A stretch of 64,000 nucleotides of DNA from Vicinamibacteria bacterium (lineage in GTDB: Bacteria > Acidobacteriota > Vicinamibacteria > Marinacidobacterales > Marinacidobacteraceae): contig OY729431.1 of assembly GCA_963422395.1 (NCBI GenBank), positions 1,952,001 to 2,016,000 on the forward strand. Reading direction: 5' to 3'. Shown here one piece after another: positions 1-64,000 of this stretch; positions within the stretch are counted from its first letter, which is position 1, and each line of letters opens with the position of its first letter. The notes under the pieces were generated by a model. That model worked only from the letters and a program-made list of their open reading frames with translations. It did not search any database and had not been told where the DNA came from. The position numbers and the translations under genes were made by a program.

Positions 1-167
1 GCTCCGAGCACATGGAGCAGCGTGGTCTTCCCCGCCCCGCTGCGGCCGGTGATGGCGGTCATCTCCCCGCGCCTCACCGCGAGGTCGAGGTTGCGCAGCA
101 CCGGAATCCGCGCCGCGCCGGTGCCGAAGCTCTTGTCGAGCCCTCGGGCTTCGAGCCAGGGGTTCAC
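1..167 (-). CDS. lolD: Lipoprotein-releasing ABC transporter ATP-binding protein (5' part; runs off window)
   Basis: Manual translation MNPWLEARGLDKSFG...ITGRSGAGKTTLLHVLG contains a Walker A motif; GTGA overlap with the stop of the upstream lolC/E-type gene. Confidence 0.85.
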   Translation of the reverse strand, partial: MNPWLEARGLDKSFGTGAARIPVLRNLDLAVRRGEMTAITGRSGAGKTTLLHVLG

Positions 168-1444
168 TGGAAACGCAGCCCGTCGGTGACCACGAGCGAG
201 GCCGCCCGGCGCGCCGGATACACGGTGGCCAGAAAGCACACCACCGGCGCGAACAGACAGACGAGCGCCACATCGCCGGGCAGCAGGGTGAAGGGCACCG
301 CGGTGATCTGGTACACATCCTCGGGAATCCGGATGCGTCCGTCGAGGAGGCGGCAGGCGAGGATGCCGAGCGCGGCCCCGAGGCCGGTTCCGGCGACGCC
401 GATGACCGCTCCCTGTGCCATGAAGAGGGCCATCACGCTGCGCTTCGTCGCTCCCATCGAGCGGAGGATGGCGATGTCGCGCGTCTTTTCGGTGACGGTG
501 ACGATCTGACCGGCCACGATGTTGAGCGCCGCGACGCCGATGATGAAGCTGACGAAGAGCGCCGCCGCCAGCTTTTCCAGCCAAAAGGCCGAGAACAGCG
601 TCGTGTTCATCTCGATCCAGTGGATCGTCGAATACCCCGGGCCGAGGGCCTCCCGCACTTCGCGGGAGAGATCGCGGACCGCGAACATGTCGGCGACCCG
701 AGCCTCGACATGGCTCGCTTCGCCGATGAAGCCCATCAGCCGCTGCGCCTCGGCGAGCGGTATCAGCGCCCAGGCATTGTCGTAGTCGTAGAGGCCCAGC
801 CGAAACGATCCCGCGACCCGAAAGCGCCGGCTGGCCGGAATCGCACCGAGCGGGGTCAGCCGTCCTTCGGGGACCACCAGTCGCACCGGGTCGCCGACGC
901 TCACCCCGAGGGAAAGCGCGAGTTCCTCGCCGAGCAGCACCGGCGGCGGTTCTCCGGGGGTTTCGAGGCCGAGGTCGGCGAAGCGGCCGGCGGTCATCCG
1001 CGCGGCGAACTCGCTCACCGCCGGCTCGAGCGCCGGATCCACTCCTTTCAGGGTCACGAGGGCGGAACGGCGGCCGAGCGCCATCGCCTTCCCGTAAACG
1101 ACCGGAGCCGCGGCGACGACGCCCGGAACCGCCGCCACTCGCGAGGCCGCCTCGGGGTAATCGGTGAATCCTTCGACGGACAGGCTGAACACCGTCAGAT
1201 GCGACAGGGCCCCGAGGATCCGGGCGCGCAGCTCTCCCTGGAACCCGGTCATGATGGCGAGCGCAACCAGCAGGATCGCGACCCCGACCACTACCCCGAG
1301 CGCCGAGATCGCCGAGATCACCGAGATGAACATCCCCCGCTGCCGGAGCATCAGGTAGCGAGCCGCGATCTGGAGCTCGAAGGGAAGCGACCGGGCCAGG
1401 GCCGCCGTCACCCGCCGGTGGACCGACTTCGCGTCCGCGCTCAA
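164..1444 (-). CDS. lolE: Lipoprotein-releasing ABC transporter permease LolC/E
   Basis: ELQIAARYL...GVAILLVALAIMTGF N-terminal TM, MacB/FtsX-type periplasmic core, EKTRDIAILRSMGA motif. Confidence 0.9.
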   Translation of the reverse strand: MSADAKSVHRRVTAALARSLPFELQIAARYLMLRQRGMFISVISAISALGVVVGVAILLVALAIMTGFQGELRARILGALSHLTVFSLSVEGFTDYPEAASRVAAVPGVVAAAPVVYGKAMALGRRSALVTLKGVDPALEPAVSEFAARMTAGRFADLGLETPGEPPPVLLGEELALSLGVSVGDPVRLVVPEGRLTPLGAIPASRRFRVAGSFRLGLYDYDNAWALIPLAEAQRLMGFIGEASHVEARVADMFAVRDLSREVREALGPGYSTIHWIEMNTTLFSAFWLEKLAAALFVSFIIGVAALNIVAGQIVTVTEKTRDIAILRSMGATKRSVMALFMAQGAVIGVAGTGLGAALGILACRLLDGRIRIPEDVYQITAVPFTLLPGDVALVCLFAPVVCFLATVYPARRAASLVVTDGLRFQ

Positions 1445-2970
1445 CGGCCTTCCCGGGGCCTCAGATGGGGGAAGAGGATCACATCGCGGATCGCCGGCGA
1501 GTCGGTGAGGAGCATGGCGACCCGGTCCACGCCCACGCCCACCCCGCCGGTGGGGGGGAGGCCGTGGCGGAGCGCTTCGATGTAGTCCCAGTCCATCGCG
1601 TGGTCCTCGGCGTTCTGCCGGCGGGCCATCTGCTCCCCGAAGCGCGCCGCCTGCTCGTCAGGATCGTTCAGTTCGGAAAATCCGTTCGCGATCTCCAGGC
1701 CGCCGGCGAAGAGTTCGAATCGCTCGGTCCGCTCCGGATCGTCGGGACTCGCCTTCGACAGGGGCGAGACTTCCACCGGATAGCCGGTGACGAAAGTGGG
1801 CTGGATCAGACGGCGCTCGACGAGCGCCTCGAAGAGGCTCACCAACAACTTGCCGGCGCTCTCCTCGTCCGGCAGCGGCAACTCGAGGGTGCGGTGGGCC
1901 GAAGCGAGCGGGGCGGGGCGCCGCAGATCCTCCGCTTCGAGGGGCAGACCGTGCTCTCGAAGCGCTCGCCGGGTGGCCTCGGCGAGGGAGACCCGCCGGA
2001 AGGGCCCCTCGAAGCGGATCCGGTTCCCGGCGAAGACCGCCTCCGGCCCGCCGAGCGTCTCCGCCGCCGCCGCGATCAGGAGGCGTTCGGTGAAGTCCAT
2101 CATGTCCGCAGAGTCGCGGAACGCCTGGTAGAACTCGAGCATGGTGAACTCGGGGTTGTGCCGGGTCGAGAGGCCTTCGTTGCGGAAGTTCCGGTTGATC
2201 TCGTACACCCGGGGGAAGCCCCCCACCACCAGTCGCTTGAGGTAGAGCTCGGGGGCGACGCGGAGGAAGAGATCCACCCCGAGGGCCCGGTGGCGGGTCT
2301 GGAAGGGCCGCGCCGCCGCGCCGGTGGCCAGCGGCTGCAGCATCGGAGTTTCCACTTCGAGGAAGCCGGCGTCGTCCAGGAAGCGGCGCAGCGTGCTCAC
2401 CAGCACTGCCCGCCGGCGGAACACCTCGCGGGTCGCGGGATTGCCGAGCAGATCGAGGTAGCGCTGCCGGTAGCGGGTATCGCGGTCGGCGAGCCCGTGC
2501 CACTTCTCCGGCAGGGGGAGAAGGGCCTTCGCGAGAAAGGAGAGGGAATCGGCGCGCACCGTGAGCTCGCCGGTGCGGGTGCGGAACAGGGCCCCGGCGA
2601 CCCCCACCCAGTCGCCGAGATCCAACTGCCGGCTCACCGCGAAATCCCGCTCGGGGAGCACATCGCGGCGGAGGTGCGCCTGCAGCGCCCCGGCGCCTTC
2701 CGAGAGCCGGAGGAAAGCGGCTTTGCCGAAGGAACGGTGGGCGGTGATCCGCCCCGCGACGCTCACCCGCCGCTCCGCCTCGGGCATCGCTTCGAGTTCC
2801 GGACCGCCGCGGTCGCCGAACGCTGCCGCCGCCTGTTCGAGGGTGTGCGTCGCCGCGAAACGGCTGGGCCAGACGGGGACCCCGAGTCCGGCGATCTCCT
2901 CGAGCTTGCGCCGCCGCTCGCGCTCGCCGCGGCCCGAGGCGGACGACTCCGCGGTCGGTTCGCCGCTCAT
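1441..2970 (-). CDS. lysS: Lysine--tRNA ligase (class II)
   Basis: PLPEKWHGL, YRQRYLDL, FLEVETPM, FRNEG, HNPEFTMLEFY, GVGVDR motifs; start taken at MSGEPT (2970), overlapping the nusB stop. Confidence 0.97.
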   Translation of the reverse strand: MSGEPTAESSASGRGERERRRKLEEIAGLGVPVWPSRFAATHTLEQAAAAFGDRGGPELEAMPEAERRVSVAGRITAHRSFGKAAFLRLSEGAGALQAHLRRDVLPERDFAVSRQLDLGDWVGVAGALFRTRTGELTVRADSLSFLAKALLPLPEKWHGLADRDTRYRQRYLDLLGNPATREVFRRRAVLVSTLRRFLDDAGFLEVETPMLQPLATGAAARPFQTRHRALGVDLFLRVAPELYLKRLVVGGFPRVYEINRNFRNEGLSTRHNPEFTMLEFYQAFRDSADMMDFTERLLIAAAAETLGGPEAVFAGNRIRFEGPFRRVSLAEATRRALREHGLPLEAEDLRRPAPLASAHRTLELPLPDEESAGKLLVSLFEALVERRLIQPTFVTGYPVEVSPLSKASPDDPERTERFELFAGGLEIANGFSELNDPDEQAARFGEQMARRQNAEDHAMDWDYIEALRHGLPPTGGVGVGVDRVAMLLTDSPAIRDVILFPHLRPREGR

Positions 2971-3512
2971 GCTCCCTCTTCCCGAGGCGGAGAGCCCGAA
3001 ATCGGAGAATCGGGGGCCGGCGGGCTCGGCTCCGATGAACTCGGCTCCGGAGAGCTCGGCTCCGATGAACTCGGCTCGCCGGGCTCGACGACGACCAAGC
3101 CGCGGCTCTTCATCACCCCGTCGAGCACCGCGTGGACGAAGGGCGCCGCCGCCTCCCCCGCATAGCGGCGGGCCACCTCGATCGCCTCGGTCAGCACCAC
3201 CCGGGGAGGGGCGGTCTCGATCAGCAGCTCGGCCACTGCCACCCGAAGCACGCTCCGCTCCACCCGGCCCATGCTCTCGCGCCATTGGGGGCGGATGGTC
3301 TCGGCGAGGCAGCGGTCGATCTCCTCGATTCGTTCCCAAACCGCGCGCGCCAGCCGCTCGGCGAAAGCGAGGTGCGCAGCGCTCGCGCGGGTGAGATCGC
3401 CCACGGCGGAGATCGTGCTCGGAGGCGGACCGGGGTTCGCGTCCCAAGAGGAGAGCATCTGGGCAGCGAGTTCCCGGCCGCGGCGGCGTTTGCGGGCGGT
3501 TCGCGGGTCCAT
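2967..3512 (-). CDS. nusB: Transcription antitermination factor NusB
   Basis: RRRGRELAAQML, VERSVLRVAVAEL, EAIEVARRY, FVHAVLD; typical position next to ribH. Confidence 0.9.
   Translation of the reverse strand: MDPRTARKRRRGRELAAQMLSSWDANPGPPPSTISAVGDLTRASAAHLAFAERLARAVWERIEEIDRCLAETIRPQWRESMGRVERSVLRVAVAELLIETAPPRVVLTEAIEVARRYAGEAAAPFVHAVLDGVMKSRGLVVVEPGEPSSSEPSSPEPSSSEPSPPAPDSPISGSPPREEGA
3025..3077. repeat. 15-bp tandem repeat (about 3.5 copies) encoding the EPSSS/EPSSP tail of NusB
   Basis: ctcggctccgatgaa ctcggctccggagag ctcggctccgatgaa ctcggctc. Confidence 0.9.
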
Positions 3513-3532
3513 CAGCAGGTTCCGGCGGCGGA

Positions 3533-4066
3533 TCAGCGCGGCAGCGGCCTGAATTCGAGCCGGGATTCGGGCACCGGGCCGAGGTCGAGAGCTCGCCGCT
3601 CCTCCATTCGTTCGCGCGCTCGGAGCAGGCCGGCCACCGCGTGCGCCGCCTCCTCCCCGCGGTTCCCCTTTCCTCCGCCGGAACGGGCCTCCGCCTGCGG
3701 CAGCGTTTCGACGGTGAGCACCGCGTTCCCCACCGGGACACCGGTCCGGACGCCGATCTCCAGGAGAGTTCCGGTCACCGCCGCGCCCAGCACCCGGTCG
3801 TGCGAGGTCTCCCCGCGAACGATGGCGGCGCAGGCGACCACCGCATCCACCAGGCGGCGCTCGGCGAGCCAGCCGCTCAACTGTGCCACCTCGAAAGCCG
3901 CCGGCGCCGGATGCAGCGACACCCGAGCGCCGCGTTCGGCGAGCCAGCGTTCCGCGGCGGACGCCAGCCGGGCGGAAGGAGCGTCGCGCTCCGAGAAGAC
4001 GACCCCGACCCGATAGCCGGCGAGCCGGTCCCCGGTCGGATCGAGCTCGCCGCCGTCAGACCCCAC
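3533..4066 (-). CDS. ribH: 6,7-dimethyl-8-ribityllumazine synthase (divergent)
   Basis: AAFEV, IVRGETSHD, GVPVGNAVLT, QAEARSGG..GNRGEEAA motifs; ribH-nusB synteny. Confidence 0.85.
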   Translation of the reverse strand: MGSDGGELDPTGDRLAGYRVGVVFSERDAPSARLASAAERWLAERGARVSLHPAPAAFEVAQLSGWLAERRLVDAVVACAAIVRGETSHDRVLGAAVTGTLLEIGVRTGVPVGNAVLTVETLPQAEARSGGGKGNRGEEAAHAVAGLLRARERMEERRALDLGPVPESRLEFRPLPR

Positions 4067-4879
4067 GGAACCGCGGCGGGCGCTTTTCGAGAAAGGCGCC
4101 CAGCCCCTCGCGCAGGTCTTCGCTCCGAGCCAGCGAAGCGAAGAGCGCCGCCTCGAGCGCGAGTCCGTTTTCGAGCCCGCCGCCCCCGGCTTCCACCGCG
4201 AGCAGGGCGTTTCGCACCGCGAGCGGTCCGTTCTGGAGCACCCGGTCGAGCAGCGCCGCCGCGCCGCCGATCGGGTCTTCGTCCACCGAGTCCACGAGAC
4301 CGGCGGCGAGCGCCTCGCCGCTCCCCACCGGTTCGCCGGTGAGGATCATGCGCAGCGCCCGGCCGCGGCCGATGAGACGGGGGAGGCGCTGGGTGCCGCC
4401 GTATCCCGGGATGGCCCCCAGACGGACTTCGGGGAGCCCGAGCTTCGCAGCGGGCGCTGCTACTCGAAGATGGCAGGCGAGCGCCAGTTCCAGGCCGCCG
4501 CCGAGCGCGTAGCCGCCGATCGCGGCGACCACCGGCTTCCGGGTGCGCTCGATGCCCGAAAGGATCTCCTGCCCGCGGCGGGAGAGCGCGAAGGCGGCTT
4601 CCGAGGTGAGGCCCGAGAGCTCGGAGATATCGGCACCGGCGACGAACGCCCGCGAGCCGGCGCCGGTGAGCACGATGCCGCGGACCTCCGGATCGCCGCC
4701 CTGCTCGGCGAAGGCGGATTCGAGACGGGCCAGCGTCTCGCGGTTCAGGGCGTTGAGCGCCTTCGGGCGGTCCACGGTGATGAGCGAGAAGGGATGGCCG
4801 GCGCGGGTCTCCCGGCGCTCGACCCGGACGCTCCCGGAATCTTTCCCGGGTGCACCCCCGGGCACTCCTCGGGGGGCGC

Positions 4880-4883
<4 letters not shown>
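4056..4883 (-). CDS. Enoyl-CoA hydratase/crotonase
   Basis: RPKALNAL, AFVAGADI, GYALGGGLELALACH, GLPEV..PGYGGTQRLPRLIG; start at MSAPRG. Confidence 0.92.
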
Positions 4884-6127
<1,244 letters not shown>

Positions 6128-6169
6128 GGCGCGCGAAAGGGTATCGCGGGGAGGACGAGCGAGCGGGCC

Positions 6170-6256
6170 CTACCGGGTTCCGAGCCCTTCGAGCCGAGCG
6201 ACCCACCGACCGAACAACGGACAGGCCGCTCTCATCCTGGAGATTCCGATTTCGCG
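6170..6256 (-). pseudogene. Orphan 3' end (28 codons plus stop) of a DUF4276 gene; diverged direct repeat of 10735-10821
   Basis: Encodes REIGISRMRAACPLFGRWVARLEGLGTR* versus REIGIPRMKAACPLFGRWVARLEELGTR*; 11 mismatches in 87 bp by manual alignment. Confidence 0.9.
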
Positions 6257-6262
6257 AGGCTG

Positions 6263-6750
6263 TCAGAGGTCCGGTTCGAGGGGGTCCGGTAACCCCTCCA
6301 CGATGCGGACGGTCTCGACGCTCAGGTACACGATGCGCCGGATGGCGGCGATCAGCTCGCGCGGGTCGTCGAACCAGGCGTTCGGGTCGTTCACGATGCC
6401 GCTGTGCTTGTGGTGTGAGAACCAAGACCCCGACGGGGGTCCGGATAGTCGAAGCCGACCTTCCAGCCCCACAGCTGCACCCCGCAGTGGCGCAGCTTGA
6501 CCCCCGTCGCGATGATGATCTCGTCGCGGGCGGGCCGCATGTCCTCGACCGCCTTCCGTGGCAGGATCGTGCCGCGCTCCCTGCGCCGGCCCTTCGGCTT
6601 CGTCCCGCCGGCCTGGACGGGGATGATCTCGCCGTTGGCGAGCGAGCGGAAGGTTGACGACGTAGCGGTCGTCTTCGAGACCGCCGACGACGAAATGGGT
6701 GAGAAAGTGCGCGTGTCGCCGCGCGGTGCGAGTGCCGTCTGCATGGTGCC
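6263..6750 (-). pseudogene. Fragment of a type ISP-like restriction-modification enzyme C-terminus
   Basis: SGIVNDPNAWFDDPRELIAAIRRIVYLSVETVRIVEGLP resembles the conserved C-terminus of type ISP enzymes; no intact upstream frame. Confidence 0.65.
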
Positions 6751-7093
6751 GCCTCCTTGGAAGGGCGAGAGGGAACGGCGACAGCGGCCTCTCTCCGGAC
6801 CGTCTGCCTCCGCTCCCGCTTCCGGCCGAACCTCTCCTCCCGGCGGCGCGGGAGCTTCCGGGGAGCAGGCAGGACAGCGGTCGTATTGACGCCTATACGG
6901 ACAAGGGAGCTAGAACGCGATCCAGCCGTTGTTGCCTCCCGCGCTTGTGCTTCGCCTCGCCGGAAACGTTCACGGCGCCACACGCCGCTTGGCGGTCGTA
7001 ATCGGCGCCGCTGCGGGCGAGTTGCCCGCAGTGTCTTGACTGCACCGCAATCGTTGCGTAGATTGGGCTCCCGGAAGAACGGAGGACGTGACC

Positions 7094-7336
7094 ATGGCGA
7101 GTATCACGATCCGCAACCTCGACGACGACGTGAAGACGCGCTTGCGCGTGCGCGCCGCCGAACACCACCGCTCCATGGAGGAGGAGGCGCGGCTGATCCT
7201 GCGCGAGGCAGTGGGGGGCAAGGCGGACTCGCGGAACCTCGCGAGTATCGTGCGTTCGCATTTCGGGCCGGACAACGGCGTGGACCTGGAGTTGCCGCCT
7301 CGCGAGGCTGGGCGCGAGCCGCCGTCTTTCGATTGA
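7094..7336 (+). CDS. FitA-like ribbon-helix-helix antitoxin
   Basis: MASITIRNLDDDVKTRLRVRAAEHHRSMEEEARLIL; GGAGG RBS; directly upstream of a PIN toxin. Confidence 0.9.
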   Translation: MASITIRNLDDDVKTRLRVRAAEHHRSMEEEARLILREAVGGKADSRNLASIVRSHFGPDNGVDLELPPREAGREPPSFD

Positions 7337-7345
7337 GATACGGCC

Positions 7346-7771
7346 ATGGCCGTGCTGTTAGACACCAATGTGGTGTCCGAACTGATCCGCAAGGCGCCCG
7401 ATCCGGCCGTCGAGACGTGGGCCGCTGGCCACGCCCTGGAAGACCTGTTCTTCTCGGCGGTGGGCGAAGCGGAGCTGCGCTACGGCGCCGCCATTCTGCC
7501 GGCAGGCCGGCGGCGGGAATCGCTGGTCTCGGATATCCAGCGCATGCTGAGCGACGCCTTCGATGGCCGCGTGCTGCCGTTCGACAGCAGGGCGGCCCGC
7601 GCCTATGCGGATATCGCGGCCATGCGCCGTTCAGCCGGCCGCACGGTCCCGCCGGCGGACTGCCAGATCGCAGCGATCGCCCGTTCCCGCGGCATGGCGG
7701 TGGCCACGCGCAACGTTCGCGACTTCGAAGACATCGAGATCGAGGTCGTCGATCCGTGGACGGCGGCGTGA
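7346..7771 (+). CDS. vapC: PIN-domain toxin (FitB/VapC family)
   Basis: LLDTNVVSE, EAELRYG, DCQIAAIA, ATRNVRDF. Confidence 0.93.
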   Translation: MAVLLDTNVVSELIRKAPDPAVETWAAGHALEDLFFSAVGEAELRYGAAILPAGRRRESLVSDIQRMLSDAFDGRVLPFDSRAARAYADIAAMRRSAGRTVPPADCQIAAIARSRGMAVATRNVRDFEDIEIEVVDPWTAA

Positions 7772-8270
7772 GTGGTACAACCGAGGCCTTCGCGCGGGTC
7801 AGGATCGACGCCCTTCTTCGGGATGCGGGCTGGGACCTGACCGGCGGCGCGAGCATGCTGTTCGAACACGCGCTGCCCGACGGCACACAGGCCGACTACG
7901 CGCTCTGCGACCGGCAGGGCCGGCCGATGGCGGCGCTGGAGGCCAAGCGCGAGCACCGATCCCATCGCGGCGCAGGATCAGGGACGACACTACGCTGAAC
8001 AGCTCGGCATGCCATTCGTCGTTCCTGTCGAACGGCGAGGAAGTGCGGTTTCTGGATCGCGAGACCGACGCCCACGCCCGCCGGATTGCGGGCTTCTATG
8101 CCCAGGACGACCTCGAACGGCGGATCGCCGCACGCCGGAACCGGCGCGATCTGTCGACGGCGCCATCGACAGCAGGATCGTCGACCGCGACTACCAGATG
8201 GAGTGCATCGAGGCGCTGTCGGCCGAGGTCTCACGCGGGCGGCGCAAGCCGCTGGTGGAGATGGAGAGGC
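7768..8270 (+). pseudogene. Frameshifted and truncated N-terminus of a type I restriction enzyme R subunit
   Basis: TEAFARVRIDALLRDAGW...ADYALCD...ALEAKR, then FLSNGEEVRFLDRE and IVDRDYQMECIEAL...LVEM spread over three frames; stops before the helicase Walker A. Confidence 0.75.
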
Positions 8271-8692
8271 GGAAGCTATTCTCGCCACACTCGAGAAGCG
8301 GGCAGCCGACGAGGCTGACCGATTCATCACCGGTATCGAACATGCAGTCTTCCCGTCGAAAGCGCCGAATGGGTGGAAACGATCCGTCAAACACCCGTGG
8401 AAAGGCCACCCTACCGCAAGATCGTGGAGACGATCGAAGCGCTACAAAGAAGTTCAAGAAATCATCCGTAAATTACTCTTACTCTGCACTTCGTGTTGAG
8501 CTTTCGCACATGACACCGCCTGTTGAATATGAAACAGATGAAGCTCTCTTCGAGTTGTGTAGAGGAATGGCACAAATGGCGCCGGGCGCCATGTTCGCGC
8601 GTCCTGATACGGTTGATCTCGACCAGAGCACTGAGAACGTAGTCGCCGCCATCGAAGCGGCCATGCAACACTATCCGCCGGACGAACGGTGA
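8270..8692 (+). pseudogene. Lower-GC fragment of an unidentified gene
   Basis: Protein-like stretches in two frames, ending ...ENVVAAIEAAMQHYPPDER*; no credible start; composition shift. Confidence 0.3.
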
Positions 8693-8764
8693 GGTGTGAG
8701 CGGCATTCGATGAACCGATCGCATGAGAGGAGTATCTACGAAATCCTGGACGGGACTCTGTTCA

Positions 8765-9978
8765 GGAAGGTCTGATCAAGATGATTTTTTAGTCGGATTC
8801 TCGATATCGGATGGAGCTCGGCTTCTACGATTCGTGAGGAAACCTCGAGTGCCGACCTTCATCGGCAGTATTCCCCCGCGCCGGGCAAGAGAGTCAGGCT
8901 CCGGGCAGCCCCCTCGGCTCTCTCCCCGAGTCTTCTCAGCAGGCGCAGCGCTCTTGCGCCCGTATCACCACTCTCCTGGCTTGGAACAGGTTCACCAGCG
9001 CGCAAGTCGCCACCACCCGATGCCAGTTCTTCTCGATGCCTCGGTACCGCACCTCCCGAAACCCGAACACCCGCTTCATCACCTGAAACGGATGCTCCAC
9101 CCGAGCCCGAACCCGCGCCTTCCTGACGTTCGCCGCCCGCTGCTGCTCGGTGAGAGGCTGATTCCGAAACGCCTTCCGCTGTGTGAAGTCCTGTGCCCGC
9201 GGCGCTACTTCTCGAATCACCTTCCGTTGCCCGCAATACGCCTTGTCCCCCCACACCCGCGTCTCCCCTCCGTGGAGCAGCTCCGCCAACACCTGCGAGT
9301 CGTGCACATTCGCCGCCGTCGCCACCACCGAATGGATCTGCTTCGTCTGCGAGTCCATCCCGATGTGCGCCTTCATCCCGAAATACCACTGCTGCCCCTT
9401 CCGTGTCGAGCCCATCTCCGGATCCCGCGCCTTCGCCCGGTTCTTCCTCGAACTCGGCGCCGTCAGGATCGTCGCGTCCACGATCGTCCCGTTCCGCACC
9501 CGCACCCCGTGCTCCGCCAGATACTCCTGGACCTGCTCGAACATCCCCTCCGTCAGGTCGTGACGCTCCAGCAGATGCCGGAACTTGCACACCGTCGTCT
9601 CATCCGGCGCCCTCTCCCGCCCCAGGTCGATCCCCACGAAGCGCCGCATCGAATCCGACTCGTAGAGCGCCTCCTCCACCCCGGGGTCCGACAGGTCGAA
9701 CCACTGCTGCAAGAAGTAGATCCGCAGCATCCGATCCAGCTCCACCGGCGGTCGCCCACGCCCCCGCTTCGGATACACCGGCGCGATCGCCGCGCACAAC
9801 GCATCCCACGGCACCACCCGGTCCATCTCTTCCAAAAACCGACGACGCCTCGTCTTCTTCCGAAACCTGTCGAATCCCGCTTCCGCAAAGCTCTTCTGAC
9901 GCATATCAACCCCCACCGCCATTCCTCAGACGATACAAATCAGAATACCCCAAACGAAATCAATAAATCAGAGGGTCC
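8765..9978 (-). mobile_element. IS5-family insertion sequence
   Basis: Imperfect terminal IRs GGAAGGTCTGATCAAG (8765) and GGACCCTCTGATTTAT (reverse complement, ending 9978) around a transposase; no target duplication visible. Confidence 0.8.
8936..9904 (-). CDS. IS5 family DDE transposase
   Basis: GRPP..LDRMLRIYFLQQWFDLSDP, PDETT..FRHLLE, IVDAT, WYFGMKAHIG, WGDKAY, RARVEHPF. Confidence 0.95.
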   Translation of the reverse strand: MRQKSFAEAGFDRFRKKTRRRRFLEEMDRVVPWDALCAAIAPVYPKRGRGRPPVELDRMLRIYFLQQWFDLSDPGVEEALYESDSMRRFVGIDLGRERAPDETTVCKFRHLLERHDLTEGMFEQVQEYLAEHGVRVRNGTIVDATILTAPSSRKNRAKARDPEMGSTRKGQQWYFGMKAHIGMDSQTKQIHSVVATAANVHDSQVLAELLHGGETRVWGDKAYCGQRKVIREVAPRAQDFTQRKAFRNQPLTEQQRAANVRKARVRARVEHPFQVMKRVFGFREVRYRGIEKNWHRVVATCALVNLFQARRVVIRAQERCAC

Positions 9979-10616
9979 AAGGTACTGGTTCGATGAGTAC
10001 GCGCTACGACAACTTAGCTCGCTCGCCACAGCAATTGAGCGGACTCGAGACGACGCAATCCGTGAAGCGTTGTGGTGCGTTTTCTCGCGTCTCATCATTG
10101 CCAATCAGTCCGGCGCATCGCTGGCGATGGACCTGTCGCATAGCCGACGCATCGGAAGTTCAAACTCGCGCCCGCAAAGCCGTTCCGCAAGTTCCTCTCC
10201 GCCGTGGAACGCGTCACCGCAAACTGCATTGACAGCAGGAATCGGAGCGGCGGGCCGACGACATTCCTGTCCGAACTGAAGCTGCAGCCGAAGCTACCGG
10301 CGAGACAGGAGGCCATGCTTGCTCGGTACATCGACGACATGCAGCGCGCTGTCGGCGAGACCTCCCGAGTCCTCGCGGAGGATGGGAGGGCAGTGAACAT
10401 GGTTGGCGAAAATAGCATACGCGGTACGTTCATCCGCAATGCAACGATCATCGAGGCGGTGCTGGCACTGCGAGGCTCCGCTGCATTGCGCGCCGTTCTC
10501 GAGAGCTGCCGGCGAACCGCCGATATCTGCCTCCTCCGTCGAAACAATCGGAAACAGCAACGCTAGGCAATCGCCTCCGGCGCGAGGTGATACTCACGTT
10601 TGGGAAGGCAGCGTAG
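9979..10616 (+). pseudogene. Decayed site-specific DNA methyltransferase fragment, truncated by IS5
   Basis: YWFD..ALRQL..LW..FSRLII..SLAMDLSHSR, RYIDDM..ETSRVL..GRAV..VGENSIRG and RRYLPPP..RLRREVILTF in different frames; catalytic motif region absent. Confidence 0.55.
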
Positions 10617-10734
10617 CCGTCGAAGTCCAGAATGTCCGGCGCTGCTCGATTCGACGCATTCCCATAGCCATACCCGCATACTGTGAAATCACCCACCGAC
10701 ATCAATCGTCCCATGAGGCTTTATCCACAGACTG

Positions 10735-11406
10735 CTAGCGGGTTCCTAGTTCTTCGAGTCGGGCGACCCACCGGCCGAACAACGGACAGGCCGCCTTCAT
10801 CCGGGGGATTCCGATTTCGCGGGCGATGGAAATGCCGGTCGTCGTCTTCTTGAAACCCGCAGCGAGGCCGTAGAGTCGCTTCGAGGGGGCGCTGGTCGGC
10901 GAGTCGTCGATCTCCTCCGGCGCGCCGCAATCGTCGAGGATCGTCCGAACCTTTCTGCTGTCCACTCCAAGGTGTTTCGCCAGGATCTCCGAGTCGCTGA
11001 ACCACAGGGATTCCAATTCGAACATGGACACATAGGGCACGAACCGCTTCCGCACCTGGTCTTCCCCGAACTGACCGGAAAGTTTTTCAACCGTTGCCTC
11101 CATCAGGAGGCGGGCTTTCTCTTCGTGCCCGGTGATCCGCTTCGATTTCTGGTAACCCGGCCAGGTGTTGCGGATTCCGTAGTAATCCACGACGAGCGTC
11201 ACCCAGGTATCGGACCGCTGCTTCAGATGCGTTCCGATATCCCGCTCGGCCCGGCCGAACTGTACATTTCCTCCCCGTTTCCCGAGGATGGTCGGCGTCA
11301 TCGAAACATAGGCCCGATCTATCAGGTAGGGAGCGAGGACCGAGGCGACGAATATCTTCTCGGTCTCCCCCTCGACGAGGGCAACGACCTCGGCAGGCTT
11401 ACCCAT
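10735..11406 (-). CDS. DUF4276 family protein (TOPRIM-like putative nuclease)
   Basis: LVEGETE..FV, VDYYG, FVPYVSMFELESLWFSD, PEEIDD.PTSAPSKRL; coupled to an upstream ABC ATPase. Confidence 0.8.
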   Translation of the reverse strand: MGKPAEVVALVEGETEKIFVASVLAPYLIDRAYVSMTPTILGKRGGNVQFGRAERDIGTHLKQRSDTWVTLVVDYYGIRNTWPGYQKSKRITGHEEKARLLMEATVEKLSGQFGEDQVRKRFVPYVSMFELESLWFSDSEILAKHLGVDSRKVRTILDDCGAPEEIDDSPTSAPSKRLYGLAAGFKKTTTGISIAREIGIPRMKAACPLFGRWVARLEELGTR

Positions 11407-12517
11407 AGACCGGACCGCCGCTGATCACATTCTTGGTCCAGAGCTCGCCAGTGCTGTATTCCTCGAGCCACTTTTGAAAATCTCTCTCGTCGAGCCGCTC
11501 GAAACGGGATTCCCCATTCCGAAGGGAGACCACCACGATGTCGTCGATCGAAAAGCAATCCACGAACAGCGGGGACTGGGTGGCGGCGATCACCCGGGCC
11601 TTCCGCGACGCACTCTGGACGAGCTCGCCCAGGATGTGGATCGCCGCAGGGTGGAGTCCCAGCTCCGGTTCGTCCACGACGATGGCCGACGGCGGATTCG
11701 GCTGCAGCAGCGCCGCCGCCAGGCAGACGAAGCGGATGGATCCATCCGACAGCTGGTGCGGCTGCATCGGATAGTCCGATCCCCTGGCGCGCCAGGAGAG
11801 CCGCACTTTCACCTTCGGTCCAAACCTCTCGGGCTGCAGCAGGAAGTCGTCCAGGTAGGGCACGACCAGACGGCACGCCTCCAGGATCTCGCGATACGCA
11901 CTCGGCGCAGATGTTCGCAACCGCAGCAGGAACGGCGCGACATTCCTCCCGTCCCGCCGGAGCCGCTCGTTGTCCTCCACGATCTCGTCGTGCCGCATTC
12001 CCGCGGTCGCGCTGGTGTCGTGGAAGTGGTAGATCGTCCAAGCCCTGACGGCCTGACAGACGGGCAAGCTGTAGCGCCCCTGCCCCTCCGGGTCGCTCTC
12101 GACTTCCTCGACGAGTCGGGAGCGGCCGTCCGGGCTGTCTCCGAGCTCCCACCAATCGTGTTGCCCGGGCTCGAAGTAACGAGCTTCGTGGGTCAAGGCG
12201 TATTTCCGCGGCGTTTCTTCGATGTCGAAACGATGACCGCGCGGACCGAAGCGGGTCTCGAAGTGCATCCGGCGCGTCGTCTTCCGCCCGCGGAAAAGGA
12301 GATCGCCGACCCCGCCGCTTTCGCGGATGTACCCATCCAGGTCGTTCTCCATGAGCGACCGGAGCAGCCGGAAGAACGAGATCAGGTTGCTCTTGCCGGC
12401 GCCGTTCGCGCCGATCAGGACATTCAGGTTCTTCAACTCGAAGTTCTCCAGCGCGCGGATGGACCGGAACCCACGGATCGTGATCCGGTCCAGGCGCGCG
12501 GGGGTGTCCATCGGCAT
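11399..12517 (-). CDS. AAA_21-type ABC ATPase
   Basis: GFRSI, GANGAGKSN (Walker A), YHFHDTS, LSDGS signature, DEPELGLHP (Walker B), ATQSP. Confidence 0.88.
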   Translation of the reverse strand: MPMDTPARLDRITIRGFRSIRALENFELKNLNVLIGANGAGKSNLISFFRLLRSLMENDLDGYIRESGGVGDLLFRGRKTTRRMHFETRFGPRGHRFDIEETPRKYALTHEARYFEPGQHDWWELGDSPDGRSRLVEEVESDPEGQGRYSLPVCQAVRAWTIYHFHDTSATAGMRHDEIVEDNERLRRDGRNVAPFLLRLRTSAPSAYREILEACRLVVPYLDDFLLQPERFGPKVKVRLSWRARGSDYPMQPHQLSDGSIRFVCLAAALLQPNPPSAIVVDEPELGLHPAAIHILGELVQSASRKARVIAATQSPLFVDCFSIDDIVVVSLRNGESRFERLDERDFQKWLEEYSTGELWTKNVISGGPVYG

Positions 12518-12560
12518 GACTCAGCGGCGGGAGCAGGCAGCAGCCCCCGCGCACGATGGT

Positions 12561-12586
12561 AAACGCCCCCCCCCGGGGGGGCGTTT
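12561..12586. promoter_or_regulatory. Palindrome AAACG-C9-G7-CGTTT adjoining a putative -10 box (TACCAT, minus strand) of the ATPase gene
   Basis: Seen directly in the divergent intergenic region; function inferred. Confidence 0.45.
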
Positions 12587-12649
12587 GCGCGAAGACAGCA
12601 GCTGGACGGTCGGCCCTCCCTCAGGGGGCCGCCCGGTTAGAATTCCGTA

Positions 12650-13159
12650 GTGGCCGAGGCGGGAGCGCGGGGGAGCGCCCGGCAGCCGCCGCCGCCGCGA
12701 GCCGGGGGCCGGGAAGAACCGCAGGACGGGGGCCGGGAGCTGGCCAACCCTTTCGTCCCCGGTGCGCTCGGGCTGCTGCTGCCGGGGCTCGGCCACATCG
12801 TGCTCGGGCGGCCGGGAACCGGGGCGGTGTTCCTGGCCACCATCGGCCTGCTCTTCGGCTTCGGGATCGGGATGGAGGGAGAGCTGTTCGCGCTCGAGGC
12901 CGGAGCCCCGTTGACACTGCTCGCCGGGCTCGCCGAAATGGGCGCCGGCGGCCTCTATGCCGCGGCCCGGATCTTCGGGTTCGGAGAAGGAAATCCCGCT
13001 GCCGCGACCTACGAATACGGCTACGCCTTCCTGATCGTGGCCGGCCTCCTGAACCTGCTCGTGGTGCTCGACGCCTGGGACATCGCCACCGGGGCTCGGC
13101 GGGCCGACGACGACGACGGATCGGCCCCTGCCGGCAGCTCGGCTCCCACCGACGGATGA
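12650..13159 (+). CDS. Membrane protein (DUF6677-like)
   Basis: LLPGLGHIVLGR, YEYG..FLIVAGLLNLLVVLDAWD; TAGAAT 6 nt upstream of GTG. Confidence 0.7.
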   Translation: MAEAGARGSARQPPPPRAGGREEPQDGGRELANPFVPGALGLLLPGLGHIVLGRPGTGAVFLATIGLLFGFGIGMEGELFALEAGAPLTLLAGLAEMGAGGLYAAARIFGFGEGNPAAATYEYGYAFLIVAGLLNLLVVLDAWDIATGARRADDDDGSAPAGSSAPTDG

Positions 13160-13326
13160 CTCATTTCGCCGCGCTCACCCTCTTCGCGGCGCTGGTGTCG
13201 CCGGCCTTCGCCTGCCTGATGCGCGAAGGGCTCCGGGCGCGGGTCCGGTTCACGCTCTGGGCCTTCGGCTGCTTCCTGGGCTTCGCCTTCGGAATGGGCT
13301 GGATCATGTTCCTCCTGGGCGGCTGA
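13156..13326 (+). CDS. Small two-TM membrane protein
   Basis: MTHFAALTLFAALVSPAFACL...GWIMFLLGG; ATGA overlap with the previous gene. Confidence 0.7.
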   Translation: MTHFAALTLFAALVSPAFACLMREGLRARVRFTLWAFGCFLGFAFGMGWIMFLLGG

Positions 13327-13337
13327 TCCGCATCATC

Positions 13338-14591
13338 GTGGCCGCTAGCGCGCGGCTCGATCCGCCCGCTGCTCCGCTTCCCTTGACCGGCGTCCTGCCG
13401 ATCCTGGGGATCGCGGTTCTCCTCGGGATCGCCTGGGCTCTCTCCGAGAATCGCCGCCGCTTCCCCTGGCGGATCGCGCTCTGGTCGCTGACCCTGCAGC
13501 TCGGCTTCGCGCTCCTCGTCCTCAAGAGCTCGTTCGGGGTGGCGGCGCTCGCCGCCGCGGCGAACGGCGTGGACCTCGCCCTCCAGCAGGCGAACGCGGG
13601 GATCGAACTGTTGTTCGGCCCGCTCGCCGACCGCGAACGGTTCGGGGTCATCCTGGCGATCTCGGCGCTGCCGGCGATCGTCTATGTGGCCGCGGTCTTC
13701 TCGGTCCTCTACTACCTGGGCATCCTGCAACTGGCGGTTCTCGGCATGGCCCGGGGGATGGTTCGCACCCTCGGCACCAGCGGCGCCGAGACCCTCGCTG
13801 CCGCCGCCAATGTATTCATGGGGCAGACCGAGGCTCCGCTGATCGTGGCCCCCTATCTGAAGCGGATGACCCGGTCCGAACTCCACGCGGTCATGGTCTC
13901 GGGGATGGCCACGGTGTCCGGCGGGATGCTGGCCGCCTTCATCGCCCTCGGAGTGGACGCCCGCTTCCTGCTGGCGGCCAGCCTGGTGAACGCGCCGGCG
14001 GCGCTGCTGCTGGCGAAGATCCTCGTCCCCGAGCAGGCGGTTCCGGAAACCGCCGGGCGGGTGGAATACCGGGTGGAGCGCACCTCGGTGAATCTGATCG
14101 ACGCCGCGGCGGCCGGGGCTTCCGCCGGAATGAAACTGGTGCTGAATGTGGTGGCGATGCTGATCGCCTTCCTCAGCATCGTGGCGCTCATCGATCTGCC
14201 CCTGGGAGTGGTCGGCCTTTCGCTTTCGGGCATCCTCGGCTGGGTCTTCGCTCCGGTCGCCTTTCTGATCGGAGTTCCCCTCGGCGAGGTCGGAACGGTG
14301 GCAGCGATGCTTGGCAGGAAATTGATCCTGAACGAGTTCGTCGCCTACCTCGATCTGGCCGCGCTCAAGGCGGAAGGAACGCTGTCGCTCAAGAGCGAAG
14401 TCATCGCCACCTTCGCGCTCTGCGGCTTCGCCAATCTCGGTTCCGTCGGCATCCAGATCGGAGGGATCGGCGCGATCGCTCCTGCCCGCAAGCAGGATCT
14501 GGCCCGGCTCGGACTGCGGGCGCTCGCCGGCGGCACCATCGCCACCCTGATCACCGCGGCCATCGCGGGAATGCTCACCGCCGCACCGTGA
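13338..14591 (+). CDS. CNT (NupC-type) nucleoside transporter
   Basis: LSENRR, AANVFMGQTEAPL, GMATVSG, LILNEFVAY, FALCGFAN.GS.GIQIGG. Confidence 0.93.
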   Translation: MAASARLDPPAAPLPLTGVLPILGIAVLLGIAWALSENRRRFPWRIALWSLTLQLGFALLVLKSSFGVAALAAAANGVDLALQQANAGIELLFGPLADRERFGVILAISALPAIVYVAAVFSVLYYLGILQLAVLGMARGMVRTLGTSGAETLAAAANVFMGQTEAPLIVAPYLKRMTRSELHAVMVSGMATVSGGMLAAFIALGVDARFLLAASLVNAPAALLLAKILVPEQAVPETAGRVEYRVERTSVNLIDAAAAGASAGMKLVLNVVAMLIAFLSIVALIDLPLGVVGLSLSGILGWVFAPVAFLIGVPLGEVGTVAAMLGRKLILNEFVAYLDLAALKAEGTLSLKSEVIATFALCGFANLGSVGIQIGGIGAIAPARKQDLARLGLRALAGGTIATLITAAIAGMLTAAP

Positions 14592-14607
14592 AGCAGCCGG
14601 CAGCGCC

Positions 14608-15474
14608 ATGAAGAAACCGGTCGCGGCGCAGCTCGACGCCGCCGCGGAAGCGGTGCGGAAGCGGATCGGCGATGGCCAACCGCTCCCGAAAGCGGGTCTG
14701 GTGCTCGGCTCCGGTCTCGCGGGGGCCGCCGAAGCGGTCCGGGACGCCCGCTCCCTGCCGTATGCGGAGATCCCCGGACTCGCCGCCTGTTCGGCGCCCG
14801 GCCACCGGAGCCGGCTCGTCGTCGGGGAGTTTCCGGCGGAAACCGGGCCGCCGCTGCCGCTGTTCGTGCTCTCGGGAAGACACCACCTCTACGAAGGCCG
14901 GACTCCCGACGAGGCGGTCTTCGGAGTGCGCCTCCTCGGCGCTCTCGGCGCCTCGAAGCTGATCCTCACCGCTGCCACCGGCGCTATCCGCCCCGGTCTC
15001 GAAGTCGGCGGTTTCCTGCGGATCAGCGACCATCTCAACCTGACCGGAGCGAGTCCGCTCGAAGGGCCGGAACCGGGGCCGGAGCCGCGGTTTCCCGACC
15101 TGACCGAGGCCTGGGACGGAGCGCTCGGAGCGGCGCTCGGGCGGGCCGCCGCCCGGATCGGGGCGCCCTTGCCGTCCGGGGTGTACGCCGGAGTGCGCGG
15201 GCCGCAGTTCGAAACCCCGGCAGAGATCCGGATGCTGCGGACGATGGGGGCCGATGTGGTCGGCATGTCCGTCGTGCTCGAGGCGATCGCCGCCCGCCCG
15301 CTGGGAATTCGCCTGGCCGGGCTCGCCTTCGCGTCGAACCTCGCTGCCGGAATTTCCGACCGGGCGCTCGACGCGGGCCAGGTGAACGAAGCGGCGGAGC
15401 GCGCCGTCCCCACCCTGATCCGCCTGCTCTCGGCCGCCGCCGCCGAACCAGAGTTCCGGGGAGCCGGTAGGTAG
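14608..15474 (+). CDS. Purine-nucleoside phosphorylase (trimeric type)
   Basis: LVLGSGL, GRHHLYEG, DHLNLTG.SPL, GPQFETPAE, GADVVGMS. Confidence 0.9.
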   Translation: MKKPVAAQLDAAAEAVRKRIGDGQPLPKAGLVLGSGLAGAAEAVRDARSLPYAEIPGLAACSAPGHRSRLVVGEFPAETGPPLPLFVLSGRHHLYEGRTPDEAVFGVRLLGALGASKLILTAATGAIRPGLEVGGFLRISDHLNLTGASPLEGPEPGPEPRFPDLTEAWDGALGAALGRAAARIGAPLPSGVYAGVRGPQFETPAEIRMLRTMGADVVGMSVVLEAIAARPLGIRLAGLAFASNLAAGISDRALDAGQVNEAAERAVPTLIRLLSAAAAEPEFRGAGR

Positions 15475-15515
15475 CCCGCCAGGAAGCCGCAGCGGAGGAC
15501 GCCCGCTCCCTCAGA

Positions 15516-16100
15516 CTATTTCGAGTCGAGCACCCCCACATAGGGGAGCTGGCGGTAGCGGCCGGCGTAGTCGAGGCCGTATCCGACCAGGAAGTGGTCG
15601 GGGACCACGAAACCGGTGAAATCGGCCTCGATCGGCATCCGGCGGCGGCCCGGCTTCGACAGCAGCGCCACGGAACGAAGGGAGCGCGGCGCCGAGGGGG
15701 TGACCGCCCGAACGAGTGCCTCGAGCGCCGTTCCGGTGTCCACGATGTCCTCGACGATCATCACCTCCCGGTCCGTGAGCGTCTCCGGGTGGTACAGCTC
15801 GACCGCCGGTACGCCGGGCTCGGTCCCGTCGCCGTACGAGGCCACCCGGCAGAAATCCACGGTCAGCTCCATGCCGAGCGCATCCAACCGGCGGGCCAGG
15901 TCCGCCGCGAACACGAAGGCGCCGCGGAGCACCACCAGCAGGTGGAGATTGCAGTCGGCATGAGCGGCGGCGATCTCTTCGGCGAGCGTCCCCACCCGTT
16001 CGGCGAGGATCTCCGCCGAGAGGAATTCGGCGGGTCGGGAGGCCCGGGGCACGCTCCGGGCCGACGGAGAGGAGTCCGCCGGGCTGCGAGCCTCGATCAC
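15516..16100 (-). CDS. hpt: Hypoxanthine phosphoribosyltransferase
   Basis: VLRGAFVFAADL, IVEDIVDTG, FLVGYGLDY..YRQLPY; start uncertain (GTG 16100 or 16142). Confidence 0.92.
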   Translation of the reverse strand: MIEARSPADSSPSARSVPRASRPAEFLSAEILAERVGTLAEEIAAAHADCNLHLLVVLRGAFVFAADLARRLDALGMELTVDFCRVASYGDGTEPGVPAVELYHPETLTDREVMIVEDIVDTGTALEALVRAVTPSAPRSLRSVALLSKPGRRRMPIEADFTGFVVPDHFLVGYGLDYAGRYRQLPYVGVLDSK

Positions 16101-16148
16101 TGGCAACCTTGTGGATGAAGTGGATCGAGGGCGGTGAACCACCGGCTG

Positions 16149-17126
16149 TCAGGTGGGAAAGAGCCCGAAGGTGACGCTGATGACCCCCACCGCCTCCACC
16201 GGTTCGCCGTCCTTGATCGCCGGCTCCCAGCGGTAGAGCCGAGCGTGGCGGCGGGCGGTCTCGACGCAGGCGCGGCAACCGGACTTGATGACGCCGAGCA
16301 CCTCGGTGCTGCCGTCGAGCTTCACCAGCACCTGCAGCATCACTTCGCCGCTGACCCGCCGCCGTCGCGCCGACTCGGGATACGGCGGCTCCGGAGGTTC
16401 GTAGATCAGGCGCGGCTCGATGTCGTAACCGCCGGGTCGGTAGGCCCCGCCGCCCGAACCGCCGCCCGTTCCGGGACCGACCCCCCAGCCCTGCCCTTCC
16501 CCGGTACCGATGCCGTCGCCGCCGCCGATCCCTCCGCCCTCTCCCGCGCTCGGCGCGCTGTCCCGCCCGCCGTTTTCGCTGAAGGCGGAAAGCGAGAGGC
16601 CCGGAGCCGCAACCGCCTGCGGGGAAAAGACGCTTCCCAGTGCGATCTCCGAGAGATCGGGCAAGTCGGCGAGGTTTTCGAGATCTTCGAAACGAAGCGG
16701 GCGGGGCTTCCTCGGCGCGATCGGCGCCTCCCGCGGAGTCTCGGTCTCGGGTTCGGGTTCCGGCGGCGGGGTCTCGACCCGGACCGGGATGTAAGCGCTG
16801 ATCCGCTCGCCGCGGCTGCCCCCGCCACCACCTCCGCCTCCCGGGCCCTCGCCTCCGGCGATCCGGAAATCGAAACGGGGAATTCCGTTCCGACCCTCGG
16901 ACGACGACTCGAAGAGCTGCCAACCGGGGAAGAGAAGGAGCGCGGCGATGGCGAGATGGACCGCCGCGGACACCGCCGCCGACCCCCGCTTCCAGAGGGG
17001 TGCTCCCGGCCCGAAGGGCGCACCACCCGACGAGAGACCGGCGAGCCAGTTCTCCGAAGGGCGGGGCGGAATTCGCACGCCCGCCGCTTCCGGACTTTCC
17101 GGTTCCGGGCTTGCTGCAGCGTCCAT
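16149..17126 (-). CDS. TonB-family energy transducer
   Basis: N-terminal TM SAAVHL, Pro/Gly-rich linker, C-terminal PPYPESARRRRVSGEV.L...WEPA..DGEPV. Confidence 0.82.
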   Translation of the reverse strand: MDAAASPEPESPEAAGVRIPPRPSENWLAGLSSGGAPFGPGAPLWKRGSAAVSAAVHLAIAALLLFPGWQLFESSSEGRNGIPRFDFRIAGGEGPGGGGGGGGSRGERISAYIPVRVETPPPEPEPETETPREAPIAPRKPRPLRFEDLENLADLPDLSEIALGSVFSPQAVAAPGLSLSAFSENGGRDSAPSAGEGGGIGGGDGIGTGEGQGWGVGPGTGGGSGGGAYRPGGYDIEPRLIYEPPEPPYPESARRRRVSGEVMLQVLVKLDGSTEVLGVIKSGCRACVETARRHARLYRWEPAIKDGEPVEAVGVISVTFGLFPT

Positions 17127-17165
17127 CAGATCTGTTCCGACCTCACCCGAACGGGGTCATGCTAG

Positions 17166-18859
17166 CAGTCTGCGCCGCAGAAACGCGGCGGGCCATATGG
17201 TGGTAGCGACGAGCGGACGGTCGGGCTGCTCGGGAGTTGGGACCGGGGGGCGACACGGTTGCGTGGCATATAACTCATTTTATATCATACACTTACGGAA
17301 AAGGGGCGAGGGCGTCTCGGATCCGGGGAGGGATGGTTCCGATGGGCACGCGTTTTCGTCAGTATCAGCCGGGGCAGCTGCTCTTGTTGCCGCCGGATCT
17401 GCGGCAGTGGGTTCCGGAGGGGCATTTGGCGCATCACATCAGCGATGTGGTGGACGAGCTGGACTTGTCTGCGTTCTACGCGCCGTATGCGGGGGACGGG
17501 CGGCGGAACGCGCCGTATGACCCGCGGATGATGGTGAAGGTGCTGATCTACGCTTATGCGACGGGGGTGTTTTCGTCGCGTGGGATTGCGCGGAAGCTGG
17601 AAGAGGACGTGGCGTTTCGGATGCTGGCGGCGAGGAACTTCCCGAGGCACCGGACGATCTGCGAGTTTCGTCGTCGGCATCTGGGGGATTTCCGGGAGTT
17701 GTTCGTCGAGGTGGTGCGGGTGGCGCGGCAGTGCGGGCTGGTGCGTTTCGGCAGGCTATCGCTGGACGGGGTGAAGGTTCGGGCGAACGCGAGCAAGCGC
17801 AAGGCGATGAGTTATGGGCGGATGCTGGCCGAGGAGCGGCGGCTTGCGGCGGAGATCGCGGGATATTTGGAGCAGGCGGGAGAGACCGACGAGCGGGAGG
17901 ACGCGGCCCACGGGGCGGAGCGGCGCGGCGACGAGTTGCCGGCTGAGCTGCGGCGCCGGGAGGATCGGTTGGCGGCGATCCGGGCGGCGAAGGTGCAGCT
18001 GGAAGCGGAGCAGCGGGCGCGGGACGAGGCGCGGGGGCGGGTCCCCGGACAGACCCACAGTCCGGGGAACGGTCGGCGCTACCAGCGCGCGCATGGGGAG
18101 CCGAAGGCGGAAGCGCAGGGGAACTTCACCGACCCCGAGAGCCGGATCATGAAGACGAGCGCCGAGGGGTTCCAGCAGTGCTACAACGCGCAGATGGCGG
18201 TGGACGGAGAGAACCAGCTGGTGGTGTCGAACCAGCTGACGGCGAATGCGGGCGACCAGGGGCAGCTGCCGGCGCTGCTGGACCGGGTGCGAGAAGAGTT
18301 GGGCGCGGTGCCGGCGGTGGTGTTGGCTGATGCCGGATACTGCAACGAGCGGGACCTGGCACTGCTGGAAACCCGCGGGATAGACGGGTATGTCGCCGTC
18401 GGACGGGAAGGGCGGAAGCGGGCGGCGGGCACTCCCGCGAAGCATCACCCGGCGACCCGCCGGATGAGAGAAAAACTGGCGGCTCACGCCGGGCGAAAGA
18501 TCTACGCGGCGCGGAAGTGGCTGTCCGAGGCGCCCCACGGGTGGATCAAGGAGGTGATGGGGTTCCGGCGGTTCAGCTTCCGGGGGCTGCGCAAGGCGCA
18601 AGGAGAGTGGGACCTGGTCTGCCTGGCGTTGAACCTGCGACGGCTCCCGGGGTTGCTGGCAGCGTAAACGCCTGCCCCGCCCCGCCCTGGCCCCCATCAA
18701 CCCGCCCAATGGCCCTCCGGAGCGCCTTCCCGAACTCCCCTCCCGCCCGAAAACTGCGCGATCCCGCCCCATGACTCCGATCACGCGCTCCCGAACCCCC
18801 GAATCTCCCACGCGCTCCCGAACCCCCGATCCGCCCCAACCTTCCTGCGGCGCAGACTC
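17166..18859 (+). mobile_element. IS1182-family insertion sequence with CTAG target duplication
   Basis: IRs CAGTCTGCGCCGCAGAAA and GAGTCTGCGCCGCAGGAA (reverse complement), flanked by CTAG at 17162-17165 and 18860-18863. Confidence 0.9.
17342..18667 (+). CDS. IS1182 family transposase
   Basis: YDPRMMVKVLIYAY..G.FSSR, P.HRTICEFR, LDGVKVRANAS, TDPESRIMK, YNAQ, LADAGY, GFRRFSFRG. Confidence 0.95.
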   Translation: MGTRFRQYQPGQLLLLPPDLRQWVPEGHLAHHISDVVDELDLSAFYAPYAGDGRRNAPYDPRMMVKVLIYAYATGVFSSRGIARKLEEDVAFRMLAARNFPRHRTICEFRRRHLGDFRELFVEVVRVARQCGLVRFGRLSLDGVKVRANASKRKAMSYGRMLAEERRLAAEIAGYLEQAGETDEREDAAHGAERRGDELPAELRRREDRLAAIRAAKVQLEAEQRARDEARGRVPGQTHSPGNGRRYQRAHGEPKAEAQGNFTDPESRIMKTSAEGFQQCYNAQMAVDGENQLVVSNQLTANAGDQGQLPALLDRVREELGAVPAVVLADAGYCNERDLALLETRGIDGYVAVGREGRKRAAGTPAKHHPATRRMREKLAAHAGRKIYAARKWLSEAPHGWIKEVMGFRRFSFRGLRKAQGEWDLVCLALNLRRLPGLLAA

Positions 18860-18864
18860 CTAGG

Positions 18865-19896
18865 TGTGACCTTGCGGCAGGTTGTTCACGCGAACCCGAT
18901 GCCCGGAACTCATGGGCATCCACAACCCCTCAGCACAAGGAGCAGCCCGCATGAACATCCACAAGTCCGCCAAACTGACCCCGCTCGGTCGAGAGATCCT
19001 GGTTCGCCGCATCACCGAGGAAGGCCTCCGCGTCGAGGCGGCGGCCCAGGCCTCGGGGGTGAGCGTGCGCACCGCATACAAGTGGCTCGCCCGCTGGCGC
19101 GAGGAGGGCCTGCCGGGCCTCGGGGACCGCTCCTCGCGCCCGCATCGCTGCCCCCACCGCACCAGCGAGGCGCGGCGCACCCGAGTCGTCGAACTGCGGC
19201 GCGAGCGCCGCACCTACCACGACATCAGCCAGCAGCTCGGCATCTCCCCCAGCACCGTGGGGCGCATCGCCCAGCGCGCCGGGGTCAACCGCCTCTCCCA
19301 GCTCGAACCACCCCCGCCCCCCAACCGCTATGTCTATCCAGATCCCGGGGGCCTCCTCCACCTCGACATCAAGAAACTCGGGCGCTTCCGGCGCCCCGGA
19401 CACCGCGCCACCGGAAACCGCCGCTCCACCAGCCCCCGCGCCGGCTGGGAGTTCGTCCATGTCTGCGTGGACGACCACTCCCGCCTCGCTTTCTCCAAAA
19501 TCCTCCCCGACGAATCCGCCCATAGCGCCGCCGCCTTCCTCACCGACGCACTCGCCTACTTCCAAAGCCTCGCTATCCCCGTGCAACGCCTCCTCACCGA
19601 CAATGGCGGCTGCTACCGCTCCCGCCTCTTCAACGCACGATGCCAACAGGCAGGCATCCGCCACCTCTACACCCGTCCCTTCACCCCCCGAACCAACGGA
19701 AAAGCCGAGCGCTTCATCCAAACCGTTCTCAGAGAATGGGCCTACGCACACACCTACCAGAGCTCCGACCAGCGCGCCGCCCAACTGCCCGCCTGGCTCC
19801 ACCGATACAACTGGCACCGGCCTCACACCAGCCTCCATCACCGACCCCCCATCCAGGCCCTCGACTTCCCCCTCAACAACCTCGTGAGCTTGCACA
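18865..19896 (+). mobile_element. IS481-family insertion sequence
   Basis: TGT...ACA ends with IRs TGTGACCTTGCGGCAGGTTGTT and TGTGCAAGCTCACGAGGTTGTT; flanks CCTAGG / GCTAAC. Confidence 0.88.
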
Positions 19897-19901
19897 GCTA
19901 A
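18951..19901 (+). CDS. IS481 family transposase
   Basis: MNIHKSAKLTP, LHLDIKKLG, VDDHSR, LTDNG, TNGKAERF, YNWHRPH; stop codon supplied by the target sequence. Confidence 0.95.
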   Translation: MNIHKSAKLTPLGREILVRRITEEGLRVEAAAQASGVSVRTAYKWLARWREEGLPGLGDRSSRPHRCPHRTSEARRTRVVELRRERRTYHDISQQLGISPSTVGRIAQRAGVNRLSQLEPPPPPNRYVYPDPGGLLHLDIKKLGRFRRPGHRATGNRRSTSPRAGWEFVHVCVDDHSRLAFSKILPDESAHSAAAFLTDALAYFQSLAIPVQRLLTDNGGCYRSRLFNARCQQAGIRHLYTRPFTPRTNGKAERFIQTVLREWAYAHTYQSSDQRAAQLPAWLHRYNWHRPHTSLHHRPPIQALDFPLNNLVSLHS

Positions 19902-19927
19902 CAGCCTGTGGGGCAACGAGAACGCTG

Positions 19928-21130
19928 TCAGGGGAGGTCCGTCAGCTCGCGCTGGATTTCCGCAGTGTGCTGTCCGCAAGTCGGCGGCGGAAGCACCGCA
20001 GTTCGCGGCGCGCCGTCGAACTGGACCGGGTTTCCGACCAGGCGCAGGGAACCCAACGCCGGATGCTCGCGCTCGACGAGCATCCCCCGAGCCCGTAGCT
20101 GGGGGCTCCCCAGGATTTCGGCGACGCTGCGTACCCGGCCGACCGGAACGCCGGCCTCGTCGAGCCGGGCTTCCCACTCCGCGACCGGGCGGGAACGGAA
20201 CACCGGCTCGAGGAGGGCGCGCAGCGCGGCGCGGCAGCGGACGCGGTCCGGATTCCGGGCGAACTCGGGCCGGTCGAGATCGGGCGCGGCAGCGGCGCAG
20301 AACCGCTTCCAGGTCGGGTCGTTCCCGACCCCCACGATCACCGGGCCGTCCGCAGCCTCGAAGGTTTCGTAGGGGGTCAGCGAGGGGTGGCTGTTTCCAC
20401 TGCGGACCGGCTCTTCGCCGGTGAGCAGGTACCCCTGGGCCTGGTAACAGAGGGTCGCCACCACCGAATCGAAGAGCGCCACATCCACCCGCCGGCCCCG
20501 GCCGTCGCGTTCGCGCGCGAACAGCGCGGCGAGGATCCCGCTGGCAGCCATCATCCCCGCGCAGATGTCCGCAAGCGAGGCTCCGATCTTGCTGGGCGGA
20601 CCTTCCGATGGTCCGGTGAGGCCCATCCAGCCCGCTTCCCCCTGCATGATCGCGTCGTACCCGGGCCGGGAGGCCAGCGGGCCGTACTGCCCGTAGGCGG
20701 AGACCGAACACCAGACGAGTCCGGGGCGAGCGGTGAGGACCCGCTCCGGACCGAAGCCCAGCCGCCCGAGCGTTCCGGGCCGGAAGTTCTCGACGAGCGC
20801 ATCGCTCGTTTCGAGGAGCCGCCAGAGCGCCGCCGACCCCGCTTCCGTCTTGAGATCGAGAGTCACACTCCGCTTGCCTCGGTTGACGGCGAGGAAGTAG
20901 GCGCTCTCGCCGCCGGCGAAGGGCGGCCCCCAGGAGCGGGTGTCGTCTCCGGCGGGCGGTTCGATCTTGAGGACTTCGGCGCCGAAGTCGGCCAGCATCA
21001 TCGTCGCGTAGGGGCCGGCGAGGACGCGGGTGAGGTCGAGGATCCGGACCCCGGCCAGCGGCCCCCCCGCAGGAGGAGCGCCCCCCGCAGGAGGAGCGGC
21101 CGCCGCGGTCGGCCCCGGTTCAGCAGGCAA
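19928..21130 (-). CDS. CoA-transferase family III (CaiB/BaiF)
   Basis: GPLAGVRILDLTRVLAGPY, NRGKRS..LDLK, ENFRPG, GYD. Confidence 0.93.
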   Translation of the reverse strand: MPAEPGPTAAAAPPAGGAPPAGGPLAGVRILDLTRVLAGPYATMMLADFGAEVLKIEPPAGDDTRSWGPPFAGGESAYFLAVNRGKRSVTLDLKTEAGSAALWRLLETSDALVENFRPGTLGRLGFGPERVLTARPGLVWCSVSAYGQYGPLASRPGYDAIMQGEAGWMGLTGPSEGPPSKIGASLADICAGMMAASGILAALFARERDGRGRRVDVALFDSVVATLCYQAQGYLLTGEEPVRSGNSHPSLTPYETFEAADGPVIVGVGNDPTWKRFCAAAAPDLDRPEFARNPDRVRCRAALRALLEPVFRSRPVAEWEARLDEAGVPVGRVRSVAEILGSPQLRARGMLVEREHPALGSLRLVGNPVQFDGAPRTAVLPPPTCGQHTAEIQRELTDLP

Positions 21131-21175
21131 CGAAGCAGTAGGCCGCGGCTTGCGGCGCCGGGGCCGGACCCGCAG

Positions 21176-22573
21176 TCAACGAAGCGCGGCCTCGGTGGCC
21201 GAGAGGGCGCGGTCGAGGACGGCGAGCGCGTCCACTGCATCCGAAATCCCGATGTTCAACGGCGGCGAAATCCTCACGCAGTTGCCGTGGAGGCCTGCCT
21301 TTCCGATCAGCAACCCTTCGTTCCGCGCGTTTTGCAGCAGGAGGGCGGCGAAGCGAGGGGCCGGCTCCTTGGTCGTCCGATCCTCGACGAACTCGATCGC
21401 CAGCATGAGGCCCTTGCCGCGAACATCTCCGATGGACGGATGCGCGGCGGCGAGGTCTTCGAGTCCGACGCGCAGGAAGGCTCCGACCTCGGCGGCGTTG
21501 GCCGCCAGCCGGTCCCGCTCGATCACTTCGATCACCGTGCGGGCCGCCGCCATGCTCACCGGATTGCCGCCGAAGGTGGAAAGCGTGTTGCCCTCGACCG
21601 CGTCCGCGACTTCGGCGGTGGCCACGGTGGCCCCCACCGGCACCCCGTTGCCGAGCCCCTTGGCGTAAGTAACGATGTCGGGATCGACATCCCAGTGGGA
21701 GATCCCGTTCAGGCTTCCCCCGGTGCGCCCCCAGCCGGTCTGCACTTCGTCGCAGATGAAGATGCCGCCGTAACGCCGCACGATCTCCACCGCCACCTCG
21801 AAGTATCCCGGCGGCGGGGTGATGAAACCGCCCACCCCCTGGATCGGTTCGGCGATGAAGCCGGCGATCCGTCCCGAGGTGGTGGTCTGGATCACCTCCT
21901 CGAGGTCGCGGGCGCAGCGCAGCTCGCAGGAGGGGTACTCGAGCCCGAACGGGCAGCGGTAGCAATAGGCGTTCGCCACATGCCGGATTCCGGCCGCCGG
22001 ACTCGGCCCGAGCCTCCATGAATGCTGGCCCGTCGCCCCCATGGTGAGACGGCTGCGCCCGCTGTAGCCGTGCCGCAGGGCGATGATCTCCGAACGGCCG
22101 GTGTGCAGTTCGGCGAGCAGCAGCGCCATCTCGTTCGCTTCGGTGCCCGAGTTCGTGAAGAAACTCTTCTCGCAGGCGCCGGGCGACACCCGGGCGAGTT
22201 GCTCCGCCACCTCCACCATCGGCTGGTTCGGAAAGAGCGTCGAGAAATGCTGGAGGGTGTCTCCCTGCTCCCGAACCGCCGCATTCACCGCCGGGTGACA
22301 GTGACCGAGCCCGACGGTGACGATCCCGCCGAAGAAATCGAGGTAGCGGTTCCCGTCCGCATCCCAGACATGCTTCCCCTGTCCCCGCACGATCGGCAGC
22401 GGCTCGTCGTAGAAGGTCTGGACCGCCGGGAAGACATAGCGGCGATGGGCTTCGCGGATCTCTTCCGCGCTCCAGCAGGAGCGGCGATCCACTCGGCGGT
22501 CTCCTCGGGCCGGGAGGTCGGCGGGCAGCGCCCCCTCGGCCATCCTCGTCGTTCCCCCGGCACTCTCACTCAT
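21176..22573 (-). CDS. Class III PLP-dependent aminotransferase
   Basis: YLDFFGG, NSGTEANE, AEPIQGVGG, DEVQTGWGRTG, AKGLGNG, TFGGNP. Confidence 0.92.
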   Translation of the reverse strand: MSESAGGTTRMAEGALPADLPARGDRRVDRRSCWSAEEIREAHRRYVFPAVQTFYDEPLPIVRGQGKHVWDADGNRYLDFFGGIVTVGLGHCHPAVNAAVREQGDTLQHFSTLFPNQPMVEVAEQLARVSPGACEKSFFTNSGTEANEMALLLAELHTGRSEIIALRHGYSGRSRLTMGATGQHSWRLGPSPAAGIRHVANAYCYRCPFGLEYPSCELRCARDLEEVIQTTTSGRIAGFIAEPIQGVGGFITPPPGYFEVAVEIVRRYGGIFICDEVQTGWGRTGGSLNGISHWDVDPDIVTYAKGLGNGVPVGATVATAEVADAVEGNTLSTFGGNPVSMAAARTVIEVIERDRLAANAAEVGAFLRVGLEDLAAAHPSIGDVRGKGLMLAIEFVEDRTTKEPAPRFAALLLQNARNEGLLIGKAGLHGNCVRISPPLNIGISDAVDALAVLDRALSATEAALR

Positions 22574-22595
22574 CCGCACATTCTCCCACCCCTAG

Positions 22596-22782
22596 CAGCC
22601 TGTGGATGAAGTAGCGCGAGCCCCAAGATCGGGGAGGCGCCCGGCTGACAAGGCGCGATTCGGGAGGCATACCGGGTGTATTCCGACGGAATCGCAACGC
22701 CGAGCCAAGCGTTCAGCCGGGGCCCCCACCGGGAGAACTGGGCATCTCCGGTCGACGGCCGTGTGACTTCGTCCACAGGCTG
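22596..22782 (+). mobile_element. MITE copy 1 (~187 bp)
   Basis: IRs CAGCCTGTGGATGAAGT...ACTTCGTCCACAGGCTG; preceded by CTAG; internal sequence shared with the copies at 26726 and 58979. Confidence 0.85.
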
Positions 22783-22799
22783 CTTACTGCTTTCCGAGG

Positions 22800-24896
22800 T
22801 CAGCGAAGCAGCGCGGCCTGCTGCAGCTCGCGGAGATGGTCCCGGAGCCGAGCCGCCCGCTCGAACTCCAGATCACGCGCCGCCTTCTTCATCTCCTTGC
22901 GCAGCCGGGACACTTCCCGCTCCAGGGCCCCGGCGTCTTCCGGCGGCGGTTCGAACAGACCCACCGCGCGGGCCCAATCCTCCTCTTCTTCCTTCGCCGC
23001 CGCCGCACCCGCGGATTTCCCGACGAGCGCCTCGGCCACCCCCTTGACGACGGTCTGCGGCACGATGCCGTGCTCTTCGTTGAACTCCTGCTGCACCTTC
23101 CGGCGCCGCCGGGTCTCGGCCAGAGCCCGCTCCATGGAGCCCGTTTCCCGGTCGGCGTAGAGGATGGCGCGGCCGGCGGCATTGCGCGCCGCTCGGCCCA
23201 TGGTCTGGATCAAGGCGCCTTCGGAGCGCAAGTAGCCCTCCTTGTCCGCATCCAGGATCGCCACCAGCGATACCTCGGGGAGATCGAGCCCTTCCCGCAA
23301 CAGGTTGATGCCGATCAGGACATCGAACTCTCCAAGCCGGAGCGCGCGCAGCAGCTCGACCCGTTCCAGGGTGTCGATGTCGGAGTGCAGGTAACGGCAG
23401 CGCACCCCGATTTCATGGTAGTACTCGGAAAGGTCTTCCGCCATGCGCTTGGTCAGGGTGGTCACCAGCACCCGCTCGCCGCGGGAGACGGTTTCGCGGA
23501 TCTCGGCGAGCAGGTCGTCCACCTGATTCCCTGCGGGGCGAACCTCCACCGCGGGGTCGAGGAGGCCGGTGGGACGGATGATCTGTTCCACCACCGCCCC
23601 GCCGGTCGCTTCGAGTTCGTAGGGCCCGGGCGTCGCCGACACCGAGATCGCCTGGCCCACCCGCAGCTCCCATTCCTCGAACGAGAGCGGCCGGTTGTCG
23701 AGCGCCGAAGGCAGCCGGAAACCGTGCTCGACGAGAGTCCGCTTCCGCGCCTGGTCTCCCGCGAACATGCCGCGGATCTGGGGATAGGTCTGATGGCTCT
23801 CGTCCACCACGATCACCGCGTCGGGCGGCAAGTAGTCCATCAGAGTGGGGGGAGGCTCTCCCGGGGCGCGTCCGGTGAAGTGCCGGGAATAGTTCTCGAT
23901 GCCGTGGCAATGGCCGGATTCGGCGAGCATGTCGAGGTCGAACAGCGTCCGCTGCTGGAGCCGCTGGGCTTCGAGCAGCTTCCCCTGCCGGACCAGCTTC
24001 GGATGGTGCTCCTCGAGTTCCTCCCGGATGGTGAGCAGCGCCCGGGCGAGATCCTCCTCGCGGGCCACATAGTGGGTTCTGGGGAAGAGCGTCGCCCGGC
24101 TCACCCGTTCCAGCTCCCGTCCGGTGAGAGGGTCGAAGCGGGCGATGCGCTCCACTTCGTCTCCGAACAGCCGTACCCGAAGTCCGAGATCCTCGTAGCC
24201 GGGAACGAGCTCCACGGTATCTCCGCGCACCCGGAACCGGCCGCGTTCGAGCGACACATCGTTCCGTTCGTATTGCATTTCGACGAGCTTCCGTAGAAGC
24301 GCCTGGCGAGAGGGGAACTCGGCACCCTCCTCGAACACGAGCAGCATCCCGTAATAGGCATCGGGAGAGCCGAGCCCGTAGATGCAGGAAACGCTGGCCA
24401 CGATCAACACATCGCGGCGCTCGAACAGCGAGCGCGTCGCGGAGAGCCGCAGCCGATCGATCTCATCGTTGATCGTCGCCTCCTTCTCGATATAGGTATC
24501 ACTCGCCGCCACATACGCCTCGGGCTGGTAGTAGTCGTAGTAGCTGACGAAGTACTCGACGGCGTTTTCGGGGAAGAAGCTCCGGAATTCCTGGTAGAGC
24601 TGGGCCGCGAGCGTCTTGTTGTGGGCGATCACCAGCGCCGGCCGGTTCACCGCCTCGATCACCCGGGCCACACTGAAGGTCTTGCCCGAGCCGGTGACTC
24701 CGAGCAGGACCTGGTTGGGATCGCCCCGCACCAGCCCCTCGATGAGCTCCGAGGTGGCGCGCTGCTGGTCGCCGCGCGGCTCGAAGTCGCTGACTAAGCG
24801 GAATGGGCTTTCCGTCCTCGGCCCGGGAAGTCCCGGCCGGGCGTAGGGGGCCGCTCGTTCGGCCGGCCCGGAGAACCGGTGCGGAACCGTCGGCAT
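22800..24896 (-). CDS. uvrB: Excinuclease ABC subunit B
   Basis: [52 protein letters not shown]-terminal UVR domain. Confidence 0.98.
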
Positions 24897-24926
24897 CCGC
24901 CGGCCCGGATCCGTTCTGGCCGCGGG

Positions 24927-26327
24927 TCAGCCGCCCGCGCGCAGGCCGCCGGCAGAGGAGCCGCCGGCAGGGGAGTCGCTGGCCGCGGACTGCAGCGGCT
25001 CCGGTGCCGCGGGGCCGCAGTCTTCGGCTGCGAGCCCCCGCAAACCCAGCACCCGAACCAGGGTCTCGTGAACCGTGATGTCCGGGGTCGAGGCGCCCGA
25101 GGTCACTCCGATCCGCACCGGACCGCGGGGCAGCCAGCCGCGCCGCATCGCCTGCCCCGCGCCGTTCCCCGATCCGCCGGTCGGTCGAAAACGGATCTCC
25201 TCGCCAGAAACCAGACACTCGGGTCCCGCGATGTGGTAGCTCGGCACGCTCTGCTCACAGATCTCGGCGAGATGAGCGGTGTTCGAAGAGTTGAAACCAC
25301 CGATCACCAGGACCAGGTCCAGATCCTCCTCGAGTAGATCCACGACGGCGTCCTGGCGCTCCTGGGTGGCGCTGCAGATCGTGTCGAAGGAGCGGAACCG
25401 CGAAGCGATCGCTTCGGTTCCGTAACGACGCTCCATGGAGTCCCGGAGAACCCGCGCGATCTCCAGCGACTCGCTGCCGAGCATCGTGGTCTGGTTCGCC
25501 AGCCCGATCCGGCCGAGCCCGGAGTCGGGATCGAAACCGGGAGAACAGGCAGCGGCGAAACGGCGCAGGAACGCCTCCCGGTCCGGAAGTGCGCCGCCGG
25601 CGCGCTCCCGGCTCCGGCCATCCTCGAGGCGGCAACCGGCCTCGAGGTAGCGGCAGACTTCGAGCGCCTCGGCCATGTCCCGAATCACCAGATACTGCCC
25701 GGCGCGGGACACGGTGGCCCGCGTCTCCTCGTGGTCGTACTTGCCGTGCACGACCGCAGTGAAACCGTCTCGCCGGTAACGGTCCACATTCTTCCAGACA
25801 TTCATCACCGAGCCGCAGGTGGTATCCACCAGGATCGCGGCCTTTCGCCGCAGCACCTCCAGCTCGCCGGTGGCCACTCCGAAGGCCGGCAGCAGCACCA
25901 CATCTTCTGGACCTACGTCCGCGAACTTCTCGTCGGTGGAAGGGGAATCCGGCAGAAAACGGATCCCGAATTCGGCGAGGCGGCGGTTCACATAGGGGTT
26001 GTGGATGATCTCCCCGGTCAGGAAGATGCGCCGCTCGGGAAACCGCAGCCGGGTCTCGTAGGCATACTCGATGGCCCGGTCCACGCCGTAGCAGAACCCG
26101 AACTCGCGGGCGACGAGGAAGACGATCTCTCCAGCCCGGATCCGATAGTCGTGCTCTCGGGCGAAACGGATCAGGTCACCTCGATAGTCCTCCGACAGCG
26201 GCCCGAGGATCTGTTTCCGGAGGCCGAAACCGCGGCGGTAGTGGATGCCCGCCCCGGGCGCCGCCTCCTCTGCCGGCGGGCCGGGAGCGGCCTTCGCGGT
26301 CCCGGCCGGAGACTTCACGGAGGGCAC
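24927..26327 (-). CDS. ispH: 4-hydroxy-3-methylbut-2-enyl diphosphate reductase (long form)
   Basis: FGFCYGV.RA, EIIHNP, VDTTC, HGK..HEET, NQTTM, DTICSATQERQ, GGFNSSNT, TSGASTPD. Confidence 0.93.
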   Translation of the reverse strand: MPSVKSPAGTAKAAPGPPAEEAAPGAGIHYRRGFGLRKQILGPLSEDYRGDLIRFAREHDYRIRAGEIVFLVAREFGFCYGVDRAIEYAYETRLRFPERRIFLTGEIIHNPYVNRRLAEFGIRFLPDSPSTDEKFADVGPEDVVLLPAFGVATGELEVLRRKAAILVDTTCGSVMNVWKNVDRYRRDGFTAVVHGKYDHEETRATVSRAGQYLVIRDMAEALEVCRYLEAGCRLEDGRSRERAGGALPDREAFLRRFAAACSPGFDPDSGLGRIGLANQTTMLGSESLEIARVLRDSMERRYGTEAIASRFRSFDTICSATQERQDAVVDLLEEDLDLVLVIGGFNSSNTAHLAEICEQSVPSYHIAGPECLVSGEEIRFRPTGGSGNGAGQAMRRGWLPRGPVRIGVTSGASTPDITVHETLVRVLGLRGLAAEDCGPAAPEPLQSAASDSPAGGSSAGGLRAGG

Positions 26328-26353
26328 GCCCTGAATGATACCCTCCCGCTGTC

Positions 26354-26704
26354 ATGCAGGATGTTCTGATCACCGGGCCCAGAAAACGCCAGCCGCGAAT
26401 CCTCGCCTATGTGGACGCGGGCAAGTGTTTCGGCCGCGGCTGCGAAATGTGTATCGCCGTGTGCCCGGTCGAGGACTGCATCACCCTCGCGCCCGACCCC
26501 GAGCCTCGCTCGGTGGGGCAGGTCTGCGAGGTGAATGTGGAGACCTGCATCGGGTGCCAGTTGTGCGCGAAGTTCTGCCCGCCCGACTACGACGCCATCC
26601 ACATGTTCCCCTACTCCGAGGGGATGCGGCTGGCCGAGGAGCGCGACCGGACCTACGAGTACCGCCAGTACCGCAAGAAGCCGGGCGAAGCCCTCGCAAA
26701 GTAG
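26354..26704 (+). CDS. 4Fe-4S dicluster ferredoxin
   Basis: CFGRGCEMCIAVCP and CIGCQLCAKFCP. Confidence 0.85.
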   Translation: MQDVLITGPRKRQPRILAYVDAGKCFGRGCEMCIAVCPVEDCITLAPDPEPRSVGQVCEVNVETCIGCQLCAKFCPPDYDAIHMFPYSEGMRLAEERDRTYEYRQYRKKPGEALAK

Positions 26705-26725
26705 CCCCTCGCAAAGAGGCGTTAG

Positions 26726-26909
26726 CAGTCTGTGGATAAGGTGGCGCGAGCCCCAAGATCGGGGAGGCGCCCGGCTGACAAGGCGCGATTCGGGAGGCAT
26801 ACCGGGAGTATTCCGACGGAATCGCAACACCGAGCGAAGCGTTCAGGCGGGGCCCCCACCGGGAAGACTGGGCATCGGGCTCGCGTGAACAACCTACCGC
26901 AAGGTCACA
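26726..26909 (+). mobile_element. MITE copy 2, chimeric: the last 40 bp are an IS481 left end
   Basis: Left IR CAGTCTGTGGATAAGGT plus MITE body; the reverse complement of 26870-26909 matches 18865-18904 at 38/40. Confidence 0.85.
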
Positions 26910-27087
26910 GCTAGGCAGCGAGTTCGGATTCGCGCTGCGGTCGGCCGCCGCTTTCTGGTAGCATTTGCGGTCCTTTCCAGCTTGAATCCGGCCATGGTCG
27001 AAAACATGACCGTCAACACAACCGACAAGGAATCTCCGCTCCCGTTGCTTGGGGACCGCTGATTTGTCCGACGCTGAGCTTCCCCGC

Positions 27088-29283
27088 GTGAACGGCAGGG
27101 AAGCGAACGTAGCGGAACCGCGAGCGGCGCTTGGAAGTGCGAACGGAGCGCCGGAAAACGGAAGGGACCGCGGCGAAGGCGCCGAATCGGAAGGCGCTCC
27201 GGCGCTTTCCGTCTCCGAGCTGAGGGATGCCTACCGGGTGATGCTCGCTGCCCGGGAGGTGGACTTCCGGGAGATCGCGCTGAAGCGCCAGAACAAGGCC
27301 TTCTTCCAGATCAGCTCCATCGGGCACGAGGCGGTGACCGCCGCCGCCGGAACGCTGCTTCGACCCGAGACCGACTGGATCTACAGCTACTACCGGGATC
27401 GCGCGCTCGCCATCCGGCTGGGAATCACCCCGACGGAACAGCTGGCGGCGTCCTGGGGTGCGGCGGCCGATCCGTCCTCGGGAGGACGGCAGATGCCCTC
27501 CCACTTCTGCAAGCCAGGCACCGGACTCACCGTGCATTCGAGCTGTGTGGGCACCCAATACCTGCATGCGGTCGGAACCGCCTTCGCCGAGCGGTACCTG
27601 AGCCGCTGCCGGATTCCCGAGCTGCCGGCAGCGCCGGACGGCGACGGAGTCGTGCTGGTGTGCGGCGGCGAGGGCTCCACGAGCGAGGGGGAATTCTGGG
27701 AAGCCCTGAACACCGCTTCGCTCCGGCGCCTCCCGGTGCTGTTCCTCATCGAGGACAACGGCTATGCGATCTCCGTCCCGGTCGAGCATCAGACCGCGGG
27801 CGGGGCGATCGCTCCGCTGGTGCGCGGCTTCCCCGGCCTCGAGGTGCTGGAATGCGACGGGTGCGACTACGAGGAGTCCTGGCGGACCCTGTCGGCAGCC
27901 TTCGAACATGTCAGGTCCGGCGCCGGGCCGGCGCTCGTGCAGGCCCGCGTGGTCCGCTACGAGTCCCATTCCCTCTCCGACGACGACCGGGCTTACAAAT
28001 CCGCCGCCGAGCTCGAAGCGGAGCGGGCGCGGGACCCGCTCCTGAAGCTTCGCGACCGTCTCACCGCCTCGGGAGCCGCCACCGGGGAAGAGCTCGACGA
28101 GCTCGGGAAGCGCACGCAGACGGAGGTCGCCGCGGCCGCGGCCGCGGCCCTGGCCCTGCCCTGGGCAGAGCCGGACACCATCTTCGACCACCTCTACAGC
28201 CCGGATGTGGACCCCTGTTCCCGGGACTTCGAGACCGAACCACAGTTCGAAGAGGGTTCGAAGCCGGGCACGATGGTGGACCTCATCAACGCCGCGCTGC
28301 GTTCCGAGCTGGCCCGCGACCCCCGCGTGGTGGTCTTCGGGCAGGATGTGGCAGACGCGAGCCGCGAAGAGATACTGCGCGAGGTCGAAGGCAAGGGCGG
28401 CGTCTTCAAGGTGAGTCACGGGCTGCAGCGCGAGTTCGGGTCGGAGCGGGTGTTCAACACCCCGCTCGCCGAAGCCACGATCGTGGGGATGGGCACCGGA
28501 ATGGCGACGCGCGGGCTCCGCCCCGTCGCCGAGATCCAGTTCCTCGACTACATCTGGCCGGCGTACATGCAGATCCGCAGCGAGCTCGCCAGCTTGCGCT
28601 GGCGCGCCAACGGGGCCTTCGACGCGCCGCTGGTGATCCGCGTCCCGGTGGGCGGTTACCTGACCGGCGGCGGGATGTACCACAGCCAATCGGCAGAGGT
28701 CCTCTTCACCCACCTGCCCGGATTGCGGGTGGTGATGCCGTCCACCGCGCTCGACGCCGCCGGCCTTCTCCGGACCGCCATCCGTTCCGACGATCCGGTC
28801 ATGTTCCTCGAACACAAACACCTCTACCGGCAGGCCTACAACAAGAGTCCCGACCCGGGGCCCGACTTCATGATTCCGTTCGGCAAGGCGCGCCTGGTGC
28901 GTCCGGGCGAGGATCTCACCCTGATCACTTACGGAGCACTCGTCCACCGGTCGGAACTCGCCGCCCGAAAGGCGGCTGCCGACGGCATTTCGGTGGAGAT
29001 CCTGGACCTGCGCTCTCTCGCCCCCTACGACTGGAACGCGATCCGGGAGAGCGTGCGGCGGACGAACCGGGCGCTCGTCGCCTACGAGGACACCCGCAGC
29101 TTCGGCTACGGAGCTGAGATCGCCGCCCGAATCGCCGAGGAACTCTTCGAGGATCTCGACGCACCGGTTCGCCGGGTCGCCGCCCGCGACACTTGGGTCG
29201 CGTACAACCCGGGCCTCGAACGGGCCATCCTGCCGCAGCCGGAAGATCTCGAAAGCGCGATCCGCCAGCTCGCCGATTACTGA
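27088..29283 (+). CDS. 2-oxoacid dehydrogenase E1, fused alpha/beta subunits (branched-chain-like)
   Basis: [28 protein letters not shown] (TPP motif), [23 protein letters not shown]; start uncertain. Confidence 0.92.
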
Positions 29284-29391
29284 AGATCAGCCGCCGCCGG
29301 CGACGACCTGGGTCGGTTCCTCCTGACCGCCGATGGCGAAATCCTTCCCCCGCGAAACCCCGGCGCGGTCTGCTCTTTCCACGGGCTGCTG

Positions 29392-30612
29392 ATGTCGGTC
29401 CAGGTCTTTCAGAGCCCTGCTGCGCAAATCGAGCCGTTTCCGGCGAGCCCGGACACGAACCCCCTGAGCGTCCTCTCGGAAGACGAGCGGCTTCACTTCG
29501 CCGCAGTGCAGGAAGTGGCCGAGGGGGTGGTGGCCCCGCAGTCACGCGGCATGGAGGAGGAGGGCTGCATCACAGCGGAACTCGTGCGCTCTCTCGTGGA
29601 CTACGGGTTCTTCGGGGTCGTGGTGCCGGAACAGCTCGGCGGGAGCGGCCTCGGCTTTTTCGAAGTGGTGCTGACGGTCGAGGGACTCGCGCGCGCCGAT
29701 GCGGCCGTGGCGTTGCTCGTGGATGTCCACTGCACGATGGTGGCGGGAGCGATCAACCGCTTCGGCCGCAGAAGCCAGCGGCAGCGACTGCTGCCGGCGC
29801 TCGCCGCCGGCCGGATCGGCTCGTTCGCGCTGTCGGAGGCGCACGCGGGAAGCGACGCATTCGCGCTTCGGACCACGGCCCGGCCGGCGAAGGGCGGATT
29901 CGTACTGAACGGCTCGAAGGCGTGGGTCTCGGGGGGCCGGGAAGCCGGCCTCTTCTTGGTCTTCGCCCGACTCGCCGCCGAAGAAGAGCAGCCGGCAGCG
30001 AACCCCGGCGGCATCACGGCGTTTCTGGTGGACCGCGAGACTCCGGGCCTGACCGTCGGACCCGGCGAGAAAAAGGTCGGCCTCCGCGCATCGAGCACTA
30101 CTCCGCTCTTCCTCGAGAATGTCTTCGTCCCTGCCGAACAGGTGCTCGGCGGCATCGGAGAAGGGCGGCAGCTCGCGCTTTCCCTGCTGAACGAGGGGCG
30201 GATCGGGATCGCGGCCCAGCTGGTCGGCGTCGGGCAGGCAGCGCTCGAACTCGCCGCTTCCTACGCCAGACAGCGCGAAGCGTTCGGCAGGCCGATCGGG
30301 AAGAACCAGGCGGTCGCGTTCGCGCTCGCCGAGGCCGCCACCCAGGTCGAAACCGCCCGGCTGCTGACCTGGAACGCGGCGCGCCTCGCCGATCAGGGAA
30401 ACGAAACCCGCTACGCCGCAGCGATGGCCAAGCTGACCGCACAGCGGATGGCGGAATCGGTGACCTCGCTCGCCATCGAAATCCACGGCGGCGTCGGGTA
30501 CACGACGGACTGTCTCGCCGAGAAGCTCTGGCGAGACGCGAAGGCGGGGACCATCTACGAGGGCACCGAGAACATGCAGCTGACGACCATCGCCCACGGC
30601 CTCGACCTGTAG
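29392..30612 (+). CDS. Acyl-CoA dehydrogenase (short/branched-chain type)
   Basis: [46 protein letters not shown]. Confidence 0.93.
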
Positions 30613-30655
30613 CTGTAGCGCGGTCTGCGCTTCCTCCCGTCCAGCCCGGCCCGCC

Positions 30656-33799
<3,144 letters not shown>

Positions 33800-33803
33800 G
33801 CAC

Positions 33804-34499
33804 TCATCCCCTTTCCTGCTGCGTTTCGTGCTGCGGTGGCAAATCTTCGAGGCGTTGCATCCAGCCATCGAAGTGGCGGCACTCGGCCCGCATGCGCGGA
33901 ATGCCTATGCGTCCGGAGATGTCGGCGCCGTGTAGCACCTTGCGATATCTCGGGGTCAGGTGCTTCAAGCGAGCCGAGGGGTGCGTGGTGCTGCCCTCGT
34001 TGACATGCTCCGGACTCTTGGCCGACTGTCTTGCCGCCGCGAGCTGTCCGGCGAACTTGCGCCAGGAAGGTTCGGCTTCCTCGAATCTCGAAATCTCCGA
34101 GAACAGCAGAGATTCGAACTCGCAGGGTTGGATGTGAGGAAAAAATCGGTCGGAGCGGCACTCGGCCTTTTGAACGACTTCCGCATGGAAAACGCTTTCG
34201 ATACTCGCCGCACGTTCGATCGGATCGGAATTCGTTGCCTTCGAGTGCCCGGGGAAGTTTCGAGGAAGCCCGTACAGATCGAAGAAAGTCGTCACATAAG
34301 TATCCTTTCGTTCCCGCAAGGTATTGCGAAGAAAGTGAAATACCCGTTGGTGGTTGAGCGCCCCGCCCTTTGCAACGCGAGAGGTGGCGATGAGTCGGGG
34401 CTGGACGAACACCTGCCGATCTGCCAGGAAGGGGCCGAGCACCCTATTCGTGAAGGTCTCCTCGGTCTGGCCTTCGCAGACGATCACGATTTCCTTCAT
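33804..34499 (-). CDS. DUF4276 family protein (second copy)
   Basis: [37 protein letters not shown]...HPSARL. Confidence 0.8.
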
Positions 34500-34509
34500 C
34501 CTTCTGGCC

Positions 34510-35601
34510 TCACTCTTCTGGCCTGCCGCCGAGTATGTTCATCTTCCACAGATCACCCAGCGAATACTCGGCCAGCCAGTCGGTCAGACGATCGGGGTCC
34601 AGCCGCTCGAAAACCGACTCTCCGTTTTTCCGGTTGACGACCAGGACCTCTTCCGGCGTCAGTTGGCTGACGAGCTCCGCCGACTGGGTCGAGACGATGA
34701 CCTGTCGCGCGTCGCTGGCATGGCGGAGCATTTCGGCGAGCAGGGTGAGAGCGTAGGGGTGCAGGCCCAGCTCCGGCTCGTCGATGAGGATCAAGTCGGG
34801 CTGCAGCTGCGTCGGCTGGAGAAGCAGGGTCGCCAGGCAGAGGAACCGGAGCGTCCCGTCCGAAAGCTGGCGAGGCCCGAACACGGTGTCCGAGTCGTTT
34901 GCATGGTGCCATTCGAGATCCAGTCGTTCCCCCACCCTCTCGCGATAGAGGAAGTCGCCGAAGAACGGCGCGGTCAGCCGGATCGCCTCGACGATCTGGC
35001 GAAAATGGTCGCCGTGATGCTCGCGCAACCGACGCAGGAACGGCGCGAGATTGCCCGCGTCGGGCTTGAGCCGGAGGTCGTCGCGCAGGGCCTGCTTCCT
35101 GCGCACTCGCGCCTCGGCGCTGGTGTCGTGGAAGTGGTACACCCGCCAGCCGGCGATGGCCTTGCGCACATAGGGTGCAAAAGTGTCCTTCCCCTCCTCG
35201 TCCATATCCCTGAGATTCGACTCGTCGTGGCCGCTGCCCAGGGAGTGGGAAAAATCTCCATGGTCGCCGAAGAACTGCGTCTCCTCCTTCTCGAACACGA
35301 GGCGGTCCCCGGTCGGCACGAGGGAAAAGCGGTAGGCATTCCTGTCGAATACGAACTCGGCATCGATACGGTCGGTCCGCTTCCTGCCGCCGAACAACAA
35401 TGCATCCGGTCCGTCCTGTTCAGCGGCGAAGAGTTGCAGGCGCCGGTCTGCCGCGCAGGACAACATGCGGAACAGGTCGATGAAGTTGGTCTTGCCGGCG
35501 CCGTTGGGGCCGATCAGGACATTCAGCGACCCCGGTTCGAAGTCTTCCAGCGCGCGGATCGACTTGAAGCCGCGAACGGCAAGGCGGTCTAGCCGAGGCA
35601 T
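34510..35601 (-). CDS. AAA_21-type ABC ATPase (second copy)
   Basis: GFKSI, GPNGAGKTN, YHFHDTS, LSDGT, DEPELGLHP, STQS. Confidence 0.88.
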   Translation of the reverse strand: MPRLDRLAVRGFKSIRALEDFEPGSLNVLIGPNGAGKTNFIDLFRMLSCAADRRLQLFAAEQDGPDALLFGGRKRTDRIDAEFVFDRNAYRFSLVPTGDRLVFEKEETQFFGDHGDFSHSLGSGHDESNLRDMDEEGKDTFAPYVRKAIAGWRVYHFHDTSAEARVRRKQALRDDLRLKPDAGNLAPFLRRLREHHGDHFRQIVEAIRLTAPFFGDFLYRERVGERLDLEWHHANDSDTVFGPRQLSDGTLRFLCLATLLLQPTQLQPDLILIDEPELGLHPYALTLLAEMLRHASDARQVIVSTQSAELVSQLTPEEVLVVNRKNGESVFERLDPDRLTDWLAEYSLGDLWKMNILGGRPEE

Positions 35602-35627
35602 GGAGCTCGCAAGACAGCGTAGGCGGT

Positions 35628-36770
35628 TCAGTCGCCTCGCGACTCCGGTTCGTCGTCGCAAATGACTTCGATCAGGCGCGGATTCAGCAGCCTCCACCGC
35701 TGCTTCATGCGCTCCAGGTCGCCCTTCAGCACGACCAGCGCCCGGTCGTGGTGGGCCTTAACTGCTCTTCGATAGTCCCGTTGCTCCAGAACCGCCGCAA
35801 CCGATTGTCGTCGTCCATCGATGACTGCCGTCATATGGATCGTTCCTTCGTCGTCCGCCTCCCCGCGCTTCAGGAGGCGAACGAAGCCGTGGAGACTCAC
35901 ATCCGGCCGCGGCGCGCGATCGCGGAAAGAGCGCGCCGCTTCGCGCAGCAGAGCTGCATCCGAACTGCCGAACCGAACGATGTGTCCCGGCACTTTCCCT
36001 GTCACCGGTCGTGTTCGAGCCCACGAAACGCCGATGTCCAGCGTCGGAAACGGTTCGATGAGCCGGACCAATGCCTCACACAGATTGGCGCTCACCCCGT
36101 CGTCCACTGCCGCCTCGAAGGAGCCTGTCTCACCGGCAGCCGCGCGTTCTGCCGCCCCACGGACCGCGGTGAGCGCCTCGACCAGCCGCCTCGTCATTCG
36201 GCGTTCGATCGGGGCATTCTGATCGTCCGGATCGGGAAAAAGCGTCGGGATCGGCGGCGGAACGACCGGCGTCAGCAGTGTCACCACGAAGCTCCCCTGC
36301 TCGGTCTGTCCCAAGCGTACCTTTCGCAACAGATCCGCCGCCTCCCGGTTCGCGCCCGCGCGATAGACCGGCCGCGGGTCGTGGAGTGAACACGCCGCCG
36401 AAAGCAGCAGGTCGTGGGCACCGCCGATGAGGTCCAAGCCGTCGTTCAACATCACGCTGCCGTCGTCGCTCTCTGTCGCTCGGACGCGGACGATGTCGCG
36501 GTCCACAGTCACGAGCGATCGATAGACGGTCAACTCGTCCTGACCGGCTACTTTCGCGAAAGTTTCGATCAACGCCGCCACGACGCTCGCGTAGTCGCCG
36601 AGGCGCTCCGTGCGCGGGACGAGGATCTCCGGCCGCTCCTCTCCTGCATAGACATCCGAGTGCACCCGGTACGGCTCCTGTCGGCTCCATCCAGCGGCAC
36701 GAGCGTACGCGGACAACGCCGCCGGCGAAACGGCCAGCAGCGCATCCAGGTCGTGAATGCTCACTCGCAT
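35628..36770 (-). CDS. Hypothetical protein (380 aa), coupled to a DUF4365-like gene
   Basis: Clean ORF with TGATG overlap; LGQTEQGSFVVTL and GVSANLCEAL segments; beta-rich C-terminus. Confidence 0.75.
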   Translation of the reverse strand: MRVSIHDLDALLAVSPAALSAYARAAGWSRQEPYRVHSDVYAGEERPEILVPRTERLGDYASVVAALIETFAKVAGQDELTVYRSLVTVDRDIVRVRATESDDGSVMLNDGLDLIGGAHDLLLSAACSLHDPRPVYRAGANREAADLLRKVRLGQTEQGSFVVTLLTPVVPPPIPTLFPDPDDQNAPIERRMTRRLVEALTAVRGAAERAAAGETGSFEAAVDDGVSANLCEALVRLIEPFPTLDIGVSWARTRPVTGKVPGHIVRFGSSDAALLREAARSFRDRAPRPDVSLHGFVRLLKRGEADDEGTIHMTAVIDGRRQSVAAVLEQRDYRRAVKAHHDRALVVLKGDLERMKQRWRLLNPRLIEVICDDEPESRGD

Positions 36771-37081
36771 CAGATTTCCCCCTTCCGGGACTTCTGCATG
36801 AGTTTTCGTAACGCCTCGATGTCGAAAATATTCTGTTCCGGAAGGCGAACCGTGACGGTCTTCCGTCCGATGACTTCGTCGTGCCCCTGCTGTAGGTTCA
36901 GCCAGTAGGCAAGGCGCCGCAGAACGAGTTCTTCGGCGGTCACAGTCGAAACGACATCCACCGCGACTCGCCTTCCTTCTGGCAACTCGAGGACCACGAG
37001 TGCGCGTGTCGCCACGGCCCTGGCGTAGACGAGGGACAATCCCTCCTTCTGGTCCGGATCGGTGAGCAGCGTGTCCGTCAT
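36770..37081 (-). pseudogene. DUF4365-like (PD-(D/E)XK) protein with internal deletion
   Basis: QKEGLSLVYARAVA joined directly to LVVLELP...LRRLAYWLNL...TVTVRLPEQN; the central nuclease segment is missing. Confidence 0.6.
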
Positions 37082-37164
37082 GAGATAGCTCCGATCAGAT
37101 TCCTAGCGTCTCACACCCGCAGCTCGTCGGACTCCAGCTTCGGCAGCAGCGCATCGTGCCAGGC
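37078..37164 (-). pseudogene. Relic hsdS 3' end
   Basis: AWHDALLPKLESDELRV*DARNLIGAIS* versus ALRDTLLPKLISGELRVHEAEK at 38983-39069; its last stop overlaps the DUF4365 ATG. Confidence 0.85.
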
Positions 37165-37181
37165 GGTGGGATTTCGCCGCC

Positions 37182-38921
37182 TCACAGTTCGAATGGCTGG
37201 TATTCCACCAACGTGGACCGACCGATGAGGTCGACGATGGTTACCGAAAATTCGGCACCGAACGCGTCGGTGAGCCTCATCGCTTTGCCCAGTCGAAAAG
37301 AGACCGGCTGCTGCCGTCCCTCGTCGATGGCGATATTGTCTGCGTACAGATAAGTCCGGTCCGAAGTATCCCGTTTAGGATTCAACCGCCCGCGCAGGCC
37401 GGGAATATGTCCGGCGCCCTGGGAGAAGATAGCCGCACCTCCCTTCGGGAGAGGACGGAGCTCCATGAGAAGCCCTCCTCCGTCCGGTCTCCACCCCCGT
37501 TCGATCCCCGCAGAATATCCAGGCGCCGCGGCGTAAACGGTCATCGGTAGATGCGCCGTGTACAGACCGAGAGCGGCTTCGCCAGCTTCATCGGTCGTCG
37601 CCCGCTGCCAGGTATCGTTCGGGAAGAGTGCCAGAACTTCCACTTCTGGTAGAGGCACTCCCTCCGAGTGCACCGTGACCGTCGCAGTGGAAGGAATCCT
37701 TTGGAGTTTTGCCGCCGGTATGCTCAAGATCAAGCTGGATTCATCCAACATCTCATATTTCGGCAGGATACCGGCAGTTTTTCTGGTCTTCTCCAGGATG
37801 ATCGAGACGCCGTCGCCCCGTCGTTCCATCAGGTAACGGCGGTGGGTCGATCCGGGGACTCCGCCAACGGGAATTCGTCCGAACACGGAAGCGATCACCT
37901 CGTTGCGTGTCGCCTGGCTGGCACCCATGCTTTCTATGGTCATGCCGTTGGGAAGCTGGCCGGGCGATTCGATCTCGAGGCGGTCATCGAACATCGACAA
38001 CCGGATACGACGCGATTCCATGGAGTAGTCGCGGTGGACGACTGCGTTGACCACCGCTTCGAAAACCGCGGCGATGCTGTACTGCGGTACATCCTCCCGT
38101 TCTGGCAGCTTGCGTGCCGCAACGCGCATGTTTCGAACGACGAACTTCACCGCGTCGGCGATCTGGACTGGAAGCGGTCCGACGATTTCCTGGTCGTCCA
38201 ACTGTTCGGAAGTACGGGTTCTTCCCCGGTAACACTTCGCGAAGATGGCGGCTTGCGGGATCCATTCCTGCGGCGATCGGGCACAGAGCAATACGCCGGC
38301 TCTCGTGGCTCGATCCACACCGGTTTCCTCATGCGCCAAAAGGCGAAGATTCTTCAACCCCCGGCGAGGGTCCGCCGCGCCCGCCACGCTGAGGAGCGGC
38401 TCCCACAGACTCTCGTCGAGCGTCTCGAAGCCCGTCTCCGGAACGACTTGCCTGTCGTACCACAGGAAACGGCTCTGCGCTCGGTTCTGTGCCAGCCTCA
38501 GGCGCTCGTCGCCGTCGAGGCGGCGCTTGGTCGCACCTACCCGGAGGAAAGCGCGCCCGGCCCGCTCGTGAACAGTGCCGCCTCGCGGGATTTCGACGAG
38601 CAGGAAAGCCTCGCCGTCGAGTTCTCGATGGTGGACCTCGATTCGCAGAGAAGGATGGATCGTATCGGTAGCGATCTCCACCAGCAGTCGGTCGAGTGCT
38701 GTCAGCTGTTCCCGAGACATCCCTCGAATCCGCCCATCGTCGGATACCCCGCACAGGAGGAAGCCGCCGCTTCCGTTGGCGAAAGCTCCCATCTCATCGG
38801 CGAGATCGCCTCTTGCGGGGCTGGTCGGGATATCGCCCCTGAATTCGATCTGCTCGAATTCCCAGCGGCTGTCCTCACCCAACCGCATCTGCCGTCGGAT
38901 GACCTCGTCGCGGACCGTCAT
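37182..38921 (-). CDS. Schlafen/AlbA_2 plus HATPase_c_4 (RecG-C-like) protein with an extra C-terminal beta domain
   Basis: GEDSRWEFE, AFANGSGG.LLCGVSDDG, EAVVNAVVHRDY, DRLEIESPG, RNEVIA, MERRGDG; C-terminal VEVLALFP...TTDEAGEA...AAAPGY. Confidence 0.8.
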   Translation of the reverse strand: MTVRDEVIRRQMRLGEDSRWEFEQIEFRGDIPTSPARGDLADEMGAFANGSGGFLLCGVSDDGRIRGMSREQLTALDRLLVEIATDTIHPSLRIEVHHRELDGEAFLLVEIPRGGTVHERAGRAFLRVGATKRRLDGDERLRLAQNRAQSRFLWYDRQVVPETGFETLDESLWEPLLSVAGAADPRRGLKNLRLLAHEETGVDRATRAGVLLCARSPQEWIPQAAIFAKCYRGRTRTSEQLDDQEIVGPLPVQIADAVKFVVRNMRVAARKLPEREDVPQYSIAAVFEAVVNAVVHRDYSMESRRIRLSMFDDRLEIESPGQLPNGMTIESMGASQATRNEVIASVFGRIPVGGVPGSTHRRYLMERRGDGVSIILEKTRKTAGILPKYEMLDESSLILSIPAAKLQRIPSTATVTVHSEGVPLPEVEVLALFPNDTWQRATTDEAGEAALGLYTAHLPMTVYAAAPGYSAGIERGWRPDGGGLLMELRPLPKGGAAIFSQGAGHIPGLRGRLNPKRDTSDRTYLYADNIAIDEGRQQPVSFRLGKAMRLTDAFGAEFSVTIVDLIGRSTLVEYQPFEL

Positions 38922-38982
38922 GGTCAGGTTTTCGCGCCTCTACGCGCCCAGACAGGCAAGGCCGAGCAGAGTGTGATGTGGA

Positions 38983-40865
38983 TCACGCAAAGGTATCGAC
39001 GACCTTCTCGGCCTCATGCACCCGCAGCTCGCCAGAAATCAGCTTCGGCAGCAGGGTGTCGCGCAGGGCAGAGAGAGTGTGACTTGTCAATTCGTTGGTA
39101 ACTTGACGCTCCAACAATTTTCCGAACAGACCGGATATCTGAACGAGTAATCGATCAGAAGGAACGACACACAAGGCATCCGTCAGGTGATGTCGTCTGA
39201 TATGTCCCATCGTTGTCGCTTTGTCTTTGGCAATTCGTTGAAATTCTTGAAAATGTGACAAAATACTATGCAAATAAAACCACTTGGAATATTTATTCGA
39301 TGTCACCTTGAATAGATGTTGATTCAAAGCTGCTCTCCCACCGCACCATATTCGAACCAAAAGACTGCCTGACCAAGAAAACACGATATCGCCGTTCTCG
39401 ATAATGCATTTTGGATTTATGTTCGCTCTTGCCCATTCTCCGCTATTTGTTTCACCAGCTCGTAGTTGAGATATCTTGACTACGGGCAAGCGTTCCTCAT
39501 GCTGCGACGGAGAAAATTTCTGAAGGGAAAGTCCGTTCTGAAAGAAGGCGATCGAATCAAGCGCCCTCACCGTCCAGCCTTCCGGTATCTCGCCCAACTC
39601 GGAGTCCACCAGCGGTCGGGGAAGAGGGCGGCGAGGTGCGGCGGCAGACCGGTATCGCGGCCCTGCATCTTCGCCCGCACCGGGTCGAAGGCGACGAACC
39701 AGGACTGGAACAGCGCCCGGGCCATCGCCTCCAGCGTCTCGTTCATCCGCCGGTTCCGCTCGATCTTGTCGTCGAGCGTCCCGAGGACGTGCGCAATGGC
39801 GCAGCGTTCCGACTGCGGAGGCCATGGCAGGGAGAGCGATTCCAAGTCCTTCCTGGTGGCGTTTCCGAAGACTGAACCGCTATCCTCCAGTACGTTCCAG
39901 GACGACTCCATGTGTCGAAGGCAGAACTCGAGATATCGAGTGTCGGATCGAACGAATGGCTTGATGATCGCTAATCCACGACCAGCAGCGCATTCCAGGT
40001 CGGCAATGTTCACTCGACCAATTGGCGCACGTACGCTGAAAAGAATCTCCCCAGGTCGTGCTACACGAGAAGGTGCCGAGCAGAACACTCTAGGCGACGG
40101 GTGGCGATAGTTGAAGTCCTTGACTCCCTGAAAGAACGGCAGCCCATTGCCGTCGCCGTTGTAAGTCGAACCTGGTGGGGACTGTCCCATGACCAGTTCG
40201 GCGATATCCCGTAGACGTTTCCGCCTGCGATCCGTCGTCGAACTTCGTTCAACTTTCGTCCCTAGCACCACGTAGTCGCGCTCGATCTCCCGCTGAAACC
40301 GCTTCGGCAGGCGCACCCAGTCGCGGGCTTCGACGAGGAAGGGGATGTTCGACTCGCGCACGGCCTCCTCGAAATCGCCTACCTGACCGATCGGGATTTC
40401 TTCCAGGCCCGGACCGCGCAGCACGAGGTCGAGATCGCTGCCGTCGTGGCTTCGCCCGTTCACCCGGCTGCCGTAGGCCCAGACTGCGACACCCGGCAGG
40501 TGCTCCCGCAGCAGCGTTTCCAGTACCCGTCGGTGGTTGGCGGCGAGATGGAGCCGATCAGCCGGCAACTGTACCCGCTGCTCCGTCACGATACGCCTGA
40601 ATCGTTCGCCGATTCGCCTGACGTCCACGATGTCCACAGCGAAGGGAAGATCCGAATCCTCGAACGCCGCTTCCATCGCAAACAGGTGCTGTTCCGCGAT
40701 GCTGGTATCTCCCTCCAGAGCGAGATCGAGGTCGGACGAATCTTTCGTCATCCAGTTGGCGCGGCTCCCGAAGACCCAGACCCTGACGCCGCCCGGCAGA
40801 TGCCGATGCAACACGTCCTGGACGATGCGCAGGTGATCGGCGCGGATGTCAATCGGCGGCGTCAA
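38983..40865 (-). CDS. hsdS: Fusion of two MNT nucleotidyltransferase domains to a type I specificity subunit HsdS; 1-bp frameshift near 39613 between TRD1 and TRD2
   Basis: FGSRANWMTKDSSDLDL and YGSRVNGRSHDGSDLDL are in frame with MGQSP..TRD1..LDDKIERNRRMNETLEAMARALFQSWFV; second frame LVDSELGEIPEGW..TRD2..LRDTLLPKLISGELRV; TTG start inferred. Confidence 0.85.
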
Positions 40866-41289
40866 GGGATTCGTTCCTCTGATGCAGCTGATCCCGGAGA
40901 TATCTGGCCTCACCGACGAAGTCCGGGACGATCTCGAAGACCACCCGCGCCTTGTCTCCGTCGTAGGTGTGGCTGGTTGTGCTCCGGTGCTTACGGTACT
41001 CCTTCCAGATGGACAACTCGGACCGCACCAATCCCCGCCGGAAGGCTTCACGCATGATGGCGCTGAAGCTCATTTCATCGAACTGGGCCGGATTCTCGGA
41101 GACTTGTTCCAGATGGCGCTTGACCATCTTGAATGACAATTCGTAGGTGAACTCGAAGGCTTGGATTGCGGCAGCTCTGAGGTGCAGCTTGAGAGCGGGG
41201 TAGCGTGACGCGATGTCCGAGCCGTGGTACTCCAGAGCTCCCTCCAACTGGGCGAGCGCATCATCGAGCGGCGTCAGGTCGAGTCTCAT
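40849..41289 (-). CDS. HEPN-domain RNase toxin (HI0074 / nucleotidyltransferase substrate-binding family)
   Basis: [16 protein letters not shown] and RSTTSHTY (R-X4-H-X-Y); ATGA overlap with the hsdM stop. Confidence 0.88.
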
Positions 41290-42961
41290 GACCCGTGCCT
41301 CCGCGACACGAACCCCAGCGTCTTCAGATTGTCGGCGATGGCCGCATCGAGCCGCGCGCCTTCCGCCTGCTGCTCGCGCAGTTGCGCGACCAGCCGCTTC
41401 ATCTTGTCTTCGAAGGGCTCGCCGTCCTCCTCCCGGGGTGCGGCGCCCACATAGCGGCCCGGAGTGAGCACATGGTGGTGCTTGCGGACTTCTTCCAGCG
41501 GCGCGCTCCGGCAGAAGCCGGGCAGATCCGCGTATTCGCCCGCACCCTCCCCGCCCCGCCAGGCGTGGTAGGTGCCGGCGATGCGGGCGATGTCCTCGTC
41601 GGTCAGCTCCCGGTGCGTGCGGTCCACCATCCGGCCCAGCTTGCGGGCGTCGAGGAACAGGATTCCGCTCCGCCGATCGCGTAACTTTCCGCCTTCCCGG
41701 CCCCGCGTCAGGAACCACAGGCAGGCCGGGATCTGGGTCGAGTAGAAGAGCTGGCCCGGCAGGGCCACCATGCAGTCCACCAGGCCCGCCTCGATCAGGT
41801 TCTTCCGGATCGCCCCCTCGCCCGACTGGGCCGACGACATCGAGCCGTTGGCGAGCACGAAGCCCGCCGCGCCCCCCGGCGCCAGATGGTGGAGCAGGTG
41901 CTGCACCCAGGCGAAGTTGGCGTTGCCCTTCGGCGGGACTCCGTACCGCCAGCGCCGGTCGTCGGCGAGCCGCTCCCCGCCCCAATCGGACACATTGAAC
42001 GGCGGATTAGCGAGGATGAAATCGGCCTTCAGGTCCGGGTGGCGGTCGTCGTGGAAGCTATCGCCGTGGGCGATACCGCCGCTCTCGATGCCTCGGATGG
42101 CCAGATTCATCTTGGCCAGCCGCCAGGTCGTGTAGTTGGACTCCTGGCCCCAGATCGAGAGGTCGCCCTTCGCCCTCCCGCCGTTGCCGTTGCCGGTAGC
42201 GTGTGCCCGGATGAAGTCCATCGACTGCACGAACATCCCCGCCGAGCCGCAGCAGGGGTCGTACACCCGGCCCCGGTACGGCGCCAGCATCTCGACCAGC
42301 AGCCGGACCACCGAGCGCGGAGTGTAGAACTCACCGCCCTTCTTCCCCTCTGCGCTCGCGAACTGCGAAAGGAAGTATTCGTACACCCGGCCCAGTACAT
42401 CCCGGGAACGGGCCTCCGCGTCGCCCACCCGGAGATCGCCGATCCGGTCGATGAGCTGGCCGAGCCGCTGCTTGTCGAGCGCCGGCCGGGCGTAGTCCTT
42501 CGGCAGGACATCCCCGAGCACCGGGTTGTCGCGCTCGACCGCCGCCATCGCGTCGTCGACGACCTGCCCGATGGTGGGCTGCCGCGCCTGCGCCTGCAGG
42601 CGGTTCCAGCGAGCTTCGGGCGGCACCCAGAAGATGTTCTCGGCGGTGTACTCGTCGCGGTCCTCGGCGGCCTCCGCACCCAGTTCGGCGAGCACTGCCT
42701 CCTGGCGCTCTTCGAAAGCGTCCGAGATGTACTTGAGGAAGATCAGCCCGAGGACGACATGCTTGTACTCGGCGGCGTCCATCGAGCCGCGCAGCGCATC
42801 GGCCATCGCCCACAGCTCGGTCTCGTGTCCGGTCGCGGCGCCCTGGACGGTCGCCGCACTCCTAGCGGCCGTCGTGGCGGCGCTGCTGCCTTTGCCGTTC
42901 GACCCCGACCCTGGCGCCCTACCGCCGGATCGCTGTTTCCTCAGCCTTCCTCGGGCCATGA
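41286..42961 (-). CDS. hsdM: Type I restriction-modification methyltransferase subunit
   Basis: [51 protein letters not shown]. Confidence 0.96.
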
Positions 42962-42993
42962 TGCATCCCCCCTTCCGGCCGAACACTCGCTCG

Positions 42994-44463
42994 TCACCCG
43001 CTGCGGCTCGGCTTTTCTCCCGCCGAGGAGTTCAGCCGGCGGGCAGTGTTCACGATCTGCTCCCAGGCTTCGACGACCTGCTCCCGGCGGGTGTGGGTCT
43101 GCGCGACGACCATGCGCAGCGCGATGCCGACGGGCAGACGGGTATGGGTCAGGTAGAGGCGGCCGGACTCGTTCAGCGCGTGGAGCAGGCCCAGGTTGAA
43201 GTCGTCGAGGTCGCCGGCCGCTGCCCGGTAGCGGAAGGTGATGTGGTTCAGGGGCGCCGGGGCCAGAACCTCGAAGTCGGCGTCCGCCTCGACGAATCCC
43301 AGGAACTCCTGGCCGAGCGCCACATGCTCGCGGATGTGGGTGCGCAGCCCGGCAGCACCGTAGTGCCGCAGCACGAACCACAACTTCAGGGCGCGGAAGC
43401 GGCGGCCCAGCGGGATGTGCCAATCCCGGTAGTCGGTGACCTCGCCGGCGGCGGAAGCACGGTTCTTCAGGTACTCCGGGGTCACCGAGAGGGTGTCGGT
43501 GAGCGCCCGGCGGTCGGCGACCCAGAAGGCGTCACAGTCGAAGTTGGTGAACATCCACTTGTGGGGATTGAAGCAATAGGAATCGGCGAACTCGAGCCCG
43601 GCCTGAAGATGGCGGAATTCGGGGCAGAGGAACGCGGTTCCCGACATCGCGGCATCCACATGCACCCAGATCCCCCGCTCGCGGGCGATACGCCCCAGCT
43701 CTCCGAGCGGATCGAAGGCCCCGGTGGAGGTCGTCCCCAGCGTGACCTGGAGGAAGCAGGGGATCTTCCCGGCGCCCCGGTCCTCCTCGACCAGGGCGGC
43801 GAACGACTCGGGGCGGACGGCTCGGGTCACCGGGTCCACCGGGACCTGACGCAGGTTGTCGCTGCCGAGGCCGGCGATTCGCACCGCCTTCAGCAGGGAG
43901 GAATGGGACTCCTCCGAACCGTAGGCGACGAGGGGGGTCCGAACTCCCAGCCGGTTCGACTCGAAGCCGGTAGCCCGCTCGCGCGCCGCGAGCAGCGCGG
44001 TGAGGGTGGCCGAGGAGGCGGTGTCCTGGATGACGCCGCCACCCGGTCCGTCGGAACGGAACGCAGCCGGAAGGTCCAGCAGCTCCGCCAGCCAATCGAG
44101 GACATGGATCTCGAGCTCGGTGCAGGACGGGCTCGTGGCCCAGAGCATTCCGTTCACCCCGAGCCCCGCAGCCAGCAGCTCGCCGAGCACCGACGGGCCC
44201 GAGTTGTTGGCGGGGAAGAATCCGAAAAAGCGCGGGGACTGCCAGTGGGTGAGCCCGGGCAGCACCACGCGGTCGAGGTCGCGCAGCACCGCCTCGAACG
44301 GCTCTCCGTTCTCCGGCGGAGCGGCGGGAAGCAGAGCCCGAATCTCGCCGGGACGGACCCGAGAGGCCACGGGCAGCTCGCCGACTCTCTCCCAGTAGTC
44401 GGCGATCCAGTCCAGGACGGCCTGACCGTTCCGAACGAATTCGGCGGGGCTCAGGTGAGCCAC
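42994..44463 (-). CDS. PLP-dependent aromatic-L-amino-acid decarboxylase (group II)
   Basis: [60 protein letters not shown]. Confidence 0.92.
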
Positions 44464-44515
44464 AGGACGCTATCTCCTCCTGATCGGTGCCCCGTCGGGC
44501 GGCGATCTCCGCGGT

Positions 44516-44839
44516 TCAGAGACGATCGATCTTCGCCGCCAGGATGAAGTCGCTCTCGGTGAGGCCGCCCACCTTGTGAGTCCAGAGAGTGACTTCGACC
44601 CGGCCCCAGGCGACCAGCAGGTCCGGGTGGTGCCCTTCGGCTTCGGCCACCTCCCCGACCCGATTCGCGAACGCGAGGGCGCCCGCGAAGTCCGGAAACA
44701 CGAAAGTTCGGGAGATTCTCCGGTACTCCTCCTGCCCCCATCCCTCCACCTCGCTGAGGTATTCCGCGACTGTCTCCCGACCCATCGGCGGCACCCCACC
44801 GCGGCACGGAACGCAGCTCCTGGCAGCGAGATCGCTCAT
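44516..44839 (-). CDS. phhB: Pterin-4-alpha-carbinolamine dehydratase
   Basis: CVPCRGG, F.FPDF, AEAEGHHPD, WTHKVGGLTESDFILAAKID. Confidence 0.92.
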   Translation of the reverse strand: MSDLAARSCVPCRGGVPPMGRETVAEYLSEVEGWGQEEYRRISRTFVFPDFAGALAFANRVGEVAEAEGHHPDLLVAWGRVEVTLWTHKVGGLTESDFILAAKIDRL

Positions 44840-44849
44840 CTGGGAGATT

Positions 44850-46322
44850 CTAATCGCCCGGCAGCGCGCCAAGCCTGGATTTCCGCAGCAGGCCGTGGCG
44901 TTTCATCTTCTCGTGGAGGGTGGTCGGGTTCAGTTGCAGGATCCGGGCGGCGCCCTTCTGGCTTCCCCGAGAGCGGCGAAGCGCGCTCTCGATGATCGTC
45001 CGTTCGACTCCCTGGAGGATCTCCTTCAGCGGGCGGGCGTCGAGATGCGGCGGGTTCGGCTGCGAGCGGTCGAGCAGCGGACAGAAGCTCTCCGGCAGCA
45101 CCGAGCCGGTAAAACCCGAAACCGCCGCAGTCGCCACTGCGCTTTCCACACACATGCGCAGCTCGGCCGTGTTTCCCGGCCAGTCGTGGGCGGTGTATGC
45201 CTCGATCGCCGCCCGCGGCATCCCGAAAGGACCGACTCCGGACCTGCGGCAGGCCTCCGAAAGGAACCGCAGGATGAGAGCCGGGACATCCTCACGCCGC
45301 GCGCGCAGCGGCGGGATGCTGAAGACGATGGTCCTGCGCCGCTTCCGAAGACGGGCGGAAAAAGCCCCGTCGCGGTTTCCGTTCCGATCCCCGGAATCCG
45401 TCGAGACCAGCAGCCGGAAAGGCCCCGGACGGCGGAGGGCGTCCTCGAGGATCGCCTGATCGGAAGCGGCCAACCTCTCGATGCCGCTGAGATAGACGCT
45501 TCCGGGCCGGGGCCAGGGATTCGACGATCCAGGACCCGCAGCGCGGCGAAACTCCCGGAAGACCGCACCCAGTTCCCCGGCAGGGAGGTCTGACGACTGC
45601 AGCCTGACGAAGGCGAGCGACGATCTCCGGCCCAGCCGGTGGACGAGTTCGGCAGCCAGCCGCCGTCCGCTCCCGGATTCGCCCAGGACGAGAACCGGGG
45701 CCTCGGCGAAAGCGGCGGTGGTGATGGCGCCCCGGACCGAGGCAGCTTCGGCCGAACAGCCGACGAAGTCGTCCAGGCGGACTGCCGCCCGGAGCTCCTT
45801 GCGCAAAAGCCGGTTCTCCGTCAGCAGCCTGCGGTACACCAGGGCGGCGTCGAGGGCGCCGAAAAGCGCCTCGCGGGAGACCGGCAACGGCACCAGCCGC
45901 GGGCGATGGGGCCCGAGCCCGTCGAAGCGGGGCCAGGGCGCCTCGGGTTCGGTCAGGGCGACCGTCGCCGTTTCCGCGCCGAGTTCGGGGAGCACCGCCG
46001 GCGATTCGAAACCGGTGAGCATCTCGAAAATCACCACCGAGGCGCCGGCCAGCTGTCGCGCAACGGCTTCCTGCGGCAAAATCGGAAGTCGAGTTACCTG
46101 CCAGGATGCGTCGGTGAGAAATCGCGCCGCATCGCGCGCGGCCGCCCCCGCACCCACGACCACGACTCGCTCCGCCTCGGCGGCCCGCGCCGGCTTCGGC
46201 AGAGCCGCAGGAAGCGCCCAGGGATGCGGAGCAGCGAACTCCCTAACAGCGAGTCCCGCCTGCTGGAAGTCCTCGATCCCCGGCGCGGGAGCGGTCCCCG
46301 CGCTTGCTGTCAGCCTCCTCAC
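44850..46322 (-). CDS. Degenerate sigma-54-type (NtrC/Fis) transcriptional regulator
   Basis: VLVLGESGSGR, PPLRARREDVP, WPGN..EL, Fis HTH AARILQLNPTTLHEKM; lacks GAFTGA. Confidence 0.75.
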   Translation of the reverse strand: MRRLTASAGTAPAPGIEDFQQAGLAVREFAAPHPWALPAALPKPARAAEAERVVVVGAGAAARDAARFLTDASWQVTRLPILPQEAVARQLAGASVVIFEMLTGFESPAVLPELGAETATVALTEPEAPWPRFDGLGPHRPRLVPLPVSREALFGALDAALVYRRLLTENRLLRKELRAAVRLDDFVGCSAEAASVRGAITTAAFAEAPVLVLGESGSGRRLAAELVHRLGRRSSLAFVRLQSSDLPAGELGAVFREFRRAAGPGSSNPWPRPGSVYLSGIERLAASDQAILEDALRRPGPFRLLVSTDSGDRNGNRDGAFSARLRKRRRTIVFSIPPLRARREDVPALILRFLSEACRRSGVGPFGMPRAAIEAYTAHDWPGNTAELRMCVESAVATAAVSGFTGSVLPESFCPLLDRSQPNPPHLDARPLKEILQGVERTIIESALRRSRGSQKGAARILQLNPTTLHEKMKRHGLLRKSRLGALPGD

Positions 46323-46363
46323 TCTCGGCGCTCACCCCACTTCATCCATCAAGCTGCTAAACG

Positions 46364-47005
46364 CTACCGGGAGGAAATGGTTCCGCGCGCCGCGGGAGCG
46401 CCGGACAGGGCTTCGAGAAAATGGGCGTGGATGCGTGGGTCCTCGGTGAGTTCGGGATGGAAGGTGGTCGCCAGCACGCGGCCCTGCCGCACGAACACGG
46501 GCTGGCCGCGCCAGGCAGCCAGCACCTGCACCCGGCGGCCAGTGGTGGTGATCACCGGGGCCCGGATCATCACCAGCGGCAGGTCCGGCTCGCCCAGTTC
46601 GGAGCATGGCGCAGTGCCGAGATGACTTTCGAGCTGGCGTCCGTACCCATTGCGCCGGATCTCGATGTCCAGCAGTCCGAGCGACGGCTGTTCCGGATTG
46701 CAGACCTCGCGCGCGAGCAGGATGGCGCCGGCACAGGTCCCGAAGAGGGCACCCCCTTGCCGATGGAAGGCGCGCAGCGGCTCCAGCAAGTTCTCCTCGA
46801 CGAGAAATTGCAGCATCGTCGAGCTCTCGCCGCCGGGAAGGATGATCCCGGAAAGCCCTTCGAGCGCCGGCACCCGGCGGATTTCCACGGCATCCACGCC
46901 CAGCCGGCGAAGCATCCCGATGTGGAGCGCGAAATTGCCCTGGAGGGCGAGGACACCGACCCGAGGGGGACCGGGGGAGCCGGGGCCCGAGGGAGTTTCA
47001 GCCAT
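46364..47005 (-). CDS. pdxT: Pyridoxal 5'-phosphate synthase glutaminase subunit
   Basis: GVLALQG, LPGGES, GTCAG, RNGYGRQ, FHPEL. Confidence 0.95.
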   Translation of the reverse strand: MAETPSGPGSPGPPRVGVLALQGNFALHIGMLRRLGVDAVEIRRVPALEGLSGIILPGGESSTMLQFLVEENLLEPLRAFHRQGGALFGTCAGAILLAREVCNPEQPSLGLLDIEIRRNGYGRQLESHLGTAPCSELGEPDLPLVMIRAPVITTTGRRVQVLAAWRGQPVFVRQGRVLATTFHPELTEDPRIHAHFLEALSGAPAARGTISSR

Positions 47006-47107
47006 CGCGCGGGGGGTTCGAGGCGCCCCGGGCCGCCGCACCGCGCGGGCGTTCGACCCGAACGCCGGCGGAAATCGGAGACCGCGGAGCGATCGCTGAT
47101 CGACTCC

Positions 47108-47986
47108 TCAGTTGCCCCGGGTCTGGAGCAGCTGTTCCTCCGGCAGGGATGCGATATCGAGGCCGCGCATGGGCTCTTTGAGGCCCATCGAGACTTCGAC
47201 CAGCATTCCCGGATCTTGGTGGTGGGTCACCGCCTTGACGATCGCCTTGGCCCGCACCTCGGGATCGGGGGACTTGAAGATGCCGGACCCGACGAAGATC
47301 GATTCGGCGCCGAGCTGCATGCAGAGCGCCGCATCTGCTGGCGTCGCCACCCCTCCGGCAGCGAAATTGGGGACGGGAAGCCGCCCTTCCCGGGCGACGA
47401 GCCGAACCAGCTCGTAAGGCGCGCGGAGGTTCTTGGCCTCGGACATGAGTTCGCCGTCGCCGAGCACCGTCAGCCGACGCAGCTGACCACCGATGCGCCG
47501 CAGGTGGCGGACCGCCTCCACGATATTTCCCGAGCCCGCCTCTCCCTTGGTGCGGATGAGCGCGGCTCCCTCGCCGATCCGCCGCAGCGCCTCCCCGAGA
47601 TCCCGGCAGCCGCACACGAACGGCACATCGAAGGAATGCTTGTCGATGTGGTTCTCCTCGTCGGCCGGGGTCAGGACTTCACTCTCGTCCACGAAGTCCA
47701 CCCCCATGTGCTGCAGGATCTGCGCTTCGGCGAAGTGACCGATGCGGACCTTGGCCATCACCGGAATGCTGACCGCCTCCATGATCTCCTGGATCTTCTC
47801 GGGCGAGGACATCCGGGCGACCCCACCGTCCCGCCGGATATCGGCGGGGACCCGTTCGAGCGCCATCACGCTCACCGCGCCGGCGTCTTCGGCGATCCGG
47901 GCCTGTTCGGCGTTCGTCACATCCATGATCGCGCCGCCCTTCAGCATGTCGGCGAGACCGGTCTTCAGACGGAATTCGGTGCTCAT
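47108..47986 (-). CDS. pdxS: Pyridoxal 5'-phosphate synthase lyase subunit
   Basis: [51 protein letters not shown]. Confidence 0.97.
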
Positions 47987-48993
47987 CGCGTTCTCCTGGG
48001 GACGCCGGACAAGCCGCCGCCCATTGGAATCTGTACCGTGGGAACTCTACCCCCCGAAGGGGGCCGCCGCACCTGCGCGATCGCGATTCCGAAAACGATC
48101 AGGACCGCCCCCGAGACCCGCACCATTTCCAGGGATTCTCCGAGCCAGACCCAGGAGATGGCCAGCGCCGGAAGCGGCAGCACATTCGAGTACACCCCGG
48201 TCAGGGTCGGCCCTACACGGCCCGACGCATAGCTCCACAGCGTGTTGCCCACCGCGAGCGCAGCGATCCCGGACGCGATCGCCGCGGCCCAGAAAGCGCC
48301 GGGGGCGGCAAGGAGGTTCGCAAGAGAAGCCGCGGGGGAATCCGCGGTCGCGAGCAGCAACGGCGCCGGCAGCCAGAGAAAGAGCGTTGCGAGCCCCGTC
48401 GTCCAGGCCCCGACCCGAAGCGCTCCGTAACGGCGAACCATCGCTGCCCCCCGCACCGTATAGACCGCCCAGCCGAGCATCGCCAGGAACAGACCGAGGT
48501 TCCCCAGATGAGCGGCCACGCTCTCTTCGGTGCCCGACACCAGCAGGATCCCGCCGCCGGACAGCGCCAGCCCGAGCGCGGTGCGGCGGCAGAACGGCTC
48601 GGTGCGCGTCATCCAGGCGATCGCCGCGATCGCTACCGGGGCGAGCGAGAGGATGAGAGCCGAGCTGGACGCCGACGAGGCGTGGGTTCCGTGGATGAAC
48701 CCGACCTGGAAGACCACATGGCCGCTGAGGGCGAGAAGCGCCAGGGGCCCGAGATCCCGCGGGTCGAAGCGCCGCAGCCGCGGCGCAAGCGCCAGCAGCG
48801 GCAGGAGGAGTAGGGAGGCGGCGGTCAGGCGGAGCAGGTTGAAGACATACGGGTTCCCGAGGCCGACGCCGTACTTGACGACGCTGAGACTCGACGCCCA
48901 AACGACGACCACCACTCCGAGCGCCGCCCCGGCAAGCCCGAAGCGGTGTCCCCCAGACCCCGCGGCAGCCCCGGCCCGCGACGGGCCGATCAC
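47983..48993 (-). CDS. EamA/DMT family transporter
   Basis: Multiple TM segments in two EamA-like repeats; WLGE motif. Confidence 0.8.
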
Positions 48994-49018
48994 GACGGGC
49001 AGGCCCGATCGGACCCGC

Positions 49019-49915
49019 TTACATCATCCGTCGGAGGATTCGGTCTCGCTGTTCCCGGGTGATCGCCTCCGGGACATGCGAAACGGGCGGTGCGCCGCCG
49101 TCCAGAATCGGTTCGAGCGCGTGGAGCGGCGCCGCGCTCTGGTCCTGGAAGAAAAGCCCGGTGCAGATCCGCTCCTCCCATTCCACTGCCCTTTCGCAGG
49201 CAGCCTTCCAGTCGGAGGGGTCGTGATCCTCGTCTTCGAGCGGAGCGATCCGCTTGCGGAAGAAGTCGTAGGTGTTGTCGCGGTTGAAGGTCACGCAGGG
49301 ACTGAAGACATCGATCACCGCGAAGCCCCGATGCTGGATCGCGCCCTCGATGAGCCGGACGAGCTGCTTGATGTTCCCGGAGAAGCCCCGCGCCACATAG
49401 GTCGCGCCGTTCATGATCGCCGAGGTGATCGGATTCACCGGCCGCTCGATGTTTCCGAAGGGGGTGCTCTTGGTCTTCATCCCCAGGCTGCTGCTCGGAG
49501 ATACCTGCCCGGTGGTGAGTCCGTAGATCTGGTTGTTCATCACCAGGTAGGTCAGATCCACATTGCGCCGGGCGGTGTGGGTGAAGTGGTTGCCTCCGAT
49601 GCCGTAGCCGTCCCCGTCGCCGCCAGTGACCAGCACGGTCAGTGTCTGGTTCGCCATCTTCACTCCGGTGGCCACGGCGAGCGAGCGCCCGTGGAGGGTG
49701 TGCATGCCGTAGGAGTTGAAAAATCCAGGGAAGTTGGAGGAACACCCGATGCCGCTGACGCAGACGATTTCGTGTGGCTTCAGACCCAGTCCGGCCACCG
49801 ACATCTGGGTGGCACGCAGGAGCGCGAAGTCGCCGCAGCCAGGACACCAGTCCGGATCCACCTTCCCCTTGAAATCCTTGGCGGTCAGCGGCTTTTCCCT
49901 GAGCTCGATGGTCAT
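49019..49915 (-). CDS. 2-oxoacid:ferredoxin oxidoreductase beta subunit
   Basis: WCPGCGDF, SGIGCS, HGR, GGDGD, NNQIYGLT.GQ.SP, SPCVTFN. Confidence 0.95.
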   Translation of the reverse strand: MTIELREKPLTAKDFKGKVDPDWCPGCGDFALLRATQMSVAGLGLKPHEIVCVSGIGCSSNFPGFFNSYGMHTLHGRSLAVATGVKMANQTLTVLVTGGDGDGYGIGGNHFTHTARRNVDLTYLVMNNQIYGLTTGQVSPSSSLGMKTKSTPFGNIERPVNPITSAIMNGATYVARGFSGNIKQLVRLIEGAIQHRGFAVIDVFSPCVTFNRDNTYDFFRKRIAPLEDEDHDPSDWKAACERAVEWEERICTGLFFQDQSAAPLHALEPILDGGAPPVSHVPEAITREQRDRILRRMM

Positions 49916-49940
49916 GAAGTCTCCTGAGGTGGTCCCCCGG

Positions 49941-51728
49941 TCAGACGAGGATTTCCTGGTCCGGGACGAACACCCCGCCCGGGACCTCCTCGGCGAGATG
50001 CGAGCGAACCCCGTCCACGATGTGGTGGGGCATGAACGGCTCGCCGTCGTATTTTCGGATATGCCCGTCGGCGCTGATCCCGGTTTCCCCGCGCAGGAAG
50101 CGGTGGAATTGCCCGGAGTGGTTGTTCTCGACGATGAGCGTCTTCCGGGCGCCGAGAAGCGCCGCCGCCATCGCTTCGCCGTGGAAGGGAAAGAGCCACT
50201 TGACCGCGATCCGATTCACGCGGACGCCTTCCGCCTGCAGCTGCTCCATCGCCTCACCGATCACACCCCAGGTGGAGCCCCAGCCGACGAGGGTGACTTC
50301 GGCGTCCGGGTCGCCCTCGATCTCCGGCGTGGGGATGCGAGTGAGGAAATCGTCGAGCTTGCGAGCCCGCTTTTCGACCATCTGCCGGCGTTTGATGGGG
50401 TTCGTGAACTCGTCGGAGATGAGAATCCCCTCTTCGTCGTGTTCGTCGGTCGCGACGACATGCACATGTCCGGGAACCCCGGGTACGGCCCGCGGCGAAA
50501 TGCCGTCGGCGGTGTCCAGATAGCGGTTGTAGCCCGCCTGCTCACCGTTCGCATCGCGGATCAGCTTGCCGCGTTCGATCGGAGGGAACATGTCGATGTC
50601 GTTCGGCGGAACGCTGAAGGTCCCCTCGGAGATGAGCAGATCCGAGAGCACGATCGCCGGACACTGGTAGCGGTCGGCGAGGTTGAACACATCCCCGATC
50701 GTCGAGAAGGCATCGTGGGCACTCTTCGGAGCGACCACGATCCGCTCGAAGTCTCCCTGGCTCGCTCCGAGCGCCTGCCAGAGATCCCCCTGCTCGGTCT
50801 TGGTGGGGACGCCGGTCGAAGGGCCGGCGCGCATCACATTGATGAAGACCACCGGAATCTCCATCATCGCCGCCGCACCGATGGCTTCGGTCATCAGCGC
50901 GAAGCCGCCGCCTGAAGTCGCGCACATGGTCCGAGCGCCGGTATGGGCCGCGCCGATGGCCATGTTGGCGACCCCGATCTCGTCCTCCACCTGCCGCACC
51001 ATGATCCCGAGTTCACGGGCGTTCTTCGCCATCCAATGCAGTACTCCGGTCGAGGGGCTCATCGGATAGGCGCAATAGAACTTGACCCCGGCAGCGGCCC
51101 CGCCCATCGCGAGGGCATCGTTCCCGGTCCAGACCGCGAGCGGTTCGGGGTTTTCGGGAAGCGAAGCGGTGCATGGGGGGAAATGTGCGCTCGAAAACTC
51201 GAACCCTGCGCGGGCAACCGCGACATTCGAGGTCACCACCGCCTCGCCCTTGCGCTGGAATTGCAGTGCCAGCGCTTCCTCGAGTACAGAGAAGTCGACT
51301 CCGAGGAGATGGGCCATGACCCCGAGGGCCGCGGTGTTCTGCGCCAGCTTGTTCTTCTGGTCGCCGGTCATCTCGGCCACCGGCATGCCGCACAGGTTGA
51401 CGCCCTCCTGATGCTCGCCGGGAGTGACCGAATCGGAGTTGTAGAGCGCGTAGGCCCCCGGACCCAGATGGCGCAGATGCCGGGTCATGGTGTCCTGATT
51501 GAGGCAGAGCAAGAGGTCCATCCGGTCGCCGTGCGAGGTTACTTCCCGATCCCCGATCCGCATGGTGAGCAGGATGTGCCCCCCCCGGATGATGGACTGG
51601 TAGGCGTTGTAAGCGTTGAGATGAAGGCCCCGACGGACGAACATCCGCGCGAGGATGTTTCCGGGGGTGGCGATGCCCTGCCCGGCTGCCCCCCCGATGA
51701 CGATGGTGAAATCGAAGCCTCGTGTCAT
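49941..51728 (-). CDS. 2-oxoacid:ferredoxin oxidoreductase alpha subunit (gamma-alpha fusion)
   Basis: GGAAGQG, YPMSP, EDEI, TSGGG..LM.E, RAGPSTG.PT..EQGD, VENN..GQ. Confidence 0.95.
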   Translation of the reverse strand: MTRGFDFTIVIGGAAGQGIATPGNILARMFVRRGLHLNAYNAYQSIIRGGHILLTMRIGDREVTSHGDRMDLLLCLNQDTMTRHLRHLGPGAYALYNSDSVTPGEHQEGVNLCGMPVAEMTGDQKNKLAQNTAALGVMAHLLGVDFSVLEEALALQFQRKGEAVVTSNVAVARAGFEFSSAHFPPCTASLPENPEPLAVWTGNDALAMGGAAAGVKFYCAYPMSPSTGVLHWMAKNARELGIMVRQVEDEIGVANMAIGAAHTGARTMCATSGGGFALMTEAIGAAAMMEIPVVFINVMRAGPSTGVPTKTEQGDLWQALGASQGDFERIVVAPKSAHDAFSTIGDVFNLADRYQCPAIVLSDLLISEGTFSVPPNDIDMFPPIERGKLIRDANGEQAGYNRYLDTADGISPRAVPGVPGHVHVVATDEHDEEGILISDEFTNPIKRRQMVEKRARKLDDFLTRIPTPEIEGDPDAEVTLVGWGSTWGVIGEAMEQLQAEGVRVNRIAVKWLFPFHGEAMAAALLGARKTLIVENNHSGQFHRFLRGETGISADGHIRKYDGEPFMPHHIVDGVRSHLAEEVPGGVFVPDQEILV

Positions 51729-51884
51729 GTGGGAGTCGGTGACCTTGCCTAGGAACCTTTCTGTTGTCTTGCGCTGATGGGATCTGCTGTTGCGCCCACC
51801 GTACCCGTCTCCCGGAATGGCGGGACACCGGCCGCTGACGCGAACGGACCCGAAATCGTATCACCTCGGCGGCTGAGCGGCCCG

Positions 51885-52446
51885 GGAGCGGGGCGGGATG
51901 CCGGGTTGCCTCTCGCGTCGCCTGGGAGGATCCAAGACGCCCCGCTCCCGGACCGCCCGGCGCTCCGCGCCGCGAATCCGAACTCGCTGCCTTATGGCAG
52001 GAGTTCGGATTCGGTTTTGCTGATTCGTGAACGGGGGTAAACCCCCTTTCACACTTTCCCCCGCTGCGACGCTCCCGAAGCTCCGCTTCGGGCGCAACAT
52101 GTCGTTTTTTCGGCCACGGACGGGGGGCACAGCTCTCTCGAGCGGGGCGGGATGCCGGGTCGCCTCTCCCGCGCCCTCGCGGGAAGAGCGTTCTTGCCGA
52201 TGGAGCAGTATCTGTATCTCTCGCGTTGCCTCTCTCGCGCCCTCGCGGGAAGAGCGAGGACGCCCTCCCGGACCGCCCGGCGCTCCGCGCCGCGAATCCG
52301 AACTCGCTGCCTATGGCAGGAGTTCGAATTCGGTTTTGCTAATTCGTGAAGCTCCGCTTCGGGCGCGCTCCCGGACCGCTGCCGGGAGCTTCGGGCGCAA
52401 CGGACGGGGGGCACAGCTCTCTCGAGCGGGGCGGGATGCCGGGTCG
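51885..52446. repeat. Mosaic intergenic repeat with hairpins (about two units plus a partial third)
   Basis: GAGCGGGGCGGGATGCCGGGT three times; a ~90-bp block ...GAATCCGAACTCGCTGCC-(T)TAT-GGCAGGAGTTCG..TTCGGTTTTGCT.ATTCGTGAA twice; GGACGGGGGGCACAGCTCTCTC twice; GCGCCCTCGCGGGAAGAGCG twice. Confidence 0.85.
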
Positions 52447-52569
52447 CTCTGTCCGGAAGCGCGACTTATGTAATGATTCCCCCCGGTTCTCGCTGCTCGG
52501 TCCGGCGTGTCGGCTGGAAGCCGGCGGCGAGTGTGGCAGACGATGCGGAAACCGCAACAGGACGGGATC

Positions 52570-53736
52570 ATGATGAATCACTCTTCTCTTCTCAGGCGGC
52601 GCTGGGCACAGCGCCTCGGCGGCGCCGCTCTTGCCGCCCTGTTCACGGCAGCCGCCGGCGCCAGCCCTGCGGAGACTCCGCCCGATCCGCCGATCCTGCA
52701 CTTCGAAGCGTCGGACGAGTACTCGTTCGCGGCGGCTCGGATCACGGTGGATGCCCGGCTGATGCCGGGCGCCGAACTGACCGTCAGCCTCACCTCCCCG
52801 TCCGGGAACCGGGAAGTGCTGACGATGAGCCGTGACGGGCATCGCCACACCTGGACCGGCCAACTCGGCGAGGTCGGAACCTGGCAGGCCGAGGCGGTCG
52901 TGGACGGTCCGAGCGGGTCCGGCTCCGAACGACTCACCGCGAGCGGATCGGTTTCTCTCCGGGCCGGCGAGCCGAGCTGTTCGGTTTCGGTGAGCGCCCC
53001 CGAAGTACCGACGCACTACCTCGACGCTCATATCGTCGTCGATACCTGTGAAGCGAGCGCCCAGACCGGTCAGATCGCCACCCGCTACGCCCGGGTGCTG
53101 CGAGACGGAGTGCAGGTCGCCACCCTCGATTCCACGAACACCTGCGAGCGCAGTTTCGTAGTGCCGGGAGGCGGCGACTACGAAGCCACTCTGGAAGTCG
53201 TGGACGACCGGGGTGTCTCCGGGAGCTGCACCAGCCCGGGCCTCGGAGTGGACGCACGCTACCCGCGCTTCTGGCCGACCTTGGACTTCGCTGCCGGCAC
53301 CTTCCGAACTTCACGGGCGGACATCGTCGATGGACCACGATCCGCCCTCGTGGGTGGATCCGGCGTCGGAATCATGATTCCGCATCATTCGGATGAGGAC
53401 CGCACCACCTCGTTCCACGCCCGGGCCGGCGGGGGCCGCGCCCACAACAACTGGCTGGGCTCGGCGGTGGACTTCTCGATCACTCGGCAGACCCCCGGCG
53501 GCTTCTTCGGCGCCGGCGCCGGGCTTTGGGGGATCGGTGACAACGACTTGATGGATGCGGGAATCTTCGGCACCGGCGGGTTCAACCTGCCCTACTACAC
53601 CCGCGCCGGCCCCGTGCAGATGCTCTTCGAGATCCGGGTCTTTGCGAGGCACATCACCGACTTCTCGCAGAACTACTCCGGCATGCTCGGCGTGCGTTAC
53701 AACTTCCGGCCCACCCACCTGATCCACACCCGTTAG
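52570..53736 (+). CDS. Secreted or outer-membrane hypothetical protein
   Basis: Signal-peptide-like LGGAALAALFTAAAGA; beta-rich middle with cysteines; amphipathic strands ending LGVRYNF. Confidence 0.7.
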   Translation: MMNHSSLLRRRWAQRLGGAALAALFTAAAGASPAETPPDPPILHFEASDEYSFAAARITVDARLMPGAELTVSLTSPSGNREVLTMSRDGHRHTWTGQLGEVGTWQAEAVVDGPSGSGSERLTASGSVSLRAGEPSCSVSVSAPEVPTHYLDAHIVVDTCEASAQTGQIATRYARVLRDGVQVATLDSTNTCERSFVVPGGGDYEATLEVVDDRGVSGSCTSPGLGVDARYPRFWPTLDFAAGTFRTSRADIVDGPRSALVGGSGVGIMIPHHSDEDRTTSFHARAGGGRAHNNWLGSAVDFSITRQTPGGFFGAGAGLWGIGDNDLMDAGIFGTGGFNLPYYTRAGPVQMLFEIRVFARHITDFSQNYSGMLGVRYNFRPTHLIHTR

Positions 53737-53743
53737 CGGCCTC

Positions 53744-53765
53744 GTAGAGGGGCCTCCCCCTCTAC
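53744..53765. terminator. Stem-loop GTAGAGGGG-cctc-CCCCTCTAC
   Basis: 9-bp perfect stem just after the stop of 52570-53736; no U-tract. Confidence 0.35.
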
Positions 53766-53805
53766 CCCTGTCGCTGCCGCGCTTCGCGCCGCTTCCTGGC
53801 ATCGC

Positions 53806-54072
53806 ATGCTTTCGCTACCGATGGCTCGCAGTCCGGCGCGGCGGGTCCTCGCACCGTTCGCGGGGGTCGTTCTGCTCCGGCTGCTTTCGGCCCTCGCTCC
53901 GGCAGAGCCGTTGCTCGCCGGGATTCCTCTCGGGCTCTGCCTCGAACTGGGCGTGGTAGCGGCTTCCACCTGGAGCCTGACGGCGATCATCCGGACGCTG
54001 CTCCCCCCCGCTTCACACGGGGCAGTGGGACCGGGGCCGGCGTCCGAGGCGAAAGACGGCGCGGATTCGTGA
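53806..54072 (+). CDS. Small membrane protein preceding a sodium:solute symporter (DUF3311-like position)
   Basis: Two hydrophobic segments, LLAGIPLGL; GTGA overlap with the symporter gene. Confidence 0.5.
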   Translation: MLSLPMARSPARRVLAPFAGVVLLRLLSALAPAEPLLAGIPLGLCLELGVVAASTWSLTAIIRTLLPPASHGAVGPGPASEAKDGADS

Positions 54073-55667
54073 CCCTCGCGGTCGTCGGCCTCTATCTGGC
54101 CGCAGTCATCGGCATCGGACTCGCCGCCCGACTTCGGGAGGGACGGGGCCCCGCAGGTCCGAGCGGGGAAGGCCGAGGCGGAAACCGCGGCGGGGGAGAG
54201 AGGTATTTCCTCGCCGGGCGCTCCATCGGCCCCTTCGTGCTGTTGATGACCCTCTTCGGGACCAACATGACCGCCTTCACCATCCTGGGCGCCTCCGGCG
54301 AGGCACACCGTCAAGGAATCCGGGTGTTCGCGCTCATGGCGACGAGTTCGGCCATCGTGATCCCGATGACCTTCCTCTGGATCGGGGTGCCTCTCTGGCG
54401 GTTGGGGAAACGCCTCGGGTTCGTCACCCAGGCGGAGTTCTTCCGCGAGCGCTACGGCTCCAACGGGGTCGCGCTCCTCGTGCTCGGTGCTTCGCTGCTC
54501 TGGCTCGTCCCGTATGTCCTCATCGGGGTGAAGGGAGGAGGAGACGCACTCTCCGCGATCCTCGGACCTGCGTTCTCCCTCGCGCCCTGGGTCGGCAGTC
54601 TGCTGCTGTGCTTCGTGGTGCTGCTCTATGTGACGCTCGGCGGAATGCGAAGCACAGCAGTCGTCAACACTTTCCAGACCATCGTCTTCATCGGAGTGAG
54701 CGGGCTCGCCTTCGTCGTCATCACCGAAGGGCTGGGCGGCTTCTCCACGGCGATGGCCCGGCTCGAGGAACGAGCCCCGGAGCTGCTCGAACTGAGCCGT
54801 TCGGGGCGGGATTGGATCCAGATCGCCACCTACCTGTTCGTCCCGCTCTCGACTTCGTGCTTCCCTCACATCTTCAGCCACTGGATGTCGGCGCGGAGCG
54901 CGTCGGCCTTCCGGCTTCCGGTGCTGGCGTACCCGGCGTGCATCGCCGCGGTCTGGTTCCCCTGCGTGGTGTTGGGCGCGCTGGGGCGGCTCGAGGTGCC
55001 GCCGGGCGCCGCGGGACCGGTGCTCATCCTGCTCATCCGCGAGCACGCCGGCAGTCTGCTCGCCGGCTGTCTCGCTGCCGGGGTCTTCGCGGCGATCATG
55101 TCCTCGCTGGATTCGCAGACGCTCTCGGTCGGCACCATGCTGACCCGGGACGCCGCACTGCGCCTGCCCCGGTTCGCCGCCTGGACTGCCCGCCGGGAGG
55201 CACTCGTCGGACGCCTCTTCGTGGTCGCCTTCCTGGTCGTGGTGTTCGTGCTTTCTCTGGTTTCCACCCAGACCGTCTTCAGTCTGGGAGTCTGGGCGCT
55301 CTCCGGCTTCACCACTCTCTTTCCGGTGCTGGCGGCGGCGCTCTACTGGAAGCGGAGCACCGCCGCCGGCACCGTCGCCGCCATCCTGTCCGGGCTCGGG
55401 CTCTGGATCTTCTTCTTCATCGCTTCGGAGGGTGCTCCCGGCTGGACGATCGCCGGGAGCGGCGTCGAGCCGGCGGCGGCGATCGCGCTGGTATCGGCGA
55501 TCGCGCTCTTCGTCGTCTCACCCCTTACCCGACCCCCGGAAAAACACCGCGTGAACCGCTTCTTCCACCCCGACACCGACGCCGTGCTGTCCGATCTCCC
55601 CGACTCGGTGTCCAGCCAGCCCGCCGGACACACCGGCACTTCTTCTCGCACCGCTCCGGAATCTTGA
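54069..55667 (+). CDS. Sodium:solute symporter family protein
   Basis: YFLAGRSIG, F..RYGS, YV.LGGMRS, AAIMSSLDSQ, LYWKRST..G. Confidence 0.92.
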   Translation: MTLAVVGLYLAAVIGIGLAARLREGRGPAGPSGEGRGGNRGGGERYFLAGRSIGPFVLLMTLFGTNMTAFTILGASGEAHRQGIRVFALMATSSAIVIPMTFLWIGVPLWRLGKRLGFVTQAEFFRERYGSNGVALLVLGASLLWLVPYVLIGVKGGGDALSAILGPAFSLAPWVGSLLLCFVVLLYVTLGGMRSTAVVNTFQTIVFIGVSGLAFVVITEGLGGFSTAMARLEERAPELLELSRSGRDWIQIATYLFVPLSTSCFPHIFSHWMSARSASAFRLPVLAYPACIAAVWFPCVVLGALGRLEVPPGAAGPVLILLIREHAGSLLAGCLAAGVFAAIMSSLDSQTLSVGTMLTRDAALRLPRFAAWTARREALVGRLFVVAFLVVVFVLSLVSTQTVFSLGVWALSGFTTLFPVLAAALYWKRSTAAGTVAAILSGLGLWIFFFIASEGAPGWTIAGSGVEPAAAIALVSAIALFVVSPLTRPPEKHRVNRFFHPDTDAVLSDLPDSVSSQPAGHTGTSSRTAPES

Positions 55668-55718
55668 CCACCGGGCCCCACGGATGCAGAATCGCGGTGT
55701 CGGAGCGACAGACGGAAG

Positions 55719-56225
55719 ATGCCCCTCAGCGCAGCACCCGCGGCGGCCCGGTGGGCTCAGGCGATCCGGGAGGCCGACGAACTCTCGGAGATCTATAGCG
55801 TGGCTCCGATCCCGGTCGTGGAGATCGCCGAGCGTAACGGCGTCGAAGTGGTTCTCGCGGCCTTCGGAAAGAACCGAGATCGGGTGGCTGGAATCTGTGA
55901 TTTCCGCAAGGCGAAGATCTTCGTGAATGTTGCGGACATCCCGGTTCGCCGGAGGTTTACCACTGCACACGAACTCGGGCACTGGATGCTTCACAGCGAC
56001 ATCTATAAGACCGATCCGGACCAATATCGATTTCTCCCCAGGTTCCAGCACACGGACAGACATGGGCCGCTCGAACAGGAGGCGAACGCCTTCGCGGCGA
56101 GTATCCTCGTTCCGTCACGCCTCTTGAAAGAGGTGGTCGGCGCAGCGCCAGTTTCCGAACTCGCGGACATCTTCCGGGTATCGAGGACGATGATGGAATA
56201 CCGGATCCAGAATGTCCGCCGGTGA
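55719..56225 (+). CDS. ImmA/IrrE family zinc metallopeptidase (no N-terminal HTH)
   Basis: RRRFTTAHELGHWMLH (HExxH), EQEANAFAASILVP, LADIFRVS. Confidence 0.88.
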   Translation: MPLSAAPAAARWAQAIREADELSEIYSVAPIPVVEIAERNGVEVVLAAFGKNRDRVAGICDFRKAKIFVNVADIPVRRRFTTAHELGHWMLHSDIYKTDPDQYRFLPRFQHTDRHGPLEQEANAFAASILVPSRLLKEVVGAAPVSELADIFRVSRTMMEYRIQNVRR

Positions 56226-56642
56226 ACCAGCCGACGCTCTGAACGCCGGGGCTCCCGACCCGGGAATCCTGGAGGACCTGAAGCCGGTCACGGAGCCTGA
56301 ACGGAGAGAGAAAAGAAGGTCGGAGCGGATGAGTCCCGATTCGCCGGGCTGCGGGATCACACGAAGCAGAAGGAGACATGGTCCAACCTGCTCCGCTGGA
56401 TCCTGGGGATTTCCTTCGTCTTGCAAATCCTCGTGCTGAGCGCGGTATTCGTGTTCGAGCAGGAGGTGGACGACTGGACGGCGCGGGGAGTTCTGCTTCA
56501 GTTCACCGCCATGTTCCCGGTATCTCTTCAAATAGCCGGGCCGCGTCCGATGGAAACCCGTTCTACCCGCGGCTCGGGTGCAGCATTCCGGATTCGGCGG
56601 GCGCAGGCTCGTTCCCTCCGGGAAATAAGGGGAATTCCCTAG
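56212..56642 (+). pseudogene. Frameshifted membrane protein gene overlapping the peptidase stop
   Basis: MSAGEP...ERMS, then a shifted frame RFAGLRDHTKQKETWSNLLRWILGISFVLQILVLSAVFVFEQEVDDWTARGVLLQFTAMF; break near 56338. Confidence 0.5.
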
Positions 56643-57721
56643 TGTTCCGGAGTCGAATCGCCTTCGTGGCGTTGCCCGCGTTCGCCGCAAGCATGCCGCT
56701 GACGGGGCGAGAACTGCAGCCGCATCTCCGGGAGACGGTGATCCACACCTTCTCGATCGCCGCGGTGGATCCCGACACCGGCGAATCGGGAGTCGCGGTC
56801 ACTACCCGGAACCCCTGCGTCGGCAACGGAGTGCCCTGGGTCCGCGCCGGGGTCGGCGCGGTGGCTACCCAGGCCCGCACCCGCACCGAGTACGGTGAGG
56901 AGCTCCTGAGCCGCCTCGCAGCGGGGATGTCCCCGGAGGAAGCGCTTCGAGACCGCCTCGCCCAGGACGAGAGCAGCGCCCACCGCCAGATCGGCGTGGC
57001 CGCGGTCGCTGGCGGCACCGCCCAGCACACCGGATCGGAGGCCAGCGACTGGGCGGGACACCGCGCAGGTCCGGACTACGCGGCGCAGGGGAACCTGCTC
57101 GTCGGTCCGGAGGTGGTGGATGCAGTGGCCGAGGACTTCGAGCGCACCCGCGGGAGCGGCCTGTCGCTCGCCGACCGGCTGGTGTCGGCTCTCGAAGCCG
57201 GCCAGTCGGCTGGCGGAGACGCCCGCCGCGGCCGCCGTCAATCCGCCGCGGTGCTGGTGGCGGACCCCCGCGAGGGCGGCTCGCGCCGGACCGACGGCAT
57301 CTCCACCCATATCAATGTGTGCGAACACGAAACGCCGGTGGCCGAGCTGCGCCGCATCCACGACGCGGTCAGCCAGAAGCTCGGTTACCGGACGCTCGAA
57401 GTCTTCACCGGGAGCGATGTCGTCCAGCTGCGCGTCCTGCTCACTGCCGCCGGGTGCGCGGGTTCCGCGGGCCGGGCGGCGCTCGTGGCGGAAGACGCCC
57501 CGCTCGACCGGCCGGAACTCCGCCGCTTCGACGAAGCCCTGGCCGGCGCGGTGGACGCCTGCCGCGAAGCACTCGGGCTCTCGACTCCCGAAAGCGGCGG
57601 CTCTCCTCCTGGACTCGCCGACCCGGAGCTGGTGGGCCGGCTCTGGGAGCGAGTCGAGGCGGCGGGACAGGGAAACGCCGTCCGCCGCCGCCTCGCGCCC
57701 CTTTCGAGGATCACCCGGTGA
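56642..57721 (+). CDS. DUF1028 (Ntn-hydrolase-like) protein with C-terminal extension
   Basis: [43 protein letters not shown]; start approximate. Confidence 0.85.
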
Positions 57722-57758
57722 GCCAGGGCTCCCGGCCGCCGCCGGCGGGCGATTCCTG

Positions 57759-58841
57759 ATGCCGCAGACCGCCGCCGGGCGCCCGGTCCGGATAGACCTG
57801 CGCAGCGACACCGTCTCTCTCCCGACGCCGGAGATGCGGGCGGTCATCGCTGCCGCCGAAGTCGGCGACGATGTGTACGGGGACGATCCGACGGTCCGCC
57901 GGCTCGAGGAGCGAACCGCGGAACTGCTCGGCAAGGACGCCGCGGTGTTCACTCCCACGGGCACCATGAGCAACCAGATCGCCATCCGGTGCCAGACGGA
58001 ACCGGGCGACCTCGTCCTCGCCGAGCGCCACGCCCACGCCTACCTCGTCGAAAGCGGTGGACCCGCAGCGCTTTCCGGCGCGACCGTCGTCGGCCTTCCG
58101 GGGATCCGCGGGGTGTTTTCCGCCGCGCAGGTGCAGGACGCGGTGCGCACTCCGCACCCCATGGTTCCCGAAGCGTGTTATCCGGCGGCGCGGCTCCTCG
58201 CCGCCGAGAACACCCACAACTTCGCCGGCGGCGCGGTCTGGCCGCTTTCCGCGCTTCGGGAAACGGCGGCAGCCGCCCGCGCCCTCGGCCTTCGAACGCA
58301 CCTCGACGGCGCCCGGCTCTGGCACGCTTCGACAGCCACGGGAATTCCCGAAAAACGCTACGCCGAGAAGTTCGACACCGTGAGCGTGTGCTTCTCCAAG
58401 GGCCTCGGTGCCCCGATGGGCTCCTGCCTCGCCGGCGACGGGCCGCTGATCCGCCGGGCACGCCGTTTCCGCCAGCTCTTCGGCGGTGGTTTCCGCCAGG
58501 CGGGCCTCATGGCGGCGGGGGCGCTCTACGCCCTCGAAAACCACCGGGAGCGGCTCGCCGACGACCACCGCCGGGCCCGCTTGCTCGCCGACGGGCTGGC
58601 GTGCCTGCCGGGCATCGTCCTGGATCCGGAGGAGGTGGAGACGAACATCGTGCGCTTCCGCACCTCCGGAGTGGACGCCTTTTCGCTTGCCGAAAGGCTC
58701 CTCGACCGCGGGGTGGCCGTCCTCCCCGGTTCTCGAAGCGGGATGCGGGTGATCCCTCACCTCGGGATCCGGGACGAGGAGGTGGCAGAAGCCCTGGCCG
58801 CTTTCCGCGAGGTTCTCGCCCCGGTCTCCGCCCCCGGGTAA
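57759..58841 (+). CDS. ltaE: Low-specificity L-threonine aldolase
   Basis: [50 protein letters not shown]. Confidence 0.93.
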
Positions 58842-58978
58842 CGGCCCGGTGACGGTCTGAAGTCGGGAAACCGACGGCGCCCGGTCGCATCCGTCGGTTC
58901 GGGGAACCTTCGGTCCCGGGCCGCTCGGTTCGAGGGGTGGACTTCAGCTCGGGACCGGTCGCGGTTCCCGTGCTTTAG

Positions 58979-59165
58979 CAGCCTGTGGACAAAGTCACAC
59001 GGCCAAAGGCCGGCGATGCCCAGTTCTCCCGGTGGGGGCCCCGCCTGAACCGCTTCGCTCGGCGTTGCGATTCCGTCGGAATACTCCCGGTATGCCTCCC
59101 GAATCGCGCCTTGTCAGCCGGGCGCCTCCCCGACCTTGGGGCTCGCGCCACTTCATCACAGGATG
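58979..59165 (-). mobile_element. MITE copy 3 (inverted)
   Basis: Reverse complement of the 22596 element; flanked by TTAG / CTAG, the latter being the stop codon of the ankyrin gene. Confidence 0.85.
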
Positions 59166-59936
59166 CTAGTCCACCGCCGGAGGGTCCGTCGCAACGCCTT
59201 CGGCGACGAGTTCCTCGACGAGCAGCTCGCAATCGTCATCGGCGAGCCAGGCGAGCACCTTCGCGCGGACGCCGCCGCCCATTCTGAGGTCGGGAGCACG
59301 CTGACGGAGGAGGTCGATGATCTGCGGGAAACAATCGCCGAGCGGCGGGCCGTCGGTGAAGTCGTGGAGAGCGCCGCCTCCGGCAGCTGCCCAGAGGGCA
59401 TTGAGACCCCCCATCTCGGCGCGAGGATCGGCACCCCGGTCGAGCAGTATGCGCACGGTATCCGCCATTCCATAGCCCGCGGCCATGATCAGCGGAGTGA
59501 TGCCGCTGCTGCCCGGCCGGTTCCCATCCGCTCCCCGCCCGAGGAGCAGAGAGATCCCCTCCCGATTCCGCAGGTGGATGGCGTGCAGCAGGGGAGTCCA
59601 GCCACCCCGCTCGTCGCGCTGCTCGATGTCCGCTCCGGCATCGAGCAGCGCGAGCAGTATGGCGGAATCCCGATGGCGGGCAGCAACATGGAGCGAGCCC
59701 AGGCCCGAGCCGGCGATAGCGTTCGGGTCCGCGTCCGCGTGTTCGAGCAGAGCCCGGACCTCATCGAGATCGCCCGCGGCCACCGCCGCACTCAGCGCGG
59801 TGTCCTCCATCCGCTCGCTGCAGGCGGCGAACAGGAGCGCGAGCCCCGCGGTTCGAACTGCGGCGAGCCGTCGGGGGCGCTGACTACGAACCGGTTGGCG
59901 GCGAACCGGTGCTGGCTGCAACAGACGAGACCACAT
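59166..59936 (-). CDS. Ankyrin-repeat protein, probable lipoprotein
   Basis: LALLFAAC lipobox-like segment; [29 protein letters not shown]...GAD repeats; start uncertain. Confidence 0.82.
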
Positions 59937-60054
59937 GCGGCGGAAACCTCGCGAAGATCCTCTACCTCTCGAACGAAGAGTTGGCATCGCGGGTTCTCGG
60001 ATCGCTTGCGGGGCGCCGGCTGGGGGCGGGGCCCATGCTACCTTCCGCCGCTTC

Positions 60055-62094
60055 TTGCCGACTCCGCCCACCCCCGAACGCCCCCTCGGACGCCCCTTCG
60101 ACGCAGGGGACGCCGCTGCGATCGCCGCGCTCCGAGGGCTGGCCATCGACGCCGTGGAGCGGGCGAATTCGGGCCATCCGGGACTTCCGCTGGGGGCCGC
60201 GCCGATGGCGTGGGTTCTCTGGAGCCGTTATCTGCGTATCTGCCCGCAGGATCCCGGCTGGCCGGACCGCGACCGCTTCGTGCTCTCGGCGGGCCATGGC
60301 TCGATGCTGCTCTACGGCCTGCTGCACCTCTTCGGCTATCCGCTGGATATCGATGACCTCCGCTGTTTTCGACAGTGGGGAAGCCGGACCCCGGGGCACC
60401 CCGAAACTCTCGCCACCCCAGGGGTGGAAGCGACCACCGGACCGCTCGGGCAGGGCGCCGGCAATTCGGTGGGCATGGCGATCGCCGAGCGAGCACTGCG
60501 GGCGCGCTTTCCCGAGCTCGTGGACCACCGGATCTTCGCCCTGGTGTCCGACGGCGACCTCATGGAGGGAGTCGCCTGCGAGGCGGCCTCGCTCGCCGGC
60601 CAGCTCGGGCTCTCCCGCCTGGTCTGGCTCTACGACCGGAACGGCGTCACCCTCGACGGCCCCGCGTCGCTCTCCTTCTCCGTCGAGGACGTCGAGGCGC
60701 GGCACCGCGCCCTCGGCTGGCAGGTGGAAACCGTTCCCGACGGCGACCACGATCTCGCTCGCCTGGACGCCGCGCTCGCCGCCGCGGTGGCGGAACCGGA
60801 GCGTCCCTCGCTCATCGTGGTGAAGACGACGATCGGCTACGGAGCACCCACGAAAGCCGGGAAGTCCGCAGCGCACGGCGCCCCACTCGGAGCGTCCGAA
60901 GCCGCCGCGACGAAGCGGGCGCTCGGTCTCGCTCCGGAGGCCGCCTTCGCGGTGCCGGAGGCCGTCCGCGAGCGCTGCGCCGCTCGGGCGGAGGAAGGCG
61001 AGCGAGAGCGCCGGGCGTGGCTCACCGCGCTCGAAAGGGTCCGCGAAACGGCGCCCGAGCGGGCGGCCGAGTTCGAGCGTCGGCTGCGGAACGAACTGCC
61101 CGACGGCTGGGACCGGGCCCTTCCGGCGTTCCGAAGCGGCGAGCGGCTCGCCACTCGGGAGGCCTCCGGAAGGACGATGAACGCAGTGGCAGCGGCGGTT
61201 CCGGAGTTCTTCGGCGGAGACGCCGATCTCTCCTCCTCGACGAAGACCGCCCTCGCCGGACTCGGCTCGCAGGCCGCGGACGAGCCGGGCGGTCGGAATC
61301 TCCACTACGGCGTGCGGGAGCACGCGATGGGGGCGGCGGCGAACGGAATCGCCTACCACGGGGGCTTCCGCACCTTTGCCGCCACCTTCTTCTGTTTCGC
61401 CGACTACATGCGCCCGTCGGTCCGGCTGGCCGCTCTCTCCGGCCTGCCGGTCATCTATGTCTGGACCCACGATTCGGTGGGCGTCGGGGAAGACGGCCCG
61501 ACCCACCAGCCCGTCGAACACCTCATGTCCCTTCGGGCGATGCCGAACCTGCATGTGGTCCGCCCCGCCGACGCCAACGAGACGGTGGAGGCCTGGCGCC
61601 ACGCGCTCGGGAGAACCGAGGGTCCGACGGCTCTGGTGCTGACCCGGCAAAAACTCCCGGTGCTCACCGACCCGCAGCTGGCGGCCGGCCTCCATCGCGG
61701 CGGATACATCCTGCGCGCCGCCGGAGCACACCCCGACGCGGTGTTGATCGCCACCGGATCCGAGGTGGCGATCGCGCTCGAGGCCGCGGGGGCCGCTGCC
61801 GATTGGGGCGCCGCGGTGCAGGTGGTGTCGCTCCCCTGCTGGGAGCTCTTCGCCGAACAGACCGCCGAATACCGGCGGCGCGTGTTGCCCCCGCGCGTCC
61901 CCCGGATCGCGGTCGAAGCGGGGGTCACGCTGGGTTGGGAGCGCCAGGTGGGCGAAGGGCCGGTGGTGGGACTGGACCGCTTCGGCGCCTCCGCGCCCGG
62001 CCCCGAGGCCGCCCGGCGGCTCGGGCTCACCGCGGAGCGAGTGGTCGAAGTGCTGCGCCGAGAACTCGGCACGGCGGCGATCCTCTCCGACTGA
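60055..62094 (+). CDS. tkt: Transketolase
   Basis: [63 protein letters not shown]; start uncertain. Confidence 0.96.
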
Positions 62095-62295
62095 AGCCCT
62101 CTCCGACGGAATACCGCCGATGGCCGGACGCCGCCGCCGCTGTCCAGTCCACTGATGCCGGGGCACGGTCACCGCCGCCGGTGAAGCCCGCCTCCTCCGC
62201 TCGAGGCGGCGGAGTCGAGCTTCGGGTCAGCGTTTTCGACCGCCGAGGCCCGACCGGATGGGGCCTAGAATGCGGGGCGGCCCCTCCAGGAGACC

Positions 62296-64000
62296 ATGCC
62301 CGAAGAACCCCATCCCTACGCCGACTTCCTCCACCGAGTGAGCCGTCCGGCGCGCTACGCCGGAGGAGAGCGGTTTTCGATCGTCGAGGAGTCGGACACC
62401 GGGATCGCCTCCCGGATGGCCTTCTGTTTCCCCGATGTGTACGACATCGGCATGAGTCATCTCGGCACCAAGATCCTCTACCAGGTGGTGAACGCCGAGC
62501 CCGATCTCGTACTGGAGCGGGTCTTCTGTCCCTGGCCGGACATGGAGGGGGAACTCCGAAAGCGCGGGCTGCCGCTCATCAGCCTCGAAACGCGGCGGCC
62601 GCTCTCCGATTTCGACATCGTGGGCTTCTCCCTCCAGTACGAATTGACCTTCACGAATGTGCTGACCATGCTCGACCTCGGCGGGATTCCGCTCCGAAGC
62701 GCCGATCGGGCCGCGGAGGATCCGCTGGTGATCGCCGGGGGACCGGTCGCCACCCAGCCGGAGCCGCTCGCGCCCTTCGTGGACGCCTTTCTGATCGGGG
62801 ACGCCGAAGAACGCCTCCCCGAACTGATGCGCGAGGACGCGCACCTCAGGCAGGACGGGATCCTCGACCGGGAGGAACGGCTCGTCCGGCTCGCCGCCGG
62901 CGGCGGCCTCTACTGCCCGGCCCTCTACGAGCGCGAAGTCTGCCCGCGGTCCGGACTCGCCTTCGTCTCCCGGCCGCTCCGTCCCGAGGTTCCGCTGCGG
63001 GTCGAACGCGCCTTTCTCGACGATGTGAACCGCTTCCCCTTCCCGGACGAGTCCCCGATTCCCGCTGCGGAGGCGATCTTCGACCGCACCGCAGTGGAGA
63101 TCGCCCGCGGCTGCACCGAGGGCTGCCGGTTCTGCCAGGCGGGCATGATCTACCGGCCGGTGCGCGAGCGGGATCCGAAGCAGATCGTCGAGACGGTGGT
63201 TTCGGCGGTCGAGAAGGGCGGCTACGACGAGGCCTCGCTGACCTCGCTCTCCACCGCTGACTATTCGTGCGTCGCTCCGCTGGTCCGGGAGGTGATGCGC
63301 GAACTGGCACCCCGCCGGGTTTCTCTCGGCATCTCCAGCCTCCGCGCCTACGGGCTTCCGGAAGAGGTCCTCGACGACATCGCGCAGGTGAAGGCGACCG
63401 GCCTCACGTTCGCCCCCGAAGCCGGCTCCCAGCGGATGCGGGATGTGGTGAACAAGAATGTCAGCGAGGCGGACATCTACGAGACCTGCCAGCGGGTGTT
63501 CTCACGCGGCTGGGACCGGGCGAAGCTCTACTTCATGATCGGACTCCCCACCGAGGAGGACGAGGATGTCCTGGGAATCGCCGACATGGGGCGGCAGGCC
63601 CGCCAGATCGGAGACCGCGAGGCGAAGCGCCGAGTCCGGATCACCGTTTCCATTTCGAGCCATGTACCGAAGCCCCATACGCCGTTCCAGTGGTGCGCCC
63701 AGGATGCGATGGCCGAGATCGAGCGGAAACAGGCGCTTCTCGCAGAGCGCGCCCGCCAGGACGGGTTCCGGCTCCGCACCCACGACCGGCGGGTGAGCCA
63801 CCTGGAAGGGATCCTCGCCCGCGGTGACGTCCGAGTGGCACGGCTCGTCGAAATCGCCTGGCGCCTCGGCGCCCGTTTCGACGGCTGGGACGAGCACTTC
63901 CGCTGGGAGGTGTGGACTCGGGCGCTCGACCGGTTCGAGGCGGAGACCGGCGCCTCCCGCGAGGAATATCTGGGAACGATCCCGGTGGACGGCCGGCTGC
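62296..64000 (+). CDS. B12-binding-domain radical SAM protein (TIGR03960-like), runs off window
   Basis: Manual translation from ATG 62296 (AGGAG RBS): RPARYAGGE, FPDVYDIGMSHLG, GFSLQYEL, RGCTEGCRFCQAG, FAPEAG, YFMIGLPTE. Confidence 0.9.
   Translation, partial: MPEEPHPYADFLHRVSRPARYAGGERFSIVEESDTGIASRMAFCFPDVYDIGMSHLGTKILYQVVNAEPDLVLERVFCPWPDMEGELRKRGLPLISLETRRPLSDFDIVGFSLQYELTFTNVLTMLDLGGIPLRSADRAAEDPLVIAGGPVATQPEPLAPFVDAFLIGDAEERLPELMREDAHLRQDGILDREERLVRLAAGGGLYCPALYEREVCPRSGLAFVSRPLRPEVPLRVERAFLDDVNRFPFPDESPIPAAEAIFDRTAVEIARGCTEGCRFCQAGMIYRPVRERDPKQIVETVVSAVEKGGYDEASLTSLSTADYSCVAPLVREVMRELAPRRVSLGISSLRAYGLPEEVLDDIAQVKATGLTFAPEAGSQRMRDVVNKNVSEADIYETCQRVFSRGWDRAKLYFMIGLPTEEDEDVLGIADMGRQARQIGDREAKRRVRITVSISSHVPKPHTPFQWCAQDAMAEIERKQALLAERARQDGFRLRTHDRRVSHLEGILARGDVRVARLVEIAWRLGARFDGWDEHFRWEVWTRALDRFEAETGASREEYLGTIPVDGRL

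Follow-up and report, generated by a model that had tools for sequence, protein, structure and literature searches.

HEPN genes in restriction-modification (RM) operons and MNT antitoxins that act by AMPylation are each already known. The closest solved relatives by sequence of the proteins described here are HI0074 and HI0073 of Haemophilus influenzae (1jog and 1no5, respectively), the latter providing also the closest fold for MNT. These are two separate small proteins, whereas the MNT of the present locus is doubled, continuous with the type I RM specificity subunit HsdS and encoded in an hsd operon. In the type VII HEPN-MNT system of Legionella pneumophila (8xdj, 8xeh, 8xeo) residue Y105 of the HEPN RX4HXY motif is poly-AMPylated by its MNT, and residues Q44 and E47 of the HEPN bind the catalytic metal (PMC11586414). 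It shares with the locus studied here a Q..E metal site, the Tyr acceptor in the RX4HXY loop and an MNT that is short and devoid of a long C-terminal helix; unlike it, the Legionella system is a free-standing two-gene module found outside an RM context and with no fusion. In the HepT/MntA pair of Shewanella oneidensis the MNT adenylyltransferase neutralises the HEPN RNase (PMC7641770). FhepTA, which are fused MNT-HEPN proteins (PMC13000451), are likewise HEPN/MNT systems with a fused component, but their antitoxin is joined to its own toxin, while that of the present locus is joined to an RM subunit, with a separate toxin. PrrC is the paradigm of RNase silencing by an RM complex (PMC3710099). 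Its gene, found in the EcoprrI type I RM locus, codes like the HEPN gene reported here for a HEPN-superfamily RNase within an hsd operon; PrrC has its own ABC ATPase regulatory domain (missing in our HEPN, see below), no MNT antitoxin and no HsdS fusion.

The window (the whole 64,000-nucleotide stretch of Vicinamibacteria bacterium DNA that was analysed) carries an hsd operon in which hsdM is followed by the HEPN gene and by a frame coding for two MNT domains and HsdS, the whole array lying on the minus strand (Table 1). Domain matches place hsdM and hsdR in the same locus as hsdS, with about 5 kb of embedded defence genes between hsdR and hsdS. The hsdM ORF reaches up to 42986 with its first ATG at 42959, and the closest solved chain to its product is 3khk (E 1.9e-148). 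As described in the initial annotation, an ATGA sequence is common to the hsdM stop codon (ORF end at 41286) and the HEPN start codon (ATG at 41289-41287). The fusion ORF, which stops at 39567 and has a likely TTG start at 40865, overlaps the end of the HEPN gene by 17 nt.

Table 1. Features of the hsd locus in the window (positions are those of the window).
Feature	Position	Strand	Evidence
hsdM, type I methylase subunit	41286..42959	-	PF02384 346.5 bits, PF12161 97.7 bits
HEPN toxin gene (putative), HI0074 family, 146 aa	40849..41289	-	PF08780, TIGR01987
MNT domain 1 (MNT1), type N2, N-terminus of the fusion	40563..40865	-	Polbeta and NTP_transf_2 stretches
MNT domain 2 (MNT2), type N0, HsdS-proximal	40245..40562	-	identity to single-fusion MNTs, intact core
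Linker, HsdS TRD1 and central conserved region	39567..40244	-	Methylase_S residues 221-384
Site where window and public contigs differ by one base (hsdS frameshift)	39610..39612	.	contigs X1, X2, X4
HsdS TRD2 and C-terminal conserved region	38983..39609	-	translation; Methylase_S 22.4 bits
hsdR, 1070 aa	30656..33868	-	HSDR_N, SWI2_SNF2 and T1RH-like_C domains

On its profile matches the HEPN gene is a member of the HI0074 family (PF08780/TIGR01987), sharing with HI0074 itself both the Pfam and the NCBIfam family: its product scores 101.8 bits against PF08780 (Pfam cut-off 31.8) and 79.8 bits against TIGR01987 (NCBIfam cut-off 55.8). It matches the HI0074 structure 1jog (E 4e-24) and also the Legionella HEPN (E about 4e-8). 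The RX4HXY motif reported initially is indeed intact in the translation (RSTTSHTY). Among 36 homologues R102, H107, Y109 and E46 are invariant and Q43 is nearly so (at least 90%); these five residues are the equivalents, kept in the window HEPN, of the Legionella Q44/E47/RX4HXY sites. A PF08780 profile search of the 2.9-Mb genome gave a single match and no second HEPN was found with that model. PF08780 was the sole Pfam match of the 146-aa protein, in which an ABC ATPase domain of the PrrC type is absent.

Two nucleotidyltransferase stretches were detected above cut-off by Pfam models in the fusion ORF. Both MNT domains retain the G-S-X10-D-X-D signature as well as a third residue that is acidic (core G,S,D,D,D in MNT1 and G,S,D,D,E in MNT2), in agreement with the two complete domains read initially. 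MNT1 matches the HI0073 structure 1no5 by sequence (E 2.5e-12) and by fold (TM-score 0.84-0.87 relative to target length, rmsd 1.5-1.7 Å), and the Legionella MNT is detectable by sequence from MNT1 (E 4.8e-5). The fold match to the Shewanella MntA (5yep, 7bxo) has a TM-score of about 0.56-0.59, also relative to target length, and the window MNT misses the cut-off of the NCBIfam MntA equivalog NF047752 (54.8 bits, cut-off 60). HepT is a member of another HEPN family, DUF86. Homology to HI0073/HI0074 and to the Legionella HEPN-MNT supports AMPylation of the Tyr as the predicted neutralising mechanism, and the link to such (type VII) systems drawn initially is retained. The AlphaFold2 model shows fusion domains that fold well (pLDDT 83.6) but are loosely joined (pTM 0.47), with pLDDT below 50 for residues 204-212 of the linker between MNT2 and HsdS. 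The HEPN gene lies upstream of the MNT in the window and in all 73 adjacent HEPN/MNT pairs of the comparison, while MNT was described as almost always 5′ in HEPN/MNT pairs (PMC3710099). This order, together with the MntA equivalog score below cut-off, counts against the explanation proposed below.

MNT1, MNT2, TRD1 and the central conserved region are read without a stop in one ORF of the window, the hsdS part of which is recognised by the PADLOC Specificity_I model (211.7 bits). The initial reading of a fused hsdS holds for the in-frame succession MNT-MNT-TRD1 but had overlooked a one-base frameshift before TRD2. At this site the window hsdS frame is broken by one base, the TRD1 frame is terminated downstream by the premature stop at 39567, and TRD2 is found in another frame. 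An extra base is present in the contigs of all three public runs, from two studies, that cover the frameshift site, in each case at full depth (43/43 in X1, 24.8/24.8 in X2 and 7.51/7.51 in X4). When it is included, an MNT-MNT-HsdS ORF of 627 aa is obtained with both TRDs in one protein, and homologues read straight across the same site. A programmed frameshift or a functional half-HsdS was considered and dropped because the extra base is at full depth in three runs and the homologues are uninterrupted. The contigs of X1, X2 and X4 also span the MNT2-TRD1 junction gap-free, and a stop or frameshift between the MNT domains and TRD1, whose occurrence had been raised as a possible objection, is found in none of these independent contigs. 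The TRD2 region has a G+C content of 0.42-0.48, compared to 0.60-0.70 nearby.

The joining of MNT to HsdS is not restricted to this genome, a point left to be checked initially. A common frame uninterrupted by stops joins the two in 47 of 80 related genome loci (11 phyla) and in 202 of 265 database relatives. As the 80 loci were the top hits of a fused query, counts from them do not measure prevalence. "Fused" designates here one stop-free frame, within which internal starts are possible. Chance is excluded as the origin of the fusion because it recurs in other genomes. There were 1873 length-matched relatives at E ≤ 0.001, the usual order at fused loci is hsdM-HEPN-MNT::hsdS, and Zymomonas mobilis plasmid pZMOB01 also carries MNT and HsdS in one frame. 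The doubled MNT, presented at first as an unfamiliar architecture, is not unique either: 45 database proteins are MNT-MNT-HsdS. Longer fused forms of the HEPN amounted to 4 against 820 stand-alone HEPNs, in a search of low sensitivity to long proteins. Of the 40 fused loci whose HsdM could be matched over its full length, drawn from 11 phyla, 39 have an HsdM with 67-87% identity, pointing to a single mobile hsd lineage as the carrier of the cassette. We found no description of an MNT::HsdS fusion in the abstracts and text passages that the literature search covered; such a neighbourhood may be displayed in PMC3710099 (Figure 5, Additional file 1).

HEPN and MNT types were clustered independently of each other. 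They match in 70 of 73 adjacent pairs (48 H0-N0, 15 H1-N1, 4 H2-N2 and 3 H3-N3). Within H0-N0 the HEPN and MNT distances correlate with an r of 0.27 (8 of 2000 permutations were as high), and neither correlates with those of HsdM. In each of the three doubled loci examined (the window, L014 and L079) it is the first MNT that pairs by type with the HEPN, the second being N0. The same type ends 43 of the 53 database doubles and is the commonest MNT type fused to HsdS. The window MNT2, of this type, is 64-82% identical (73-85% in other comparisons) to the MNT that single MNT::HsdS fusions carry. The H0 toxin cognate to it is missing from the locus, and PF08780 detected no gene for it elsewhere in the genome. 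Since the second MNT is the commonest fused type and its own toxin is missing, the doubling is, on these comparisons, a record of the capture of a second cassette, one of the origins envisaged in the initial annotation. Tandem precursors of the form H0 N0 H1 N1::S are found in L021, L023 and L056. An intramolecular pseudo-dimer was considered as another meaning of the doubled MNT and seems less likely: no confident packing between the domains is seen in the AlphaFold2 model described above, and two captures agree better with the comparison of types. The core G,S,D,D residues are intact in 53/53 first MNTs, 39/53 second MNTs and 147/155 single fused MNTs. "Relic" may therefore understate the second MNT, as the catalytic residues are kept in the window MNT2 and in those 39 doubles. 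On the toxin side, either R or H of the motif is missing from the HEPN partners in L014 and L079, and 12 of 49 H0 genes are without the strict RX4HXY, so that some cassettes may be non-toxic. Both points also weigh against the explanation proposed below.

The reading that we favour, with a probability of about 60%, is that a HEPN/MNT cassette of the HI0074/HI0073 lineage (type VII) sits inside a type I RM operon with its antitoxin as the N-terminus of HsdS, N2 silencing the HEPN and N0 being left from an older fusion. The cassette is nested between hsdM and hsdS, and the antitoxin would be translated as the N-terminal part of HsdS. Judging from its homologues, MNT1 (N2) would silence the HEPN RNase by adenylylating Tyr109 of its RX4HXY loop. 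Comparison of the loci points to MNT2 (N0) as the remainder of an older N0::HsdS fusion, whose H0 toxin would have been displaced or deleted on arrival of the H2-N2 cassette. Likely consequences are that the supply of antitoxin would be coupled to the synthesis and stability of HsdS, and that a flexible tether would attach each antitoxin to the methylase or restriction complex. A stop of hsdS expression or loss of the fusion protein, for instance by loss of the locus or host shut-off, would free the RNase; its release on loss would stabilise the hsd operon and could offer an abortive back-up. It can be speculated further that the RM complex, through the HsdS-borne MNT, physically keeps the HEPN RNase until phage anti-restriction proteins, or proteolysis or loss of the complex, end the action of the antitoxin and unleash the RNase as a second line of defence, and that the intact MNT2 could give immunity against H0 toxins of other mobile hsd cassettes, an extension that we regard as doubtful.

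The model of the initial annotation is a guard in the sense of PrrC, where the HEPN would be held inactive on the RM complex by the HsdS-borne antitoxin and released specifically on binding or destabilisation of that complex by a phage anti-restriction protein. PrrC, held by EcoprrI and released by Stp, is a precedent, and its logic was proposed for HEPN genes in RM operons (both in PMC3710099). Such a guard is also favoured by the variety of MNT types joined to HsdS (at least five, N0-N4), by rare triple fusions of HEPN, MNT and HsdS (P0182, P0391) and by one N0-type MNT fused to an OLD-like ATPase/TOPRIM protein (P0174). We consider it unlikely nevertheless: the same cassette types stand alone outside RM loci in 23 of 81 cases, fusion and fission are frequent, and the ABC ATPase sensor domain of PrrC is absent. 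Moreover, because AMPylation is covalent, toxin that is already modified would not be freed by disturbance of the complex unless AMP were removed or synthesis took place anew. The stand-alone cassettes, the unfused forms (6/81) and the frequent flips between states indicate that ease of formation, and not selection as a guard, may account for the fusion.

A fusion so easily formed could be a wholly neutral one, the cassette being a selfish hitch-hiker merged with hsdS by loss of a stop codon between adjacent in-frame genes, with independent activities and a doubling that is only debris of decay. An Acetobacter ascendens plasmid has unfused MNT and hsdS in the same frame 12 nt apart. On the N0 tree 17 changes between the fused and free states are counted (bootstrap 16-19, at least 4 forced), with hardly any clustering of these states. 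The uncoupling of cassette history from hsdM, the relaxed constraint on the second MNT and the HsdM similarity across phyla go in the same direction. Fused loci, however, greatly outnumber unfused ones among RM-embedded loci (48 versus 6 in a biased sample of 81 loci), and the motifs of the first MNT and of the HEPN are strictly kept, and we find this neutral origin improbable. It is far less probable still that no toxin-antitoxin pair is present and that HEPN and MNT form a two-subunit nucleotidyltransferase delivered to DNA by HsdS, modifying another target such as HsdR, HsdM or incoming DNA. HI0073/HI0074 were originally read in this way, as nucleotide-binding and substrate-binding subunits (title of 1no5; PMC2701414), but related pairs were shown to be a toxin and its AMPylating antitoxin (PMC11586414, PMC7641770), and both the RNase residues and the Tyr that would accept AMP are conserved.

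Under the favoured reading of a type VII cassette nested in the hsd operon, the arrangement may tie a predicted suicide RNase to the restriction system, the junction of antitoxin and specificity subunit being a Rosetta-stone hint that toxin-antitoxin and RM functions act together. The occurrence of the fusion in many phyla and on the plasmid of a cultured, tractable bacterium makes the old idea of an RM-coupled suicide RNase directly testable. Deletion of hsdS for easier transformation could expose the toxin. A plasmid hsdS of Z. mobilis ZM4, described as having two domain superfamilies and an unnamed gene between it and hsdM, could be deleted with no growth defect (PMC8432527); as an unverified lead, this deletion would count against obligatory addiction if the ZM4 HsdS carries MNT. 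The typed cassettes illustrate swapping of toxin-antitoxin modules within a mobile hsd scaffold, and "restriction endonuclease subunit S" annotations of 520-690 aa conceal a predicted antitoxin.

All genes of interest in the hsd/HEPN/MNT locus of the window lie on the minus strand. Translation and Pfam searches confirmed the arrangement described in the initial annotation: the overlap between hsdM and the HEPN gene, the intact HEPN motif, and two MNT domains running in frame into the first target recognition domain (TRD1) of HsdS. The HEPN product matches PF08780 (101.8 bits; cut-off 31.8) and TIGR01987, the “HI0074 family” (79.8 bits; cut-off 55.8). The TTG given as start of the fusion ORF is the most likely one because GAGG lies ~10 nt upstream and homologues begin there with M-T-P-P. 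Without a stop, this ORF encodes two nucleotidyltransferase domains, a short linker, TRD1 and the HsdS central conserved region; Pfam assigns to it two Polbeta/NTP_transf_2 stretches and Methylase_S (residues 221-384). G-S-X10-D-X-D and the acidic third residue are kept in both MNT domains. Protein families, open frame and matched domain types (see below) agree in identifying a HEPN/MNT toxin-antitoxin cassette with its antitoxin fused to HsdS, as initially proposed.

Features of the locus and its neighbourhood
Feature	Coordinates	Strand	Remarks
hsdM ORF	ends 41286	(-)	stop shares ATGA with HEPN start ATG (41289-41287)
HEPN gene	40849-41289	(-)	146 aa; RSTTSHTY
MNT-MNT-HsdS ORF	start TTG 40865 (most likely)	(-)	17-nt overlap with HEPN end
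579-aa protein	37182-38921	(-)	Schlafen/AlbA_2 + HATPase_c_4; directly after hsdS
103-aa ORF	within 35628-37081	(-)	before the 380-aa protein; PDC-M02A/DUF4365, C-terminal part only
380-aa protein	within 35628-37081	(-)	PADLOC candidate PDC-M02B, full length, 401 bits
AAA_21 ATPase	34510-35697	(-)	PADLOC HEC-01A, 445 bits
DUF4276 protein	33804-34499	(-)	PADLOC HEC-01B, 239 bits
hsdR	30656-33868		~5 kb downstream of hsdS

The initial annotation had not noted a frameshift in hsdS. The central conserved region of full-length homologues runs on into TRD2; in the window this frame is lost after ...FPDR, with TRD2 (to 38983) lying in another frame, from ...LVDSELGEIP. The window was compared with contigs of four public sequencing runs (X1 and X2 from one study, X4 from a second, X6 from a third). 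An extra base is present behind 39612 in X1 (depth 43/43) and X2 (24.8/24.8), and behind 39610 in X4 (7.51/7.51). Insertion at either site yields a 627-aa ORF ending at 38983. The break thus stems from an assembly error or from strain variation and is no feature of the locus. X1 shows no difference from the window over 39758-41400. Contigs of X1, X2 and X4 span the junction of the second MNT with TRD1 gap-free, their single-base differences leave the HEPN and fusion ORFs open, and they read from the MNT domains into TRD1 without a stop or frameshift, so that the continuity read from the window holds. In X6 both TRDs (window 38983-39560 and 39802-40302) have a different sequence of similar length between matching flanks, which indicates TRD swapping between strains. 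The G+C content of TRD2 (38983-39560) is 0.42-0.48 versus 0.60-0.70 nearby. In all four runs, summed contig depth rises from ~9-45 in the flanks to 334-2327 at 39656-39823; many members of the sampled communities share a nearly identical central conserved region.

A protein search with the double-MNT part as query, limited to subjects of 240-765 aa, returned 1873 proteins at E <= 0.001; PF01420 is present in 110 of the 120 matches listed, one of the 110 being the window's own protein. When representatives at 50% identity were scanned exhaustively with a profile, 3441 matched at E <= 0.001; the two halves of the query have separate sets of close relatives, both at the N-terminus of ~500-560-aa proteins. 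Among 265 database proteins fetched by the two approaches and classified with HMMs built for this analysis, 202 combine MNT and HsdS (45 of them as MNT-MNT-HsdS), eight are MNT-MNT alone and 52 are lone single MNTs. Genomes were scanned at one per species and the best 80 loci of 589 confirmed relatives, all from metagenome-assembled genomes by title, were analysed in stop-to-stop frames. MNT and HsdS share a frame in 47 of these 80 loci, are adjacent but separate in six, MNT occurs without HsdS in 23 and is absent from four, proportions that do not measure prevalence since the loci were ranked by similarity to a fused query. With the window the fused count is 48/81. The fusion thus recurs widely in other genomes, and the order hsdM, HEPN, MNT::hsdS, for which the initial annotation had proposed a survey, is the commonest layout among the best 80 of 589 loci. 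The 47 fused loci span 11 phyla. Forty of them have an HsdM match over the full length, and 39 of these matches are 67-87% identical to the HsdM of the window, which points to one mobile hsd lineage behind them. Among cultured strains, the fused form is found in the Zymomonas mobilis ATCC 10988 plasmid pZMOB01 (NC_017180.1; hsdM, “HI0074 family” gene, a 527-aa “restriction endonuclease subunit S” whose N-terminus is the MNT match, hsdR), and the unfused one in an Acetobacter ascendens LMG 1591 plasmid (NZ_CP015170.1), where MNT and hsdS are in the same frame with a 12-nt gap.

Types were assigned by independent clustering of the HEPN domains (H types; single linkage at 45% identity) and of the MNT domains (N types; 50% identity). 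Adjacent HEPN-MNT pairs are type-matched in 70 of 73 cases (H0-N0 48, H1-N1 15, H2-N2 4, H3-N3 3). The window has the order H2, N2::N0::HsdS; L014 and L079, the only further doubled loci of the set, have H3, N3::N0::HsdS. Each of these three loci has a HEPN cognate to its first MNT, and the second MNT is an N0, the commonest HsdS-fused type, without an H0 partner; PF08780 has a single match in the 2.9-Mb genome, the window HEPN, and detects no second HEPN. These pairings favour the second capture event that the initial annotation had offered as one option for the doubling. The 53 database doubles are N3-N0 (22), N2-N0 (19), N2-N1 (6) and others (6). Three loci (L021, L023, L056) hold tandem cassettes, H0 N0 H1 N1::HsdS, and a double MNT would result if a locus of this kind lost its inner toxin. 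The core G, S, D, D residues are intact in 53/53 first MNTs, 39/53 second MNTs and 147/155 single fused MNTs (Fisher p ~5e-5 and ~7e-5, overstated as the rows are related). Constraint on the second domain is thus relaxed, in keeping with a leftover; that of the window is still core-intact.

Within H0-N0 cassettes, HEPN distances correlate with those of the MNTs (r 0.27; 8/2000 permutations as high) and neither tracks HsdM (r 0.10 and 0.13; 437/2000 and 348/2000), which argues that cassettes travel between hsd operons as units. A tree of the 59 N0 domains shows 17 switches between fused and free (bootstrap range 16-19), of which well-supported branches force at least four, and the state is hardly clustered; fusion and fission, or recombination, are frequent by this reconstruction. 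One locus (L003:576-2813) has three tandem HEPN genes (H5, H5, H1) before a single MNT::HsdS. In another (L045:5533-6849) a HEPN domain runs directly into a one-TRD HsdS and only an MNT tail remains; it looks like a decayed HEPN-MNT::HsdS locus.

The window HEPN is closest to HI0074 (1jog; E 4e-24) and shows detectable similarity to the HEPN of Legionella pneumophila (E ~4e-8). The first MNT is closest in sequence to HI0073 (E 2.5e-12), and the modelled MNT fold superposes on HI0073 (TM-score 0.84-0.87 relative to target length, rmsd 1.5-1.7 Å) and on the Legionella MNT (TM-score 0.84). In the Legionella pair, MNT poly-AMPylates Y105 of RX4HXY, of which R and H are not catalytic, and the RNase needs a metal held by Q44 and E47 (PMC11586414). 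The matching window residues are Q43, E46, R102, H107 and Y109; among 36 homologues (54-86% identity) Q43 is kept in at least 90% and the others are invariant. Given these residues and the homology to the Legionella and HI0073-HI0074 pairs, the first MNT would neutralize the toxin by AMPylating Tyr109. AlphaFold2, run on the 432-aa product of the window with an alignment of the 45 doubles, folds the domains well (mean pLDDT 83.6; pTM 0.47) and gives pLDDT < 50 for linker residues 204-212. The modelled picture is that of beads on a string, the antitoxin being tethered to HsdS and not packed on it.

Publications already describe the linkage of HEPN genes to RM loci with its PrrC analogy (PMC3710099), the toxin-antitoxin role of HEPN/MNT pairs through AMPylation (PMC7641770, PMC11586414, PMC13000451) and defence genes embedded in hsd operons (10.1101/2024.01.29.577857). 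According to PMC3710099, HEPN domains associated with RM systems are fused to nucleases, helicases and ATPases, and MNT nearly always lies 5′ of HEPN; MNT::HsdS is covered by neither statement. Full-text literature searches yielded no description of this fusion in the passages and abstracts covered. The initial annotation hypothesized a guard function, the HEPN RNase being kept silent through MNT on HsdS and freed when the RM complex is disturbed. Such a functional tie might explain why at least five MNT types are found fused to HsdS, why fused loci outnumber unfused ones 48 to 6 among RM-embedded loci (a ratio biased toward the fused query), and the existence of rare HEPN+MNT+HsdS proteins (P0182, P0391); it has a precedent in PrrC and agrees with an earlier proposal in which the HEPN genes of RM operons form a second line of defence (PMC3710099). 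However, the same cassette types stand alone in 23/81 loci, loss of one stop codon is enough to fuse the genes, and the fused state changes often. Moreover, AMPylation is covalent, so disturbance of the complex alone would not reactivate a modified toxin. In Z. mobilis ZM4, the plasmid hsdS zmop32x028, separated from hsdM (026) by an unnamed gene, is listed with two domain superfamilies, and its deletion gave normal growth (PMC8432527); with its putative MNT, this deletion is an unverified lead on MNT::hsdS loci.

HEC-01 has been described as nesting within other defence loci, and the pair in the window (33804-35697) is placed between hsdS and hsdR. The 103-aa ORF looks truncated because its match covers the C-terminal part of PDC-M02A/DUF4365 only. 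The ~180 C-terminal residues of the 579-aa AlbA_2 protein have no family match, and the protein gives weak PADLOC matches to pAgo-associated proteins. Just after its gene, a stop-to-stop frame (37111-37160, minus strand) ends in a peptide resembling the HsdS C-terminal conserved region, which may be a remnant of an earlier hsdS end that an insertion left behind. Three ORFs downstream of hsdR (27013-30597, minus strand; 644, 206 and 351 aa) have no Pfam or PADLOC match. The database relatives include an OLD-like ATPase/TOPRIM protein with a C-terminal N0-type MNT (P0174) and an MNT::HsdS protein with an inserted DUF559 endonuclease-like domain (P0055); in the protein-search listing, P0068, P0077, P0086 and P0118 show the same Pfam list.
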